A stretch of 52,659 nt of DNA, taken from assembly GCA_964623265.1 (NCBI GenBank), contig CAZUTK010000011.1, forward strand, positions 1-52,659, given 5' to 3'. Made by a program: the position numbers and the translations under genes. Positions 1 to 52,659 of the stretch are shown piece by piece. The stretch is from an uncultured bacterium. Lineage in GTDB: Bacteria; Electryoneota; B3-LCP. The notes beneath the pieces were generated by a model. The model worked only from the letters and a program-made list of their open reading frames with translations. It did no database searches and had not been told where the DNA came from. The first letter of the stretch is position 1. Each line of letters starts with the position of its first letter.

Positions 1-60
<60 letters not shown>

Positions 61-69
61 AGTAGAGAC

Positions 70-107
70 AAGGGCTCGGACGCAAATCCGAGCCCTTGTT
101 GTTTTGG
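70..107 (+). terminator. Rho-independent terminator after the tRNA.
   Basis: Stem aagggctcgga / tccgagccctt with loop cgcaaa, followed by gttgttttgg. Confidence 0.65.
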
Positions 108-265
108 TAATCTAGACCTTGTGCAGGATGCGGAGAATCTGATTGAAACTGTCATTTCAATTCAGGAAGAGTTTTCAAGCACTTAACATAAATCTAATTC
201 AACATTCATACGCCGCTAACATCCCGAAAGTAGTTTGTTTTGTCCATTCCGAAAGCAAACTCAAA

Positions 266-3046
266 ATGCGGCATTATTGCCATTATCTCATCACACTGCT
301 GTTGATGCTGCAAACCAACCTGCTCTCCGCGGGCATCATCAGCGGCTATATCAGAGATCGGGTCACGCGAGAACCGCTGATCTCAGCAAACGTGGTTATC
401 GTCGGCACACCTTATGGAGCGTGCACCGACCTGGATGGTTTTTACAGCATCAGCGGCATCGAACCCGACCGATACACTTTACGAGCCACCATGCTGGGTT
501 ATGAAGATCAAGTGATTTCCAATGTAGCGGTGCTGGAAGAAGGGATCACCCGCATGGATTTTTTTCTGCTGCCGACTGCTCTGCAAATGGAAGAAGTCCG
601 TGTGAGTGCAGGCTCTGAAAAGGGCAGTCAAAAGCGAGAACTGGAAGATCGCCTCTCTTCAACCGCCATCGTGGACGCCGTCTCCGCCGAAACGATGCGC
701 GGTTTGCCGGATCCGGACATCGCGCAGGTGGTGACTCGCACGACCGGTGTCTCTTCAACGGGAGGGGATCCCATCATCCGCGGAATGGGAGTCCGCTATT
801 CGAAAATCACATTGAACGGCTCGCAGCTTTCCGGCACGGAACCCAATCGCAGTGCGGTCTCCTTAGATCTGTTCCCGGCGGCTTTGATGCAGCAGGTCAC
901 CATCAATAAGTCGTATCTGCCGGATCAGTTCGGCGAATTCGGCGGCGGAATCATTAATATGAACACCTGGGAATACGCGGGCGATCCCGGACCGGTCAAA
1001 ATCACTTTTTCCGCCGGTGGTGGTTACCGTGCGGGAACGACGTTCGAGCAGAACCTGACCTATCCGGGAGGAAAGTGGGATTTCATTGGATTCGATGACG
1101 GCACGAGGGCATTACCCTGGGCAATCGCCCACGCCGGGACTCAGATTCGTGAAAACCTCCCCAGCCATGCTCTGGAATATTACAGCGAATCTTTCCCCAA
1201 CAATTGGGAGACTCAAACCAAGACTGCACAGCCCAATCAGAGCTATTCCTGCACGATCTCACAGGGGACAACTTTCTTGGGACGAGAGCTGGGTTACATC
1301 GCCTCCGGACTGTATCGCAATGGATCGGATTTGCGCACGTATCATCAAAACGCCTTTGCCCAGGGTCAAAGCCCGGACGCGCTCGTCCCGATTTATTCCT
1401 ATCAAGGAACGGATTACAATTATTCTACCACACTAGGGGGAATAGGTGCTCTGAAATGGCGTGTGTCGCCGCTGACCACGTTCAACGCCAACATTCTCTT
1501 TAACCGAGACGCGGAAGATCAGGTGCGCGTTTATCAAGGTCCGAAAAACGATCAAGGGGTGGACATCCGCGCCACACGATTTCGCTTCGTCGGCGAGAGC
1601 ATCTTCACCGCGCAAGTCCGCGGCGAACACACCTTCCCAAAATTTTTACAATCCAGTTTAATCTGGCGGATCACCGGTTCCCGAGGGGTGCGTTACGAAC
1701 CGGATACGCGCCAGATCAACTACCGCTGGGATGACATCAATGATCAATGGGGAATATCGCTGGGCGCGAATCCCGACAACAGCGGCACTCGCATTTTCAA
1801 CGATTTGTCGGACAACACCTGGACTGCTGGAATGGATATTCGACTGTATCCTCACCGAAATGTTCCGCAACTGAGCGTTAAGACAGGATTTGATTTCTTA
1901 CTTCGTCATCGGGAAGCAGAATCGAGGGTTTTCCGCTACGAACCGGTGGGCGGAGCCGTCCCGGAATCCCTGGTGACTATGAGTCCGGAACAACTCTTTA
2001 CGCCGGAATATTTGAATCCGAATTTCATCTCTATACTGGAACGCACTCAGACCACAGATGATTACACGGCAGATCAAGATTTAAAAGCGGCATATTTAAT
2101 GCTGGATCTGCCGTTCGCTGGGAGATGGCAGTTCATAGGCGGAGCCCGAGTTGAACAATCGTTGCAAAAAGTCACCTCCTTCGAGCGCTTTAATCCCACC
2201 AATGTGCCTGTAGAAGGAAGGATTTTTACCACGGACGCTCTTCCGGCGATGACTCTGATCTACGCCCTGCCGCCGGACTCCAAACTGCGCTTTGCCGCCA
2301 GTCAGACGGTGTCCCGCCCTGATTTTCGGGAGCTTTCTTTGTACCGCTATAGCGACTACGACGGCGGATACAGCGTGATCGGCAATCCCGATTTGGAACG
2401 CGCCTTGATCCGCAATTTTGATCTGCGCTACGAGAAAGTATGGGGAGGGACCAACCTGGTTTCCGTTGGTCTTTTTTACAAACAGTTCGATCATCCCATA
2501 GAAGTCGTGCGGGTGTCGGGATCTGCAAAAGACATCTCCTATTTCAATGCCCGCAGCGCATACAATTATGGAATAGAACTGGAGTGGCGTCTGGAACTAG
2601 GGTGGTTGGGGAAACCTCTAAAACCATTTTCCTTATCGTCGAACTTGACCCTTCTGAAATCTGAAGTTCAGATAGATCCGGACATTTCCGGCGTGACCAC
2701 ATCAGGAAACCGACCTCTGCAAGGGCAATCGCCGTACTTGTGGAATCTGGATGTAAAATACTTCAGCCATCGCTATGGCACTCAAGCAGATCTGCTCTTT
2801 CAAGTCTTCGGCAAACGCATCGCAGAAGTAGGCACCGACTATTTGCCGGACATCTATGAAATGCCGCACCCCGATTTCGACTTAACATTCCGTCAACCCA
2901 TAGGGAGTTCTTTCGCCATTCGAGGCTCAGCGGAAAACCTGCTGGATCCGGAAATTCGATTTCTGCATGGTGGATCCGGAGACTTTTACACGCAGACCTA
3001 CCGACAGGGCCGCGCTTACTCTCTGGGAATAACTTATACAAGATAA
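266..3046 (+). CDS. TonB-dependent outer-membrane receptor with an N-terminal CarboxypepD_reg-like domain and a plug domain. The ORF opens at 143, but the signal-peptide Met at 266 (MRHYCHYLITLLLMLQTNLLSAG) is the likelier start.
   Basis: Carboxypeptidase-regulatory-like motif GYIRDR..PL..ANV.I.GT..G..TD.DG.Y; plug motif IRGMGVRYSKITLNGSQL; long beta-barrel-type C-terminal region. Confidence 0.8.
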   Translation: MRHYCHYLITLLLMLQTNLLSAGIISGYIRDRVTREPLISANVVIVGTPYGACTDLDGFYSISGIEPDRYTLRATMLGYEDQVISNVAVLEEGITRMDFFLLPTALQMEEVRVSAGSEKGSQKRELEDRLSSTAIVDAVSAETMRGLPDPDIAQVVTRTTGVSSTGGDPIIRGMGVRYSKITLNGSQLSGTEPNRSAVSLDLFPAALMQQVTINKSYLPDQFGEFGGGIINMNTWEYAGDPGPVKITFSAGGGYRAGTTFEQNLTYPGGKWDFIGFDDGTRALPWAIAHAGTQIRENLPSHALEYYSESFPNNWETQTKTAQPNQSYSCTISQGTTFLGRELGYIASGLYRNGSDLRTYHQNAFAQGQSPDALVPIYSYQGTDYNYSTTLGGIGALKWRVSPLTTFNANILFNRDAEDQVRVYQGPKNDQGVDIRATRFRFVGESIFTAQVRGEHTFPKFLQSSLIWRITGSRGVRYEPDTRQINYRWDDINDQWGISLGANPDNSGTRIFNDLSDNTWTAGMDIRLYPHRNVPQLSVKTGFDFLLRHREAESRVFRYEPVGGAVPESLVTMSPEQLFTPEYLNPNFISILERTQTTDDYTADQDLKAAYLMLDLPFAGRWQFIGGARVEQSLQKVTSFERFNPTNVPVEGRIFTTDALPAMTLIYALPPDSKLRFAASQTVSRPDFRELSLYRYSDYDGGYSVIGNPDLERALIRNFDLRYEKVWGGTNLVSVGLFYKQFDHPIEVVRVSGSAKDISYFNARSAYNYGIELEWRLELGWLGKPLKPFSLSSNLTLLKSEVQIDPDISGVTTSGNRPLQGQSPYLWNLDVKYFSHRYGTQADLLFQVFGKRIAEVGTDYLPDIYEMPHPDFDLTFRQPIGSSFAIRGSAENLLDPEIRFLHGGSGDFYTQTYRQGRAYSLGITYTR

Positions 3047-3047
3047 G

Positions 3048-4334
3048 ATGAAGAAACTCAATCTATTATTTCTGCTGTTCGCGATCATCGCGATCACTTC
3101 CTGTGACCGAAAAGCTACCGAGCCGGAATTGCAGTTGACGAATGCGCCGCCGCAGATCACTCAGTTCACAGCGGAAACCACATTTGTGGATCCCGGCCTG
3201 GGCGTAATACTGACCTGCCGAGCGGAAGACCCGGATGGGGACAAACTGGAATACTTCTGGTCTTGTACGAACGGAACCGGGGATATCCTTAATGAAAGCA
3301 TCAACGACAGCACAACTCAGGCAACCGCACTGTTCAAAGCCGGACTTCTGTCGGGACTCAGCATCATAACCATAAAGGTTTCTGATTGTGCTCTGGCTTC
3401 TTATGACAGTCTGACGCTCGTCATCAAACTACCTCCGCCGCAGGAATTGACAGCTGAAGTCGTATCGAATTCGCAGGTTCGCCTCTGGTGGAACTACGCT
3501 TCCGGAGCAGCAGATGGATTTATTGTAGAGAGAAGCTCCGGTCCCGAGGAACCATTCACTGTCATACACGATATCCCCGGCGATTCCATGGAATGTCTCG
3601 ACGATAACTTGACCAGTTTCCAAACTTATTATTATCGCGTTGCCGCGTACAATGAGAACGGCTCCTCTGAATATTCAACTGTGGTATCAGTTTATCTCGC
3701 ATTGATGCCCACCTCCGGATTGGTTGCCTGGTATAAGCTGAATGGAGATGCTTTCGACGGCAGCGGTCAAGGGCGCAATGGGCAAGTGCTGGGCGCCACG
3801 CCAATCGCCGACCGCTTCGGCCGCAGCGGACAGGCCTTGTTTTTCAACGGAGTCGGCGCCTATGTGGACCTGCCAAGCGATTTGCTGCAATCATCCGAAA
3901 TCACCGTAGCAGTATGGATCAATTGGATTGACAACACGCTTGCGAATCAACCGATTCTGCACGCTGTTGGTTCGGATGGGGCTTATCTGTCGCTGACACC
4001 CAAGGCATCGCCGCATTTCCAGATCACCTTAAGCGACGGCACTTATGCCGAATCTGTGAAGGCGCTGCCGCCGCTCAGCACGAACCAATGGACGTTCATT
4101 GCCTTCACGCAGCAAAACGGTTCTTTGACCCTTTATAAAAACGGTGCACCGATAAAAACTGATCCCATCACATTAACTCCGAACCAGGTGACTGGTCAAA
4201 ACACCTATCTGGGCGGATCCCCCGCATCGGCGATTTATCTGACCGGTGCTCTGGATGATGTGAGGATCTATAGTCGCTCTTTAGATGCGGAGGAGATCAC
4301 ACAGCTTTATCGGGAGGGGGGATGGGGATATTAA
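3048..4334 (+). CDS. Surface lipoprotein with a PKD/FN3-like domain and a C-terminal LamG/concanavalin-A-like lectin domain. It follows the receptor with a 1-nt gap.
   Basis: Lipobox LFAIIAITSC; FN3-like segment with WNYASGAADGFIVERSSG..YYYRVAAYNENGSS; LamG-like YLGGSP..LTGALDDVRIYSRSL. Confidence 0.7.
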   Translation: MKKLNLLFLLFAIIAITSCDRKATEPELQLTNAPPQITQFTAETTFVDPGLGVILTCRAEDPDGDKLEYFWSCTNGTGDILNESINDSTTQATALFKAGLLSGLSIITIKVSDCALASYDSLTLVIKLPPPQELTAEVVSNSQVRLWWNYASGAADGFIVERSSGPEEPFTVIHDIPGDSMECLDDNLTSFQTYYYRVAAYNENGSSEYSTVVSVYLALMPTSGLVAWYKLNGDAFDGSGQGRNGQVLGATPIADRFGRSGQALFFNGVGAYVDLPSDLLQSSEITVAVWINWIDNTLANQPILHAVGSDGAYLSLTPKASPHFQITLSDGTYAESVKALPPLSTNQWTFIAFTQQNGSLTLYKNGAPIKTDPITLTPNQVTGQNTYLGGSPASAIYLTGALDDVRIYSRSLDAEEITQLYREGGWGY

Positions 4335-4356
4335 AGCCGTTTACTCACAGCACAAC

Positions 4357-4391
4357 AGCCGGTCTCAACATTCGAGAACCGGCTTTTTTTA
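4357..4391 (+). terminator. Rho-independent terminator after the lipoprotein gene.
   Basis: agccggtctc..gagaaccggc hairpin followed by ttttttt. Confidence 0.65.
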
Positions 4392-4766
4392 TTAACGGAA
4401 AACTCACCGAAGGCTCAATGAATATTAATTCACCACAAGTATTTTATACACGATAATAAAATCTGCCGGCGAAACGGATCGAGCATTCATTCTTTTCGCT
4501 AGATAAACCAAACGAACAATAAATCTTCGGGAGAAAAAAATGATAAAGACCATGCGCATTTACTGGTATTTATGCCTGGCGCTTTCCATTTACTATCAAA
4601 CTCGTGCAGGATTGTGGCTCAGGCAATTGCTTCACCGCGACAAGTCCCTTCGCTCATTGTTGACTTAAGGGATCATCGAGGTGAAATCATCATCACCAAT
4701 TAAAATGTTTCGGTTCTACAAAATCAACAAAAGTCAGAAGAATCAGAAGAAGAGGAGAAGAAGCGT

Positions 4767-7682
4767 ATGCGACGCACATCAGCATGGATGTTATCAGTTC
4801 TGTTCGCCTTGATGCTGGCACAGCCGGTTCTGGCGGATACAATCATCGTCCAGGGCACGATTTTGCAAAATACCACCTGGACATCCAACAATGTGTATTT
4901 GTTGCGCGGCGGTGTTTTCGTCGGCAATGATCAGACTCAGACCATTCTAACAATTCAACCGGGCACTGTAATTAAAGGCGAATCCGCCAGCGGAGGATTT
5001 CTCTGCATCCGTCGTCATTCCAAGATCATCGCCGATGGGACGGCTTCCCAGCCTATCACTTTCACCAGCGATCGCCCGGTGGGCCAACAAGCCCGCGGTG
5101 ACTGGGGCGGCATCATCATCAACGGCTTGGCGCATGTCAATCTGACCGGCGGAGTAGGTCAGGGTGAAGGCGGCACCGGCTTTTATGGGGGCGGTCTGAC
5201 TCCCAACGACAATGATGACAGCGGAATTCTGCGTTATGTCCGCGTTGCTTACGCAGGATATCCCATCACCCCGGAAGATGAGTTGAACGGCATCGCTTTC
5301 CAGGGTGTCGGCGCCGGCACCATCGTGGATTACGTGCATGTGCATATGGGTGGGGATGACGGGATAGAGATGTTCGGCGGAAGCGTAAATTTGAAACATT
5401 GCCTGAGCACGGGCAATTTGGATGACCAGTTTGACTGGACCTTTGGCTGGAACGGCAAAGCGCAATTTCTGATTTGTCAGGAATACGGCGATGTCGGCGA
5501 TCACGGCTTCGAATGCGACAACAACGAATTCAACTATTCCGCTACGCCGCGCTCGAACCCCACGATCTACAACGTCACCGCAATTGGGGCGACCAATCCG
5601 GTGAGCAATCCCATCGGATTGCTTTTACGCCGAGGTACCGGCGCCACCATCAAGAACTCCATCGTGATGAACTTCGAAGATTGCGGAATTGACATCGACG
5701 ACGCAGCCACCTTCGCCAACGCCTGGGATTCGACTACCCAATCGTTGAACGGCAATCTCATCGTGGACAACAGCATTTTCTACGGCAACGGCGAGATCGC
5801 ACAAACCGGCGAGACCGGCAGTCAGAATGAAGCAAATTTCCCATTCACTAGTCCGCAGTTCATACAGGTCCTGAATCCCAACAACCGCTTCACAAACCCG
5901 AATCTGATTGCGCCGACCGACACCTTGAATCCGGATTTCCGTCCGGCGGCTGGTTCCATCGCTTTCACCGGTTACGCGCAGCCTCCCGCGGATCCTTTCT
6001 TCAGTGCCGCAGCATTCGTTGGGGCCGTTGGCGACGAAGACTGGACGTCAGGCTGGCGTCTGGCACCCACCCCGGGCATTGTGGTGCAGCCCATCGCCAT
6101 GGCAGCGGGTTGGAATCTGGTATCCCTTTCTGTAGTTCCCGTCAACAACACCTTATCAGCGCTCTTCCCAGCCGCAATCGTTGCTTACAAGTATGTACCC
6201 GGCACCGGTTACGTGAACTCCACAACCATCGAAAATGGCAAAGGGTACTGGATTAATATGCCATCCGCCACGACGGTGAACATCTCCGGCACCGCCTTCG
6301 CCTCTTACACCACACCGGTCACTCCTCCCTGGGAACTACTGGGCAGCGTGATCAATCCGGATCAAGTTCCGGTGGCTGTGGGCGGCAGCATCAACGTCGT
6401 GTATTCCTATAATCCCGGCACCGGCTATGTCGCTTCACCTGAAAATATGATGCAACCGGGTAAAGGATACTGGGTGAATATGACATCCGGCACGACGGCG
6501 ATCTCGTTGGGCGGATCCAATGGTTCGCTCACAGCGAAATCCAACGAAGGGCTTTGGTTAGATGAGACGGATGAATTGTGGAATCTGACTCTTACCGCCA
6601 CCGGGGAAACCGGATCAGCACCGAACGTATTCACCGTAACCATCGGTGGTGGCAATAGTCAATCCTTCATCCCGGCTCCGCCTCCTCCACCCAGTTACCT
6701 GACCTACGCTCAACTCTACACGGAAACCTGGCAAGGTCCTTACAGCGAAATGATCTATCCCTGGAACTCGCCGGTTGATGTATTGTGGAAACTGGAAGTG
6801 GACCCCAATGGTAATGTCGTGCCGCCGATCTACCGTACGACGATCATCTCATGGAATTCCGCTTCCTTGCCGAGTGCGGGCGATTTCCGCATCGTTGACG
6901 CCGTCTATGGCGACACGGTCGTGGCGAATATGCGGACTCAGTCCTCTTTCCAGGTCAGCGGCACTCAGTTGAAGTACTACAACATCATCTTCGATGCCCC
7001 TCTGCCTCCCGCGGTGGACATCTCGTTGTCTCCCATAGGTTCCACAACAATCCCCGCCAGTGGTGGTATGCTGACTTTCGACGCGACTCTGCAGAACACC
7101 AATCCCTCGGCGCCTGTTACTTTCCAAGTGTGGATGATGGTGCGGCTGCCGAATCAATCCTGGTGGGGACCTGCTTTAGGACCGATTAGTTTGACTTTGC
7201 CGCCCGGCGCCAGCATCACGCGTGAACGCAACCAAACCGTGCCGGCGAATGCTCCGGCAGGCGATTACTTCTACTGCGGATATGTGGGAACCTATCCGAA
7301 TGCGGTCTTTGACAGTTCGGGATTTGCGTTCACCAAATCCCCAGTCGGAGATGGGTTCTTCGTGAACGATTGGTCTAATTCCGGTGAGCTGTTTGAAGCC
7401 GAATCGGAAGCCGTACCAACGGAATTCGCAGTGGTCAATGCCTATCCCAACCCGTTTAATCCGAATACCACTGTTCAATTCAGTCTGTCGCAAACGGACT
7501 GGGTGAGTCTGCGGGTATATGACTTATCCGGACGGGAAGTAGCTTCGTTGGTGGATGGTCAGCATACGGCAGGCGTGCATCAGGTATCCTTCAATGCCGA
7601 AGATCTGGCATCCGGAATCTATCTCGTTACACTGCGCGCAGGCGCATTCAGCGCAACTTCAAAGCTGGTCTTATTGAAGTAA
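4767..7682 (+). CDS. Large secreted T9SS cargo protein (971 aa) with a signal peptide, internal tandem about 70-aa repeats and a type IX secretion C-terminal sorting domain.
   Basis: Signal peptide MRRTSAWMLSVLFALMLAQPVLA. C-terminal PNPFNPNTTVQFSL..LRVYDLSGREVASL..GIYLVTLRAG..KLVLLK matches the Por/T9SS CTD consensus. Purine-rich RBS upstream. Confidence 0.8.
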   Translation: MRRTSAWMLSVLFALMLAQPVLADTIIVQGTILQNTTWTSNNVYLLRGGVFVGNDQTQTILTIQPGTVIKGESASGGFLCIRRHSKIIADGTASQPITFTSDRPVGQQARGDWGGIIINGLAHVNLTGGVGQGEGGTGFYGGGLTPNDNDDSGILRYVRVAYAGYPITPEDELNGIAFQGVGAGTIVDYVHVHMGGDDGIEMFGGSVNLKHCLSTGNLDDQFDWTFGWNGKAQFLICQEYGDVGDHGFECDNNEFNYSATPRSNPTIYNVTAIGATNPVSNPIGLLLRRGTGATIKNSIVMNFEDCGIDIDDAATFANAWDSTTQSLNGNLIVDNSIFYGNGEIAQTGETGSQNEANFPFTSPQFIQVLNPNNRFTNPNLIAPTDTLNPDFRPAAGSIAFTGYAQPPADPFFSAAAFVGAVGDEDWTSGWRLAPTPGIVVQPIAMAAGWNLVSLSVVPVNNTLSALFPAAIVAYKYVPGTGYVNSTTIENGKGYWINMPSATTVNISGTAFASYTTPVTPPWELLGSVINPDQVPVAVGGSINVVYSYNPGTGYVASPENMMQPGKGYWVNMTSGTTAISLGGSNGSLTAKSNEGLWLDETDELWNLTLTATGETGSAPNVFTVTIGGGNSQSFIPAPPPPPSYLTYAQLYTETWQGPYSEMIYPWNSPVDVLWKLEVDPNGNVVPPIYRTTIISWNSASLPSAGDFRIVDAVYGDTVVANMRTQSSFQVSGTQLKYYNIIFDAPLPPAVDISLSPIGSTTIPASGGMLTFDATLQNTNPSAPVTFQVWMMVRLPNQSWWGPALGPISLTLPPGASITRERNQTVPANAPAGDYFYCGYVGTYPNAVFDSSGFAFTKSPVGDGFFVNDWSNSGELFEAESEAVPTEFAVVNAYPNPFNPNTTVQFSLSQTDWVSLRVYDLSGREVASLVDGQHTAGVHQVSFNAEDLASGIYLVTLRAGAFSATSKLVLLK

Positions 7683-7702
7683 CCCGAGATGGATAGCAAG
7701 GA

Positions 7703-7746
7703 GGGGATGCTCCGCTCTTCAAAAAGCGGGGCATCCCGTTGGTTTT
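7703..7746 (+). terminator. Hairpin terminator between the two T9SS cargo genes.
   Basis: gggatgctccgc..gcggggcatccc stem followed by gttggtttt. Confidence 0.55.
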
Positions 7747-7774
7747 CATCCAGCATACAAGAAGAGGAAACACC

Positions 7775-8575
7775 ATGAAATCATCCCTCATCATCGCGTT
7801 GTTGTTGACTACGACGTTATCAGCGGGTGCCTGGCACCTCACGTTGACTGCAACCGGCGAAGTGAATCCTGCGCCCTATACTTTCTCCGTGTCGCTGGGC
7901 GACAGTTCCGTTCTTACGTTTCTGCCGGCGCCGCCGCGTCCACCGCAATACGCCACCTATATCGAATTGTACGAGCCGGAATGGGTATCCGGACCCTATC
8001 TCTCGATGTTCTATCCGGATACCGGTGCCGATACGTTGATCTGGCTGGTGAACGTGGATCCCAACGGCAATGTAATGCCTCCCGTGGCGCGGACCACCAC
8101 CATTCAATGGAACTCTGCTGATGTGCCATCTGGAGGTCTACTGTATCTTGTGGATTATCAGACCGGAGAAACCATTGTTCCGGATCTGCGCTCCGCGACA
8201 TCTTTTTCAATCACCGGAACCGACGAGCTTTACTACAATTTGTACTGGGTAAATGCCACCTCAGTGCAGGATACTGAGGTCAAACCTCCGGCTGACTACA
8301 ATCTTATGCAGGTTTTTCCCAATCCCTTCAATCCCGCAGCGAGGATTCAATTCACTCTGCATGAAGCTTCCAGCATCAATCTTCAGATCTACAATCTTGA
8401 GGGACGGCAGGTCGTCACGCTGGCCGAAGGCGAATGGGCGGCTGGAGAGCATGTCATCAGCTTCGATGCCACAAGGTTGTCTGCGGGGATTTACTGGGCG
8501 CGGCTTTTGCTGATAGATCGTGGAACGGACGAACGACGCATCGGCGCAATCCAGAAAATGGCGCTGGTCAAGTGA
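7775..8575 (+). CDS. Small T9SS cargo protein (about 266 aa) made of one copy of a domain paralogous to the middle of the 971-aa protein plus a T9SS C-terminal domain. The ORF opens at 7739, but MKSSLIIALLL at 7775 has a good RBS.
   Basis: W(H/N)LTLTATGE..P..F(S/T)V..G..S..F(L/I)PAPP.PP.Y.TY..LY...W.GPYS.M.YP...D.L..V.VDPNGNV.PP..RTT.I.WNSA..PS.G is shared with residues about 590-700 of the preceding protein. C-terminal FPNPFNP..IQFTL..INLQIYNLEGRQV..L..GIYWARLL..KMALVK. Confidence 0.75.
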   Translation: MKSSLIIALLLTTTLSAGAWHLTLTATGEVNPAPYTFSVSLGDSSVLTFLPAPPRPPQYATYIELYEPEWVSGPYLSMFYPDTGADTLIWLVNVDPNGNVMPPVARTTTIQWNSADVPSGGLLYLVDYQTGETIVPDLRSATSFSITGTDELYYNLYWVNATSVQDTEVKPPADYNLMQVFPNPFNPAARIQFTLHEASSINLQIYNLEGRQVVTLAEGEWAAGEHVISFDATRLSAGIYWARLLLIDRGTDERRIGAIQKMALVK

Positions 8576-8929
8576 CGGACCGGCACACTGAAATCGAAAG
8601 GCTGTCTCGCGGGTCGCAAGACAGCCTTTTGCATGCGTCGCGAATCCGGAATCAGCGCTTTTTCCAAGGTTGTAGGCGAAATCCCAGGCGGTCATACTGG
8701 GCGGAACGGGATACACACCCGCGCCGGAACAGAGCGGACACGGACTGCGGTCGTCTCGGCGCACTTCGATCAAACCGGTGCCGTGGCACGCGTAACACTC
8801 CTTGCCGCCCGCATCAAACCCGCGGCCGTCACAGTACATACAGCGATACGCGTGATCTACGGTAATGCACCGCTTATTCACCCATCCCCGACCCTGACAT
8901 CCCGGACAGACTTTCGGCTTCTGGACCAC
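8261..8929 (-). CDS. DnaJ-type zinc-ribbon protein with four CxxCxGxG motifs in its first 75 aa. The ORF has no stop until 8261, so its 3' 315 nt run antisense through the 3' end of the 7775..8575 gene.
   Basis: CPGCQGRG, CMYCDGRG, CYACHGTG, CPLCSGAG at near-regular spacing. No alternative coding frame on the + strand between 8576 and 9417. Confidence 0.45.
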   Translation of the reverse strand: MVQKPKVCPGCQGRGWVNKRCITVDHAYRCMYCDGRGFDAGGKECYACHGTGLIEVRRDDRSPCPLCSGAGVYPVPPSMTAWDFAYNLGKSADSGFATHAKGCLATRETAFRFQCAGPSLDQRHFLDCADASFVRSTIYQQKPRPVNPRRQPCGIEADDMLSSRPFAFGQRDDLPSLKIVDLKIDAGSFMQSELNPRCGIEGIGKNLHKIVVSRRFDLSILH

Positions 8930-9417
8930 CGACTGGGGCTGCTTCTTATCCTCCTTATCTGCTCCCAGAAGGCGGCGCGCAATTCATCTTCGCGTTTGAT
9001 TTGCGGGGCGTTCAGGAAAGGAATCTTCAAGGAAGCCTTCTGCGCTCTAACATGAAAGAATGTAACAAGTTAAGTGAATAAAATCACATATCTTCCAACA
9101 ATTTAGAGCGACGCTCAGCGCTGTCTTACTTAAAAGAAACGGTTTACCTCTGTTTCAGATTGTCATAACAAGAGCTTTTCTGCAGGCAATAAACTCATGG
9201 AGCGTTGAAAATTAAGCAGACATTACAATAATTTCACATAATTTCCTGCTGTCTATTCTGCATCCGTCCGATTTGAATCGAAATCGAAAACGACCTCACA
9301 ATCCCTTGCCTTATAAAGGTTTTGAGGATATATTTGCAATGAGACTTGCGCACAAGATCAAAGATCTTGAAGATTCGGTTCATTGCGAACAAACAGTTAC
9401 CTTAACAGGAGTTCATC

Positions 9418-10308
9418 ATGATTTTCATCGCAGCGTTTCTCATCCTTATCGCCGCTCTCATCGTTGCGGTAAGCGCCAACAGGAAGGCACAGAAGGGGGA
9501 TCCGGCGTACCGCACCGTCGCCGGCGCGGGGACGGCAGCCGCCGTCATTTTCGGCATTGTCGCCCTCACGCAATGCTTCACGCAAATCCCGGCAGGTCAT
9601 GTTGGAGTGATTGACTTCTTCGGCATCGTATCCGACCGCACCCTGCCGGCGGGGATCAATCTGGTCAACCCTTTCGCACGCATCATCAAGTATTCCATTC
9701 AGACGAAAGAGCACAAGGAGACCATGCAGGTGCTCTCGCGGGAAGGACTCTCCATTGGTCTGGAAGTCAGCGCGATTTACAGGCTCAATCCCGAAGCCGC
9801 ATCGCAGGTGTATAAGACCGTATCGGGCGGGGATTACGAGAATATCATTCTCATCCCGCTGTTCCGATCCATCTGCCGCTCCGTCACGGCGAGTTTCCAA
9901 GCCAGCGCGCTCTACTCGACGGAACGGGAGCGTCTGGGCGCTACGATTCTGGAAGAACTCTCCCAATCCGTCGCTCCACGCGGCATCACCATCGAAAACA
10001 CCCCGATCCGCAACGTCGCTTTACCTACACAGCTGACGGAAGCCATCGAGCAGAAACAGCGCGCCGATCAAGAGAGCCAACGGATGGAGTTCGTTCTGAC
10101 GAAGGAGCAGCAGGAGGCGGATCGAAAGCGCATTGAAGCCAAGGGGATCGCCGACTTTCAGACCATTGTGGCGGCGGGCATCAGCGAGCAGCTTTTACGT
10201 TGGAAAGGAATCGAAGCCACGGAGAAAATCGCCCAATCCCCCAATACTAAAGTGGTCATCATCGGTGCGGGCAAAGACGGATTGCCCATCATTCTGGATA
10301 CGAAATGA
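9418..10308 (+). CDS. SPFH/band-7 (prohibitin/HflC-like) membrane protein.
   Basis: N-terminal TM segment, then a band-7 core (..LSREGLSIGLEVSAIYRLNPE..) and a coiled-coil QKQRADQESQRMEF..EQQEADRKRIEAKGIAD. AGGAG RBS 7 nt upstream. Confidence 0.8.
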   Translation: MIFIAAFLILIAALIVAVSANRKAQKGDPAYRTVAGAGTAAAVIFGIVALTQCFTQIPAGHVGVIDFFGIVSDRTLPAGINLVNPFARIIKYSIQTKEHKETMQVLSREGLSIGLEVSAIYRLNPEAASQVYKTVSGGDYENIILIPLFRSICRSVTASFQASALYSTERERLGATILEELSQSVAPRGITIENTPIRNVALPTQLTEAIEQKQRADQESQRMEFVLTKEQQEADRKRIEAKGIADFQTIVAAGISEQLLRWKGIEATEKIAQSPNTKVVIIGAGKDGLPIILDTK

Positions 10309-13246
10309 CTTCCGGGTGATCAGGGGGAGAGGGAACCGCGCTTATTTTTACTGAAACAGAATGACCTCCCGAATTCACTAAAAGCGTCCCCTGGGTTACG
10401 ATCAAATAAAAGAGATCGCTCGTGATCTCCACGTCCCGTCTGCAATACGCTTCCAGCTGCCGCCACTGACCGTCCCGGTAGAATCTCAGCGCGTCCTCGC
10501 CGGTGCCGCTTTTACCGCAGCCGAGGTTCCAGGCTGCCAGAGTGTCCAAACTACATCGCAATCCGCTGCTCTTGTGAAGCGCTTCTAATATATCAAAGGT
10601 AGGGATCTTCCTGAAATCGGCGCCGCTGTAACCGGAGAGCACGGCGTAATCGAAGCGACGGCAGTTGAATCCAACCACCAGATCCGCGGAAAAGAGTTCG
10701 TCCAACAGTTTCTCAATGTCTTCTTCCCGGAATACCGCGATTTGTCCATCCCCCAGATTTTGCGTGACCGCTACGCTCAAACCCATCAAGTGCGCATTCC
10801 CCCAACCGCCCACATCTTCCGGTCCCCTCTGGGTTTCTAGGTCAAACGCAATTACCTTCTTCCCCCGTAGTTGCGGCGGCAATGTCCGCACTATCGCGGG
10901 CGGAGCGGACGATTGCATCCGTGTCGTTTCATCCAATCCTGTCCCCGCCGCCGCGGTGTGTACTGCCGGCGCATCCGCTTCCAGCGCAAACAGCAGCCGA
11001 TTCAATATGTACACCGCCGCCGCCTTGTCTAAAGGCCGGTTGCCGGCGCCGCAGCGCGGCGAATGGACGCAGGATGGGCAACCGTCTTCGCAGGGGCATT
11101 CGCGAACCAGAGCCAGAGTCCGCCCCACCAGGCTGGGCAGGTGTTCGAAGGCGCGCCGGGTGATCCCCAAGCCGCCGGGATAGGCATCGTAGATGAAGAT
11201 CGCCGCGCCTTCGACCTGAGGATGGTGCTGAAAAGAGATGCCTCCGATATCGCCTCGATCGCACATCACTTCCAGCGGGAACATCGAAATCAGCGCGTGT
11301 TCTGATGCGTGCAGTCCGCCCATAGAATGCAGACGCTCCGTCGCGACGGCTTTCTCCAGATCGGCATCGAATTCGATCCAGAAGCCCCGCGTAATCAGGA
11401 TTTGGGGAGGTCCATCCAGTTCGTGAGTAGAGATCAGCTCGCCGCTGTGCAGGCGGCGTTTCTGGTATCCCGTCACGCGTTCCGTGACTTTCAGTTCTCC
11501 TTCGCAGACTCTGCCGTTGATCCCTCGCGATTCTGCACCGGCCTTCAGTGAGATCTCCCGTTTGCGCGAGAGGATCTCCGTATCTTTTTCGCCCAGAGCC
11601 ATAGTGTAGAAATCCAGATCCACCTGTCGGGCGAAGACTACTTTTGCGGCATCGTCTACACTTTCAATCCAGTATTGCCGCGCGCGGTGCAGATAAACGG
11701 CTTGCGGATGGCATTCCGTCCAGAGGCGGCCGGCTCCGATATCGCCGATTTGCCTGCCGGTCTCCTGATCGTGAATGGAATAGGTGGAGCCGATGGAGCG
11801 GATGTTGACCAGGCGATGAGGATTCGGGATGCCGGGGAACCAGCGTTTCGCCCCTGCGCCGGGGATCAGCTTCCTTTCCGCCGCCAGCGGCTTCAGATGC
11901 GAGCGGTTTTCCTCGTCCAGATAACGCTCTTTATCCGCCAGGGGGATTTCCGCGGCGGCACAGACCAAATGCGAGCGGATGATTTCGGCATTCGCGGCAT
12001 CCACCACCGCTGCTTCGCTGGGGCGCAGGAAGAGTTCATCCGGATGACGCGCGTAATACTGATCTAGAGCGTCCTCGCCGGTGATCAGGATGACCAGGGA
12101 TTCCCTCTCCCTGCGGCCCGCGCGGCCGGCGCGCTGCATCATAGCGGATATGGTTCCGGGATAGCCCAGCAGCAGACAGACATCTATTCCGCCCACATCC
12201 ATGCCCAATTCGAGAGCGCTGGTGCTGATGACTCCCGACAGGCGGTCTTCCAGCAGCCTGCGTTCTATCTCGCGCCGCTCTTCAGGGAGAAATCCGGCGC
12301 GGTAACTGGAGAGTTGATGCTCCAGTTCCGGGTGAGCATCCAGAATCCAGCGATGGAGGAGCTCCGTGGCGCGGCGGGATTTCGTGAAAGCGATAATCTT
12401 ATATCCCATCGCCATGATCTCCGGCAATAGACGCGATGCCAGGGTGTATGAGCTTTCCACGGGATTCAGAAGCAAAAAATGTCTGCCCGACGCCGGTGCC
12501 CCGTTGCGTTCCACCAGGACGAATTCTAAGCCGGTTAGATCCCGCGCCAATTCCAGCGGATTTCCGATGGTAGCGGAACCGGCGATCCAGCGGGGTTTTG
12601 CGCTGTAGAAGCGGCAAACGCGCAGGAGGCGTTTGATCACCTGCAGGACGTGAGAACCGAAGATGCCCCGATAAATGTGCAGTTCATCCAACACGATGAT
12701 GCGCAGGTTGCGGAAAAAGTCCGACCAGCCGCGATGATAGGCGAGAATGCCGTAATGGAGCATATCCGGGTTGGTCAGCAGCAAGTGAGGCGGCTGCAAG
12801 CGCAGTTTTTCCCGTTCGGCGCGGGGCGTGTCTCCGTCCAGAATCGCGACGCGAAAGCGTTCAGAAAGGCCAGCAAGATGCAGCAATTCATTGATTCGCT
12901 GAGCTTGATCCTGTTCGAGAGCTTTCAAAGGGAAGAGCAGCAGGACGCGGGTTTCGGGATTCTGCACCAGCGCTTCGAGGATAGCGGTCTGGTAGATGAG
13001 GCTTTTGCCGGATGCCGTGGGCGTCACCACCAGCGGATTTTCACCCCGGTCGAAATGCCGCAACGCCTCGGCTTGATGGGAATACAGCCGTTCGATACCA
13101 GCCTGATGCAATGCGCGCGCCACGTTCTTCGATCGAAACGGGTACGCATCGTCCACGCGTGCCGTCCGAGGTTCGATATAGCGCCGGTAGAACGGCGCGC
13201 CGCGCAGCATGCCGGGCGATGTGATCTTCTTGATCAGCTTGTCCAT
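10289..13246 (-). CDS. Fused MrfA(YprA)-like DExH helicase, DUF1998 zinc domain and MrfB(YprB)-like DEDDy 3'-5' exonuclease (985 aa).
   Basis: Walker A TPTASGKS; DExH box VLDELH; helicase motif VI QRAGRAGRR; DUF1998 H.SEHAL plus ECPCEDGCPSCVHSPRCG; C-terminal exonuclease motifs AFDLETQ, GFNCRRFDYAVL, YCRRDVEITSDLF (COG3298-like). Confidence 0.8.
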   Translation of the reverse strand: MDKLIKKITSPGMLRGAPFYRRYIEPRTARVDDAYPFRSKNVARALHQAGIERLYSHQAEALRHFDRGENPLVVTPTASGKSLIYQTAILEALVQNPETRVLLLFPLKALEQDQAQRINELLHLAGLSERFRVAILDGDTPRAEREKLRLQPPHLLLTNPDMLHYGILAYHRGWSDFFRNLRIIVLDELHIYRGIFGSHVLQVIKRLLRVCRFYSAKPRWIAGSATIGNPLELARDLTGLEFVLVERNGAPASGRHFLLLNPVESSYTLASRLLPEIMAMGYKIIAFTKSRRATELLHRWILDAHPELEHQLSSYRAGFLPEERREIERRLLEDRLSGVISTSALELGMDVGGIDVCLLLGYPGTISAMMQRAGRAGRRERESLVILITGEDALDQYYARHPDELFLRPSEAAVVDAANAEIIRSHLVCAAAEIPLADKERYLDEENRSHLKPLAAERKLIPGAGAKRWFPGIPNPHRLVNIRSIGSTYSIHDQETGRQIGDIGAGRLWTECHPQAVYLHRARQYWIESVDDAAKVVFARQVDLDFYTMALGEKDTEILSRKREISLKAGAESRGINGRVCEGELKVTERVTGYQKRRLHSGELISTHELDGPPQILITRGFWIEFDADLEKAVATERLHSMGGLHASEHALISMFPLEVMCDRGDIGGISFQHHPQVEGAAIFIYDAYPGGLGITRRAFEHLPSLVGRTLALVRECPCEDGCPSCVHSPRCGAGNRPLDKAAAVYILNRLLFALEADAPAVHTAAAGTGLDETTRMQSSAPPAIVRTLPPQLRGKKVIAFDLETQRGPEDVGGWGNAHLMGLSVAVTQNLGDGQIAVFREEDIEKLLDELFSADLVVGFNCRRFDYAVLSGYSGADFRKIPTFDILEALHKSSGLRCSLDTLAAWNLGCGKSGTGEDALRFYRDGQWRQLEAYCRRDVEITSDLFYLIVTQGTLLVNSGGHSVSVKISAVPSPPDHPEVISYPE

Positions 13247-13378
13247 CGGAAACCAACTCTTTAGGTAAAATATAAACGCCTTAGGGGATCAATGCAAGGG
13301 CTTAGAGAGGAAGAGGCAACGAAAATCCATTCGATTTCCGCCGCCTCTATCTTCGGATGAGATCGAAACGCGCCACCG

Positions 13379-15634
13379 TTATTTCACGAGAATCATCTTT
13401 CTCACCATAGTGGCACTCTGCGCGGTCAGGCGATAGAAGTAAACGCCGGAGGTTAGATTTGCGCCGTTGAACTCCGCTTCATAGCGGCCGGCTTCGAGAT
13501 ACCTATCGAGCAGGGAAGCGACGCGATTGCCCAGAAGATCGTAGATTTCAAGCTGAACGCGTCCAGATTGAGGAAGCTGGAACGAGATGACCGTCGCCGG
13601 ATTGAAAGGATTCGGGCGGTTCTGCTCTAAGAGGTACTCGTTCGGCGCGGAGATGACATTCGTGACCGAAGGTAAGTCGTCGAACGAATCCCCCGTATTC
13701 CACCAGCTCGAACCACCGCCCGCCAAACCAGACGGCAATTTCAGGAATGGGATAGAATCCTGAGACGTATCCGCAGCGGCTACCGCGAAGGCTGAGAACT
13801 GGTAATCCCCCGGCGGAGCGTAGCCGGGGACGTTCTGCGTGCGGACGCGATTGGTGACGAATTGAGCCGGCAGGTTCAACGCGATCGGGCCGATGACCGG
13901 ACCGTAGGTGCTCCCGTTGGGCAGAAGGATATTGCACCAGATGGTGGTCATCTGCGCTTGAGGCGCGATGTTCGCGATGTGAATCGTGGAATTAAATCCG
14001 CCGCCGGAAGCGGGGAGAACGATCGGGTTGACGTGCGGCGACAAGCGGATACTGACGGGGGCGGACTGGTCGAAGTAATAGGCGCCCATATCCGCGACAG
14101 TATTGTCCGGGTCAGTGAAGATGACGTTTTCATCGCCGGTATCAATGCACGGCGATCCCCATTGTAACCGGTAATCGCCCCAGGAAGTATCCAGAAATTC
14201 GGGATTGAGGTAGATATTATAGTAATTGTCGCAGGAATCGCTCTTCGCATTGACGGTGGTCAGAATCCCCATCCCCGCTGGAATCCCGCTGCCCACGAAA
14301 TTTCCGCCGGCGTTTCCGTAAAAGTCACTGTGCGAGATACCGGCATTCGGCGAATTGACGAAATAAAGACCGCCGAAACCTGAGTTTTCGGCAACGATGG
14401 AATTCTCCAGCGTCAAACCGGAAAACCAGATATCCACGGCGCTCCCGTAGCCCGCTGCGCTGTTCGACACAATCGTGCATTTGTTGATGACAGGATTGCT
14501 GTACCAGAAATCCAGAGCACCGCCGTAAACGTTGCTGCGGTTCCCCATAATCAGGCAGTTGCGGATCTGGACATCCGAATAGTCGCAGTCGAAGCCTCCC
14601 CCCATTGTGCCTGCGACGTTATTCAGAATTGAGCTGTATTCAATGACAGGAGCTGCGGAATCGCAATCTACGCCGCCGCCGAAGACCGTCGCAGTATTTC
14701 CGCTGATCCGACAATGGGAGATCAGCGCATCGGCACCCCACCCGATGGACAAACCGCCGCCGGAATGATTGGATGTGTTGTTGCCGATCACGCTATGTGC
14801 TATATTGGGACGCGATCCGACTGTGATGTTGATTCCCCCGCCGTGACGCTGAGCCAGATTCTCAATGATTTCCGAATAACGGATGGCCGGGTCGGCGTTT
14901 TCCTTGACGTAAATCCCGCCGCCGGCGTAGTCCGCGCGGTTATTCCGGATGGTGCAGCGCTCGATGATGGGATTCGAGGCGTAGATGTAAACCCCACCGC
15001 CGTTCATATCTGCGCCCTGACCGGAGGCTCTGCCGTTATCAATGATGCAGTAGGCTAGACGGCTGCTATCCTGAGCGGAAAGAAAGCGGATGCCGTGCCA
15101 GCCGGTATCGGGATTCGCCGCAGTAAAGCGGATGGAATCATTAAACGCCCCGACGGCGTTGAGAATGCCGTTGACGATCAGCTTGTAGTGCCCCTGGAAG
15201 ACGATTTCCGTGCCGCCTTCCACTGACAATTCAGAACCGTAGGGGATGTTGATATCTCCCTGAATCAGGTAAGGCGATCCAGAGGCTTGCCAGGTCCCGG
15301 ACACCGATCCGCCGGAGATGATGGTTTCGGCATGAACCGGCATAGCGCAGAGGAAGAGCGCCACTGAGAGAATAAGAATCAAACTCAGCAATGCGGGCTT
15401 CTGAGCGCTTGTAATCTGCTTTCGTACGGATAAGAAGGATTGTCTCACGATCCCCTCCTGTAACAGCAATTCAACAAAAGATTTACGCAATTTACCAATC
15501 AAGGTTGGAGGTATTGGATTTTTTTTCACTATCTTGAATGAAATAATATACACTTGCATCGTTTTTTTTCCAAGCGTTTTAAGAAAACACTTGCGTTGCG
15601 GGGATAAAAGTTTGTACATTGTCGCTGCCCGCAA
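13379..15634 (-). CDS. Secreted parallel beta-helix repeat protein with a T9SS C-terminal sorting domain. The real start is probably the GTG near 15445 (AGGAGGGGATCGTG), just before the signal peptide.
   Basis: Repeated N..GGG(I/V)... units at about 23-aa periodicity (PbH1-like). Signal peptide ..LLSLILILSVALFLCAMPVHA. C-terminal NRPNPFNP..ISFQL..LEIYDLLGNRV..GVYFYRLT..KMILVK. Confidence 0.75.
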   Translation of the reverse strand: MRAATMYKLLSPQRKCFLKTLGKKTMQVYIISFKIVKKNPIPPTLIGKLRKSFVELLLQEGIVRQSFLSVRKQITSAQKPALLSLILILSVALFLCAMPVHAETIISGGSVSGTWQASGSPYLIQGDINIPYGSELSVEGGTEIVFQGHYKLIVNGILNAVGAFNDSIRFTAANPDTGWHGIRFLSAQDSSRLAYCIIDNGRASGQGADMNGGGVYIYASNPIIERCTIRNNRADYAGGGIYVKENADPAIRYSEIIENLAQRHGGGINITVGSRPNIAHSVIGNNTSNHSGGGLSIGWGADALISHCRISGNTATVFGGGVDCDSAAPVIEYSSILNNVAGTMGGGFDCDYSDVQIRNCLIMGNRSNVYGGALDFWYSNPVINKCTIVSNSAAGYGSAVDIWFSGLTLENSIVAENSGFGGLYFVNSPNAGISHSDFYGNAGGNFVGSGIPAGMGILTTVNAKSDSCDNYYNIYLNPEFLDTSWGDYRLQWGSPCIDTGDENVIFTDPDNTVADMGAYYFDQSAPVSIRLSPHVNPIVLPASGGGFNSTIHIANIAPQAQMTTIWCNILLPNGSTYGPVIGPIALNLPAQFVTNRVRTQNVPGYAPPGDYQFSAFAVAAADTSQDSIPFLKLPSGLAGGGSSWWNTGDSFDDLPSVTNVISAPNEYLLEQNRPNPFNPATVISFQLPQSGRVQLEIYDLLGNRVASLLDRYLEAGRYEAEFNGANLTSGVYFYRLTAQSATMVRKMILVK

Positions 15635-15664
15635 GCATTATTCTACGAATTCAGCGATCCTTCG

Positions 15665-16399
15665 ATGAAACTCAACGAAAAGCCGCTCCGGCAGTGGAGC
15701 GACCCGGAAAAAATCGCAGCAGTCAAGCAGATCTTCAACGATGTCACGCCCTACTACGATCGCATGAACCACTTGCTTTCGGCGCGACGCGACATCTCCT
15801 GGCGCCGATTCGCGATCCGTCGGCTGCCGAAGTTCACCGCTAGGGTTCTGGATGTCGCCACCGGCACAGGCGACGTGGCGCTGGATATGATTCGCCTGCG
15901 ACCGCAACTGGAAGTGGTGGGTGTGGATTTCGTGCGGAAGATGCTGGATAAAGCAGTGGAAAAGACTCAAGAGCTGGACGCGAAGCATCGCATCCGATAT
16001 CTGACCGCCGACGCGCTGTCTCTCCCTTTCCCCGACAATCAGTTCGATGCCGCCACCATCGCCTTCGGGCTGCGCAACATCCCCGACCGTTCGGCAGCCA
16101 TCCGCGAGATGGCGCGCGTCGTTCGACCCGGCGGCAAAGTCATCACGGTCGAAATGACCTTCCCCAAAAATCTGAAGCTGCGCCGCTTCTTCTTCTGGTA
16201 TCTGAACCGCGCCATCCCTTTGCTGGGAAAATTCATAGCGGGCAATCACGACGCCTACCGCTACTTATCGGCTTCCATTCAAGATTTCATCCACCCGGAC
16301 GTTTTGAGCGGGATATTCACTGAGGCGGGATTGATTCAGGTTCGGGCTTTTCCGCTGACGCTGGGGATCACCTACCTCCACGAAGGCATCGTCCCCTAA
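15665..16399 (+). CDS. ubiE: Demethylmenaquinone/ubiquinone C-methyltransferase UbiE/MenG.
   Basis: IFNDVTPYYDRMNHLLSARRDISWRR and the SAM motif VLDVATGTGDVALDM; full-length class I methyltransferase. Confidence 0.85.
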   Translation: MKLNEKPLRQWSDPEKIAAVKQIFNDVTPYYDRMNHLLSARRDISWRRFAIRRLPKFTARVLDVATGTGDVALDMIRLRPQLEVVGVDFVRKMLDKAVEKTQELDAKHRIRYLTADALSLPFPDNQFDAATIAFGLRNIPDRSAAIREMARVVRPGGKVITVEMTFPKNLKLRRFFFWYLNRAIPLLGKFIAGNHDAYRYLSASIQDFIHPDVLSGIFTEAGLIQVRAFPLTLGITYLHEGIVP

Positions 16400-16413
16400 G
16401 GGGAGATCACCGC

Positions 16414-17538
16414 TTACAAGCGAGCTCGGTATCTTGCCACCGTCAGACTCAAGATGACACTCCCCAAGAGAGCCAGCATCCCATAATCCGATCTTAAATC
16501 CCGCAAGTAACTCCCCTTGAGGAAGACTTCGCGCAGGATAGATAGATAATAGCGCAGAGGATTAATTCGGGTGATGTCTTGAGCCCAGTTCGGCATATTT
16601 TCGATGGGGTAAAAGAATCCCGACATCAGCATGCAGAAAACCATCATAAACCAAGCGACGAAGAGCGCCTGCTGCTGCGTTGAGGTGATGGTGGAAATAA
16701 ATAAGCCGATGCCGAGAGTGTTCAGCAGGAAGAAGATCGTCGCCAGGATGATGAGCCCTGGATTCCCCTCAAAAGGGATGCCGAACCAGAGCGTACCAAC
16801 CAGCAGCGCGACGCTTAGCTCGATAAATCCAATGACCGCGAAAGGCAGGAGCTTTCCGACCAGAAGCTGAAAGGGGCGAATGGGAGTCACGATCAATTGC
16901 TCGAATGTGCCGATCTCCTTCTCGCGCACTAAACCCATACCGGTCAACAGCATAGTCGTCACCGTCACCAGCACGGTGATGATGCCGGGGATCATATAAT
17001 AGTAACTTTCCAAATTGGGATTGTAAAAGACCCTCGTGCGCGCTTCCAGCAGATGAACCCCGCCCGCTCGCATTTCAAGCTTCGAGAGCAAAATATCTTT
17101 TGAAATCTCCTGCAGAATGCTCGATGCATATCCCAGACCTATCGCGGATGTGTTGGAATTCTGTCCATCCACGAGGATCTGCACCGCAGGGGACTGCCCG
17201 GTTTCGAGGTCTGCGCTGAAATAGCGCGGGATCAATACCGCCAGATCCGCATCTCCTCGCTGAATGGCGTCTTCCGCTTCACTTCGGGAATGAGCCTGCA
17301 ATGCGATGCTGAAATAACCGGAAGCCTGCAACGAGGCGACGGTCTGACGAGACAGACTGGATCGGTCTTCATCCCAGATTGCCAACCGGAGATTGCGGAC
17401 GTCCGTCGTCACAGCATAGCCCAGCAGGAAAAGCTGCACCAACGGCATAACGAAGATGATCATCAGCATGGGACGATCCCGCAACACCTGCTGAAATTCT
17501 TTTCGGATCAAGACGATGACAGGTCGCATAGTTGTCAA
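16414..17538 (-). CDS. ABC-2 family efflux permease (YbhR/YbhS-like), second copy.
   Basis: Six-TM ABC-2 architecture: N-terminal cytoplasmic helix, large periplasmic loop, C-terminal TM bundle. Paralogous to the upstream gene. Confidence 0.8.
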   Translation of the reverse strand: MTTMRPVIVLIRKEFQQVLRDRPMLMIIFVMPLVQLFLLGYAVTTDVRNLRLAIWDEDRSSLSRQTVASLQASGYFSIALQAHSRSEAEDAIQRGDADLAVLIPRYFSADLETGQSPAVQILVDGQNSNTSAIGLGYASSILQEISKDILLSKLEMRAGGVHLLEARTRVFYNPNLESYYYMIPGIITVLVTVTTMLLTGMGLVREKEIGTFEQLIVTPIRPFQLLVGKLLPFAVIGFIELSVALLVGTLWFGIPFEGNPGLIILATIFFLLNTLGIGLFISTITSTQQQALFVAWFMMVFCMLMSGFFYPIENMPNWAQDITRINPLRYYLSILREVFLKGSYLRDLRSDYGMLALLGSVILSLTVARYRARL

Positions 17539-18659
17539 GCCAGACGGACTTTGAAGCGTCGTATGCTGATGATCAGCAACAGAAATGAAAGCAGCGCTAG
17601 AAAAAGCGCATTCCGCCAGAGCGCGGCGAAATCATTCCCTTTCAGCAAGATGCCCCGGATGATGATCAAGTAGTATTTCGCCGGGATGATGTGCGAAATC
17701 CCCTGCAGCACCCAGGGCATACTCGCCACGGGAAAAATGAACCCCGACAGAATGACGGACGGCAGCAGTGTGATCATCGCCGCCATCATCATCGAAACTT
17801 GCTGCGTCGGAGCGATGGTTGAAATCAAGATGCCCAGCGAGAGCGATGTCAGGACATAGAGGAGCGAAAAGAAAGCCAGCAGCCAGGCACTCCCTATGAA
17901 TGGCACGCCGAACCAGAAATAACCGAACAGGAGGATCAGCAGAGCATCCAGGGAAGCCAGCACGACATAAGGCGCGACCTTGCCGATCACAAGTTCAAGA
18001 GGCTGCAGAGGTGCAACCAGAATCTGCTCCATGGTGCCGGTTTCCTTCTCCCGGGTGATGGTGATGGAGGTAAGCAGCGCGCAGATCATCATCATCAACA
18101 CCGCGATCAATCCGGGCACGATGAAATGCGAGCTCTCCTGCTCCGGATTATACCAAATGGCGGGAAGAATGCGGAATGGGAAGCGGGCTCCGCCTGCACT
18201 GTAGCCTGCGTTTTCGATCAGATTCCAGGTGGCTTCCGCGAGGAGCTGCTGGGAGACGTTGGACACGATGGATCCGGTGTTGGAATCCGAACCGTCAATC
18301 AAAATCTGCACAGGTGTGACCGCTTCCCGTTTCAAAGAAGCGGCGTAGTCTGCGGGGATGACCAGCGCGGCTTTAACGATCCTGGAGCGGAAGAGGTCCT
18401 CGATTTCCGACTGCCGTTCAATCTGAGCATTTAAGGTGAAATAATCGGATCCTGCAAATTTGCGGATCAATTCGCGGGATGCGGGAGTCCGGCTTTGATC
18501 CCAAACGCCCAGCGGGATGTTTTTCACATCCATATCAATGGCGTAGCCGAACAGGAGCAACTGCATGATCGGCATTACAATGATGATCGTCAGCGAACGC
18601 GGGTCGCGCCGGATGTGAATGAATTCTTTGATGATGACCGGCAGGAGATTATATTTCAT
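17535..18659 (-). CDS. ABC-2 family efflux permease (YbhS/YbhR-like), first copy.
   Basis: Same architecture. ATGA-type overlaps with its neighbours indicate translational coupling. Confidence 0.8.
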   Translation of the reverse strand: MKYNLLPVIIKEFIHIRRDPRSLTIIIVMPIMQLLLFGYAIDMDVKNIPLGVWDQSRTPASRELIRKFAGSDYFTLNAQIERQSEIEDLFRSRIVKAALVIPADYAASLKREAVTPVQILIDGSDSNTGSIVSNVSQQLLAEATWNLIENAGYSAGGARFPFRILPAIWYNPEQESSHFIVPGLIAVLMMMICALLTSITITREKETGTMEQILVAPLQPLELVIGKVAPYVVLASLDALLILLFGYFWFGVPFIGSAWLLAFFSLLYVLTSLSLGILISTIAPTQQVSMMMAAMITLLPSVILSGFIFPVASMPWVLQGISHIIPAKYYLIIIRGILLKGNDFAALWRNALFLALLSFLLLIISIRRFKVRLA

Positions 18660-19402
18660 TCCTGCTCCTTGATCAGTTGCACGAAGACATCTTGAACGGT
18701 TTCCTTCTTGAATTTCCGCTTCAAATCGGCGGGGGTGTCCATCGCCACGATTTCGCCGCGGTTCATAATCGAGATGCGGTGGCAGTACTCCGCTTCGTCC
18801 ATATAATGCGTTGTGACGAAGATGGTGACGTCCTGCACGGCGAGGCGGTAAATGGTCTCCCAGAAATTGCGCCGCGCGATGGGGTCCACGCCTCCGGTCG
18901 GCTCGTCGAGGAAGAGAATGCTCGGTTCGTGGATCAGCGCGCAGCCCAGAGCCAGCCGTTGCTTCCAGCCCAGCGGCAGAGATCGAGTGATTCTCCCCCG
19001 CAACTCTTCGAGTTGAAACTGATGGAGGATTTCCAATTTGCGCTGTCGCGCGCGTTCGGGATCGAGGTTGTAGGCACCGGCGAAGAAATCCAGGTTTTCT
19101 TCGACTTTCAAATCCTCATACAGCGAGAATTTTTGCGACATATACCCGATGTCTCTTTTAATCGCCCGCCTTTCACCCCGAATGGAATGACCGTTGACCC
19201 AGGCATCTCCGCTCGAAGGGGGGATCAATCCGCACAGCATGCGGATGGCGGTGGTTTTTCCGGCGCCGTTGGCGCCCAGGAAACCGAAGACTTCGCCGCG
19301 TTGAACTTCAAAGGACACCGCATTCACCGCGGTGAATTTTCCGAAACGGCGCGTCAGTTTGTCCGCACGGATGGCGATGGAATGGGACGATGTCCGGTTC
19401 AT
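18656..19402 (-). CDS. ABC transporter ATP-binding protein, second ATPase. The start is assigned to the Met at 19402 (MNRTSSH..), which gives an ATGA overlap with the upstream stop; the ORF extends to 19471.
   Basis: Walker A GANGAGKTT, signature MSQKFSLY..LSGG-like region, Walker B ILFLDEPT. Confidence 0.85.
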   Translation of the reverse strand: MNRTSSHSIAIRADKLTRRFGKFTAVNAVSFEVQRGEVFGFLGANGAGKTTAIRMLCGLIPPSSGDAWVNGHSIRGERRAIKRDIGYMSQKFSLYEDLKVEENLDFFAGAYNLDPERARQRKLEILHQFQLEELRGRITRSLPLGWKQRLALGCALIHEPSILFLDEPTGGVDPIARRNFWETIYRLAVQDVTIFVTTHYMDEAEYCHRISIMNRGEIVAMDTPADLKRKFKKETVQDVFVQLIKEQE

Positions 19403-20334
19403 TGCTGCAATAAATAGACAAAGGTATCTTCCAAACTCGGTTCCGCGACTTCTATCAGGGAAAAGGGGCATTTCCCGCCATCCAGGATTTGACGGATTGG
19501 ATCGCTCGCCTGCGCGCTTGCGCCGACGGCGACGTGGATCCGATCTCCGTAGATGTGCACTGAGGGGAAATCCCCCATCTGCCTCAGGAGATTCGCCGCT
19601 ACGTGCGGCTGCGGAGTGTAAACCCGCAGAAGAGCGTAGGGAAATGCCGCGGTGATCTGCTGTGGGGCGCCGCCGGCAAGGGCGCTCCCTTGATATATTA
19701 AAGACACCCGATCGCAGCGGGCGGCTTCATCCATATAAGGAGTGGTCACCAGCACAGTCACCCCCTCGCGGCGCAAGCCTTCTAAGATCTCCCAAAACTC
19801 ATTGCGGCTGACGGGATCCACGCCGGTCGTGGGCTCATCCAGGATCAACAGCTTGGGGGTGTGAATCAGCGTGCAGGAAAGCGCCAGCTTCTGTTTCATC
19901 CCGCCTGATAAAGCTCCCGCCTTGCGGTCGGAGAAGGGCGCCAGCCTGCTGAATTCCAGCAAACGTCGGGTCAATCGCTCCTCTTCGGCTTTCGGAACGC
20001 GGAAAATGCGGGCGAAAAAATGCAGATTCTCCGCTACGGTCAGGTCTGGGTAAAGCGAGAAGCGCTGAGGCATATAGCCGATATGCGCCTTGATTCGGTT
20101 CTGCTCCTGAATCGGATCAAAACCCAGCACCCGCGCGCTCCCTGCATCCGGAGTGATCAAGCCGCAGAGAATGCGCAAGAGCGTGGTCTTGCCGGCTCCA
20201 TCCGGACCGATCAAGCCGTACATTTCCCCGCGAAAGATCTCCAGATTCAGCCCTTGCAGCGCCGGTATATCGCCATAAGATTTGCGTAATTCCCGCACCG
20301 TGACAATGGGTGGATCCGATGCAATAGTCATCAT
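19399..20334 (-). CDS. ABC transporter ATP-binding protein, first ATPase.
   Basis: Walker A GPDGAGKTT, ABC signature LSGGMKQKL, Walker B LLILDEPTTGVD. Confidence 0.85.
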   Translation of the reverse strand: MMTIASDPPIVTVRELRKSYGDIPALQGLNLEIFRGEMYGLIGPDGAGKTTLLRILCGLITPDAGSARVLGFDPIQEQNRIKAHIGYMPQRFSLYPDLTVAENLHFFARIFRVPKAEEERLTRRLLEFSRLAPFSDRKAGALSGGMKQKLALSCTLIHTPKLLILDEPTTGVDPVSRNEFWEILEGLRREGVTVLVTTPYMDEAARCDRVSLIYQGSALAGGAPQQITAAFPYALLRVYTPQPHVAANLLRQMGDFPSVHIYGDRIHVAVGASAQASDPIRQILDGGKCPFSLIEVAEPSLEDTFVYLLQQ

Positions 20335-21224
20335 TTTATATAGACATCCGCAGGCATACCGATGAGCGCTTTCCCTTCGGGATTATCGAATGCCACTTTG
20401 ACCGCAAAAACAAGGTCTGCACGCGCGCGGCGGGTCTGCACGTTCTTGGGCGTGAACTCCGCCTTCGGCGACACCCAGCTCACACGGCCCTGAAAAACCT
20501 CCTCAGGGAGCGCGTCCACGCGCACCATTACGGCGGTGCCCGGCGCCACCATTCCGAGGTCGGCTTCCCCCATATAGATTTTGATCCAGAGATGCTTCAA
20601 GTCGGCGAGCTTCGCAACAGAGCCGTTCAGCAACAGATTTTCGCCGGATTCGACGTATCTTTCCAGCACCGTCCCGGAAATCGGCGTGCGAATCTGAGCG
20701 TCGCGCATTTGCAGATTGAGCAGATCCAGAGAAGCGTTGAGCTGTTCTTCTTTGGCATCCAGCACCGGCAATTGATCCTCCGCGGCTCGCAGACGCAGCG
20801 CTGCCGTCGCCGCTTGTGTGCTCAGATCATCCACGATCTGCTGAGTCGAACTGCCGGATTCGAGCAATTTCCTCTGTCTTTCCAGGTTCAGTTTCGCGTT
20901 GTCATATTGCTCCTTCGCCTGGGCGATTGAGGAGTGCGCCAAGCGGCGGTTCGCCGCGATTTCCTGCAAACCCGCGCGGGTTTGACGCAGCTGCGCCGCC
21001 AACTTGCTGGTATCCATCATCGCGATGAGCGCTCCTTCATCCACGAATTGCCCTTCCTCCACTTCCACAGCGCAGACGGTTCCCGGCACAAGAGTGCTCA
21101 CGATGATCTCGTCTGCTTCGAGCGTGCCGGAACCCAAGTAATTCTGCTTTTCCCCGCCGCGGCAGCTGAGTAACAGGAAGCCTAAAGCGGCAAGCAGCAC
21201 GCAGGTATGCGATTTTCTTTTCAT
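20331..21224 (-). CDS. HlyD/YbhG-family membrane fusion protein (periplasmic adaptor).
   Basis: Lipoprotein-like N-terminus (LLLSCRGG), long coiled-coil hairpin, beta-barrel C-terminus (RVSWVSPKAEFTPKNVQT..). Confidence 0.8.
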   Translation of the reverse strand: MKRKSHTCVLLAALGFLLLSCRGGEKQNYLGSGTLEADEIIVSTLVPGTVCAVEVEEGQFVDEGALIAMMDTSKLAAQLRQTRAGLQEIAANRRLAHSSIAQAKEQYDNAKLNLERQRKLLESGSSTQQIVDDLSTQAATAALRLRAAEDQLPVLDAKEEQLNASLDLLNLQMRDAQIRTPISGTVLERYVESGENLLLNGSVAKLADLKHLWIKIYMGEADLGMVAPGTAVMVRVDALPEEVFQGRVSWVSPKAEFTPKNVQTRRARADLVFAVKVAFDNPEGKALIGMPADVYIK

Positions 21225-21267
21225 ATTTTTCTCGGATTCATTATTGCCATTTCTGCAGCATCCGGTT

Positions 21268-22647
21268 TTATGGCTGAGCTATACCCAAAGCATATTTCAA
21301 AGCCGACCGCGCTAGGTGATAATCCGCCAGAGCCGCTATCCGATCGGCATCGCTGGCGCACACAGAATCTTGTGCATCCTGGAATTCCCGTTCCGTCGCG
21401 ACTCCTTGTGTATAGCGCGCTTCGACCCAGTTCAGCACTTCGCGCGCCAGCCGGGCTCCTTCTTCGGTGATTTCCAGTTTTCGCTTCGCATTATCCAGCG
21501 ACTTCCGCGCGTTCAACACTTGCAGTCGCACATTTGAACGAAGCAGCTGCTCCGATTCCTGCAACTGCCGGATCACCGCACGGGTTTGCCCCACTCGGAT
21601 TTTGCGCAGGTTCCAATCCCATAACGTCCAGCTTAGATTCACCCCGATCATCTCATAGAGCATCCATTCATTGGCGATTTTGTCAATTCCGGGTCTGCCG
21701 TAATCCACAATGCCGAAAGCGGAAAGCGCAGGATAATACGCTGAATGCTCCACGGCGGTTCTGTGCTGCGCCGCCGCAATTTGCGCTTCCAGCGACTTGA
21801 ATTCCGGGCGATGCCGAAACGCGTATTCTTCCGGTTGCGACGGGATTTCTTCTTGAAGCGTTTCCAGCGAATCCAGCTGTAATTCTTCGCCCGAATCCGG
21901 CAGGTCCAGAATTTCGCGCAGATTCATTTGCGCGATTTCGAAAAGGTTCTCGGCTTCTTGAAGTTTCTGCTGCGCCTGCAGGACTCCGAAATGCGCTCTC
22001 GCGGTAACTTCTTCCGGAGCCACCCCTGCCGCCATGCGCTCTTGCGCCTCTGCGAGATGCCGCCGGAGCCGTTCCAAGTGCAAACGCGCGGCGGATCGCA
22101 GAGCAACGGCTTTTTGAGCCTGCAGATAGGCTGCTTCTGTTTTTTGCAGGATCTGCAGGCGGACTTTTTCGTATTCCGCCTGCTGCTGACGGACCGCTTC
22201 CTGCGCCGCAAGAAAAGTGCTTTTCAGCCGGAATCCCGTGAACAGCGGCTGCGTGACTTGCAATTTGAAATCCACAGTATGGTTGTCGCCAAAACGGGTT
22301 TCTCTGCCCGGAATTACGGCGGAACCCAGACCGGGGAGAGCGACAGTCATCGGAGGCTGCTCGAAGCTCATCACATCCGAAGTATATAGATACGATCCTC
22401 CGAAATCCAGCAGAGGAAGCCGACGCCGATCCGCTTCTTGAATCTGCAATTCGGCAATATGAATCCATTCCGAACTGATGCGAAGCTCTTCCGCGGCTTC
22501 CAAAGCTCTCCGCAACGCTTCATTCCACGTCAGCCTCTGCGCCATGCACGGTGCGGCACAAAAGAAAGTCCACACAAGACCGATAACGATGCACGCAAAG
22601 GGGTGCATGCATTTCGGCACATCGTGCTTATGATTCTTCATGTCCAC
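21268..22647 (-). CDS. TolC-family outer-membrane efflux protein.
   Basis: Signal peptide plus two structural repeats of long coiled-coil-forming segments typical of the OEP family. Confidence 0.75.
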   Translation of the reverse strand: MDMKNHKHDVPKCMHPFACIVIGLVWTFFCAAPCMAQRLTWNEALRRALEAAEELRISSEWIHIAELQIQEADRRRLPLLDFGGSYLYTSDVMSFEQPPMTVALPGLGSAVIPGRETRFGDNHTVDFKLQVTQPLFTGFRLKSTFLAAQEAVRQQQAEYEKVRLQILQKTEAAYLQAQKAVALRSAARLHLERLRRHLAEAQERMAAGVAPEEVTARAHFGVLQAQQKLQEAENLFEIAQMNLREILDLPDSGEELQLDSLETLQEEIPSQPEEYAFRHRPEFKSLEAQIAAAQHRTAVEHSAYYPALSAFGIVDYGRPGIDKIANEWMLYEMIGVNLSWTLWDWNLRKIRVGQTRAVIRQLQESEQLLRSNVRLQVLNARKSLDNAKRKLEITEEGARLAREVLNWVEARYTQGVATEREFQDAQDSVCASDADRIAALADYHLARSALKYALGIAQP

Positions 22648-23284
22648 CTCGCTCTCCTGCCGACAAACCGTACAACAGCAAATCCAGGATATGCCGCCGC
22701 CTCTCCTCGAGGAAGTTCGGTTGATGCCTCCAATCCGGATTCATCACCTGAATCACATCTCTGGCGACGAACGGAAAAATGCAGAGCGCGACCATACTTA
22801 AGACCGCTTGATCCACGTTATGAGACTTGAATAAACCGATTTTTTGCCCATCCCGGAAAATGTCCTTCAGGTTGGAAACCAGATCTTTGCGCTTCTCATC
22901 CATAGGGCCGGCGAAGATCTTCTTCAGAATCACGGCTCCGCTGGTCAGCTCCCAGATCATAAAGCGCGGAAAATCGGGTTCACCACTTAAGAAATCGAAG
23001 TAGGTGCGGATGACGGCTTCCAGCCGTTTTTGGGGATCGGGATCGGATTCGGACGCCTTTTTCAGCCGGAAGAAAAAATGGATGAGCAAGGGCGAAACGA
23101 TCTGCTGATACAGCTCGTCCTTGCTGTGAAAATAATAATGCAGCATCGCCAGGTTCACCCCAGCTTCCCGGGCGATCTCCCGGGTGCGCGCCCCCTGACG
23201 ACCCTTTGCCAGAAAGATGTGGTATGCCGCCTTCAGGATGCGCTCCTTGGGGTTATGTCCAAGCTGTTCGTTCTTCTCTTCCAT
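22628..23284 (-). CDS. TetR/AcrR-family transcriptional repressor (CecR/YbiH-like) heading the efflux operon.
   Basis: N-terminal HTH ..RTREIAREAGVNLAMLHYYFHSKDELY.. at the first position of a seven-gene same-strand operon. Confidence 0.85.
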   Translation of the reverse strand: MEEKNEQLGHNPKERILKAAYHIFLAKGRQGARTREIAREAGVNLAMLHYYFHSKDELYQQIVSPLLIHFFFRLKKASESDPDPQKRLEAVIRTYFDFLSGEPDFPRFMIWELTSGAVILKKIFAGPMDEKRKDLVSNLKDIFRDGQKIGLFKSHNVDQAVLSMVALCIFPFVARDVIQVMNPDWRHQPNFLEERRRHILDLLLYGLSAGERGGHEES

Positions 23285-23291
23285 GAATCAA

Positions 23292-23339
23292 TCATATGAT
23301 TAAATCATATGAATAAAACAAATGATTAAATCATATGAC
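23292..23339. promoter_or_regulatory. Putative TetR operator. Three copies of the self-complementary octamer TCATATGA are arranged as a 21-bp near-perfect palindrome (TCATATGATTAAATCATATGA) plus a second AATGATTAAATCATATGA copy.
   Basis: Direct reading of 23292..23339, immediately upstream of the tetR start and in the divergent region with the 23522 gene. Confidence 0.5.
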
Positions 23340-23521
23340 TAATATACTTCTGTGAAAAAGAAATTGCAAGGTTTTTTTATCTTTTTTCAAACAGCAGCCG
23401 ATGGATTTCTGCGACGCGAGAATTGCGAGAATCGGCTTGAATGTAAAATCAGGGGATCTTATATTGGCGGTGTCTTACAACAAAAAAGCGACCGTTATCC
23501 ACTCTCTCATCAGGATGCGCC

Positions 23522-23782
23522 ATGAACGGAATGGAACGGGAGAAATTGATCTTCGAATTGAACGAAGAAAGCCTGACGCACATCATCAAGGAGGTCTGCC
23601 GTCTGCATCAAATTCCTGCCGGGAGCTTCTGGGTGGCGGTCTGTCATCGTCCGGATCACCCCGACAACAAACCCTACATCGGGAAGAAGCGGTCGGATCG
23701 CAAGGAAGCCATCAAGGATGCGATCGAGCACAATCGCCAATATGTCGGACATCATGCGGGTGTGATCGGACAATTCGACTGA
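23522..23782 (+). CDS. Hypothetical small protein (86 aa), divergent from tetR.
   Basis: High GC3 codon bias and an AGGA RBS 8 nt upstream; no recognisable family. Confidence 0.4.
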   Translation: MNGMEREKLIFELNEESLTHIIKEVCRLHQIPAGSFWVAVCHRPDHPDNKPYIGKKRSDRKEAIKDAIEHNRQYVGHHAGVIGQFD

Positions 23783-23803
23783 TCCGGTCCGTTGCGCCGA
23801 ATT

Positions 23804-24154
23804 TCAAAGCGGTGTCCCGCCTCGGCCGGTTTCCGACGACGTGATTTTCAACCGCCATAACTCTGCGTGAATTTTCGCCTTCCACGACAGTTCTTCCGCT
23901 TTATCTCGATACAACTTCGCAAGATTCGAATCCCCCAGGGAATGATAGACACTCGCCAACTGTCTGTATGGGAGCGGGAAATCCGGCACGAGAGCGATGG
24001 CTTCGTGCAGGCGTGCAATCGCCTCCTGCGGAATGCCGGCTTCTTGGTAGGCTTCACCCAGACGGCTTAACGACCAGGCATCCGATGGGTTCTCAAGGAT
24101 AGTTTTTCTTAAAGACGCGATGGCGTTATTCGGTTCTGTATTTTTCAAAGACAT
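23804..24154 (-). CDS. Small TPR-repeat protein (116 aa).
   Basis: Two or three TPR-like helical hairpins (..AWSLSRLGEAYQEAGIPQEAIARLHEAIALVPDFPLPYRQLASVYHSLGD..). Confidence 0.55.
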   Translation of the reverse strand: MSLKNTEPNNAIASLRKTILENPSDAWSLSRLGEAYQEAGIPQEAIARLHEAIALVPDFPLPYRQLASVYHSLGDSNLAKLYRDKAEELSWKAKIHAELWRLKITSSETGRGGTPL

Positions 24155-24182
24155 GACTCTGACCCCCTGGTTTCCTTTTTTA

Positions 24183-25031
24183 TCATTCGATCACCAACAT
24201 ACTGCGCATTTCCAGCTCATCCCTTTCGAAGGAAGAGATCCATTGCAGGGTTTCCACTTCCGCAAAAAACTCTTTTAGATCTCGGCGCCCTGCGTGAAAC
24301 TGGTTGATAATATAGGCGAATAGATCGGCGGTTTGCAGCCCGGGCGAGTGCGACGCCGGCGCGAAACAAGGAGTCGCGAGGATTCCCTGAAATCCGGAGC
24401 CGTAGGGCGTATTGAAAAAAAAATTCAACATTCCGGCGCTGCGCGTCCGGCCCCGGCCTGCTTCTTCGGATTTGAAAATCAGCTGCGCCTTGGTCCCAGG
24501 GTGATTCTCGAGCATAAAGGAATTGACCCGTTCGATCAAGTGCGCCAGCAGCAGGGGGCAGCTTTCTTCATCAAACCGATCCTCCGCCGTAAGCGCGCTG
24601 CGATGCATGCGGTCTGCGAATTCGGAAAAATCAGGCTGCTGGGAATCGGCGGCGGCGATTTTTGTAGAGGAAAACACGGTTATCTTCAACCACCGGCAGA
24701 GGCTGAACCATTCGCGCACGAACTCCAACGTTCGATAGCTGTCCATCTTCCGTCTGTTCAACAACTTTTTTCCGCGCAGCGGAAACTCGCCGATACCTTC
24801 GCGCTTGAAGAATCTGCCTTTAAGCCGCAGCAGTCTGCGACAGTAATCGTCGTGCGTTTCTTCCGGGACCGCGGCGCCGGCGATCGTGACGCAAGATGCG
24901 TTTTTGTCCAGGTGTGATTGTCGGCTTTCGTCCAAGAATACCAGCACTTTCCGTCCTCTTCTTGCTCTCAAATGCTCCCTGCTCCGTGCGTCGCATCCCA
25001 TTCGGCATCCGCCGGTTCTGCTCTGGTCCAT
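24183..25031 (-). CDS. DUF3800-family protein.
   Basis: N-terminal VLVFLDESRQ (the family's (I/V)Y(I/L)DESG motif) and a C-terminal GLQTADLFAYII (QxADLxA) motif. Confidence 0.55.
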   Translation of the reverse strand: MDQSRTGGCRMGCDARSREHLRARRGRKVLVFLDESRQSHLDKNASCVTIAGAAVPEETHDDYCRRLLRLKGRFFKREGIGEFPLRGKKLLNRRKMDSYRTLEFVREWFSLCRWLKITVFSSTKIAAADSQQPDFSEFADRMHRSALTAEDRFDEESCPLLLAHLIERVNSFMLENHPGTKAQLIFKSEEAGRGRTRSAGMLNFFFNTPYGSGFQGILATPCFAPASHSPGLQTADLFAYIINQFHAGRRDLKEFFAEVETLQWISSFERDELEMRSMLVIE

Positions 25032-25144
25032 CCTGAGTTAAAGCCTTACGGCTTTCTTCAGATCCGTCCCATCGAAGAAGAGATTGATCCGTAGAAGCGA
25101 ATCTTACCGGATATTCATCGCTTTTCCGGTCATTAAACAGGGGA

Positions 25145-25173
25145 CAACAAAAAATCCGGCGGGCGCCGGATTT
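25145..25173 (-). terminator. Rho-independent terminator on the minus strand ending the CHAT / sigma / anti-sigma transcription unit.
   Basis: 9-bp stem aaatccggc / gccggattt with loop gggc. On the minus strand it is followed by a T-run (the complement of the aaaaa upstream on the + strand). Confidence 0.6.
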
Positions 25174-25201
25174 CGTGCAATGCCGAATCAACGGATCGTG
25201 T

Positions 25202-26041
25202 TCACTCGATCCGCTTCAGCATCTCGGCGGCTTGCGCGGAATGCCCGCAGTTTTGCTCCACCAGCCATCTGAGCAGCGGGATCGCCCGATCCGGATCCGA
25301 TTTCAGCAGATACGCCTGCGCCAGATACCAGCGAGTTTTTTCCCGGAAAGTAAATTGGGTCAAACTATCCGCTGCGGTCAGCGCTTGAATCGCTGGATCC
25401 GCCTGCCGGTCGAGAAAATAACACACTCCTAAAAAAAGTCGGTAGATGCCGCTTTCCGGATCTGAATCTACAGCGTCTTTTAGAAACTTCACCGCGCTGC
25501 GGTAATCCCCCTTTTGGTACAACCGCATCCCCTCCTGAAACTGCGTCTCCGCCGCGTCGTCGGATTCGCCGCGGACGACGGACGCTTTGTAGGGGATCGG
25601 TTCGAACTGCAGCAACGATAAGTAGGGAGATGAAGATTCGGGCGAAGGTCGGAAAATGAACAGGAACAGCGCAGCCAGTACCACAGCACCTGCCGGCAGG
25701 AGGAATGCCAACTTGGGCTTGGACATCAAACGACGCAAGGAACGGACCCACAAGGTCCTGTCCTTGGATTTCGAACCGGTCGCTGCCGACAGTGATTGCA
25801 GGTAAAGGGCTTTCTGCGATTCGAAGGTCAGCCCTTCCCGTCGCAGGTTCTCGCGGATTTCAGCGCGCTTCTCCAGCAGAGCCGCCATCCAGGATACCTC
25901 ATCAGACAGTTCCCGGAAGCAGAAGTCGCAATCCAAGAGATGCTCTTCGAATCGTTCGCGGTCCGCATCGTTCAACTGCCCCAATTCGTACTGGATCCGT
26001 AGAGCGCCGGCTTTTTCATCTGTACAATTTTCCATACGCAC
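25202..26041 (-). CDS. ZAS-type anti-sigma factor with one TM helix and a periplasmic TPR-like domain.
   Basis: HLLDCDFC (H-x3-C-x2-C zinc-binding anti-sigma motif); TM segment LAFLLPAGAVVLAALFLFIF; C-terminal TPR-like repeats. It lies 7 nt downstream of the ECF sigma gene. Confidence 0.7.
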   Translation of the reverse strand: MRMENCTDEKAGALRIQYELGQLNDADRERFEEHLLDCDFCFRELSDEVSWMAALLEKRAEIRENLRREGLTFESQKALYLQSLSAATGSKSKDRTLWVRSLRRLMSKPKLAFLLPAGAVVLAALFLFIFRPSPESSSPYLSLLQFEPIPYKASVVRGESDDAAETQFQEGMRLYQKGDYRSAVKFLKDAVDSDPESGIYRLFLGVCYFLDRQADPAIQALTAADSLTQFTFREKTRWYLAQAYLLKSDPDRAIPLLRWLVEQNCGHSAQAAEMLKRIE

Positions 26042-26048
26042 CCTCAGG

Positions 26049-26645
26049 TCAGATGCTTTTTAAAAGCAACTCGCGAAGCTTTCTGCGACAGTCGAAGACG
26101 CGCTTGTCGAACGTGCCTCGTTGCAGGTTCGGTTCCAAGGTCCGAAAGATTTCCCATAATTCCTGAACCGTTTTCTCCTCCAGAATCCCCAAGAAAAACG
26201 TCCTGCAGAATAATGACATCCCCCGAATCGTCCGGCTAATGTGTTGAACCAGGTCTCTCGATTCGAGGCTTGCCGCAAAAGAGGCGCCCCATTCTGAGAT
26301 CACAGATTCTTGAACTCCGCGAGTCACTTCGGCAGACGGCGCTTCTGCAGGGATCTCCGTTCTTCGTTCCCTGCGCCGCAGCGCATCACCGATTTTGTTG
26401 CGAAGGATTCCATAAGCGAAATAGTGAGGGTTGGATTCTATTTCTGACAGCTTTTCGATAAACACCACCAGGGTGTTCTGGAGCAGATCATCCAGATCCG
26501 CGGGCGCCCATCCTCGTAATCTACATTGGAGAACCAGGCGCAATCTTACCGCGATCTCTCGACAGAGTTGATCCTTCGCCGCCGCATCACCTGAGCGAGA
26601 CTGCGCAAGCAGATCATTCCAATCTTTAGCTTCACCGTGAGGCAC
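26049..26645 (-). CDS. ECF (sigma-70 family, group IV) RNA polymerase sigma factor.
   Basis: Region 2 (..LLQNTLVVFIEKLSEIE..YFAYGILRNKIGDALRRR) and region 4 HTH near the C-terminus; 198 aa. Confidence 0.8.
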   Translation of the reverse strand: MPHGEAKDWNDLLAQSRSGDAAAKDQLCREIAVRLRLVLQCRLRGWAPADLDDLLQNTLVVFIEKLSEIESNPHYFAYGILRNKIGDALRRRERRTEIPAEAPSAEVTRGVQESVISEWGASFAASLESRDLVQHISRTIRGMSLFCRTFFLGILEEKTVQELWEIFRTLEPNLQRGTFDKRVFDCRRKLRELLLKSI

Positions 26646-26679
26646 GTATTGCTCGCTTCTATTACAGTGACCGTCACTT

Positions 26680-29127
26680 TCAATTCAGGGGACTTTCGTC
26701 CAAACCGCTGATCAGCACAAAGGGAGCCCAGGAACGCAATCCGATCTGCGAGCGACGACAATCCATCTGGGCGCGGCGCAGGGATTCCGCCGGCGGATAT
26801 TGACGCAAATAGCCGTAAAATTTCGTCATCAAATCCGCCGACGCCGCATCGTCCACCCCCCAGAGCGAAACCAGCACCGAGGCGGCTCCCGCCGCCAGAA
26901 AAGCGCGGGATATTCCGACCACTTCATCGCCGTTCGTCCGCCTTCCCATCCCGGTCCTGCAGGCGGAGAGCACGACCAAATCAGCTTTGATGGGTAGTTG
27001 GAAGATCTCATAAACTGATACATCTCCGTCCTGCTCTTGATCCGGCGCCAACAGAAGTTTGGAGAACAACGGATAGGCGGCGTTCAGGTCGCTGTGACAG
27101 GCGAGGTGGATCACATCGAAATCAGCCGCCAGCTGCAACAAGCGAGTCTCCGTCGCAGCTTTTCGCGTGAAGATTTTACTGACGGAGAAGTTTTTCGCGA
27201 TGGACTTCACTTCCCGTTCGGCGAAAGGCAGCGGCGGAAAATCCACATCGGCGATGCTCGGATTACCGAACGCCAGCAGGCTGTTGCGGCGAGGCGCGTC
27301 CTTACGGCGGAGGAACGTCAATGTCGAAGCCGAAGGTAAGACCGAAAAACCCCATCGGTCGGATACAAAATTCCCGCTCGGATCCCGCAGCGCGGAAAAC
27401 GGCACATAGTGCAAAATCCCATGCGGAATGAGGATGAGGCGACCGCCGCTGGGAAGATCGGCGCAAGGCGCAAGCAGGAGGTTGTAAAGAGCCTCGGGTA
27501 GGAATCGCGAATCCCCCAGGTACTGGATCTCGTCCCGCAGTCCGGTGACCAAATTCTTCAAGCTGTCACCGCCCACAGGTACTCGATAAAATCTTACATC
27601 ACGTTTCGTCACGTACCAGATCAGAGTTCTATCGCGGGCGATATAATACTCCAACAGGGCGGCATCCGGCGTCAACATTCTCTGAATTTCTTTCAACGTC
27701 AACGCTTCTACTCTGCCGGGGGAAGTCACCTCCGGCTCTTCGGATTTATCCTCGATTTCGTTGCTTTCACTCATAACAGAGCTTAAAATTGAGATGTTTT
27801 CACCGCCGGCCGCCAGCAAGTCCAAGAAAGAACGAGCCTTGCTGCGTTCGACATAATGAAACGCCGTCTCGCTGTCTCCCAGCGCGACGAGAGCCGTGAT
27901 GACCGCTTCATACAGATCCGCGCCGCTTGCGGCGAAGCTGGTCTTCTGCGCTTCGACTTGCAAGCGCGAACGCATATTTTCCAGAAGGTCCACAGCTTTC
28001 TTGTAATCCGTCACCGCAGATTCCAGCCGTCCCTGCGATAAATGGTAATTTCCCAGCGCCGCCTGCACCAGAAGAAGGTTTACTGAAATGCTATCTTCAG
28101 CAGCAAGCTTCAACGCACGTTGCAAATAGGTTTCGGCTTCTTTATACCTTCTCTGCGCGGCGAACAACGTTCCGAGGTCGGCGAGAGTCACGCATTCTCC
28201 GCTGCGATCCCCTAATGCCTGGCAGATGTCGAGATCCTGCTGATAATAATTCCGAGCCTCGTCGAAATCCCCCATTTTGAATGCGACATACCCGAGGTTG
28301 CTCAGTGCGATGCCTTCACCTTTGCGATCGCCTGCTGCTCGGCGGATCGTGAGACTCTGCCGATGGCGTTCAAGAGCATCCTCGAAACGACCCTGTGCCG
28401 CCAGAATCCCGCCGATGTTATCGAGCGTGGCGGCTTCGCCTTCGCGGTCTTCCAGATCCCGACTGATCTGCAAGCTCTCTTCGTAATAGGTCAGAGCTTT
28501 CTCATCATCGTACAGGAGATCGTACACCACGCCGATATTGTGCAGGGTGACGGCAACGCCCTTTTGATTGCCCAGTTCACGCTTCAGCTCCAGGCTGCGG
28601 CGGTGATACTCCAGTGCTCGGGTGTAATCCCCCAGAGATTTATAAGCCACACCCATATTGCCTAAGACTCGGCCGGCGCCGTCGCGATCCTCCAATTCCG
28701 TGAAGATCTTCAGACTTTGATTGTAACATTCGAGCGCCTTGAAATGGGACGACTGATCATCATACACCATGCCGATATTATTCAACGTATTCGCTTCCCC
28801 CCGGCGATCGCCCAATTTTCTGCGGATCTGCAGGCTCTGTTCAAAATACTGCACCGCTTCCGGGAAGCGAGAGAGGTTGCGATAGGCGACGCCGATATTA
28901 TTCAGGTTCTGCGCTTCGAGCAGCGGATCCCCGTGAGCCCGGGCGATCTCCAGGCTGCGCTGGTAATGCTGAATCGCCAGCGGGTACTGGGAAAGATCGT
29001 CGTAAATCCATCCGAGGCTCTTCAGCGTCTGCGCGATGCGCGGCGGATCATCCAGTTGTTCAAACTCCCGCAGAGCTTCCTGCCAGCTGTTCAGAGCTTC
29101 GGCGTAACGTTCCAGTTCGTATTGCAC
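26680..29127 (-). CDS. TPR-repeat CHAT-domain caspase-like protease. The annotated GTG start at 29127 lies inside a TPR repeat. The true N-terminus with its signal peptide is probably the ORF starting at 29420 in another frame, joined by a frameshift near 29315..29335.
   Basis: At least 12 TPR units in the N-terminal 400 aa. The C-terminal CHAT domain has the His/Cys dyad context ..VIHLACHSD.. and ..LVVLSACRTG... The upstream frame encodes MGSSQKVLRRSGAILMLVAAVSFIVWLAQQ (a classic signal peptide). Confidence 0.8.
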   Translation of the reverse strand: MQYELERYAEALNSWQEALREFEQLDDPPRIAQTLKSLGWIYDDLSQYPLAIQHYQRSLEIARAHGDPLLEAQNLNNIGVAYRNLSRFPEAVQYFEQSLQIRRKLGDRRGEANTLNNIGMVYDDQSSHFKALECYNQSLKIFTELEDRDGAGRVLGNMGVAYKSLGDYTRALEYHRRSLELKRELGNQKGVAVTLHNIGVVYDLLYDDEKALTYYEESLQISRDLEDREGEAATLDNIGGILAAQGRFEDALERHRQSLTIRRAAGDRKGEGIALSNLGYVAFKMGDFDEARNYYQQDLDICQALGDRSGECVTLADLGTLFAAQRRYKEAETYLQRALKLAAEDSISVNLLLVQAALGNYHLSQGRLESAVTDYKKAVDLLENMRSRLQVEAQKTSFAASGADLYEAVITALVALGDSETAFHYVERSKARSFLDLLAAGGENISILSSVMSESNEIEDKSEEPEVTSPGRVEALTLKEIQRMLTPDAALLEYYIARDRTLIWYVTKRDVRFYRVPVGGDSLKNLVTGLRDEIQYLGDSRFLPEALYNLLLAPCADLPSGGRLILIPHGILHYVPFSALRDPSGNFVSDRWGFSVLPSASTLTFLRRKDAPRRNSLLAFGNPSIADVDFPPLPFAEREVKSIAKNFSVSKIFTRKAATETRLLQLAADFDVIHLACHSDLNAAYPLFSKLLLAPDQEQDGDVSVYEIFQLPIKADLVVLSACRTGMGRRTNGDEVVGISRAFLAAGAASVLVSLWGVDDAASADLMTKFYGYLRQYPPAESLRRAQMDCRRSQIGLRSWAPFVLISGLDESPLN

Positions 29128-29688
29128 CGCGCCGATTTTATACCAGGCTCGAGCTTCCCCAGCCTTATCGCCGGAAAGGCGGTATTCACCGCGACATTTC
29201 TGATACTCCGCCAGCGCGGATTCGAGATCACCGGCATCCCGCAGGGAATCCGCGCGTACAAAGGAGCTATCCGGTCTTCCTGCGATCCTTTTTGCTGCGC
29301 CAGCCAGACAATAAAGGAGACAGCTGCGACCAGCATCAAAATCGCGCCGGATCTGCGCAGAACTTTTTGTGAGGAACCCATTCTAGCACTGTTTGATTTC
29401 ACAGCGGCAAGATTTCGCAATCGCCCAACAACGCAATGCGGAAGGGAAAGCCATTCCCTGCCGGGTCAGTCTTGAAGACAGCGGCAATGATTCGAGACGG
29501 CGGTTTTTTCCTGCGGATTTATACCTTCCGACAACATTTCCTCCCGCATTGGCTGAATTCTGTACAAAAACAGCCTTTTCGATTCCTTTCTGTCATCCTC
29601 GACGACGGACGAAAGCAGCATTTTACAACTAAGCGTCTCGGCTTTCCGTATTATAGAGTAACATCTCACGTTAATAGAGAAAAAGACC

Positions 29689-30084
29689 ATGAAATACAAA
29701 GCCTTCATCAGGTTCTCCGCGGTCGTCCTAGGGTTGATGATCATTTTCCTCCTAACGGCAGGCTGCAACAAAGACGATGGCTACGGATCCACCGGTCCAT
29801 CCAATACCGGGTCACCCGGGCCCAACGAAGTCTGGATGCAGAACACGGCGTTCAATCCTGCTTCGCTGACGATCTCCGCGGGGACGACCGTCACCTGGAC
29901 CAATAAAGACAATATGATTCACACCACCACCAGCGGCGTACCGGGAAATCCGAGCGGGATGTTCAACAGCGGTAACATGAATCATAATGCCACATTCAGT
30001 TATACTTTCAATACCGCCGGAACGTTCGATTATTACTGCATCCCTCATGCGGCGACTATGAAGGGAAAGATCATCGTGCAGTGA
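29689..30084 (+). CDS. Cupredoxin-family (plastocyanin/pseudoazurin-like) blue-copper lipoprotein.
   Basis: Lipobox LLTAGC and type-1 copper ligands YYCIPHAATM (C-x2-H-x3-M) plus an upstream His; 131 aa. Confidence 0.7.
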   Translation: MKYKAFIRFSAVVLGLMIIFLLTAGCNKDDGYGSTGPSNTGSPGPNEVWMQNTAFNPASLTISAGTTVTWTNKDNMIHTTTSGVPGNPSGMFNSGNMNHNATFSYTFNTAGTFDYYCIPHAATMKGKIIVQ

Positions 30085-30318
30085 ATGTAGCTGGAAGTTC
30101 ATCGTCCGCTGCATTGCGCATTAAAATGACTCTGAATGGATTGCGGTGGGATTGAGTCGCAGCGTGCCGACTCCAATGTGGAATTGGCTCTGGCAATCCG
30201 TGCGGGTCATTGCGGATTTACTCAGCCGCGAACGCCCGGAAATTCCACTCCGACGTCCATCGAAGAGTTTGCTCAGGTGTTCAAGGCGGTTTATTCTGTT
30301 TGAGCCGACGTGGTACCG

Positions 30319-31368
30319 TCATTTTGCAGACGAGGTCAACTCCGCCAACGCTTTCTGCGCCTCCGGATCGTTTGGACGGATTTTCAAGGCGGTTTCCAGA
30401 GCCTGGCGGGCTTGATCGAATTTTCCCCGAGCTCGATATGACAGCCCCAATTGCAAGTAGGCGGGCGCGTAAGCCGGATAGAGCTCCAACGCCATATGAT
30501 AGCAGCGTTCGGCGGCTTCAGAATCACCGAAGATCTGATACATTTCCCCCAAATTTTTCAGTCGTTCGGCGTTTTTCGCCGTCATCCGCACTCGTTGATT
30601 GACGACCGCCGCATCGTAAACCGCCAGTTCTTCGTTGGAGACGCCACGCTCTAGAATCGCCCGAATGATCTCTACATCAGCGGCTTTATCCGGCTTCCCG
30701 TAAAAGTCCGTTAAGGCAGTCCGCAACATCTCCAGGTACAACGATTTCGTGTCTGGCAGGTGTTCGACCACTTTGCGGAAGAATTCCAGAGCTTTCGGGT
30801 AGTTGCCGATGGCTTTATAGAGATAGGCGATGTTCTCGTAGATATTCGCGGTTTCCACGCCGCTGTCTAGCGCCCTCTGGAAATTCACCAGAGCCGAATC
30901 CACATTGCCCCGCTTCGCGTAGAGGATGCCTAAGTTATTGTAAACCTGTTCTTTCTGCGGCGGATCCAGTGCAACCGCGCGCTTTAGATAAAATTCAGCT
31001 CCGTTGATGTCGCCAGCGGCGTAGAGCGTTTGACCGATCATAACCAGAGTCACCGCGTGATCGGGTTTGATCTGCAATGCGCGCTGAAAGGCATCGTACG
31101 CTTCCTGCAGCCTCCCCTCTTTCATCAAATCCCGTCCGTAGCTTAGGAATTTGTCTGCTTCCATAAGAGCCCCTTGCTCGGATTGTCGAGCCACCCAGGG
31201 CATATCGCCGAAGAAGACGAGAAAGAGAATAATGGAGACGGGTCCTAAAAGCAGAATCCAACCCGGCAACCATCTTTTCGGAACCTGTCGCTCCTTCTGC
31301 GTTCCTCGACCGACTCCCTGATTCGACTGTGAACGATGACGGGCATCTCGCCCGGGTGCTTTCGCCAT
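30319..31368 (-). CDS. Membrane-anchored TPR-repeat protein.
   Basis: One N-terminal TM helix (WILLLGPVSIILFLVFF) followed by about 7 TPR repeats. Confidence 0.65.
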   Translation of the reverse strand: MAKAPGRDARHRSQSNQGVGRGTQKERQVPKRWLPGWILLLGPVSIILFLVFFGDMPWVARQSEQGALMEADKFLSYGRDLMKEGRLQEAYDAFQRALQIKPDHAVTLVMIGQTLYAAGDINGAEFYLKRAVALDPPQKEQVYNNLGILYAKRGNVDSALVNFQRALDSGVETANIYENIAYLYKAIGNYPKALEFFRKVVEHLPDTKSLYLEMLRTALTDFYGKPDKAADVEIIRAILERGVSNEELAVYDAAVVNQRVRMTAKNAERLKNLGEMYQIFGDSEAAERCYHMALELYPAYAPAYLQLGLSYRARGKFDQARQALETALKIRPNDPEAQKALAELTSSAK

Positions 31369-31379
31369 AATGGTTCTCT

Positions 31380-32645
31380 TCAGCAGGTGCTGTGCAGGAT
31401 GAACAGCACTTTCTTTCCTTCTTTCTTCAAATCGTTGAATTTCTTGCAGGCTTCCGGTGTCGGCAGAATGATGACCTGCGTCCCCCGCGTGGTGAATTCG
31501 TTATATTTAAAATACACCCCTTCCGGCACCTCAAACCCTTTCCCGCCGGCACCGCGCCAGCCGCTGCCCACCAGGAGGATGTCCGTTTTTTGACTGAGGA
31601 AGTAACGGATGTCATGGGAGCGGAAATGATGCTTCTTATCCGTCAGCCGAAATCCGCCGTCAGGGAAAAATATCGCGTCAAAAAAGGGGATGGGGATGCC
31701 GCGATACACCGTCATCCCGTAAGCCGCATAGGTGATGTCCGCACGTCGGTGCAGTGCATAGGAGACCGCGAGGCTCAAAGCGGCGACGAGCAGGAAAGCA
31801 GAGAGAACGATCCGAAAGATGCGGTTACGGGTGAAGTGAACGCCCAACCAGATCAGCGCGAAAACGCCGAAGGCGATTCCGAGCAGCGGCAGCGCCTGGG
31901 AATGCTCCGTCAGCAGAGGGCTGACGAGGACGAAGATCAAGGTGAGAGTGAAAAGCATCGCCAGCATCGTTTCCGGATGCCGGAAATAGTCCCGGAATCT
32001 GCGCTGCCGGAATCGGGAGATTTTCAAAGCAATTGTTCCGTGAGTTTCCAGCACGAAGAACATCAGGATCAACGCCATCAGCACGCCCCAGGCGTCTTTC
32101 GTAATGTCGCTGATGTCGAATACCCTGCCGGAGAAGAATAACTGGAAGGTCTCGTCGAAGGTAGAGATGAAAACCGCTGAAGCGAAACAGGATCCGATCA
32201 TCTTCGCCTGCGGCCATCCGCGGGAACCGAAGGCACGGAAGAAGAAGAACCCATATGCGCCATATGCCAAGTAGTGCCAATTCTGCTGCAGATCGAAAAA
32301 GGACATATCCAGATACAGATCCATCGCGGAATGCGAGAGCGCCAGCATCCCGCCGATGAAGATCAGGGCGGCGGCGCGCTTCAGAGTGATTCTGCGGAAA
32401 TATCGGATGATCAGAATCAGGCACAAGCTCGTCGCAACGGACAGGATCAACGGGACTTCAAATCCGAACAGATGGAAGCTGAAATGGGAAGCCAAATAGA
32501 CGGCGTTCTGGAGATATTTGGTGACGACGATGAAGGGAGTCGCAACGACCAAACCGGTGAACAGGACATATTGCAGGATCGGTTCGCTGCGCGGGTCTTT
32601 CAGCTTTTGCCAGAGGTTCATCCTGAGCTCACGAGGGATTAACAA
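31380..32645 (-). CDS. Polytopic membrane protein of unknown function with a C-terminal soluble domain (possibly Mth938-like).
   Basis: About 9 predicted TM helices and a C-terminal ..ILLVGSGWRGAGGKGFEVPEG..GTQVIILPTPEACKKFNDLKKEGKKVLFILHSTC. Confidence 0.55.
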   Translation of the reverse strand: MLIPRELRMNLWQKLKDPRSEPILQYVLFTGLVVATPFIVVTKYLQNAVYLASHFSFHLFGFEVPLILSVATSLCLILIIRYFRRITLKRAAALIFIGGMLALSHSAMDLYLDMSFFDLQQNWHYLAYGAYGFFFFRAFGSRGWPQAKMIGSCFASAVFISTFDETFQLFFSGRVFDISDITKDAWGVLMALILMFFVLETHGTIALKISRFRQRRFRDYFRHPETMLAMLFTLTLIFVLVSPLLTEHSQALPLLGIAFGVFALIWLGVHFTRNRIFRIVLSAFLLVAALSLAVSYALHRRADITYAAYGMTVYRGIPIPFFDAIFFPDGGFRLTDKKHHFRSHDIRYFLSQKTDILLVGSGWRGAGGKGFEVPEGVYFKYNEFTTRGTQVIILPTPEACKKFNDLKKEGKKVLFILHSTC

Positions 32646-32790
32646 ACAATATACGAATCTCCGATGACAAAGTCAACACCTGAATCTGCGCAGACGACGA
32701 TCTCCAGAAGCCAGGAAGCTGTCTGGAAACGGCAGACTTTTAACCATCGCGTTGACGTAAAAAAAGCAAATATCCCTTGTTTTACGGCGA

Positions 32791-32809
32791 GATGATCATT
32801 ATATTCATT
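32791..32809. promoter_or_regulatory. Putative Fur/PerR box upstream of the fur-like gene.
   Basis: GATGATCATTATATTCATT partially matches the Fur-box consensus GATAATGATAATCATTATC. It lies 38 nt upstream of the start codon. Confidence 0.3.
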
Positions 32810-32846
32810 CCTACATAGTAATAATTTTTATATCCAAATTTATACG

Positions 32847-33323
32847 ATGAAAGTCAGCAGCGAAGAAATCCGATCACGGATGGAACGGATGATGAGCATG
32901 TTGCGGCAGGCGGGTGTGCGGCTGACTCCCCAGCGTCTGGAGATCTTCCGTGAGGTGGCAGGGACTGACGAACATCCCGATGCCGAAACCATTTACAAAC
33001 GCATCCGGAAGCGGATGCCTACGGTTTCGCTGGACACCGTCTATCGCACCCTTTGGCTCTTCAAAGATGTCGGTTTAATCGCAGCTCTAGAGGGGCTCTC
33101 CGAGCGCATCCGCTTCGACGCCAATGTCCGCCCTCATCATCACTTCGTCTGCGAAAGGTGCGGAGCGATCCGAGATTTCGAGGTTGACGCGGATCGGGAA
33201 TGGAAACCGCCGCACAGCATCGCAGCGATCGGCGATGTCCATTCCACGCACATCGAGCTGCGAGGAATTTGCTCTCAGTGCAAAAATAAACGCAAAAACA
33301 ACATTGAAACAAACGATGAATAA
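32847..33323 (+). CDS. Fur-family metalloregulator, likely PerR-like given the adjacent catalase.
   Basis: DNA-binding winged helix, [10 protein letters not shown] and CSQCKN (two CxxC structural zinc pairs); 158 aa. Confidence 0.8.
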
Positions 33324-33334
33324 GAGGAGAGAAT

Positions 33335-34840
33335 ATGTCCAAGAAGACGTTAACCACCGGTTTCGGGATGCCGGTCAGCGATGATCAGAACACTCTGACA
33401 GCCGGCAGAATGGGTCCGGCTTTAATCCAGGACATCCATTTAATCGAAAAGCTCGCCCATTTTGACCGGGAGAGGATCCCGGAGAGGGTAGTTCATGCCA
33501 AAGGCGCCGGAGCGCACGGTTATTTTGAAGTAGCGCACGACGTCCGTCGGTACACGCGGGCTCGGTTTCTTTCCGAGATCGGTAAAAAGACCGAGGTATT
33601 GGCGCGGTTCTCCACTGTGGGCGGCGAGAAAGGATCTGCGGATACAGAACGGGATCCCCGCGGGTTCGCCGTCAAATTCTACACGGAAGAAGGCAATTAC
33701 GATTTCGTGGGGAACAACACGCCGGTCTTCTTCATCCGGGATCCGCTGAAGTTCCCCGACTTCATCCACACTCAGAAACGCAATCCGGCGACCAACCTGA
33801 AGGATCCCGATATGTTTTGGGATTTCCTTTCGCTGACTCCGGAATCCGTCCATCAGGTGACGATCCTCTTTTCGGATCGCGGCACACCCTTCAGCTATCG
33901 CCATATGAACGGCTACAGCGGGCACACCTTTATGTGGTACAACGAGAAGGGGGAATACTTCTGGGTGAAAATTCATTTTAAGACGGAGCAGGGAATCCGG
34001 AATCTCACACGCGAGGAAGCGGTGCGGTTGGCGGGCGAAGATCCGGATCACGCCACGCGGGATCTGCATCACAGCATCGAGCGGTCCCAATTTCCCGCTT
34101 GGAAAGTTTACGCGCAAATTATGACGCAGGAACAGGTAGAAAAATACCGATTCAATTCCTTCGACATTACGAAGGTCTGGCGGCACGCGGATGCGCCGTT
34201 GCAGCCGATCGGGCGGATGGTTTTGGACCGCAATCCCGCCAATTACTTCACCGACATCGAGCAGGCGGCGTTCTCCCCCGGCAATTTCGTGCCGGGAATC
34301 GGTCCTTCCCCCGATAAAATGCTGCAAGGACGTCTCTTCAGCTACCACGATACCCACCGCCATCGCTTGGGACCGAACTACCATCTCCTGCCCGTCAACG
34401 CCCCGCGAGCGACGCAGGAAAACAATTACCAGCGGGATGGGTTCATGCGCTTCGATGACAACGGCGGCGGCGGTCCGAATTACTGGCCGAACAGCTTCGG
34501 CGGCGCGGCTCCGGATCCCTCTTTTGCTCCGCCTCCTCTGGATCTCTCCGGCAGGGCGGATCGGTTCGCGTATGAACTGAGCGACGATGACTTCGTGCAA
34601 GCCGGCGATCTATATCGCAACGTGATGACGAATGAGGATCGGGATCATTTGATCGGAAACATCGTCGCCCATTTGGGCAATGCGCAGAAACGAATCCAAT
34701 TGCGTCAAACGGCGGTCTTCTATAAAGCGGAAGCGGAGTACGGGGAGCGCGTATCGAAAGGATTAGAATTGAGCTTGAATGAAGTGAAGAAACTGGCGGG
34801 TATGTCGCAGGAGGATCGCGTCCGCGCCACGGCGAAGTGA
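33335..34840 (+). CDS. katA: Monofunctional haem catalase (clade 3 size, 501 aa).
   Basis: [22 protein letters not shown], distal His and Asn motifs, proximal Tyr region; full length. Confidence 0.95.
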
Positions 34841-34883
34841 ACGAATGATACTCCGAAAAGCTGGATAAAATCAGTCAAACCCA

Positions 34884-34922
34884 AAGCCGACTCGAATCCA
34901 TCTGGGTCGGCTTTTCCGTTTG
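34884..34922 (+). terminator. Rho-independent terminator after the catalase gene.
   Basis: aagccgac..gtcggctt hairpin followed by ttccgttt. Confidence 0.55.
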
Positions 34923-35023
34923 GGATGGCGATTTTCCGATTCCCGAATGAAATTCGTCAATAATTCGGCTCCACAGGGCGCATATTCGGTATGCGATGCG
35001 GTCGGCTCGAGAATGCCTCAGAT

Positions 35024-35482
35024 TTAAGGATCAAGCAGGTGGATGACCATACCCGGCTTCAGTTCGCCTCCTATGATCACCCGCGCAAAGACTCCCTCCC
35101 GCGGCATAACACAATCGCCTGCGGCATAATAGATCGCACAACGGCTGTAGCACTCCTTGCCGATTTGAGTGATTTCAAGTTCAATTTCGCCGCAACGGAG
35201 ACGATCGCCTATCCTCAGGTGCGGGACATCCAACCCGCGCGTGGTCAAATTCTCGGCAAAGCTTCCCGGTGCGACTTCTACCCCCAGGCTCCGCATCCTC
35301 TCTATGGACTCTGCGGCGAGGATGCTGACTTGCCGGTGCCACTTTCCAGCGTGTGCGTCTCCTTCTATTCCCCAGTCAGTGATCAGCACGGCTCCGTTGA
35401 CATTGGACTTGGGCGTCCCTTTTTGCACGCTGACGGAGATCGCTTCCAGAATGCCTGTCTCCCGCACAATCATAGGGTCCAT
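35024..35482 (-). CDS. MOSC-domain protein (YiiM/YcbX-like), the last gene of the Moco operon.
   Basis: MOSC beta-barrel signature with GDRLRCGEIELEITQIGKECYSRC; 152 aa. Confidence 0.7.
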   Translation of the reverse strand: MDPMIVRETGILEAISVSVQKGTPKSNVNGAVLITDWGIEGDAHAGKWHRQVSILAAESIERMRSLGVEVAPGSFAENLTTRGLDVPHLRIGDRLRCGEIELEITQIGKECYSRCAIYYAAGDCVMPREGVFARVIIGGELKPGMVIHLLDP

Positions 35483-36699
35483 TTAATTGGTAACACGCTG
35501 ACGAAGGAACCTTTCTGCAGCATCCTTTCTTCTGCAGGAAAAATAATCAAACAGTTTGCAGCCACCAAACCACCTAACATATGGGACCCCTGCCCGCGCA
35601 CTGGCATCACAGAGCGCCGCCCGTCCGATTCCGAAAGAAAGCCTCTTGCGAATTCCAAACGACCTGCGGGCTTCTTCATCGCCACTTCTAAATAGGCTTG
35701 CTGGAACTGAATGGATTCAGGGGGGATGCCTGCCATCCGCAGTATTGCCGGTCTAACCAGGAGATGAAAGGTGACCAATGCGGATACGGGATTTCCGGGA
35801 AGCCCGAAGACCAGCACACGGCGGTCGGATTTTGTTTCGTAATATCCAAAATATACAGGTTTCCCTGGTTTGATGGCGACCTTCCAGAACAATTCGCGGA
35901 CGCCTGTTTCTCCGCAGACACTGCGGATGAAATCGTAGTCGCCCGCCGAAACGCCGCCGATCGTGATCACTATATCGGATTGAGTTAAACTGGACTGGAT
36001 TGCGGATAGAAGCTGATCCTTCTCGTCCGATACAACCTGCGAACGAACATCCGTCACCCCCAGTGCTCTCAATGCCGCTGTCAATGCAGGTTTGTTTGAA
36101 TTGTAGATTTGCCCTTCGCGCAGTTCTTCCCCCGGTTCTTTCAGTTCGTCGCCGGTGACGATCAGCGAAATTTTCGGAAACCGGAATACCCGCGCCGAAT
36201 CCAAACCCAGCGTTGCGATCATTCCGATCACCGGAGGAGTGATTACTGTGCCGGCAGAAAGTACCGTCGCACCCAAGGGGAATTCTTCCCCCGCACGACG
36301 AACATTCTCCCCGGACTTGATCCTTCTGCGCAAACGAAGGTTGTCGCCGTCTTCCACTTCTTCCCGCATGACCACCGCATCGGCGCCGGGCGGCATCGGT
36401 GCCCCGGTCATTATCCGCGCAACGTGCTTCGGCAGAATCGGTTTTGGTCGGGGATCGCCGGCGCGGATCTCATGGCAAACCGTAAGCGGTACGGGATGGT
36501 CTGCAGACGCCGAAGCGAAATCCTCGGTCTTCAGCGCATAGCCGTCCATCGCGGATTGATCGAAACGCGGCAATGGGAAAGGGGCGCAAATCGCATCCGC
36601 GAGCACCCTGCCCGGCAATTTGTCGAGTTCCACCATCTCTGCGGATAAAGGCTCGATCTGATCTCTGATGATTTTACACGCTGTCTCGAACGGTATCAT
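35470..36699 (-). CDS. moeA: Molybdopterin molybdenumtransferase MoeA. The ORF extends to 36765, but Met MIPFETA at 36699 is the likelier start.
   Basis: MoeA N-terminal and linker domains, and the MoCF_biosynth core with ..IVITIGGVSAGDYDF... Confidence 0.85.
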   Translation of the reverse strand: MIPFETACKIIRDQIEPLSAEMVELDKLPGRVLADAICAPFPLPRFDQSAMDGYALKTEDFASASADHPVPLTVCHEIRAGDPRPKPILPKHVARIMTGAPMPPGADAVVMREEVEDGDNLRLRRRIKSGENVRRAGEEFPLGATVLSAGTVITPPVIGMIATLGLDSARVFRFPKISLIVTGDELKEPGEELREGQIYNSNKPALTAALRALGVTDVRSQVVSDEKDQLLSAIQSSLTQSDIVITIGGVSAGDYDFIRSVCGETGVRELFWKVAIKPGKPVYFGYYETKSDRRVLVFGLPGNPVSALVTFHLLVRPAILRMAGIPPESIQFQQAYLEVAMKKPAGRLEFARGFLSESDGRRSVMPVRGQGSHMLGGLVAANCLIIFPAEERMLQKGSFVSVLPIKWTL

Positions 36700-36710
36700 C
36701 CGGCAACCTC

Positions 36711-37634
36711 CTATTTTGTAATGCTCCAGCCGCTCCGCCCTTGGATCATCGGAAAAGCATGCCAAAGCGCAGGAAACAGTAGATCCAACGACTCAGCCAC
36801 CCCGCGGCGCGAACCTGGAAGGTTGATGATCAGAGTATGACCCCGCAGCCCAGCGCGACCGCGCGAGAGCATCGAATAAGGCGTCCGCGCTTGGCCATAA
36901 GCGCGTATTGCTTCTGAAATGCCGGGAATCTCGCGGTCAATCACCCGCGGCATCGCATCCGGCGTTGCATCCCGCGGGCTGAAGCCGGTTCCGCCGGTAG
37001 TGAGAACTAAATCTAATTTCAGTTCGTCCGCCCAGAAAATGAGCCGCTCTGCAATCTGATCGCGGTCATCGGGAATCACGAGATACTCCACGACGTCCGC
37101 CCCTTCGCTCTTCAATCGTTCCTGGATCATTCTGCCGGACTCATCCGTCTTTTTCCCGGCGGCGACCGTATCGGACATCACCAACACCGCCGCGCGAGGC
37201 GGCTTCTCCAGACTTTCATGGAAATCGCTCTTGCCCCCGCTTTTTCTGACAAGTTTGATGCCTTCGATCGCCATGGAGCTGTCCAGCATCTTCAGCATAT
37301 CATAAAGCGTCAGAGCCGCCACCGAGGCGGCGGTCAAAGCTTCCATCTCGACGCCGGTCGGAGCAATCGCCTTCGCAGTGGCGAGCATTTTGATCAACCG
37401 GTCGTCCAATTCGAACTCAACTCCAACATATGTCAGAGAGATGGGATGGCAGTAGGGGATCAGCGCATGCGTTTGCTTGGCAGCCATCACCGCCGCTGCG
37501 CGGGCGATCTCGAGGGGATCCCCCTTAGGAACAGCCCTGTCGCGAATACGCTGAACTGTTTCCGGTGAAAGCAAAAGGGAAGCCTCGGCGACCGCAGTCC
37601 GCATAGTGGGGTACTTGTGTGAGATATCGCGCAT
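36711..37634 (-). CDS. moaC: Bifunctional fusion of MoaC (cyclic pyranopterin monophosphate synthase) with MogA/MoaB (molybdopterin adenylyltransferase).
   Basis: The N-terminal 140 aa are MoaC-like (..AVMAAKQTHALIPYCHPISLTYVGVEF..). The C-terminal 160 aa are MogA-like (..LVLTTGGTGFSPRDATPDA..INLPGS..). The stop codon is TAG. Confidence 0.85.
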   Translation of the reverse strand: MRDISHKYPTMRTAVAEASLLLSPETVQRIRDRAVPKGDPLEIARAAAVMAAKQTHALIPYCHPISLTYVGVEFELDDRLIKMLATAKAIAPTGVEMEALTAASVAALTLYDMLKMLDSSMAIEGIKLVRKSGGKSDFHESLEKPPRAAVLVMSDTVAAGKKTDESGRMIQERLKSEGADVVEYLVIPDDRDQIAERLIFWADELKLDLVLTTGGTGFSPRDATPDAMPRVIDREIPGISEAIRAYGQARTPYSMLSRGRAGLRGHTLIINLPGSRRGVAESLDLLFPALWHAFPMIQGRSGWSITK

Positions 37635-37643
37635 ATGGATCTC

Positions 37644-38264
37644 TTATTTCCTCGAATCTTTGTATCTTTTACGTTTCTTTAGCGCGTTCAATTGTTCCGG
37701 CGTATTGATACTCCGAATCCGGTGTAGAACTTCATCATCCGCGGGGATGACGCGCACGCCTGAATTGTGCAGAAATGTCCGTATGGAACGAATCCCATCC
37801 CCCAGCGCGTCGCGAATCAATGGGAGGAGGGCGGCAGGATAATATCCCGGCAGCGGCTGCAACTCATTCCGTTCACCAAATACCGTCGGTCGAGCGCTCT
37901 TTTGATGGATCAGCTGTTGAAGCAGATCAGGAGCAAGAAAAGGTTGATCGCAGCCGACCACCAGCAGATCATAAGGGCTGTAACGGGACAGCGCCGTTTC
38001 GATGGCTGCTAAAGGACCTTCCCCTGGGTGAGAATCCGGGAGAAACTCGACTCGGGCAGGGGCGCTTTCCAGCCAATCTGATTCTCCGCCGATCATCACG
38101 ATCCGCCTGCAAAGCGGCGCAAGCGCCAAGATTGCGGCATCCAACATTCTCCGCCCGTCCGGCATTCTCATCGCTGCTTTAGGGACGCCCATGCGGCGGC
38201 TCTTCCCGCCCGCCAGGATTGCCCCCAATCCGTCGAATTTCATCCCCTGATCCATGCACTGCAT
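37644..38264 (-). CDS. mobA: Molybdenum cofactor guanylyltransferase MobA.
   Basis: GAILAGGKSRRMGVPKA motif and C-terminal MobA fold. Confidence 0.8.
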   Translation of the reverse strand: MQCMDQGMKFDGLGAILAGGKSRRMGVPKAAMRMPDGRRMLDAAILALAPLCRRIVMIGGESDWLESAPARVEFLPDSHPGEGPLAAIETALSRYSPYDLLVVGCDQPFLAPDLLQQLIHQKSARPTVFGERNELQPLPGYYPAALLPLIRDALGDGIRSIRTFLHNSGVRVIPADDEVLHRIRSINTPEQLNALKKRKRYKDSRK

Positions 38265-38306
38265 GCGTAAATTTCGCCATTTTCCTGTGTCGCCGGCCTT
38301 TTCAGA

Positions 38307-39269
38307 TCACCCTCCGATCGCAGCCATCTCTTGTTGCTCTTCGAACCATGGACGTTTTCGTTTCATAGAAAAAGCGTCGAGAATCGCTTTTCGAATATCA
38401 TCTCGATCCCCTGCGGATCTTCCGGTGAACAAACGCTGCAGGGCGATGTGGCTTCGCTTTGCCAGGCAACCGTATAAACAGCCGTCGGATGTCAGACGGA
38501 GGCGGTTGCATCCCTTGCAGAAAGGATGACTGACAGGCGAGATGAACCCGCAAATCGTAGTCCCGTCTTTCGGACTGCTCATCAGGAAATTCCTGCTGGT
38601 CTCACCGATTTGGGAATCCAACGGTTCTAGTCTGAAGTGCTCGCGTAGAACTTTCTGAGCGTCGTTGCAGCTTAAGAACAGATCATCGAAGCTCTTAGCG
38701 GCGGCGCCGATCGGCATCAACTCCAGAAATCGTATCTGGCATCCATTTCTGATCGCAAATTCCGCCAGATCAACGATCTCGGAATCATTCACCCCTTTAA
38801 GCATCACCATATTCAGTTTCAACGGCGTCAAGCCGCTCTTTTCCGCCTTCTCGATTCCATCGAGGGTCCATTGAAGCTCCCCACCCCGCGTAATGTAACG
38901 AAACGTAGCAGGATCGAGCGAATCGAGACTGACATTGATGCGCTGGAGACCGGCATCCTTCAGGTCATCGGCAAGCCGCGCTAATCGCTGACCGTTGGTC
39001 GTGAGCGCCAGATCCCGGATCCCAATCTGGGCGCAGCCGGCAATCAAACGGATGAGGTCTGGGTAAAGCAGCGGTTCGCCGCCGGTGATCCGGAGTTTAG
39101 AAATACCGACCAAGGATGTTATTTCAGTGATGAAATTTAGGAAATCCTTGCAACTCAACCGCCCGGTTCTTGATGGGTGGAGTTTCGTATGGGATGTCCG
39201 GCAATAGCGGCAGCGAAGCTGGCAGGCGTCGGTTATCGAAAGCCTGAGGGAGACGTCACGCGGCTTCAT
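38307..39269 (-). CDS. moaA: GTP 3',8-cyclase MoaA (radical SAM).
   Basis: LRLSITDACQLRCRYC radical-SAM CxxxCxxC and a C-terminal auxiliary-cluster cysteine triad. Confidence 0.9.
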   Translation of the reverse strand: MKPRDVSLRLSITDACQLRCRYCRTSHTKLHPSRTGRLSCKDFLNFITEITSLVGISKLRITGGEPLLYPDLIRLIAGCAQIGIRDLALTTNGQRLARLADDLKDAGLQRINVSLDSLDPATFRYITRGGELQWTLDGIEKAEKSGLTPLKLNMVMLKGVNDSEIVDLAEFAIRNGCQIRFLELMPIGAAAKSFDDLFLSCNDAQKVLREHFRLEPLDSQIGETSRNFLMSSPKDGTTICGFISPVSHPFCKGCNRLRLTSDGCLYGCLAKRSHIALQRLFTGRSAGDRDDIRKAILDAFSMKRKRPWFEEQQEMAAIGG

Positions 39270-39516
39270 TCAGTTTGCTCGTCATCAGCAACAGATCGGA
39301 TCGGCTGTTCAAGAAAACTGCGGTCTGCTTTCTCTTCGGGCTTATGATGGGATGGCCGCTTGCCACGGCTTGAGGAAGATGATCGGTGGGAAAATCCATT
39401 GCCTGCAAGCGCGGCACCGGATTTTCGATGATCTGCAGCATCATCAGCAGTCTCCTTTCCAAATGGGGAGGTCGCGTCGTTTCCAACTGCGGCCCTCGGA
39501 GGCGGGAGTAAGTCAC

Positions 39517-39669
39517 TCCCCCTCGCCGCCCGAACCGCCGTGGCGCATTTCGAACGCTTTAGGCGATGGGGGTCGGAGTCTTTCGCCATACTGATCCGGT
39601 TACGGATCAGCCATAATTGTCATTTATTGAATTCTACTTCGGTATTTCCGCCGAAGTTCGCCTCCGGTT
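39517..39669 (-). promoter_or_regulatory. Structured 5' leader of the moa operon, part of a 400-nt gap between torD and moaA. It is a candidate Moco riboswitch or attenuator.
   Basis: Several stable hairpins, including a perfect ctgatccg/cggatcag stem at 39591..39610 and gggagt/actccc. An anti-SD-like CCUCCGAGG stretch lies upstream of GGAAAGGAG-N7-AUG of an 86-codon uORF that overlaps the moaA start. Confidence 0.3.
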
Positions 39670-40293
39670 TCAACATTCATTATCACCCGGCAGATCGGCT
39701 TCGGGGATCGTCTGCTCTTCCAGGAGGATGCGGGCGATATCAATCACAGATTGATAGAAATCGGAGGGATGCAGCTTCTCCAGCTGAGTCAAGAACTCTT
39801 CAAACCAAGGGGTGACATATCGCTTGAGAAAAATCTGTTGCAGCGACTCCAGTTCTTCGATGCGCGATTTGTCGCCGCTGCAACCTGCTGAAAATTCCTC
39901 CTCCAGAATTTTAGCGTTGAATTCGAGGAGAACACCGATATGATCGGGGATTTGTCCCGGCGGGGTCGTCTCCACGCCGAAGTGAGTCAAAAATTTCTTG
40001 ATTTCGGCGGCTTTGGAACCGAACAATTCACCGTAATGCCGATCATCACGACGATGCAGCGAACTATACTGTGGAACAGCCGAGAAGAGCCGGGTGTATT
40101 CCTCAGCCAGTCGTTCGCAATAATCATACAGCTGATCCGGCGGGAATTTTCTGATTTTTCCGGTGATTGACGGGAACGAGAAGAACCCCGCCTCCTTCAG
40201 CATATGGATCAGCTCCGGCGTCGGCGGCTGAAGAAAGAGCCTTCCTATTAATCGGAATAACACCGCTCGAGCGCGGATATCTTCTGAATCCAC
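39670..40293 (-). CDS. TorD/DmsD-family redox-enzyme maturation chaperone.
   Basis: All-helical 207-aa protein with TorD-family features, immediately downstream of the molybdoenzyme genes. Confidence 0.7.
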   Translation of the reverse strand: MDSEDIRARAVLFRLIGRLFLQPPTPELIHMLKEAGFFSFPSITGKIRKFPPDQLYDYCERLAEEYTRLFSAVPQYSSLHRRDDRHYGELFGSKAAEIKKFLTHFGVETTPPGQIPDHIGVLLEFNAKILEEEFSAGCSGDKSRIEELESLQQIFLKRYVTPWFEEFLTQLEKLHPSDFYQSVIDIARILLEEQTIPEADLPGDNEC

Positions 40294-40334
40294 GGCGAAA
40301 TCCTAAGCGAAAAGCGACACCCCGCCCCACAAGA

Positions 40335-42878
40335 TCAGGCCGGCTCTATCGTGACAACGGTATCCATCCAGCGCTGCATTCCGCCGATGGGATCGCCGCG
40401 GTTGGGGATCAACCAATTCGGGTGCACACCGATTTCGTTCCACCAGATGCGATGGATATCCGGATCCAACGCTTCCTGCTCGCTTCCCGCCAGCGGGTTG
40501 CGAGCTTTCCCTGCGGTGGCGAATCTGCCCCATTGCCAATGCCCGCAATGATGACTGATGGAGATGACCCCGGGCAACACACCTTCGGTTACCCGAACTT
40601 TGGTCACGATTTCGTTCACCGCCGAACGGATTCGAATTTTGTCGCCGTCCTTCACCCCCGCCTGCGCCGCCGTGCGTGGGTGCAGCAGCGCCGGGTTGTT
40701 GTGATAGATCTCAGTCAAATATTTGCAGCCCTGAGTCCGGGATTGAGTCTGGGCATTCACTTTGTAGGTGGTGAGCACCAGCTCCCCGGGTTGCATTTGT
40801 TGATGGTCCGGGATCGGGACATAGGAAGGGATCGCGGTGAAACCGGGCAATTTCAGTCGTCCGATGAAATCGGACTTGATTTCGAACAGCCCGCTTTTAG
40901 CGACTTTATCGGGCTTGAACCCTACGTAGTATTCACCCTTCACCTCCTGACAGACGTACGCCTTGTAATCCTCCCAGGATCCGTTTTCAATTCCGTATTT
41001 CCCCTTCCCTTTTGATGCTTTGGCGGGATCGTACACGGTTCCGAAAGATGTCTTCAACCATTTGCCGGAAGCGAGGTTTGCTTCCACCTCTGCCTTGTCC
41101 AACTTCTTCAGATGTTTGTAGTAATGCGGCTTTTCATTGGGGTCAATCCATACACCGTGCTGCTTCATATACTCAAAGCCGCCCGCTTCGCGGACGCCTG
41201 GGGTGTTCTCACAGGCATCCCGCACAAAGTCTTCCATCGTGGCGAAAGGCACCGCTGCGGCTAAGTCGCCGCCGATGCGTCGAGCTGCTTCCAACAGCAC
41301 ATCCACAAAGTTGCGCGACTCGCCCAAGGGCGGGACCACCGGTTGGCGGATATAGAACTCTTGGATCATATCGAAAGAGAACATATCTTCCGCGTCCCAG
41401 CGTTCGAGGTAGGTCGCGTCGGGCAAAATCAAATCCGCGAGTTCTGCGGTTTCGGAATATGCCACATCGCTGACGACAATGTAGGGGAATACGGATTCAT
41501 CTTTAAGGATCTCGATGTTTTCCCGGCAATTGCCGTAAACATACACCGGATTGTGGCAATACACCATGTAGATTTCTGGCCGCTCCGCCGCAGGCAAGCC
41601 GCTTACGGTCTTATAGATTTGATGGCAGGTATGATGGGTGGGATAGGCGAAGGCGCCTTCCGGACCGAAAACGCGATGCAGTTTTTTAGGGTGAGCCGTG
41701 GGCGGTTTAAAACTGTTGATCCACTTGGCTCCTACTGCAGGGCAGGTGCCTCCGGGGACGTCAATGTAGCCGCAAATCGCGTCCAGCATCAAGGCCGCGC
41801 GGCTGTTTTCCACGCCGTTGTAATGCGTAACGAGGCCTCGGTAACTGACGCATGTGCCCGGTTTGGCGCGCCCATATTCCAAGGCGATGCGCTGGATCTC
41901 CGACGCCGGAACCCCGGATATGGATTCAGCCCATTTCGGCGTCATCTTCTTCAAATGGGATTTCAGCTCCGCCACGCTGACATTAGTCCAATTTTCGATG
42001 AAATCGGCGTCATGCAGATCGTTCTTCAATATAACGTGGCACATCGCCAGGATCACCGCCGCGTCCGTTCCGGGTTTGATGGGAAACCATTCGGTGGATT
42101 TGGCAGCGGTGTTGGACAGGCGTACGTCAAATGTAACGATCTTCACCCCGCGCTGAACCTGTGCCTCTCGAGCCCGCTGCGACAGGGGGATGTGGGAGGT
42201 GTGCGCTTCGAAGAAATTGCTGCCGAAATTCAGTATATAATTGGTGCGCGCCACATCGTTGACGTCATAATGTTTGCCCCAGGTGAGTTCTTGCGACGTC
42301 CATTTGGCGCTCTCGCAGACGGCGGTGTGACCGTCCACGGTGCCCGTGCCGTAAGCGGGCAGAAAGTAGTCCTTGATCACCGTCGCGGTGGAGGCTTTCA
42401 TTCGCCCGTAATGGAACATAAGTTTTTCAGGTTCGCCACGATCCCGAAGCGCTTTTAACCGGCTCACCAATTCATCCATCGCTTCGTCCCAACCGATGCG
42501 CCGCCATCGTCCCTCCCCGCGCTTGCCCACCCGCTTCATCGGAAACAAGATTCGGTCGGGATTATAGACCTGACCGACCCCGCCCTGTCCGCGCGCGCAT
42601 AATTTGCCGTTGGTGCGGGGCAAGTCCGGATGGCCCTCCAGATGCACCACGCGATCGTCTTCCACATAAGCCATAATGCCGTCGCGCACCACACACTGCC
42701 AGCACGCGGATGGAACCTTGCGCCGCTCACGCCGCGTCAGAGGTGAAAAATCCAGCCCCCCTGCGAGAGTCAATTCGCCTTTCAGGGGAGAATCCATCGC
42801 TTTTAAGACACCCGCCAAGGGACCGATGGCTGCCGCCAAACCGAGGGATTTCAGGAATCTTCTGCGTTCATCTGTCAT
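40335..42878 (-). CDS. Tat-exported molybdopterin oxidoreductase catalytic subunit of the DMSO-reductase superfamily (Psr/Phs/Arr/Ttr-like clade).
   Basis: Twin-arginine signal MTDERRRFLKSLGLAAAIGPLAGVLKA; N-terminal FeS-cluster motif CWQC..(31)..C; molybdopterin-binding domains; candidate Mo-ligand Cys in HTAVCESAKW; 847 aa. Confidence 0.85.
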   Translation of the reverse strand: MTDERRRFLKSLGLAAAIGPLAGVLKAMDSPLKGELTLAGGLDFSPLTRRERRKVPSACWQCVVRDGIMAYVEDDRVVHLEGHPDLPRTNGKLCARGQGGVGQVYNPDRILFPMKRVGKRGEGRWRRIGWDEAMDELVSRLKALRDRGEPEKLMFHYGRMKASTATVIKDYFLPAYGTGTVDGHTAVCESAKWTSQELTWGKHYDVNDVARTNYILNFGSNFFEAHTSHIPLSQRAREAQVQRGVKIVTFDVRLSNTAAKSTEWFPIKPGTDAAVILAMCHVILKNDLHDADFIENWTNVSVAELKSHLKKMTPKWAESISGVPASEIQRIALEYGRAKPGTCVSYRGLVTHYNGVENSRAALMLDAICGYIDVPGGTCPAVGAKWINSFKPPTAHPKKLHRVFGPEGAFAYPTHHTCHQIYKTVSGLPAAERPEIYMVYCHNPVYVYGNCRENIEILKDESVFPYIVVSDVAYSETAELADLILPDATYLERWDAEDMFSFDMIQEFYIRQPVVPPLGESRNFVDVLLEAARRIGGDLAAAVPFATMEDFVRDACENTPGVREAGGFEYMKQHGVWIDPNEKPHYYKHLKKLDKAEVEANLASGKWLKTSFGTVYDPAKASKGKGKYGIENGSWEDYKAYVCQEVKGEYYVGFKPDKVAKSGLFEIKSDFIGRLKLPGFTAIPSYVPIPDHQQMQPGELVLTTYKVNAQTQSRTQGCKYLTEIYHNNPALLHPRTAAQAGVKDGDKIRIRSAVNEIVTKVRVTEGVLPGVISISHHCGHWQWGRFATAGKARNPLAGSEQEALDPDIHRIWWNEIGVHPNWLIPNRGDPIGGMQRWMDTVVTIEPA

Positions 42879-43669
42879 CGGGTGTCCCTCCCGTTTTGAT
42901 AGGCTTCAGGATTGAGAGCGACGTAATAACAGGCAGGTTCGGTTCCTTTCTCAGGACGGAGAACCTGCACAGATTTGCCGGCGATGCGGCGCGATATCCC
43001 GCTGTCGGGATCGTTCAGGTCGCCGACCAGACGGGCATTGCCCTGACATGTGTTCACACACGCAGGCACCAGCCCTTTCTCCAACCGGTGTTCGCATAAA
43101 GTGCATTTCTCGGCGACCGGGTCTCCCTCGGAGTTCAGCCGCGCAGGATTGATGAACCTCACCTTGTAGGGACATAGATCCACACAAGCGCCGCACCCGA
43201 TGCAGCGATCCTGGTCAATCAGCACCACACCGTCGGGTCTTTGATAGGTTGCCCGTTTTAGGTAGGTCTGAGTGGAACCGTCAGGCCAAGTGAATACCGC
43301 CTCCACCTCGTCCACCGGACATTCCGTGATGCAGATCGGCTTGCGGCAGTGATTGCAGAGCCAGGGGGCGAAGTCCCTTTTCACACGGGGATACGAACCG
43401 GACTCGAACTCCTTGACGCTGGAGCGGAACCTGCCCAGCGGCACGTCGAATTCCGTTTTACAAGCCACCGAACAGGCTTTGCAGCCGATGCAGCGCTCGA
43501 GGTCAACGAGAAACCCCCAGCGTGGCTTGCTGTTGGCTGACTGTGCCAGCAGAGCGCCGCCCGGCATCACCGGCAGTTGCGATGCAGCCAGCGCCGCCGC
43601 GCTCGCGCCTAAGCCGAGCGACAAGAATCGGCGTCTTGAATCTGAAGTTGACGACATCCTCATCTCCAA
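42875..43669 (-). CDS. Four-cluster [4Fe-4S] ferredoxin subunit of the molybdoenzyme, itself carrying a twin-arginine signal.
   Basis: SRRRFLSLGLGASAAALAA; four Cys clusters (CIGCKACSVAC, CNHCRKPICITECP, CIGCGACVDLCP, CTLCEHR..CVNTC); ATGA overlap with the catalytic subunit gene. Confidence 0.85.
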   Translation of the reverse strand: MEMRMSSTSDSRRRFLSLGLGASAAALAASQLPVMPGGALLAQSANSKPRWGFLVDLERCIGCKACSVACKTEFDVPLGRFRSSVKEFESGSYPRVKRDFAPWLCNHCRKPICITECPVDEVEAVFTWPDGSTQTYLKRATYQRPDGVVLIDQDRCIGCGACVDLCPYKVRFINPARLNSEGDPVAEKCTLCEHRLEKGLVPACVNTCQGNARLVGDLNDPDSGISRRIAGKSVQVLRPEKGTEPACYYVALNPEAYQNGRDTR

Positions 43670-44147
43670 CTGAAGCGAGTTTGATTGTTCGTTCCAGGAA
43701 TAAAGCGATTCAGTCGCTGAAATTCCACTCCTAATACTCTATTTAGTCGAACCCTAAAGTTGCGGCGTCCTCTTGTGAGCGCGGCTTCGCCGTGACGACC
43801 GCCTGTTAGAAATGTTGAAAATGTAACATTAGGATTAGGCGATAGCAAATGTTTTTTTCCAAAAATCCAACGCATTCTGAAGTTTTTGTGTTCGCCGCAA
43901 AGGATGAGCTGGGAGGGATGCGATCTCAATTCAAAGTTCGGCGATTCGACCGCTGCCGATAGAAGGATCAATTTGCAGAAAGCAAGATGCGGAACGATAG
44001 GGTTGTTTCGCAATTCTCTCTGCTTCGCTGCTCTGCATTCCATCTCTGTTTCTGTTATCAAGAAAGCCCTGCGGAAATATGAAGGGCTTTCAACAAACTC
44101 AAGGAAATTTTAGGCATCGGTGCCGAAAGTTGCGTTCCAGAAGGATA

Positions 44148-44711
44148 TCATAGCAGCATGCCATAGACCTGATCCCATGACTTGAGCAGTTCCTGATATG
44201 CCTGTTTGAGCGCAACCTGATCTTCGGCGTTCGCCGCACTGTTGAAATCATCCAGCGATTTTGAAAACGCTTCAAGCCGCTCGCGCTTGTCATCCTCGCT
44301 CCCGGTTCCGCCCACGATGTTCGAAACCGCTCGATCCCGCAGACTCAACATCCCCGGCAGAGCGGCTCGGATTTCTCCGAATTGCGCGTTCTGAACCGCA
44401 GCTTCGATTTTCTTGGCAGTCATTCGGATCTGGAACAGGAGGTCGCTGGTGCGATAGACGCCGGCGGCTTGATTCAGCCTCACGAATCTGCTGCAGTTCG
44501 CGCCGCAAGCCATCACCGCCGGCATCGGGTCTCCAGCTTGGATGAGGCCGAGCATTTTTGTCAATCCGACGCTTATCAACGCAGTCGAATCCTGCCAGTG
44601 GGGATGGTTGCCGTAAGGCGACGATTGAACTGCGGCGGTGATTTCCCGTATCTCATAAGGATTATCATCACCGGATCTCCAATCACCTAAAACTCTGCCG
44701 CATATTTTCAA
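44148..44711 (-). CDS. Hypothetical protein (187 aa), mostly helical, at the distal end of the degraded efflux operon.
   Basis: ORF with a consistent codon bias; no recognisable motifs. Confidence 0.4.
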   Translation of the reverse strand: MKICGRVLGDWRSGDDNPYEIREITAAVQSSPYGNHPHWQDSTALISVGLTKMLGLIQAGDPMPAVMACGANCSRFVRLNQAAGVYRTSDLLFQIRMTAKKIEAAVQNAQFGEIRAALPGMLSLRDRAVSNIVGGTGSEDDKRERLEAFSKSLDDFNSAANAEDQVALKQAYQELLKSWDQVYGMLL

Positions 44712-44720
44712 GGACCGGAT

Positions 44721-45375
44721 TCAGGATGCATTCCGCTTGCGAAAGAGAACGACGAAAAGCGCCGGTAAGAAGATCAATGCGACCAGTAGTTCCATAATCA
44801 ATCCTCCGATCGCACCCGCCGCCATCGGTTGCAGTATCTCGCCGCCCTGTTGAAGATTGAGGGCGAGAGGCAATAGACCGACGATCAAAGGTGCGGTGGT
44901 CATCAGAATAGGCCGTATTCGCAGACGGGCTGCTTCGATCACACTTTCGCGGAGATCTGCGTCTTCGCGTGTTATCTTGTCCAGAGCAAAGGTCAAGAGC
45001 TGCACTCCGTCATTGGCGAGCGCGCCGATCACCACCAACAGCCCGATGATCACCGTCGCCCCTTGCAGAAGAGCGCCCGATGGTAAGAAGCAGCTGATCC
45101 TGTCGGACACAATCCCCTTCGCGCACGAGCAAGCCGGCGACTGGGCTTTCGGCAGGCGAAGCGATGCGAGCCAATCGAACGGGCTCCACGGAACCGGTCA
45201 ACTGGATGGATCGGGAAATCGCCGCTTTTTCCGCCAACTGAACGGAAACAACCGGAGCTTTTGATGGTTTGGCACCGGCTGCCGGTTCCTTCTTACCACA
45301 ACCCGCAAAGAGGAACCAGGCAACGAAAGCCCACAGCCAGGGACCGATTAATCTTGAAATTCTAAGAGATGTCAT
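44721..45375 (-). pseudogene. Deletion remnant that fuses the first 100 codons of an RND membrane-fusion protein to the last 110 codons of an RND (AcrB/CzcA-type) inner-membrane pump, in different frames.
   Basis: N-terminal lipobox LFAGCGKK and ..VAGLLVREGDCVRQDQLLLTI (MFP N-terminus), then in another frame ..ATVIIGLLVVIGALANDGVQLL..AARLRIRPILMTTAPLIVGLLPLAL.. (RND TM11-12 and C-terminus). About 4 kb of the expected MFP plus RND sequence is absent. Confidence 0.7.
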
Positions 45376-45403
45376 TGCCTTCCCATGAAATTGACGATTT
45401 CGT

Positions 45404-46813
45404 TTAGCGGCTCAACCCAAGAGCCAGATCCAGCTGCGTAGACGATATCCGGAAGTCGGAGAGCGCCGAAAAGTAGTTGGACTCCGCGTCCAAGAGCGCG
45501 CTTTGCGCATCCAACACCTCCACCATCGTGCCTTTCCCTAATAAAAATTTTTCTTGCTCGATTTGATAGGTTTCCCGAGCCTGCTCGACCGACGCTTCTC
45601 CTGCGGCAAGGCGCGCCTGAGCGGCTCTGTATGCGCTCTATGCCGATTCGACTTCCAACCTGATTTGGAGTCTCAATTTGATCAGGCTCTCGTCTAACTC
45701 CTGCAAGGCGATTTGTTGCTGCTGAATTCGAGAGGAGATTTGTCCCCCTTGAAATAGCGACAGGGTAACGCAAAAACCGCCTTTCGCCAACAGGTCTTTC
45801 TCTTCAGCCCCGGGTTGGATGACGTCAGCCTGCGGCATCCATTTCACCCCGGCTCCAGCGAAGGCGGAAATAGTCGGCAGCCGGATCGCTTTTGCCGAAG
45901 CCAGTTTGCGAGCTTGAGCATCCCGCGATGATTGCAGACTCTGGAAGTCGGCGCGCATCTGACAGACTTGATCCATATCCCAATGCAACTCCCGGTCTGG
46001 GACGGAGGCAGCCAGATCGTCCGTTAGGACGAGGGAATCCGGATCAGCCGAAAGCCCCAATAAATTCAGCAGCAGCAATTTCTGCCGTTTCAATAGATCC
46101 TCTTCGCGGATGATGCGATAATCCAAGTCCGCCAGGCGGACCTGAATCTTCAACATATCCACCTTTGCGGCTTTGCCCGCGGCGAGCAACTCTGCGACAC
46201 TTCTCTGATGCTCGATCAATGAATCTCGGGCGAAACGCACAGATTGCAACCTGCGGTTTTGGCTAAGTATTTCGTAGAATATGGAGGTCACACCGAAGAT
46301 GGTTTCCTGCCGGACTCTTTCCAGGCGAGCTATAGACGACTTCATTTTGAGGGATGCTTGGCTGATATCAGCTGTAATTTTTCCTCCGGTGAACAGCGTC
46401 ATCCCGAAGGTCAGGTCGCCGTTCAGGATCTCTCGTCCGAAGGTGCCGGGTTCATTGGGGACCCCGGCGGGCACCAGGCGTTGACTTTCCGAAAGGCGCG
46501 TGTATCCGGCGCTGAAGCCGATAAACGGCAAGCGTTGACCGATTGCTTCCATCCGCTGGACACGCGCCATCTGGACATTGAGCGCCGACAGCCTAAGATC
46601 AGGATTGCCTTCGACAGCATAGTTCAGGCAGTCTTCCAGTCTCAGGCTGTCCCGCGTTGTCAAGGAGGCGTCCAGTGAATCGAAGCGTACGGATTGACCT
46701 GCGCTCGGATAAATGCAGATCAAAAGCGCGCTTACCAATCCGACGAGGTATCCGAGTTGCGGTGCGTTCGAGTCCATTCGCACCGTCATTCGATTCATCA
46801 AAGACATTGCCAT
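45404..46813 (-). pseudogene. TolC-family outer-membrane protein gene interrupted by an in-frame TAG at 45638..45640. The reading frame continues with a bona fide TolC C-terminus down to the TAA at 45404.
   Basis: ..LQIRLEVESA*SAYRAAQARLAAGEASVEQARETYQIEQEKFLLGKGTMVEVLDAQSALLDAESNYFSALSDFRISSTQLDLALGLSR. Signal peptide from the Met at 46813. Confidence 0.65.
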
Positions 46814-46815
46814 TC

Positions 46816-47061
46816 CTATTGCACCGACGAAGTGAGAATCGTCGTGATCTCCGCCACTTCCGGGACCCGTCCTGACACCTTGACCTGTCCGTTGATCGCT
46901 AGGGCGGGGGTCCTGACGATTCCAAATCGAATGATGTCGTTGGGGGAAGCAATTTTCTCCAATTCGTATTCCAACCCCAATTGCCGGGCTGCAGTTTCGG
47001 TGTTCGCCGCCAGATTCTGGCAATTGCGACATCCGGGTCCAAGGATTTGAAGCTTTACCAT
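46816..47061 (-). CDS. Thioredoxin-fold redox-active disulfide protein (thioredoxin_3 / TM0996-like). The stop codon is TAG.
   Basis: MVKLQILGPGCRNCQ CxxC motif; 81 aa. Confidence 0.7.
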   Translation of the reverse strand: MVKLQILGPGCRNCQNLAANTETAARQLGLEYELEKIASPNDIIRFGIVRTPALAINGQVKVSGRVPEVAEITTILTSSVQ

Positions 47062-47078
47062 TTTTGTTTCCTCTCAAG

Positions 47079-47402
47079 TTAGATGGGATTTCCCAGCAGC
47101 CACTTGACCGCAGTTTCGGCGGTATCGTTCACCGTCGCCGCTTTCATCAAGCGCGAAACCATAATCGCTTCTGCAATTTCGGCATCGGTGGCGCCTGCCT
47201 TGCGCGCCTGTTTCGACCACATCAACGTGCACATAGACGACTGCAGCGCCGCCGCCACACCGATGCCGATCAACAGTTTTTCCTTCAGAGTTAGAGCCTG
47301 CGCCTCCGGGTTTTCCAACACTTCGGCGCGGTGGTTCATATACGTTTTCATCGCCACCGGCGAAAACCGTCCCAACACTTCAATGGGTGTCGCTTCCGAC
47401 AT
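47079..47402 (-). CDS. Carboxymuconolactone decarboxylase / AhpD-like family protein.
   Basis: Short helical CMD-fold protein with ..LKEKLLIGIGVAAALQSSMCTLMWSKQARKAGATDAEIAEAI.. Confidence 0.65.
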   Translation of the reverse strand: MSEATPIEVLGRFSPVAMKTYMNHRAEVLENPEAQALTLKEKLLIGIGVAAALQSSMCTLMWSKQARKAGATDAEIAEAIMVSRLMKAATVNDTAETAVKWLLGNPI

Positions 47403-47473
47403 CGTCTTTTCTCCTTTTGCGTTGAATCTTAGTAACCTCTGTATTTTCCAATTTCACCGCACTGATTCGCCGA

Positions 47474-48769
47474 CTAAAAACTGCCGTAGATCATGCCGCT
47501 GATCGCCGCCATCACCACGACCAGGGATACATAGACAACCGTCTTTTTCGTTCCCATCACGGTGCGGATGACCAGCATACTGGGGAGACTGAGGGCGGGA
47601 CCCGCTAAAAGAAGCGCCAATGCCGGTCCTTTGCCCATTCCGCTTCCGATCAATCCCTGCAGAATGGGTACCTCCGTTAAAGTCGCAAAATACATAAAGG
47701 CGCCGGCGATGGATGCGAAGAAGTTCGCTGCGAGCGAATTGCCTCCGACCGCCGAACTGACCCATTGAGAAGGAATCAACCCTTCCTCGCCGGGTCTGCC
47801 GAGCAACAAACCGGCTGCGAAAACGCCGATGAGCAGCAGCGGCATAATCTGCTTGGCATAGCCCCAGGTCTGGTTGAACCATTCACCGGCTTCATCTTCT
47901 CTGCCGGCGATGATGACCGCTAAACCAAGGGCGCCCACTGCAAATGGAATCATCGGTTCGTGATGAAAGAAAATGGAAGCAACAGCGACTGCAACGCCCA
48001 CGAGGATGGTCCGCGTCCAGCTGACTTTGAACCAGCCGCTCAGGATGGCACCCAATCCCGCCGCAAATAGTCCGGTCAGCAACCATTTTATCTCATAAAC
48101 CATGTTCCAAAACCCAACCGCTTCAGCCGGCTTGCCCCAATTGGCGAAAACAAGTATAGCGATCATGGCTGCGAAGAAGAGGCCATTCTGCCACAAAGGG
48201 CGGGTGACTTCCGGTTCGGGGAGCATCATCTGCGCTTCAACCTTCTCGAGCTCTTCTTTCCGGAAAATGAAGTACATCAGCAGACCTATGATGACGGCGA
48301 ACAGCACCGCGCCCAGCGCGCGGGCGACGCCGAGCTCAATGCCCAGGATCCGCGCGGTCAAAATGATCGCTAGCACGTTGATCGCCGGTCCCGAATACAG
48401 GAACGCCGTCGCAGGTCCCAAACCTGCGCCCATCCGATAGATGCCTGCAAACAGCGGCAGGACCGTGCACGAGCAAACAGCCAGTATGGCGCCGGAAACC
48501 GAAGCGACGCCGTAGGAGAGAACTTTATTGGCTTTGGCGCCGAAGTATTTCATCACGGATGCCTGATTGACGAATGCCGCGATGGCGCCGGCAATGAAAA
48601 AGGCGGGCACGAGACAGAGAAGGACATGTTCCCGAGCATACCAACGCACCAGAGCGAGCGATTCGGTTAAAGCATTGTCAAAGCGTGCTGATCCAACCGG
48701 CAAGTAGAAAGCAATCAGGAAACCGACGACAACAAGCGCGAGCGGTTTCCATTCGGATTTCCAGTTCAT
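47474..48769 (-). CDS. DUF318/YraQ-family permease, typically ArsR-associated. The start is assigned to MNWKSEWK; the ORF extends to 48910. The stop codon is TAG.
   Basis: Two-repeat polytopic membrane protein with conserved Cys pairs (..AVCSCTVLPLFAGIY..); sits between the arsR-family and thioredoxin-like genes. Confidence 0.7.
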   Translation of the reverse strand: MNWKSEWKPLALVVVGFLIAFYLPVGSARFDNALTESLALVRWYAREHVLLCLVPAFFIAGAIAAFVNQASVMKYFGAKANKVLSYGVASVSGAILAVCSCTVLPLFAGIYRMGAGLGPATAFLYSGPAINVLAIILTARILGIELGVARALGAVLFAVIIGLLMYFIFRKEELEKVEAQMMLPEPEVTRPLWQNGLFFAAMIAILVFANWGKPAEAVGFWNMVYEIKWLLTGLFAAGLGAILSGWFKVSWTRTILVGVAVAVASIFFHHEPMIPFAVGALGLAVIIAGREDEAGEWFNQTWGYAKQIMPLLLIGVFAAGLLLGRPGEEGLIPSQWVSSAVGGNSLAANFFASIAGAFMYFATLTEVPILQGLIGSGMGKGPALALLLAGPALSLPSMLVIRTVMGTKKTVVYVSLVVVMAAISGMIYGSF

Positions 48770-48791
48770 AGAATGATCCTTTGTTGCGAAC

Positions 48792-49109
48792 TCAAATGAG
48801 TCCGATCTTAGCCTGAGCGTCCTCCTGCAGAACGGTTTCGACACAGCTGAAAAAATTCGTGACGCAGACTGTCGCGAGCGAGTAATAGACCAGGTTGCCC
48901 CGCTTCTCATCCCGCACCAGTCCTACCGATTTCAAGATCGAGAGGTGCTTGGATACGGTTGATTGATCGGAACCAACCATCGCGGTTAACTCATTGACAC
49001 AGCGTTCACCTTGCGCCAGCTTGTCTATGATAAAAAGCCTGCTGGGGTGCCCGAGCGCTTTCAGTATGTTGGCGCGCGCCGCGTAGCGCGCTTTCGTGGC
49101 TTCATCCAT
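48792..49109 (-). CDS. ArsR/SmtB-family metalloregulatory transcriptional repressor. The start is at the Met MDEATKARY; the ORF's upstream extension to 49184 is AT-rich and unlikely to be coding.
   Basis: HTH ..LKALGHPSRLFIIDKLAQGERCVNELTAMVGSDQSTVSKHLSILKSVGLV.. with a metal-site Cys in ERCVNEL. Confidence 0.8.
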   Translation of the reverse strand: MDEATKARYAARANILKALGHPSRLFIIDKLAQGERCVNELTAMVGSDQSTVSKHLSILKSVGLVRDEKRGNLVYYSLATVCVTNFFSCVETVLQEDAQAKIGLI

Positions 49110-49149
49110 CGTGATGCCATATTGTATTATGGTAATATAGCAATATCTC

Positions 49150-49187
49150 CATATGAAGTCAATATTTTTTGGGAAATTTTTCATATG
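49150..49187. promoter_or_regulatory. Putative ArsR operator: inverted repeat CATATGAA-N22-TTCATATG in the arsR promoter region.
   Basis: Direct reading of 49150..49187, 41 nt upstream of the proposed arsR start. Confidence 0.4.
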
Positions 49188-49246
49188 AAATCTCGCGTCC
49201 TGTGATCAGAAGGTTCCGAATGCAAGCGATTCGGCAAAGAGGCAAG

Positions 49247-49282
49247 CACAAAGAAAAGCCGATCCAAGTTGATTGGATCGGT
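49247..49282 (-). terminator. Rho-independent terminator on the minus strand, downstream of the truncated ATPase gene.
   Basis: ccgatccaa / ttggatcgg stem. On the minus strand it is followed by cttttcttt. Confidence 0.55.
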
Positions 49283-49444
49283 TGCAATTTCGAGGAAAGA
49301 TGGGATTCTTGACACCTAAAGGAATTGCCTGGATTATTGACAGTCAATTGATCCCCGATCGGACAGATTCACTTGCATTGTAGATTCATTTATGTGAGGG
49401 GTTGGATCGAATTATATCTTGATTTCGTCGCATCAGGTTTTCGT

Positions 49445-50563
49445 CTATTCCCTTTGAAGACCTCCATAACCAGCAACAACATCACGGAAAGACAGCCCAT
49501 CCGGCAATACGACGGCACGAGCGGTCTGCTGGTTCACGGTCAACGTTCCGGTTTTATCACTGGCGATCACCGTGCAACTTCCCAGACTTTCCACCGCGGT
49601 AAGTTTGCGCACGATGACATTGCGGGCAGCCATTCGCTTTGTGGCGATGGAGAGAGGTACGGTCAAAGCAACGGGAAGTCCTTCGGGGATAGCCGAGACC
49701 GCCAGAGCCACCACGAAGAAGAAGATCGCCGCGAGATCATTGCCTTGGAGCCACAAGAGAAAAGCCAACCCCGCACTGATTACCAACACTAAAATGCTGA
49801 TGTGCTTGACGAACCGTTCCATCCGAAGCACCAGCGGGGGTTTTCCGCCTTCCGATTCGGTGACGGTTTGAGCGATGATGCCCACCTGGGTTTTCGTGCC
49901 TGTGCCGACGACGACGCCGATCCCTCTGCCGGATGTAATCGTTGCACCGGCAAACGTCATATTTTTACGATCGCTCACCCCAGTCTCCTCGGGCAGGAGA
50001 ACGGCTGCTTTCTCCGACGCGATGGATTCCCCTGTCAGAAAGCTCTCGTCGGCCGCGAGGCCGTTGACTTGCACTAAACGCAAATCCGCCGGCACCTTGT
50101 TGCCCGACTCTAAGATTACAATATCCCCCGGCACTAATTCTTCCGCTGGGATCACTACCTCTCTGCCGTTTCGGCGCACGCGCGCCGTGATCTTAAGCAG
50201 ACGTTGCAGGTGAGCCGCACTTTTTTCAGCCTGAAACTCCTGGTAAGCGCCGATGCAGCTATTCAGAATGATCACGATTAAAATGAATATCGCATCGGCG
50301 GCCTCACCGATGGCAATAGATGCTACTGCGGCTGCGAACAATATGAAGATCAAGGGGTTCAGGACCTGATGCAACAGGATTATCCATATCGTCGGCGGCT
50401 TCCGCGCAGGCAGTGTGTTGGGTCCATAATACGCGAGACGTCGGATCGCCTCCTGATCATCCAACCCATTGGGTCCGGACTGCAGTTCTTTGTAAACCTC
50501 CTGCTCCTCGAAGGCGTGCCACTTCTCTTCGCATAATCGGTGGCCATGCTCCATTTGTTTCAT
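49445..50563 (-). pseudogene. N-terminal about 370 codons of a P-type cation-transporting ATPase (P2/P3-like). It ends about 20 codons after the DKTGT phosphorylation motif; the P and N domains and TM5-10 are absent.
   Basis: TM1-4, actuator domain TGES (LTGESIASE), ..ICSDKTGTLTVNQ.. and then a stop. A full-length enzyme would be about 850-900 aa. Confidence 0.65.
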
Positions 50564-50828
50564 AGAGTTCTCCCTACCACAAATCAAGATCCAGCCTAGG
50601 CCGACGCAATTTCATCATAAATTACAGGGGATTTTCCGGAAAATCGAATTTACTTTTCGCAGGCATCTATGAGCGAATAATAAATCATGGCGGCAGGGAA
50701 GAAATGAAAATCTGGAGCTGACGAAAGATGAGCTCTCCTCCGTCCTGAGTTCATCTGGTCGGTTCGATATCATCATGTTCGATAAAGCTTTTCCAAATTA
50801 AGATGATGTTTTCGCAAAGAAGGACCCA

Positions 50829-51409
50829 TCAAGGTCGTTCAACCGGCGGTTTGTCGCCAAATGGTTCCATTCGTTGTTTGAGCGCGCGGATTACGAAATA
50901 ATACGATACTCCCAAAGCGATAATTACGGCGGCTATACCGTACATAAGATTCGGAGTGATTTTATTGTAATCTAAAATTATGATTTTCCTGGCAACCGCC
51001 ACGATCGCCACCAAGAAAACCACTTCAGCATGCACACGTTCCTCCTCGATATAGGCTTTGATCGTCTCAAGAAGCTCGATTCCAATAAGAACCATAAGAA
51101 AAAACCGAATACCTCGAGCATTTCGCTCAAATCAAGAAGCAGGAACGGTGGCTTTATCAGTTCTTGAATCAGCACGATGCCCAGTTCGATCGTTGAAAAA
51201 AAATTGCGATGATCATCATGACGAGAAGGCTCGTTATAATGACCCTTTCGAACCGCCTCAAAGCTTTGTGCATTTTGATTTCCTCCGAAAGAAATTTTCT
51301 TGCGACATTCAGTAACGCTACTTCTATTATGTTTGGAACGTCCGTCGTATTCGCATTCAGTGACGCAACACTCTATTATCCGACTCCCATTGGTGCCACT
51401 TTTCCTCAC
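50829..51409 (-). pseudogene. PsiE-family (phosphate-starvation-inducible) membrane protein gene split by a frameshift in a T-run near 51093..51099. It lies in an AT-rich (about 40% GC) patch.
   Basis: Frame A ..FFSTIELGIVLIQELIKPPFLLLDLSEMLEVFGFFL joins frame B MVLIGIELLETIKAYIEEERVHAEVVFLVAIVAVARKIIILDY.. (compare E. coli PsiE ..YFVYIGITAIVRLIIVDH..). Confidence 0.5.
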
Positions 51410-51457
51410 GCTTCAATCAAGTTGGAATTGCAGAACAAATTTTATTCGCTGAAAAAT

Positions 51458-52659
51458 TTACCAATACGGCAATATCTCGTCTCCTCCTGATACTGACAGG
51501 CTGGAAGCCTGTCCCACTCTTCTCAACCCATAAAACGAGTAAAGAAAAATAGCCGTAGCGATGCGCGTTGCGGGTTTCACGCCGGCAAGCGCGGGAGTCT
51601 CGCGCGCCATCCGCTCGTCAATGCGCCTTGCTCGGGCGTTCGGGCCTTCGATGTCCGCCGTGATGACCGGGTCATAATCGTTCTGAACTCCCAGCTCTTT
51701 GAGCATCTTCACCCGGACATCCACGTCCTTCTATGTCCCTTCGTATTCCTGCCGCCGCAGCACCGTATCGTACAGACCGATATCTTCGCCTTCGTGCCGG
51801 TTGACCCCCATATACACCAGGCTCGGGTCTTCGTAGCGTTTGAATTTGTACACCGCATCGTTCATCAGGGCACTGTTGAACACGCCGAGGCTGACCAGAA
51901 GCTCGAAATCTTTGACGGTTAATCCGGTGACTTTCTTGAACAACCCCGGCTCCAATTGGGTAATCACGTCGCGCAGGGTCCGTTCGCGATAGTCCGTGAG
52001 GTACATGAAGATGGGAATCCGGGTGGCGAACTTGATGAGCTTCTCCTGAATCTGCTTGCGCAGGCTCTTGTATTCTCTCTCTTCTTCGGTGAGTTGCCGC
52101 TTTTCCCCCGGCGAGAGTTCGCGTTCGTTGGCTTCGCGCTTGGCCTTCTTGACCGCTTCGGACTTGTTGATGATGGTCTCGATGTCCTGATTCAGGTTGC
52201 GGAAGCCTTCGATGCTCATCAGGGCCTGCATGGCTTGCTCGTTGGCCATCAGCCGCCGCAGGGTGTCGTTGTCCACATTGACCAACAGCGCGCTCTCCCA
52301 GCGCCGGGCCAGGAGGGTTGCCGTGGTGCCGCTCATGGCCATCTCCAGCACGCCGGCGGCGTCAATCTGGCGCATGGAACTGCCGTCATACGCCAGCACC
52401 GGCAGGAAGTGGATGAACTCCTCGACCTTCTTCTCCGGGTCGTCTTCGTTGACGTTGAGGCGGCAACTGTACTCGGCGATCTGGCGCAGGGCGCGGTCGG
52501 GCGCAAAGTCGAAGATGTAGCACTCCGGTTTGAGAATCAGTTCCTCGTTCGGCGAAATCCCGTCGGGGTTCTTCAGCGTCCAGGGATTTTGCACGCGAAA
52601 GGCCGCCTGGAAGTAGGTCTCCGGGCTGGACGAGTTGCGGAGCATGAAGATGCCGGTCC
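51458..52659 (-). pseudogene. C-terminal portion of a large GC-rich gene that extends beyond the window edge. It is interrupted by an in-frame TAG at 51731..51733. The family is unidentified (possibly restriction-enzyme or helicase associated).
   Basis: ..RRQEYEGT*KDVDVRVKMLKELGVQNDYDPVITADIEGPN.. is one continuous frame across the TAG. Coding-like GC3 bias continues to 51458. Confidence 0.45.

Follow-up and report, generated by a model that had tools for sequence, protein, structure and literature searches.

In the DegS/RseA/RseP-sigmaE pathway, a single-pass anti-sigma factor is cut in the periplasm near the membrane (site 1) and then undergoes intramembrane proteolysis, and the corresponding promoters have a GGAAC-like -35 and a TCAA-like -10 element separated by N16. 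The DdvA/DdvS system of Myxococcus xanthus consists of a fused transmembrane anti-sigma factor, in which ZAS, TM and TPR-CHAT parts follow one another, and an ECF sigma factor (PMC6061681, PMC11506125). Its proposed logic is cleavage of the linker by CHAT, RseP-type intramembrane proteolysis and sigma release (PMC11506125). The type III-E module combines Cas7-11/gRAMP and the TPR-CHAT protein Csx29 with Csx30, Csx31 and RpoE; here Craspase cleaves Csx30, which binds RpoE (PMC10028731). Proteins with the DUF3800 domain, for which the literature gives an RNase H-like fold, are effectors in retron type VII and also occur as Cas12a2-linked TPR+DUF3800 proteins (PMC7736814, PMC10910872), and DUF3800-associated RNA motifs have been described (PMC5737381).

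Comparison with the described systems

The window, that is, the whole contig of 52,659 nucleotides from an uncultured bacterium, contains a TPR-CHAT gene, an ECF sigma gene and a ZAS anti-sigma gene, all on the minus strand. The cassette is a new split variant of the DdvA/DdvS-type system, which is the closest known, and not a wholly uncharacterised kind. The preliminary description had expected a standalone version to be largely uncharacterised, but periplasmic CHAT gating of an ECF sigma factor has already been proposed for DdvA/DdvS (PMC11506125). In architecture, the two systems have in common a zinc-binding cytoplasmic CHCC domain, one TM helix with a flexible linker on its periplasmic side, a TPR-CHAT that is likewise periplasmic and has a His/Cys dyad, and a partner ECF sigma factor; the proposed logic is shared as well. 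In the cassette, unlike in DdvA, TPR-CHAT is exported as a protein of its own, and of these parts the anti-sigma factor has only a small 3-TPR domain; the sigma factor, in contrast to DdvS, falls into an isolated clade with few members. Where the output of DdvA/DdvS is a CBASS/CRISPR island, that of the cassette is one neighbouring gene (DUF3800 in the window). The cassette occurs in FCB-type candidate phyla and not in Myxococcota, and its sigma ORF contains an internal promoter-like site.

With type III-E the cassette shares the linkage of a TPR-CHAT protein to an ECF-type sigma factor and a sigma-binding protein, the latter being cleaved by the protease in III-E (PMC10028731), and its catalytic His and Cys align with those of Csx29. 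However, type III-E is cytoplasmic and RNA-guided whereas the cassette is exported and has a ZAS membrane protein as its anti-sigma factor where III-E has Csx30. No cas genes were found within 52 kb. A relationship by sequence was rejected, the scores being 45 bits for Csx29 (cut-off 300) and 19 for the III-E RpoE model (cut-off 100). The echo of type III-E noted earlier is thus one of linkage logic and aligned catalytic residues, with cas genes lacking as had been stated, and does not extend to sequence.

The proposed near-membrane site-1 cut followed by intramembrane proteolysis, as well as the promoter architecture, resemble DegS/RseA/RseP-sigmaE. The site-1 enzyme of the cassette would be a caspase-fold cysteine protease, whereas DegS is a PDZ serine protease, and the anti-sigma factor, unlike RseA, is of the ZAS type. 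In contrast to the sigmaE pathway, a positive autoregulatory promoter was not found upstream of the sigma gene.

Organization and recurrence of the cassette

The CHAT and sigma genes are 34 nt apart, and the sigma and anti-sigma genes 7 nt. The unit is closed by an intrinsic terminator (25151..25174, minus strand) with a 10-bp stem, a 4-nt loop and a T-run, which stands between the cassette and the output gene; equivalent hairpins are visible in loci L001, L003 and L014. The ORFs, the Pfam matches and the hairpin with its T-run bear out the triad of genes, the spacing, the catalytic motifs and the terminator of the preliminary description. Its CHAT gene extending to 29420 was correct only in part: the TPR-CHAT ORF is present and ends at 26680, but no single ORF reaches 29420.

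The sigma and anti-sigma genes are neighbours in about 35 related loci, wherever the contig covers that side. In 23 of the 26 informative loci, defined as those with at least 1 kb upstream, they adjoin a TPR-CHAT gene whose product has a signal peptide and retains both residues of the His/Cys dyad, and these 23 comprise two gene orders, two CHAT subtypes and otherwise differing neighbourhoods. The same triad was seen again in dozens of unrelated contigs, far beyond chance; CHAT, sigma and anti-sigma form a conserved unit, the co-occurrence reaches beyond this genome as had been anticipated, and the linkage is not incidental. The relatives come from MAGs that carry the labels candidate division LCP-89 and Zixibacteria. 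At three sigma/anti-sigma loci (L016, L017 and L021) a CHAT gene was not found within reach and the linker Arg of the anti-sigma factor is kept, so that CHAT is either not obligatory or encoded elsewhere in those genomes.

The sigma and anti-sigma factors

The sigma factor (26049..26645, minus strand) is a divergent ECF-type protein of 198 aa, which gave 27.5 bits with Sigma70_r2 (cut-off 24) and 27 bits, below threshold, with TIGR02937. Its AF2 model (pLDDT 82.8) shows the predicted two-domain ECF architecture, with sigma2 (residues 9-97) and sigma4 (125-197) joined by a disordered linker (101-124), and matches ECF sigma factors over its full length in Foldseek, the best matches being SigH, AlgU, sigmaE, SigW and CnrH. 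Judged from its sequence, the protein is a member of a small and very divergent ECF-type clade, with 62 representatives at E<=1e-30.

The anti-sigma factor (25202..26041, minus strand) has 279 aa, or 277 aa if the alternative ATG at 26035 is used. It is composed of a cytoplasmic zinc motif C4..H32xxxC36xxC39 (HLLDCDFC in the window), one TM helix spanning residues ~106-131, a conserved juxtamembrane, non-helical linker SSPYLSLLQFEPIPYKASVVR(155) ending in Arg, and, outside, a TPR domain of the peptide-binding type. The orientation follows from hydropathy and the positive-inside rule, five K/R residues flanking the helix on the inside and none on the outside. Residues C4, H32, C36, C39, P137 and R155 are invariant in the alignments. 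In the AF2 model residues 128-160 are non-helical, and the periplasmic 3-TPR domain at 161-276 has pLDDT >90 and matches 3-TPR peptide binders in Foldseek. Orthologs carry PF13490, RslA aligns at HxxxCxxC (E=0.065) and the RsrA model gave E=0.039. The membrane-spanning ZAS protein with a TPR-like periplasmic domain recognized earlier was confirmed by the HxxxCxxC motif, the one hydrophobic helix and the C-terminal TPRs.

Promoter-like motifs and output genes

The motif GGTAAGATTCGCTTCTACGGATCAATC (GGTAAG-N16-CAAT; 25082..25108, minus strand) precedes the DUF3800 start by about 130 nt, and nothing else in 52.6 kb matches the strict pattern, which ends in CAAT[A/C] (0.03 matches expected). Upstream of DUF3800 its position and spacing are kept in 6 lineages, while spacer and UTR are not conserved. 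Generally, 19 of 28 loci have a copy downstream of the cassette at a distance of no more than 700 nt, compared to a chance rate of about 0.02 per locus, our own estimate from a 15-bit pattern. A further copy (26525..26550, minus strand; PWM score 27.2) lies within the sigma ORF, where a promoter is unusual. This copy ends in CAATG, which places it outside the strict pattern, and was found by PWM; it spans sigma codons ~32-41 (A-V-R-L...Q-C) and was seen in about 31-33 lineages. The codons at this site are fixed across lineages (Val is GTA in 17/17, Arg is AGA in 13/13 and Gln is CAA in 12/12 lineages with Gln), whereas elsewhere in these genes GTA accounts for 14%, AGA for 14% and CAA for 36%. 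Within a genome, the -35 and -10 variants at one site are matched at the other, and the sigma4 helix reads FDKR or FRKR, tracking the -35 variant.

These patterns indicate that GGTAA(G/C)-N16-CAAT is likely the cognate promoter of the sigma factor, and the internal copy is proposed as a putative sigma-dependent promoter reading into the anti-sigma gene. It seems quite improbable that the motif is instead the site of another regulator or, internally, a by-product of a conserved cluster of rare codons. The internal copy does lie in sequence coding for a conserved helix, the codons AGA, GTA, TTA and CAA are all rare, which makes a translational pause conceivable, and the sigma gene itself has no upstream copy; but both blocks recur with identical spacing in the non-coding DNA after the cassette, around spacers that are not conserved, their lineage-specific variants agree between the two sites, and the -35 variant follows the D/R change in the recognition helix. 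The architecture is moreover like that of ECF promoters such as those of E. coli sigmaE, whose consensus is GGAACTT-N16-TCAAA. A sigma-dependent motif was not found upstream of the sigma and CHAT genes, and classical positive autoregulation is therefore missing; upstream of the CHAT gene, TTGACA-N17-TATATT is present in L003, L006, L014, L019 and L023.

The proposed output is a DUF3800 protein of 255 aa (24183..24950, minus strand; PF12686, 42.6 bits). The ORF is open back to 25031, and the GTG start at 24950 was deduced from orthologs. It contains FLDES and LQTAD (N-terminal DE and C-terminal QxxD), and DUF3800 comes after the anti-sigma gene in 7 lineages. This nuclease-like neighbour is probably switched on by the cassette. 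A small cytoplasmic protein of 116 aa with TPR matches (23804..24154, minus strand) comes next, is kept in this position in L001, L014 and L048, and is possibly a partner of DUF3800. The DE and QxxD motifs and the adjacent small TPR protein are shared with the DUF3800 proteins of retron type VII and those linked to Cas12a2. The DUF3800 gene of the cassette is accompanied by neither a reverse transcriptase nor Cas12, Rfam shows none of the known DUF3800 RNA motifs, no PADLOC model matches the gene and, in contrast to those systems, a dedicated ECF sigma factor appears to control its expression. Outputs vary by lineage (DUF3800, a small ORF, a lipoprotein, T9SS proteins), and the biological role is therefore not uniform.

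The TPR-CHAT protease and its frameshift

The TPR-CHAT body (26680..29270, minus strand) contains about ten TPRs followed by a CHAT caspase-fold domain (Pfam: CHAT PF12770, E=8e-66; TPR_12, E=4e-83; many TPR matches). The His lies in ..HLACH.. and the Cys in ..LSACRTG.., and this dyad, pointed out in the preliminary description, proved invariant in all 12 sigma-linked CHATs examined. The sequences show a CHAT family that is exported and retains its catalytic dyad. The extracytoplasmic location is borne out by orthologs with Sec-type signal peptides; in the window, however, export signal and protease lie in different frames.

This export signal or signal anchor, MGSSQKVLRRSGAILMLVAAVSFIVWLAQQKGSQEDR, is encoded by a 5' fragment (29271..29381, minus strand) with a hydrophobic stretch at residues 7-30; the intact ortholog P0002 (907 aa, 76% identical) has a matching N-terminus. 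Compared to P0002, the window is without 10 nt after GACCGGAT, between 29269 and 29268, so that the reading frame changes after the signal/anchor and before the first TPR. DNA alignment with the ortholog in L001 places the frameshift at 29262..29276 (minus strand), with an A5 run just upstream. TTG 29420 and ATG 29381 open the other frame, encoding MGSSQKVLRRSGAILMLVAAVSFIVWLAQQK... and stopping at 29091; the TPR-CHAT frame is open to 29382, its first ATG/GTG/TTG being the GTG at 29127.

Since export signal and protease body are frameshifted apart, the switch may be disabled in this genome, or the assembly may be wrong. Decay of the module, with CHAT a recent pseudogene or at best a signal-less cytoplasmic protein and the caspase-driven step inoperative in this organism, is a real possibility to which we give somewhat less than even weight. 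It agrees with the 10-nt deletion and the want of a start codon before 29127, with the public gene call, which is only a truncated product of 815 aa (P0001), and with an independent TAC->TAA nonsense change at codon 628 of CHAT in L048, a sister locus. But the lesion is the only one in 2.7 kb, and the CHAT dN/dS (0.17-0.21) equals that of the intact neighbouring genes (0.13-0.20), so that any inactivation would be recent. The sequence is probably a metagenome consensus, and the indel could therefore be an assembly or strain-mixture artefact; the A5 run could also permit slippage, and CHAT is intact in a third relative (L001/L002, on 4 contigs). As regards co-occurrence, dyad conservation and localisation, nothing found here fully contradicts the preliminary description.

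Proposed mechanism

On balance we favour, with moderate confidence, a split signalling cassette of uncultured bacteria in which CHAT is the site-1 protease and the sigma factor acts on GGTAA(G/C)-N16-CAAT. The cassette would be made constitutively, as suggested by the TTGACA-N17-TATATT sequence of the relatives, and the anti-sigma factor would keep the sigma factor at the membrane. Activation of the CHAT protease would come from a cue in the periplasm that the TPR arrays read, and the protease, we infer, then cuts the juxtamembrane linker of the anti-sigma factor. Intramembrane and cytoplasmic proteolysis would follow; a site-2 protease was not identified in the window. The freed sigma factor would then transcribe from its promoters, one of which would drive the insulated downstream gene, here the RNase H-like DUF3800, while the internal promoter reading into the anti-sigma gene would provide negative feedback.

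The sigma/anti-sigma module might also be a true one in which CHAT is not the site-1 protease, a reading we consider unlikely. The TPR-CHAT protein could then be a co-expressed partner, such as a scaffold for sensing or a protease that processes other proteins of the envelope, and release could proceed, for example, via oxidation of the ZAS zinc site or a different periplasmic protease. In keeping with this, CHCC is the ligand set of the redox-sensitive RsrA, the three loci without adjacent CHAT retain the anti-sigma architecture, the secreted T9SS proteins and lipoproteins that are the outputs of several lineages could be processed by a periplasmic protease, and the two sister genomes with CHAT lesions have their other genes intact. 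A site-1 role for CHAT is nevertheless favoured by the tight adjacency maintained despite changed gene order and CHAT subtype, and by the position of CHAT within the sigma/anti-sigma transcription unit and not behind a sigma-dependent promoter. The extended linker and its Arg are invariant where a site-1 cut is expected, and in the fused DdvA these domains work together in a single pathway (PMC11506125).

Organization of the cassette

The three genes of the cassette lie tightly packed on the minus strand. The TPR-CHAT ORF, which ends at 26680 and matches the Pfam CHAT profile PF12770 (E=8e-66) besides containing a long TPR array, is followed after 34 nt by a 198-aa sigma gene (26049-26645) with a Pfam Sigma70_r2 match slightly over threshold, and this after 7 nt by a 279-aa anti-sigma ORF (25202-26041) with Pfam TPR matches and a sub-threshold zf-HC2 match. 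A hairpin with a T-run (25151-25174, minus strand) closes the three-gene unit. Gene order, both gaps and the terminator agree with the preliminary description, and the motifs HLACH, LSACRTG and HLLDCDFC quoted there are all found in the window.

The sigma factor

The assignment of the sigma factor to the ECF type was borne out. Its sigma2 domain scored 27.5 bits against Pfam Sigma70_r2 (cut-off 24), and Foldseek matched it to region 2 of sigmaE (TM 0.75-0.77, rmsd 2.3-3.0). The Pfam r4 model gave no match in the window sigma; the best general model, TIGR02937 (residues 42-192), reached 27.4 bits, below its cut-off of 42.9, and PDB sequence searches were marginal. An AF2 model based on 36 homologs (pLDDT 82.8) is composed of sigma2 (residues 9-97), a disordered linker (101-124) and sigma4 (125-197), and its top full-length Foldseek matches are all ECF sigmas, namely SigH, AlgU, sigmaE, SigW and CnrH. 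The predicted architecture is that of a two-domain ECF (group 4) factor of about 200 aa, with sigma4 and with neither sigma1.1 nor sigma3. When 1.84 billion representative proteins were searched with the profile, 62 matched at E<=1e-30, 145 at E<=1e-10 and 1141 at E<=1e-3, numbers so low that the clade appears small, isolated and far from the mainstream ECF families. Two cysteines of sigma4, C147 (..FCRTFF..) and C186 (..FDCRRKL..), are invariant in 36/36 family members; such a pair is unusual in this type of factor and might form a redox site or bind a metal.

The anti-sigma factor

Residues C4, H32, C36 and C39 (numbered from ATG 26035) do not vary among 15 homologs or across the locus alignment; they make up the HxxxCxxC motif and the fourth ligand ahead of it that together mark a ZAS protein. 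The motif aligned with M. tuberculosis RslA (3HUG) at HxxxCxxC with E=0.065, and the CHCC ligand set is that of RsrA and DdvA. The zf-HC2 profile PF13490 gave 17.3 bits for the window protein (cut-off 22.2) and a precomputed match in eight of the 15 listed homologs. Support for the putative binding of zinc and of the cognate sigma comes from the adjacency to the sigma gene.

The single transmembrane helix (residues 106-131) is preceded by five K/R and followed by none, a distribution which indicates an N-in, C-out topology. Outside the membrane, a non-helical segment (128-160) carries the motif (N/S)PY(L/F)..L.FE..PY.....R, in which P137 and R155 are invariant, and past this linker lies a 3.5-repeat TPR domain (AF2 pLDDT >90) resembling the peptide-binding TPR modules of PcrH/SycD, Hop and CHIP. 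The membrane-spanning ZAS-type factor with a TPR-like outer domain that had been proposed is therefore retained, on the basis of the invariant CHCC set, the one helix and the TPR domain. One sub-lineage (locus L016, 8567-10666, and loci L034 and L036, with 735-aa ORFs) has anti-sigma factors in which the TPR domain is followed by Kre9/KNH Ig-like repeats and then by a T9SS C-terminal sorting domain; no CHAT gene is adjacent in L016 or L036, and the L034 locus ends at the contig end.

Conservation of the linkage

The co-occurrence of CHAT and sigma/anti-sigma genes, on which the preliminary description had made its proposal depend, extends well beyond one genome. Five CHAT homologs (39-76% identity) were looked up, and four of them showed the order CHAT, sigma, TPR-anti-sigma in unrelated surroundings; the fifth, from a Zixibacteria MAG, has a CHASE2 cyclase as partner instead. 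Of 5.8 billion proteins, a search with the sigma protein retrieved only 40. Scans with the sigma alignment gave 13 loci in species-representative genomes and 23 in JGI metagenomes, and the four window proteins were mapped onto all loci. About 35 sigma loci are distinct. Sigma and anti-sigma genes are adjacent wherever the contig covers that side, and TPR-CHAT is directly adjacent in 23 of the 26 loci having at least 1 kb upstream (21 by script; L029, with a 422-nt gap, and the sister locus L048, with a split ORF, were added on inspection). Inspection of the neighbourhoods of L016, L017 and L021 revealed no CHAT gene within reach.

The usual order is CHAT-sigma-anti-sigma, with sigma-anti-sigma-CHAT in three loci (L018, L035, L039). 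Two CHAT subtypes were distinguished, one window-like and the other with a 20-residue insert past the catalytic His and a CHAT domain about 27% identical. MAG labels of the loci include candidate division LCP-89, Zixibacteria, Gemmatimonadota and 'Alphaproteobacteria', the last from one binning project. At L007:482-8445 (Zixibacteria), two TPR-CHAT genes flank a 226-aa protein and a CHASE2-guanylate cyclase, an arrangement indicating that close homologs of CHAT are coupled to another signalling partner as well. Some genomes hold two paralogous cassettes (L014 and L023 in the same LCP-89 MAG; L009 and L043 on the same 53.8-kb contig), each with its own promoter variant, which suggests insulated parallel channels.

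The CHAT protease and the state of its gene

The CHAT domain scored 222.8 bits, covering 283 of the 289 positions of PF12770. The catalytic His (..ACH..) and Cys (..C(R/Q/E)T..), whose conservation had been named as decisive, are invariant in an alignment of 12 sigma-linked proteins and align with their counterparts in the type III-E Craspase Csx29. All sigma-linked CHAT proteins begin with a Sec-type signal peptide (e.g. ..SINA/QP, ..TNA/GQ, ..VHS/QV), and the claim of a secreted protease holds for the family; in the window itself the export signal is out of frame. The reading of the gene as one ORF reaching 29420 had to be abandoned. TTG 29420 and ATG 29381 open another frame, encoding MGSSQKVLRRSGAILMLVAAVSFIVWLAQQK... 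with a basic n-region and a 16-residue hydrophobic core, and the earliest start codon of the TPR-CHAT frame is GTG 29127. The intact ortholog P0002 (907 aa, 76% identical, four contigs) has a reading frame continuous across this break point, and DNA alignment with it showed that 10 nt are absent from the window after GACCGGAT, between 29269 and 29268. The public gene call on the window contig is a truncated 815-aa CHAT product.

The CHAT gene of L048, whose sigma factor is 80% identical, carries a TAC->TAA change at codon 628 (..RDEIQ*LGDS..), ahead of the protease domain; the site lies in L048:4060-4200 (JGI Ga0495054_000367). The two lesions are independent. Thus the protease gene is damaged in two of the three genomes of the window clade, with the sigma, anti-sigma and DUF3800 genes intact in all three (window, L048 and L001, the locus of P0002). 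The dN/dS of CHAT (0.17-0.21) is the same as that of the neighbouring genes (0.13-0.20), so that any inactivation would be recent, or else the lesions are consensus artefacts; a truly disabled CHAT in the window is a serious possibility that falls somewhat short of being probable. These lesions would also suit the main rival explanation, in which the sigma/anti-sigma switch is kept and CHAT has another role. Set against the adjacency in 23 of 26 loci, we regard it as rather unlikely, and a CHAT protease acting on the anti-sigma factor is preferred below.

A candidate cognate promoter

The intergenic regions from the anti-sigma gene to the following DUF3800 gene were aligned for six lineages (window, L001, L003, L006, L014 and L019, but not L048). 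The sole element shared by them is GGTAA(G/C)-N16-CAAT, with constant spacing and often an A-rich tract upstream. In the window it is located at 25082-25108 (minus strand), the only strict match (ending CAAT[A/C]) in 52.6 kb, against an expectation of 0.03. The consensus of E. coli sigmaE is GGAACTT-N16-TCAAA; the architecture found here is of the ECF-promoter type, and the element is a putative cognate promoter.

A second copy of the motif lies inside the sigma ORF (26525-26550) at the codons for A-V-(R/T)-L....Q-x-R-L, where synonymous positions are frozen. Val is encoded by GTA in 17/17 lineages (14% elsewhere in the same genes), Arg by AGA in 13/13 (14% elsewhere) and Gln by CAA in 12/12 (36% elsewhere). 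Once the metagenome loci are included, the internal motif occurs in 31-33 lineages, and of the 28 loci with enough sequence, 19 have a further copy no more than 700 nt beyond the downstream end of the cassette, against an estimated chance expectation of about 0.02 per locus (15-bit pattern, one strand). Descent of the motif from a duplicated sigma fragment was considered and rejected, since only the two blocks are conserved and the spacer and flanks are not.

Within a genome the variants of the motif agree between internal and output sites: GGTAAGATT in the window, L001, L048 and clade B, GGTAACGC in L003, L006 and L014, TGTAAGAA in L009, CAAAC in the -10 block in L018, and CAAAT then CCGT in L023. 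The sigma4 recognition helix FDKR accompanies the -35 variant AAGATT and the encoded internal residue R, while F/Y-RKR accompanies AAC(G/A) and the residue T; this correlation follows clade boundaries and is supportive rather than independent evidence. An exact TTGACA-N17-TATATT was found upstream of the CHAT gene in five lineages, and terminators part the cassette from the downstream gene. Therefore the cassette looks constitutive and the downstream gene sigma-dependent. In the window itself, no clear housekeeping promoter was seen ahead of CHAT.

The output genes

A DUF3800 gene follows the anti-sigma gene in seven lineages (window, L001, L048, L003, L006, L014 and L019). In the window (24183-24950, minus strand) it starts at GTG 24950, as judged by ortholog comparison, encodes 255 aa, scores 42.6 bits against PF12686 (cut-off 21) and contains FLDES and LQTAD (DE ... 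QxxD). DUF3800 has been described as an RNase H-like fold (PMC10910872, PMC7736814), as an accessory protein or domain of type VII retrons (PMC7736814), and as a neighbour of eleven unexplained RNA motifs (PMC5737381). No such RNA motif was detected by Rfam upstream of the window DUF3800 at gathering threshold or E<=10, nor in L011-L013. A small cytoplasmic TPR gene (23804-24154, minus strand) follows DUF3800 in four lineages (window, L001, L048, L014) and recalls the TPR+DUF3800 protein linked to Cas12a2 (PMC10910872). The L019 gene is split into two ORFs (L019:5672-6451), and in L006 (L006:10133-10885) and L019 the catalytic-like motifs take the variant forms N-E and Q..N, so some copies of the output gene may be inactive.

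Elsewhere the same promoter precedes a nucleotide-conserved block with a small ORF, a conserved lipoprotein, or large beta-helix T9SS proteins. The same promoter before differing genes characterizes the cassette as a portable switch with variable cargo. The block, of about 100 nt after the output promoter and comprising an RBS and a small ORF MKSSLHK..., belongs to a clade without DUF3800 (L011:5290-5400; L012:11920-12030; L013:9971-10080; L025:5860-5990; L028:2080-2200 and 3600-3720) and might encode either a small protein or an sRNA. In the 4.6 kb past the L012 block the longest ORF is <=113 aa, and no CRISPR array or repeats were found in this ORF-poor stretch.

Proposed mechanism

The best-supported model is a five-step switch. 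The sigma factor would be sequestered at the membrane by the anti-sigma factor; on a periplasmic cue the exported TPR-CHAT would cut the latter in its conserved juxtamembrane linker; intramembrane and cytoplasmic proteolysis would then free the sigma factor, which would fire the output promoter; and the internal promoter would read into the anti-sigma gene, resetting the system. The second, third and fifth steps are inferred from synteny and topology, from the conserved linker, and from the precedents set by DdvA and Craspase. Metacaspases cut after Arg, and R155 is a plausible P1 residue for the CHAT cut. Separase also cuts after Arg, and for DdvA, in which the same domains are fused, CHAT-mediated clipping ahead of RseP action has been proposed (PMC11506125). 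Craspase cleaves the RpoE-binding protein Csx30 (PMC10028731).

The natural split, with protease and presumed substrate on separate polypeptides, makes the CHAT step testable in trans, for which purified parts and point mutants (catalytic Cys, invariant linker Arg) suffice. We know of no demonstration of anti-sigma cutting by CHAT for the fused DdvA. With the predicted cognate promoter supplied, a minimal sigma/anti-sigma/protease/promoter reporter system could be built. The internal copy, with its fixed synonymous codons and an R/T change tracking the variant, is a clean case of regulatory DNA constraining coding sequence.

Comparison with known systems and genomic context

The logic of the cassette is common to DegS/RseA/RseP, except that its protease is caspase-fold. 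It is also like that of DdvA/DdvS, yet DdvA is one ZAS-TM-TPR-CHAT polypeptide, the defining feature of that family, whereas the cassette has a 277-279-aa anti-sigma factor with 3-TPR only and a separate signal-peptide TPR-CHAT. The cargo differs as well, the adjacent target being DUF3800 and not a CBASS/CRISPR-Cas island. PDB searches with the CHAT domain and the anti-sigma N-terminus did not retrieve DdvA. A type III-E relative was rejected: NF041237 (Csx29) gave 45.2 bits against a cut-off of 300 and NF041236 (III-E RpoE) 18.9 against 100, and these scores, the lack of cas genes among the larger ORFs scanned in the 52.6-kb window and the extracytoplasmic protease argue against a type III-E module. 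The same ORFs yielded neither cas nor CBASS domains, which upholds the earlier remark that no Cas genes are nearby.

It is tempting to speculate on a standalone, envelope-triggered defence or abortive-infection-like switch, in which CHAT senses an insult (phage or envelope damage?), cuts the anti-sigma factor in trans and frees the unclassified ECF sigma factor to express a DUF3800 RNase H-like nuclease as its sole local target, with a hidden negative-feedback promoter in the sigma ORF, analogous to Craspase-Csx30-RpoE and DdvA/DdvS but without CRISPR or CBASS. If DUF3800 is the true output, extracytoplasmic sensing would be tied to a nuclease family of no known function recurring in retron and Cas12a2 loci. 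As a whole this reading is distinctly unlikely. PADLOC gave no match to a known anti-phage system for the sigma, anti-sigma and DUF3800 proteins and, for CHAT, only TPR-type matches; PHROGs gave nothing useful. A defence-island context was likewise rejected, the window genes being ordinary chromosomal ones. They encode, among others, a TonB receptor, T9SS cargo proteins, a helicase, ABC and TolC exporters, TetR, Fur, catalase and enzymes for Moco biosynthesis. Several T9SS-sorted proteins are encoded in the window, which fits an FCB-type organism. An ordinary molybdenum cofactor riboswitch (RF01055, 61 bits) is located at 39436-39590 on the minus strand, 5' of the genes for Moco biosynthesis, with a molybdopterin oxidoreductase nearby.
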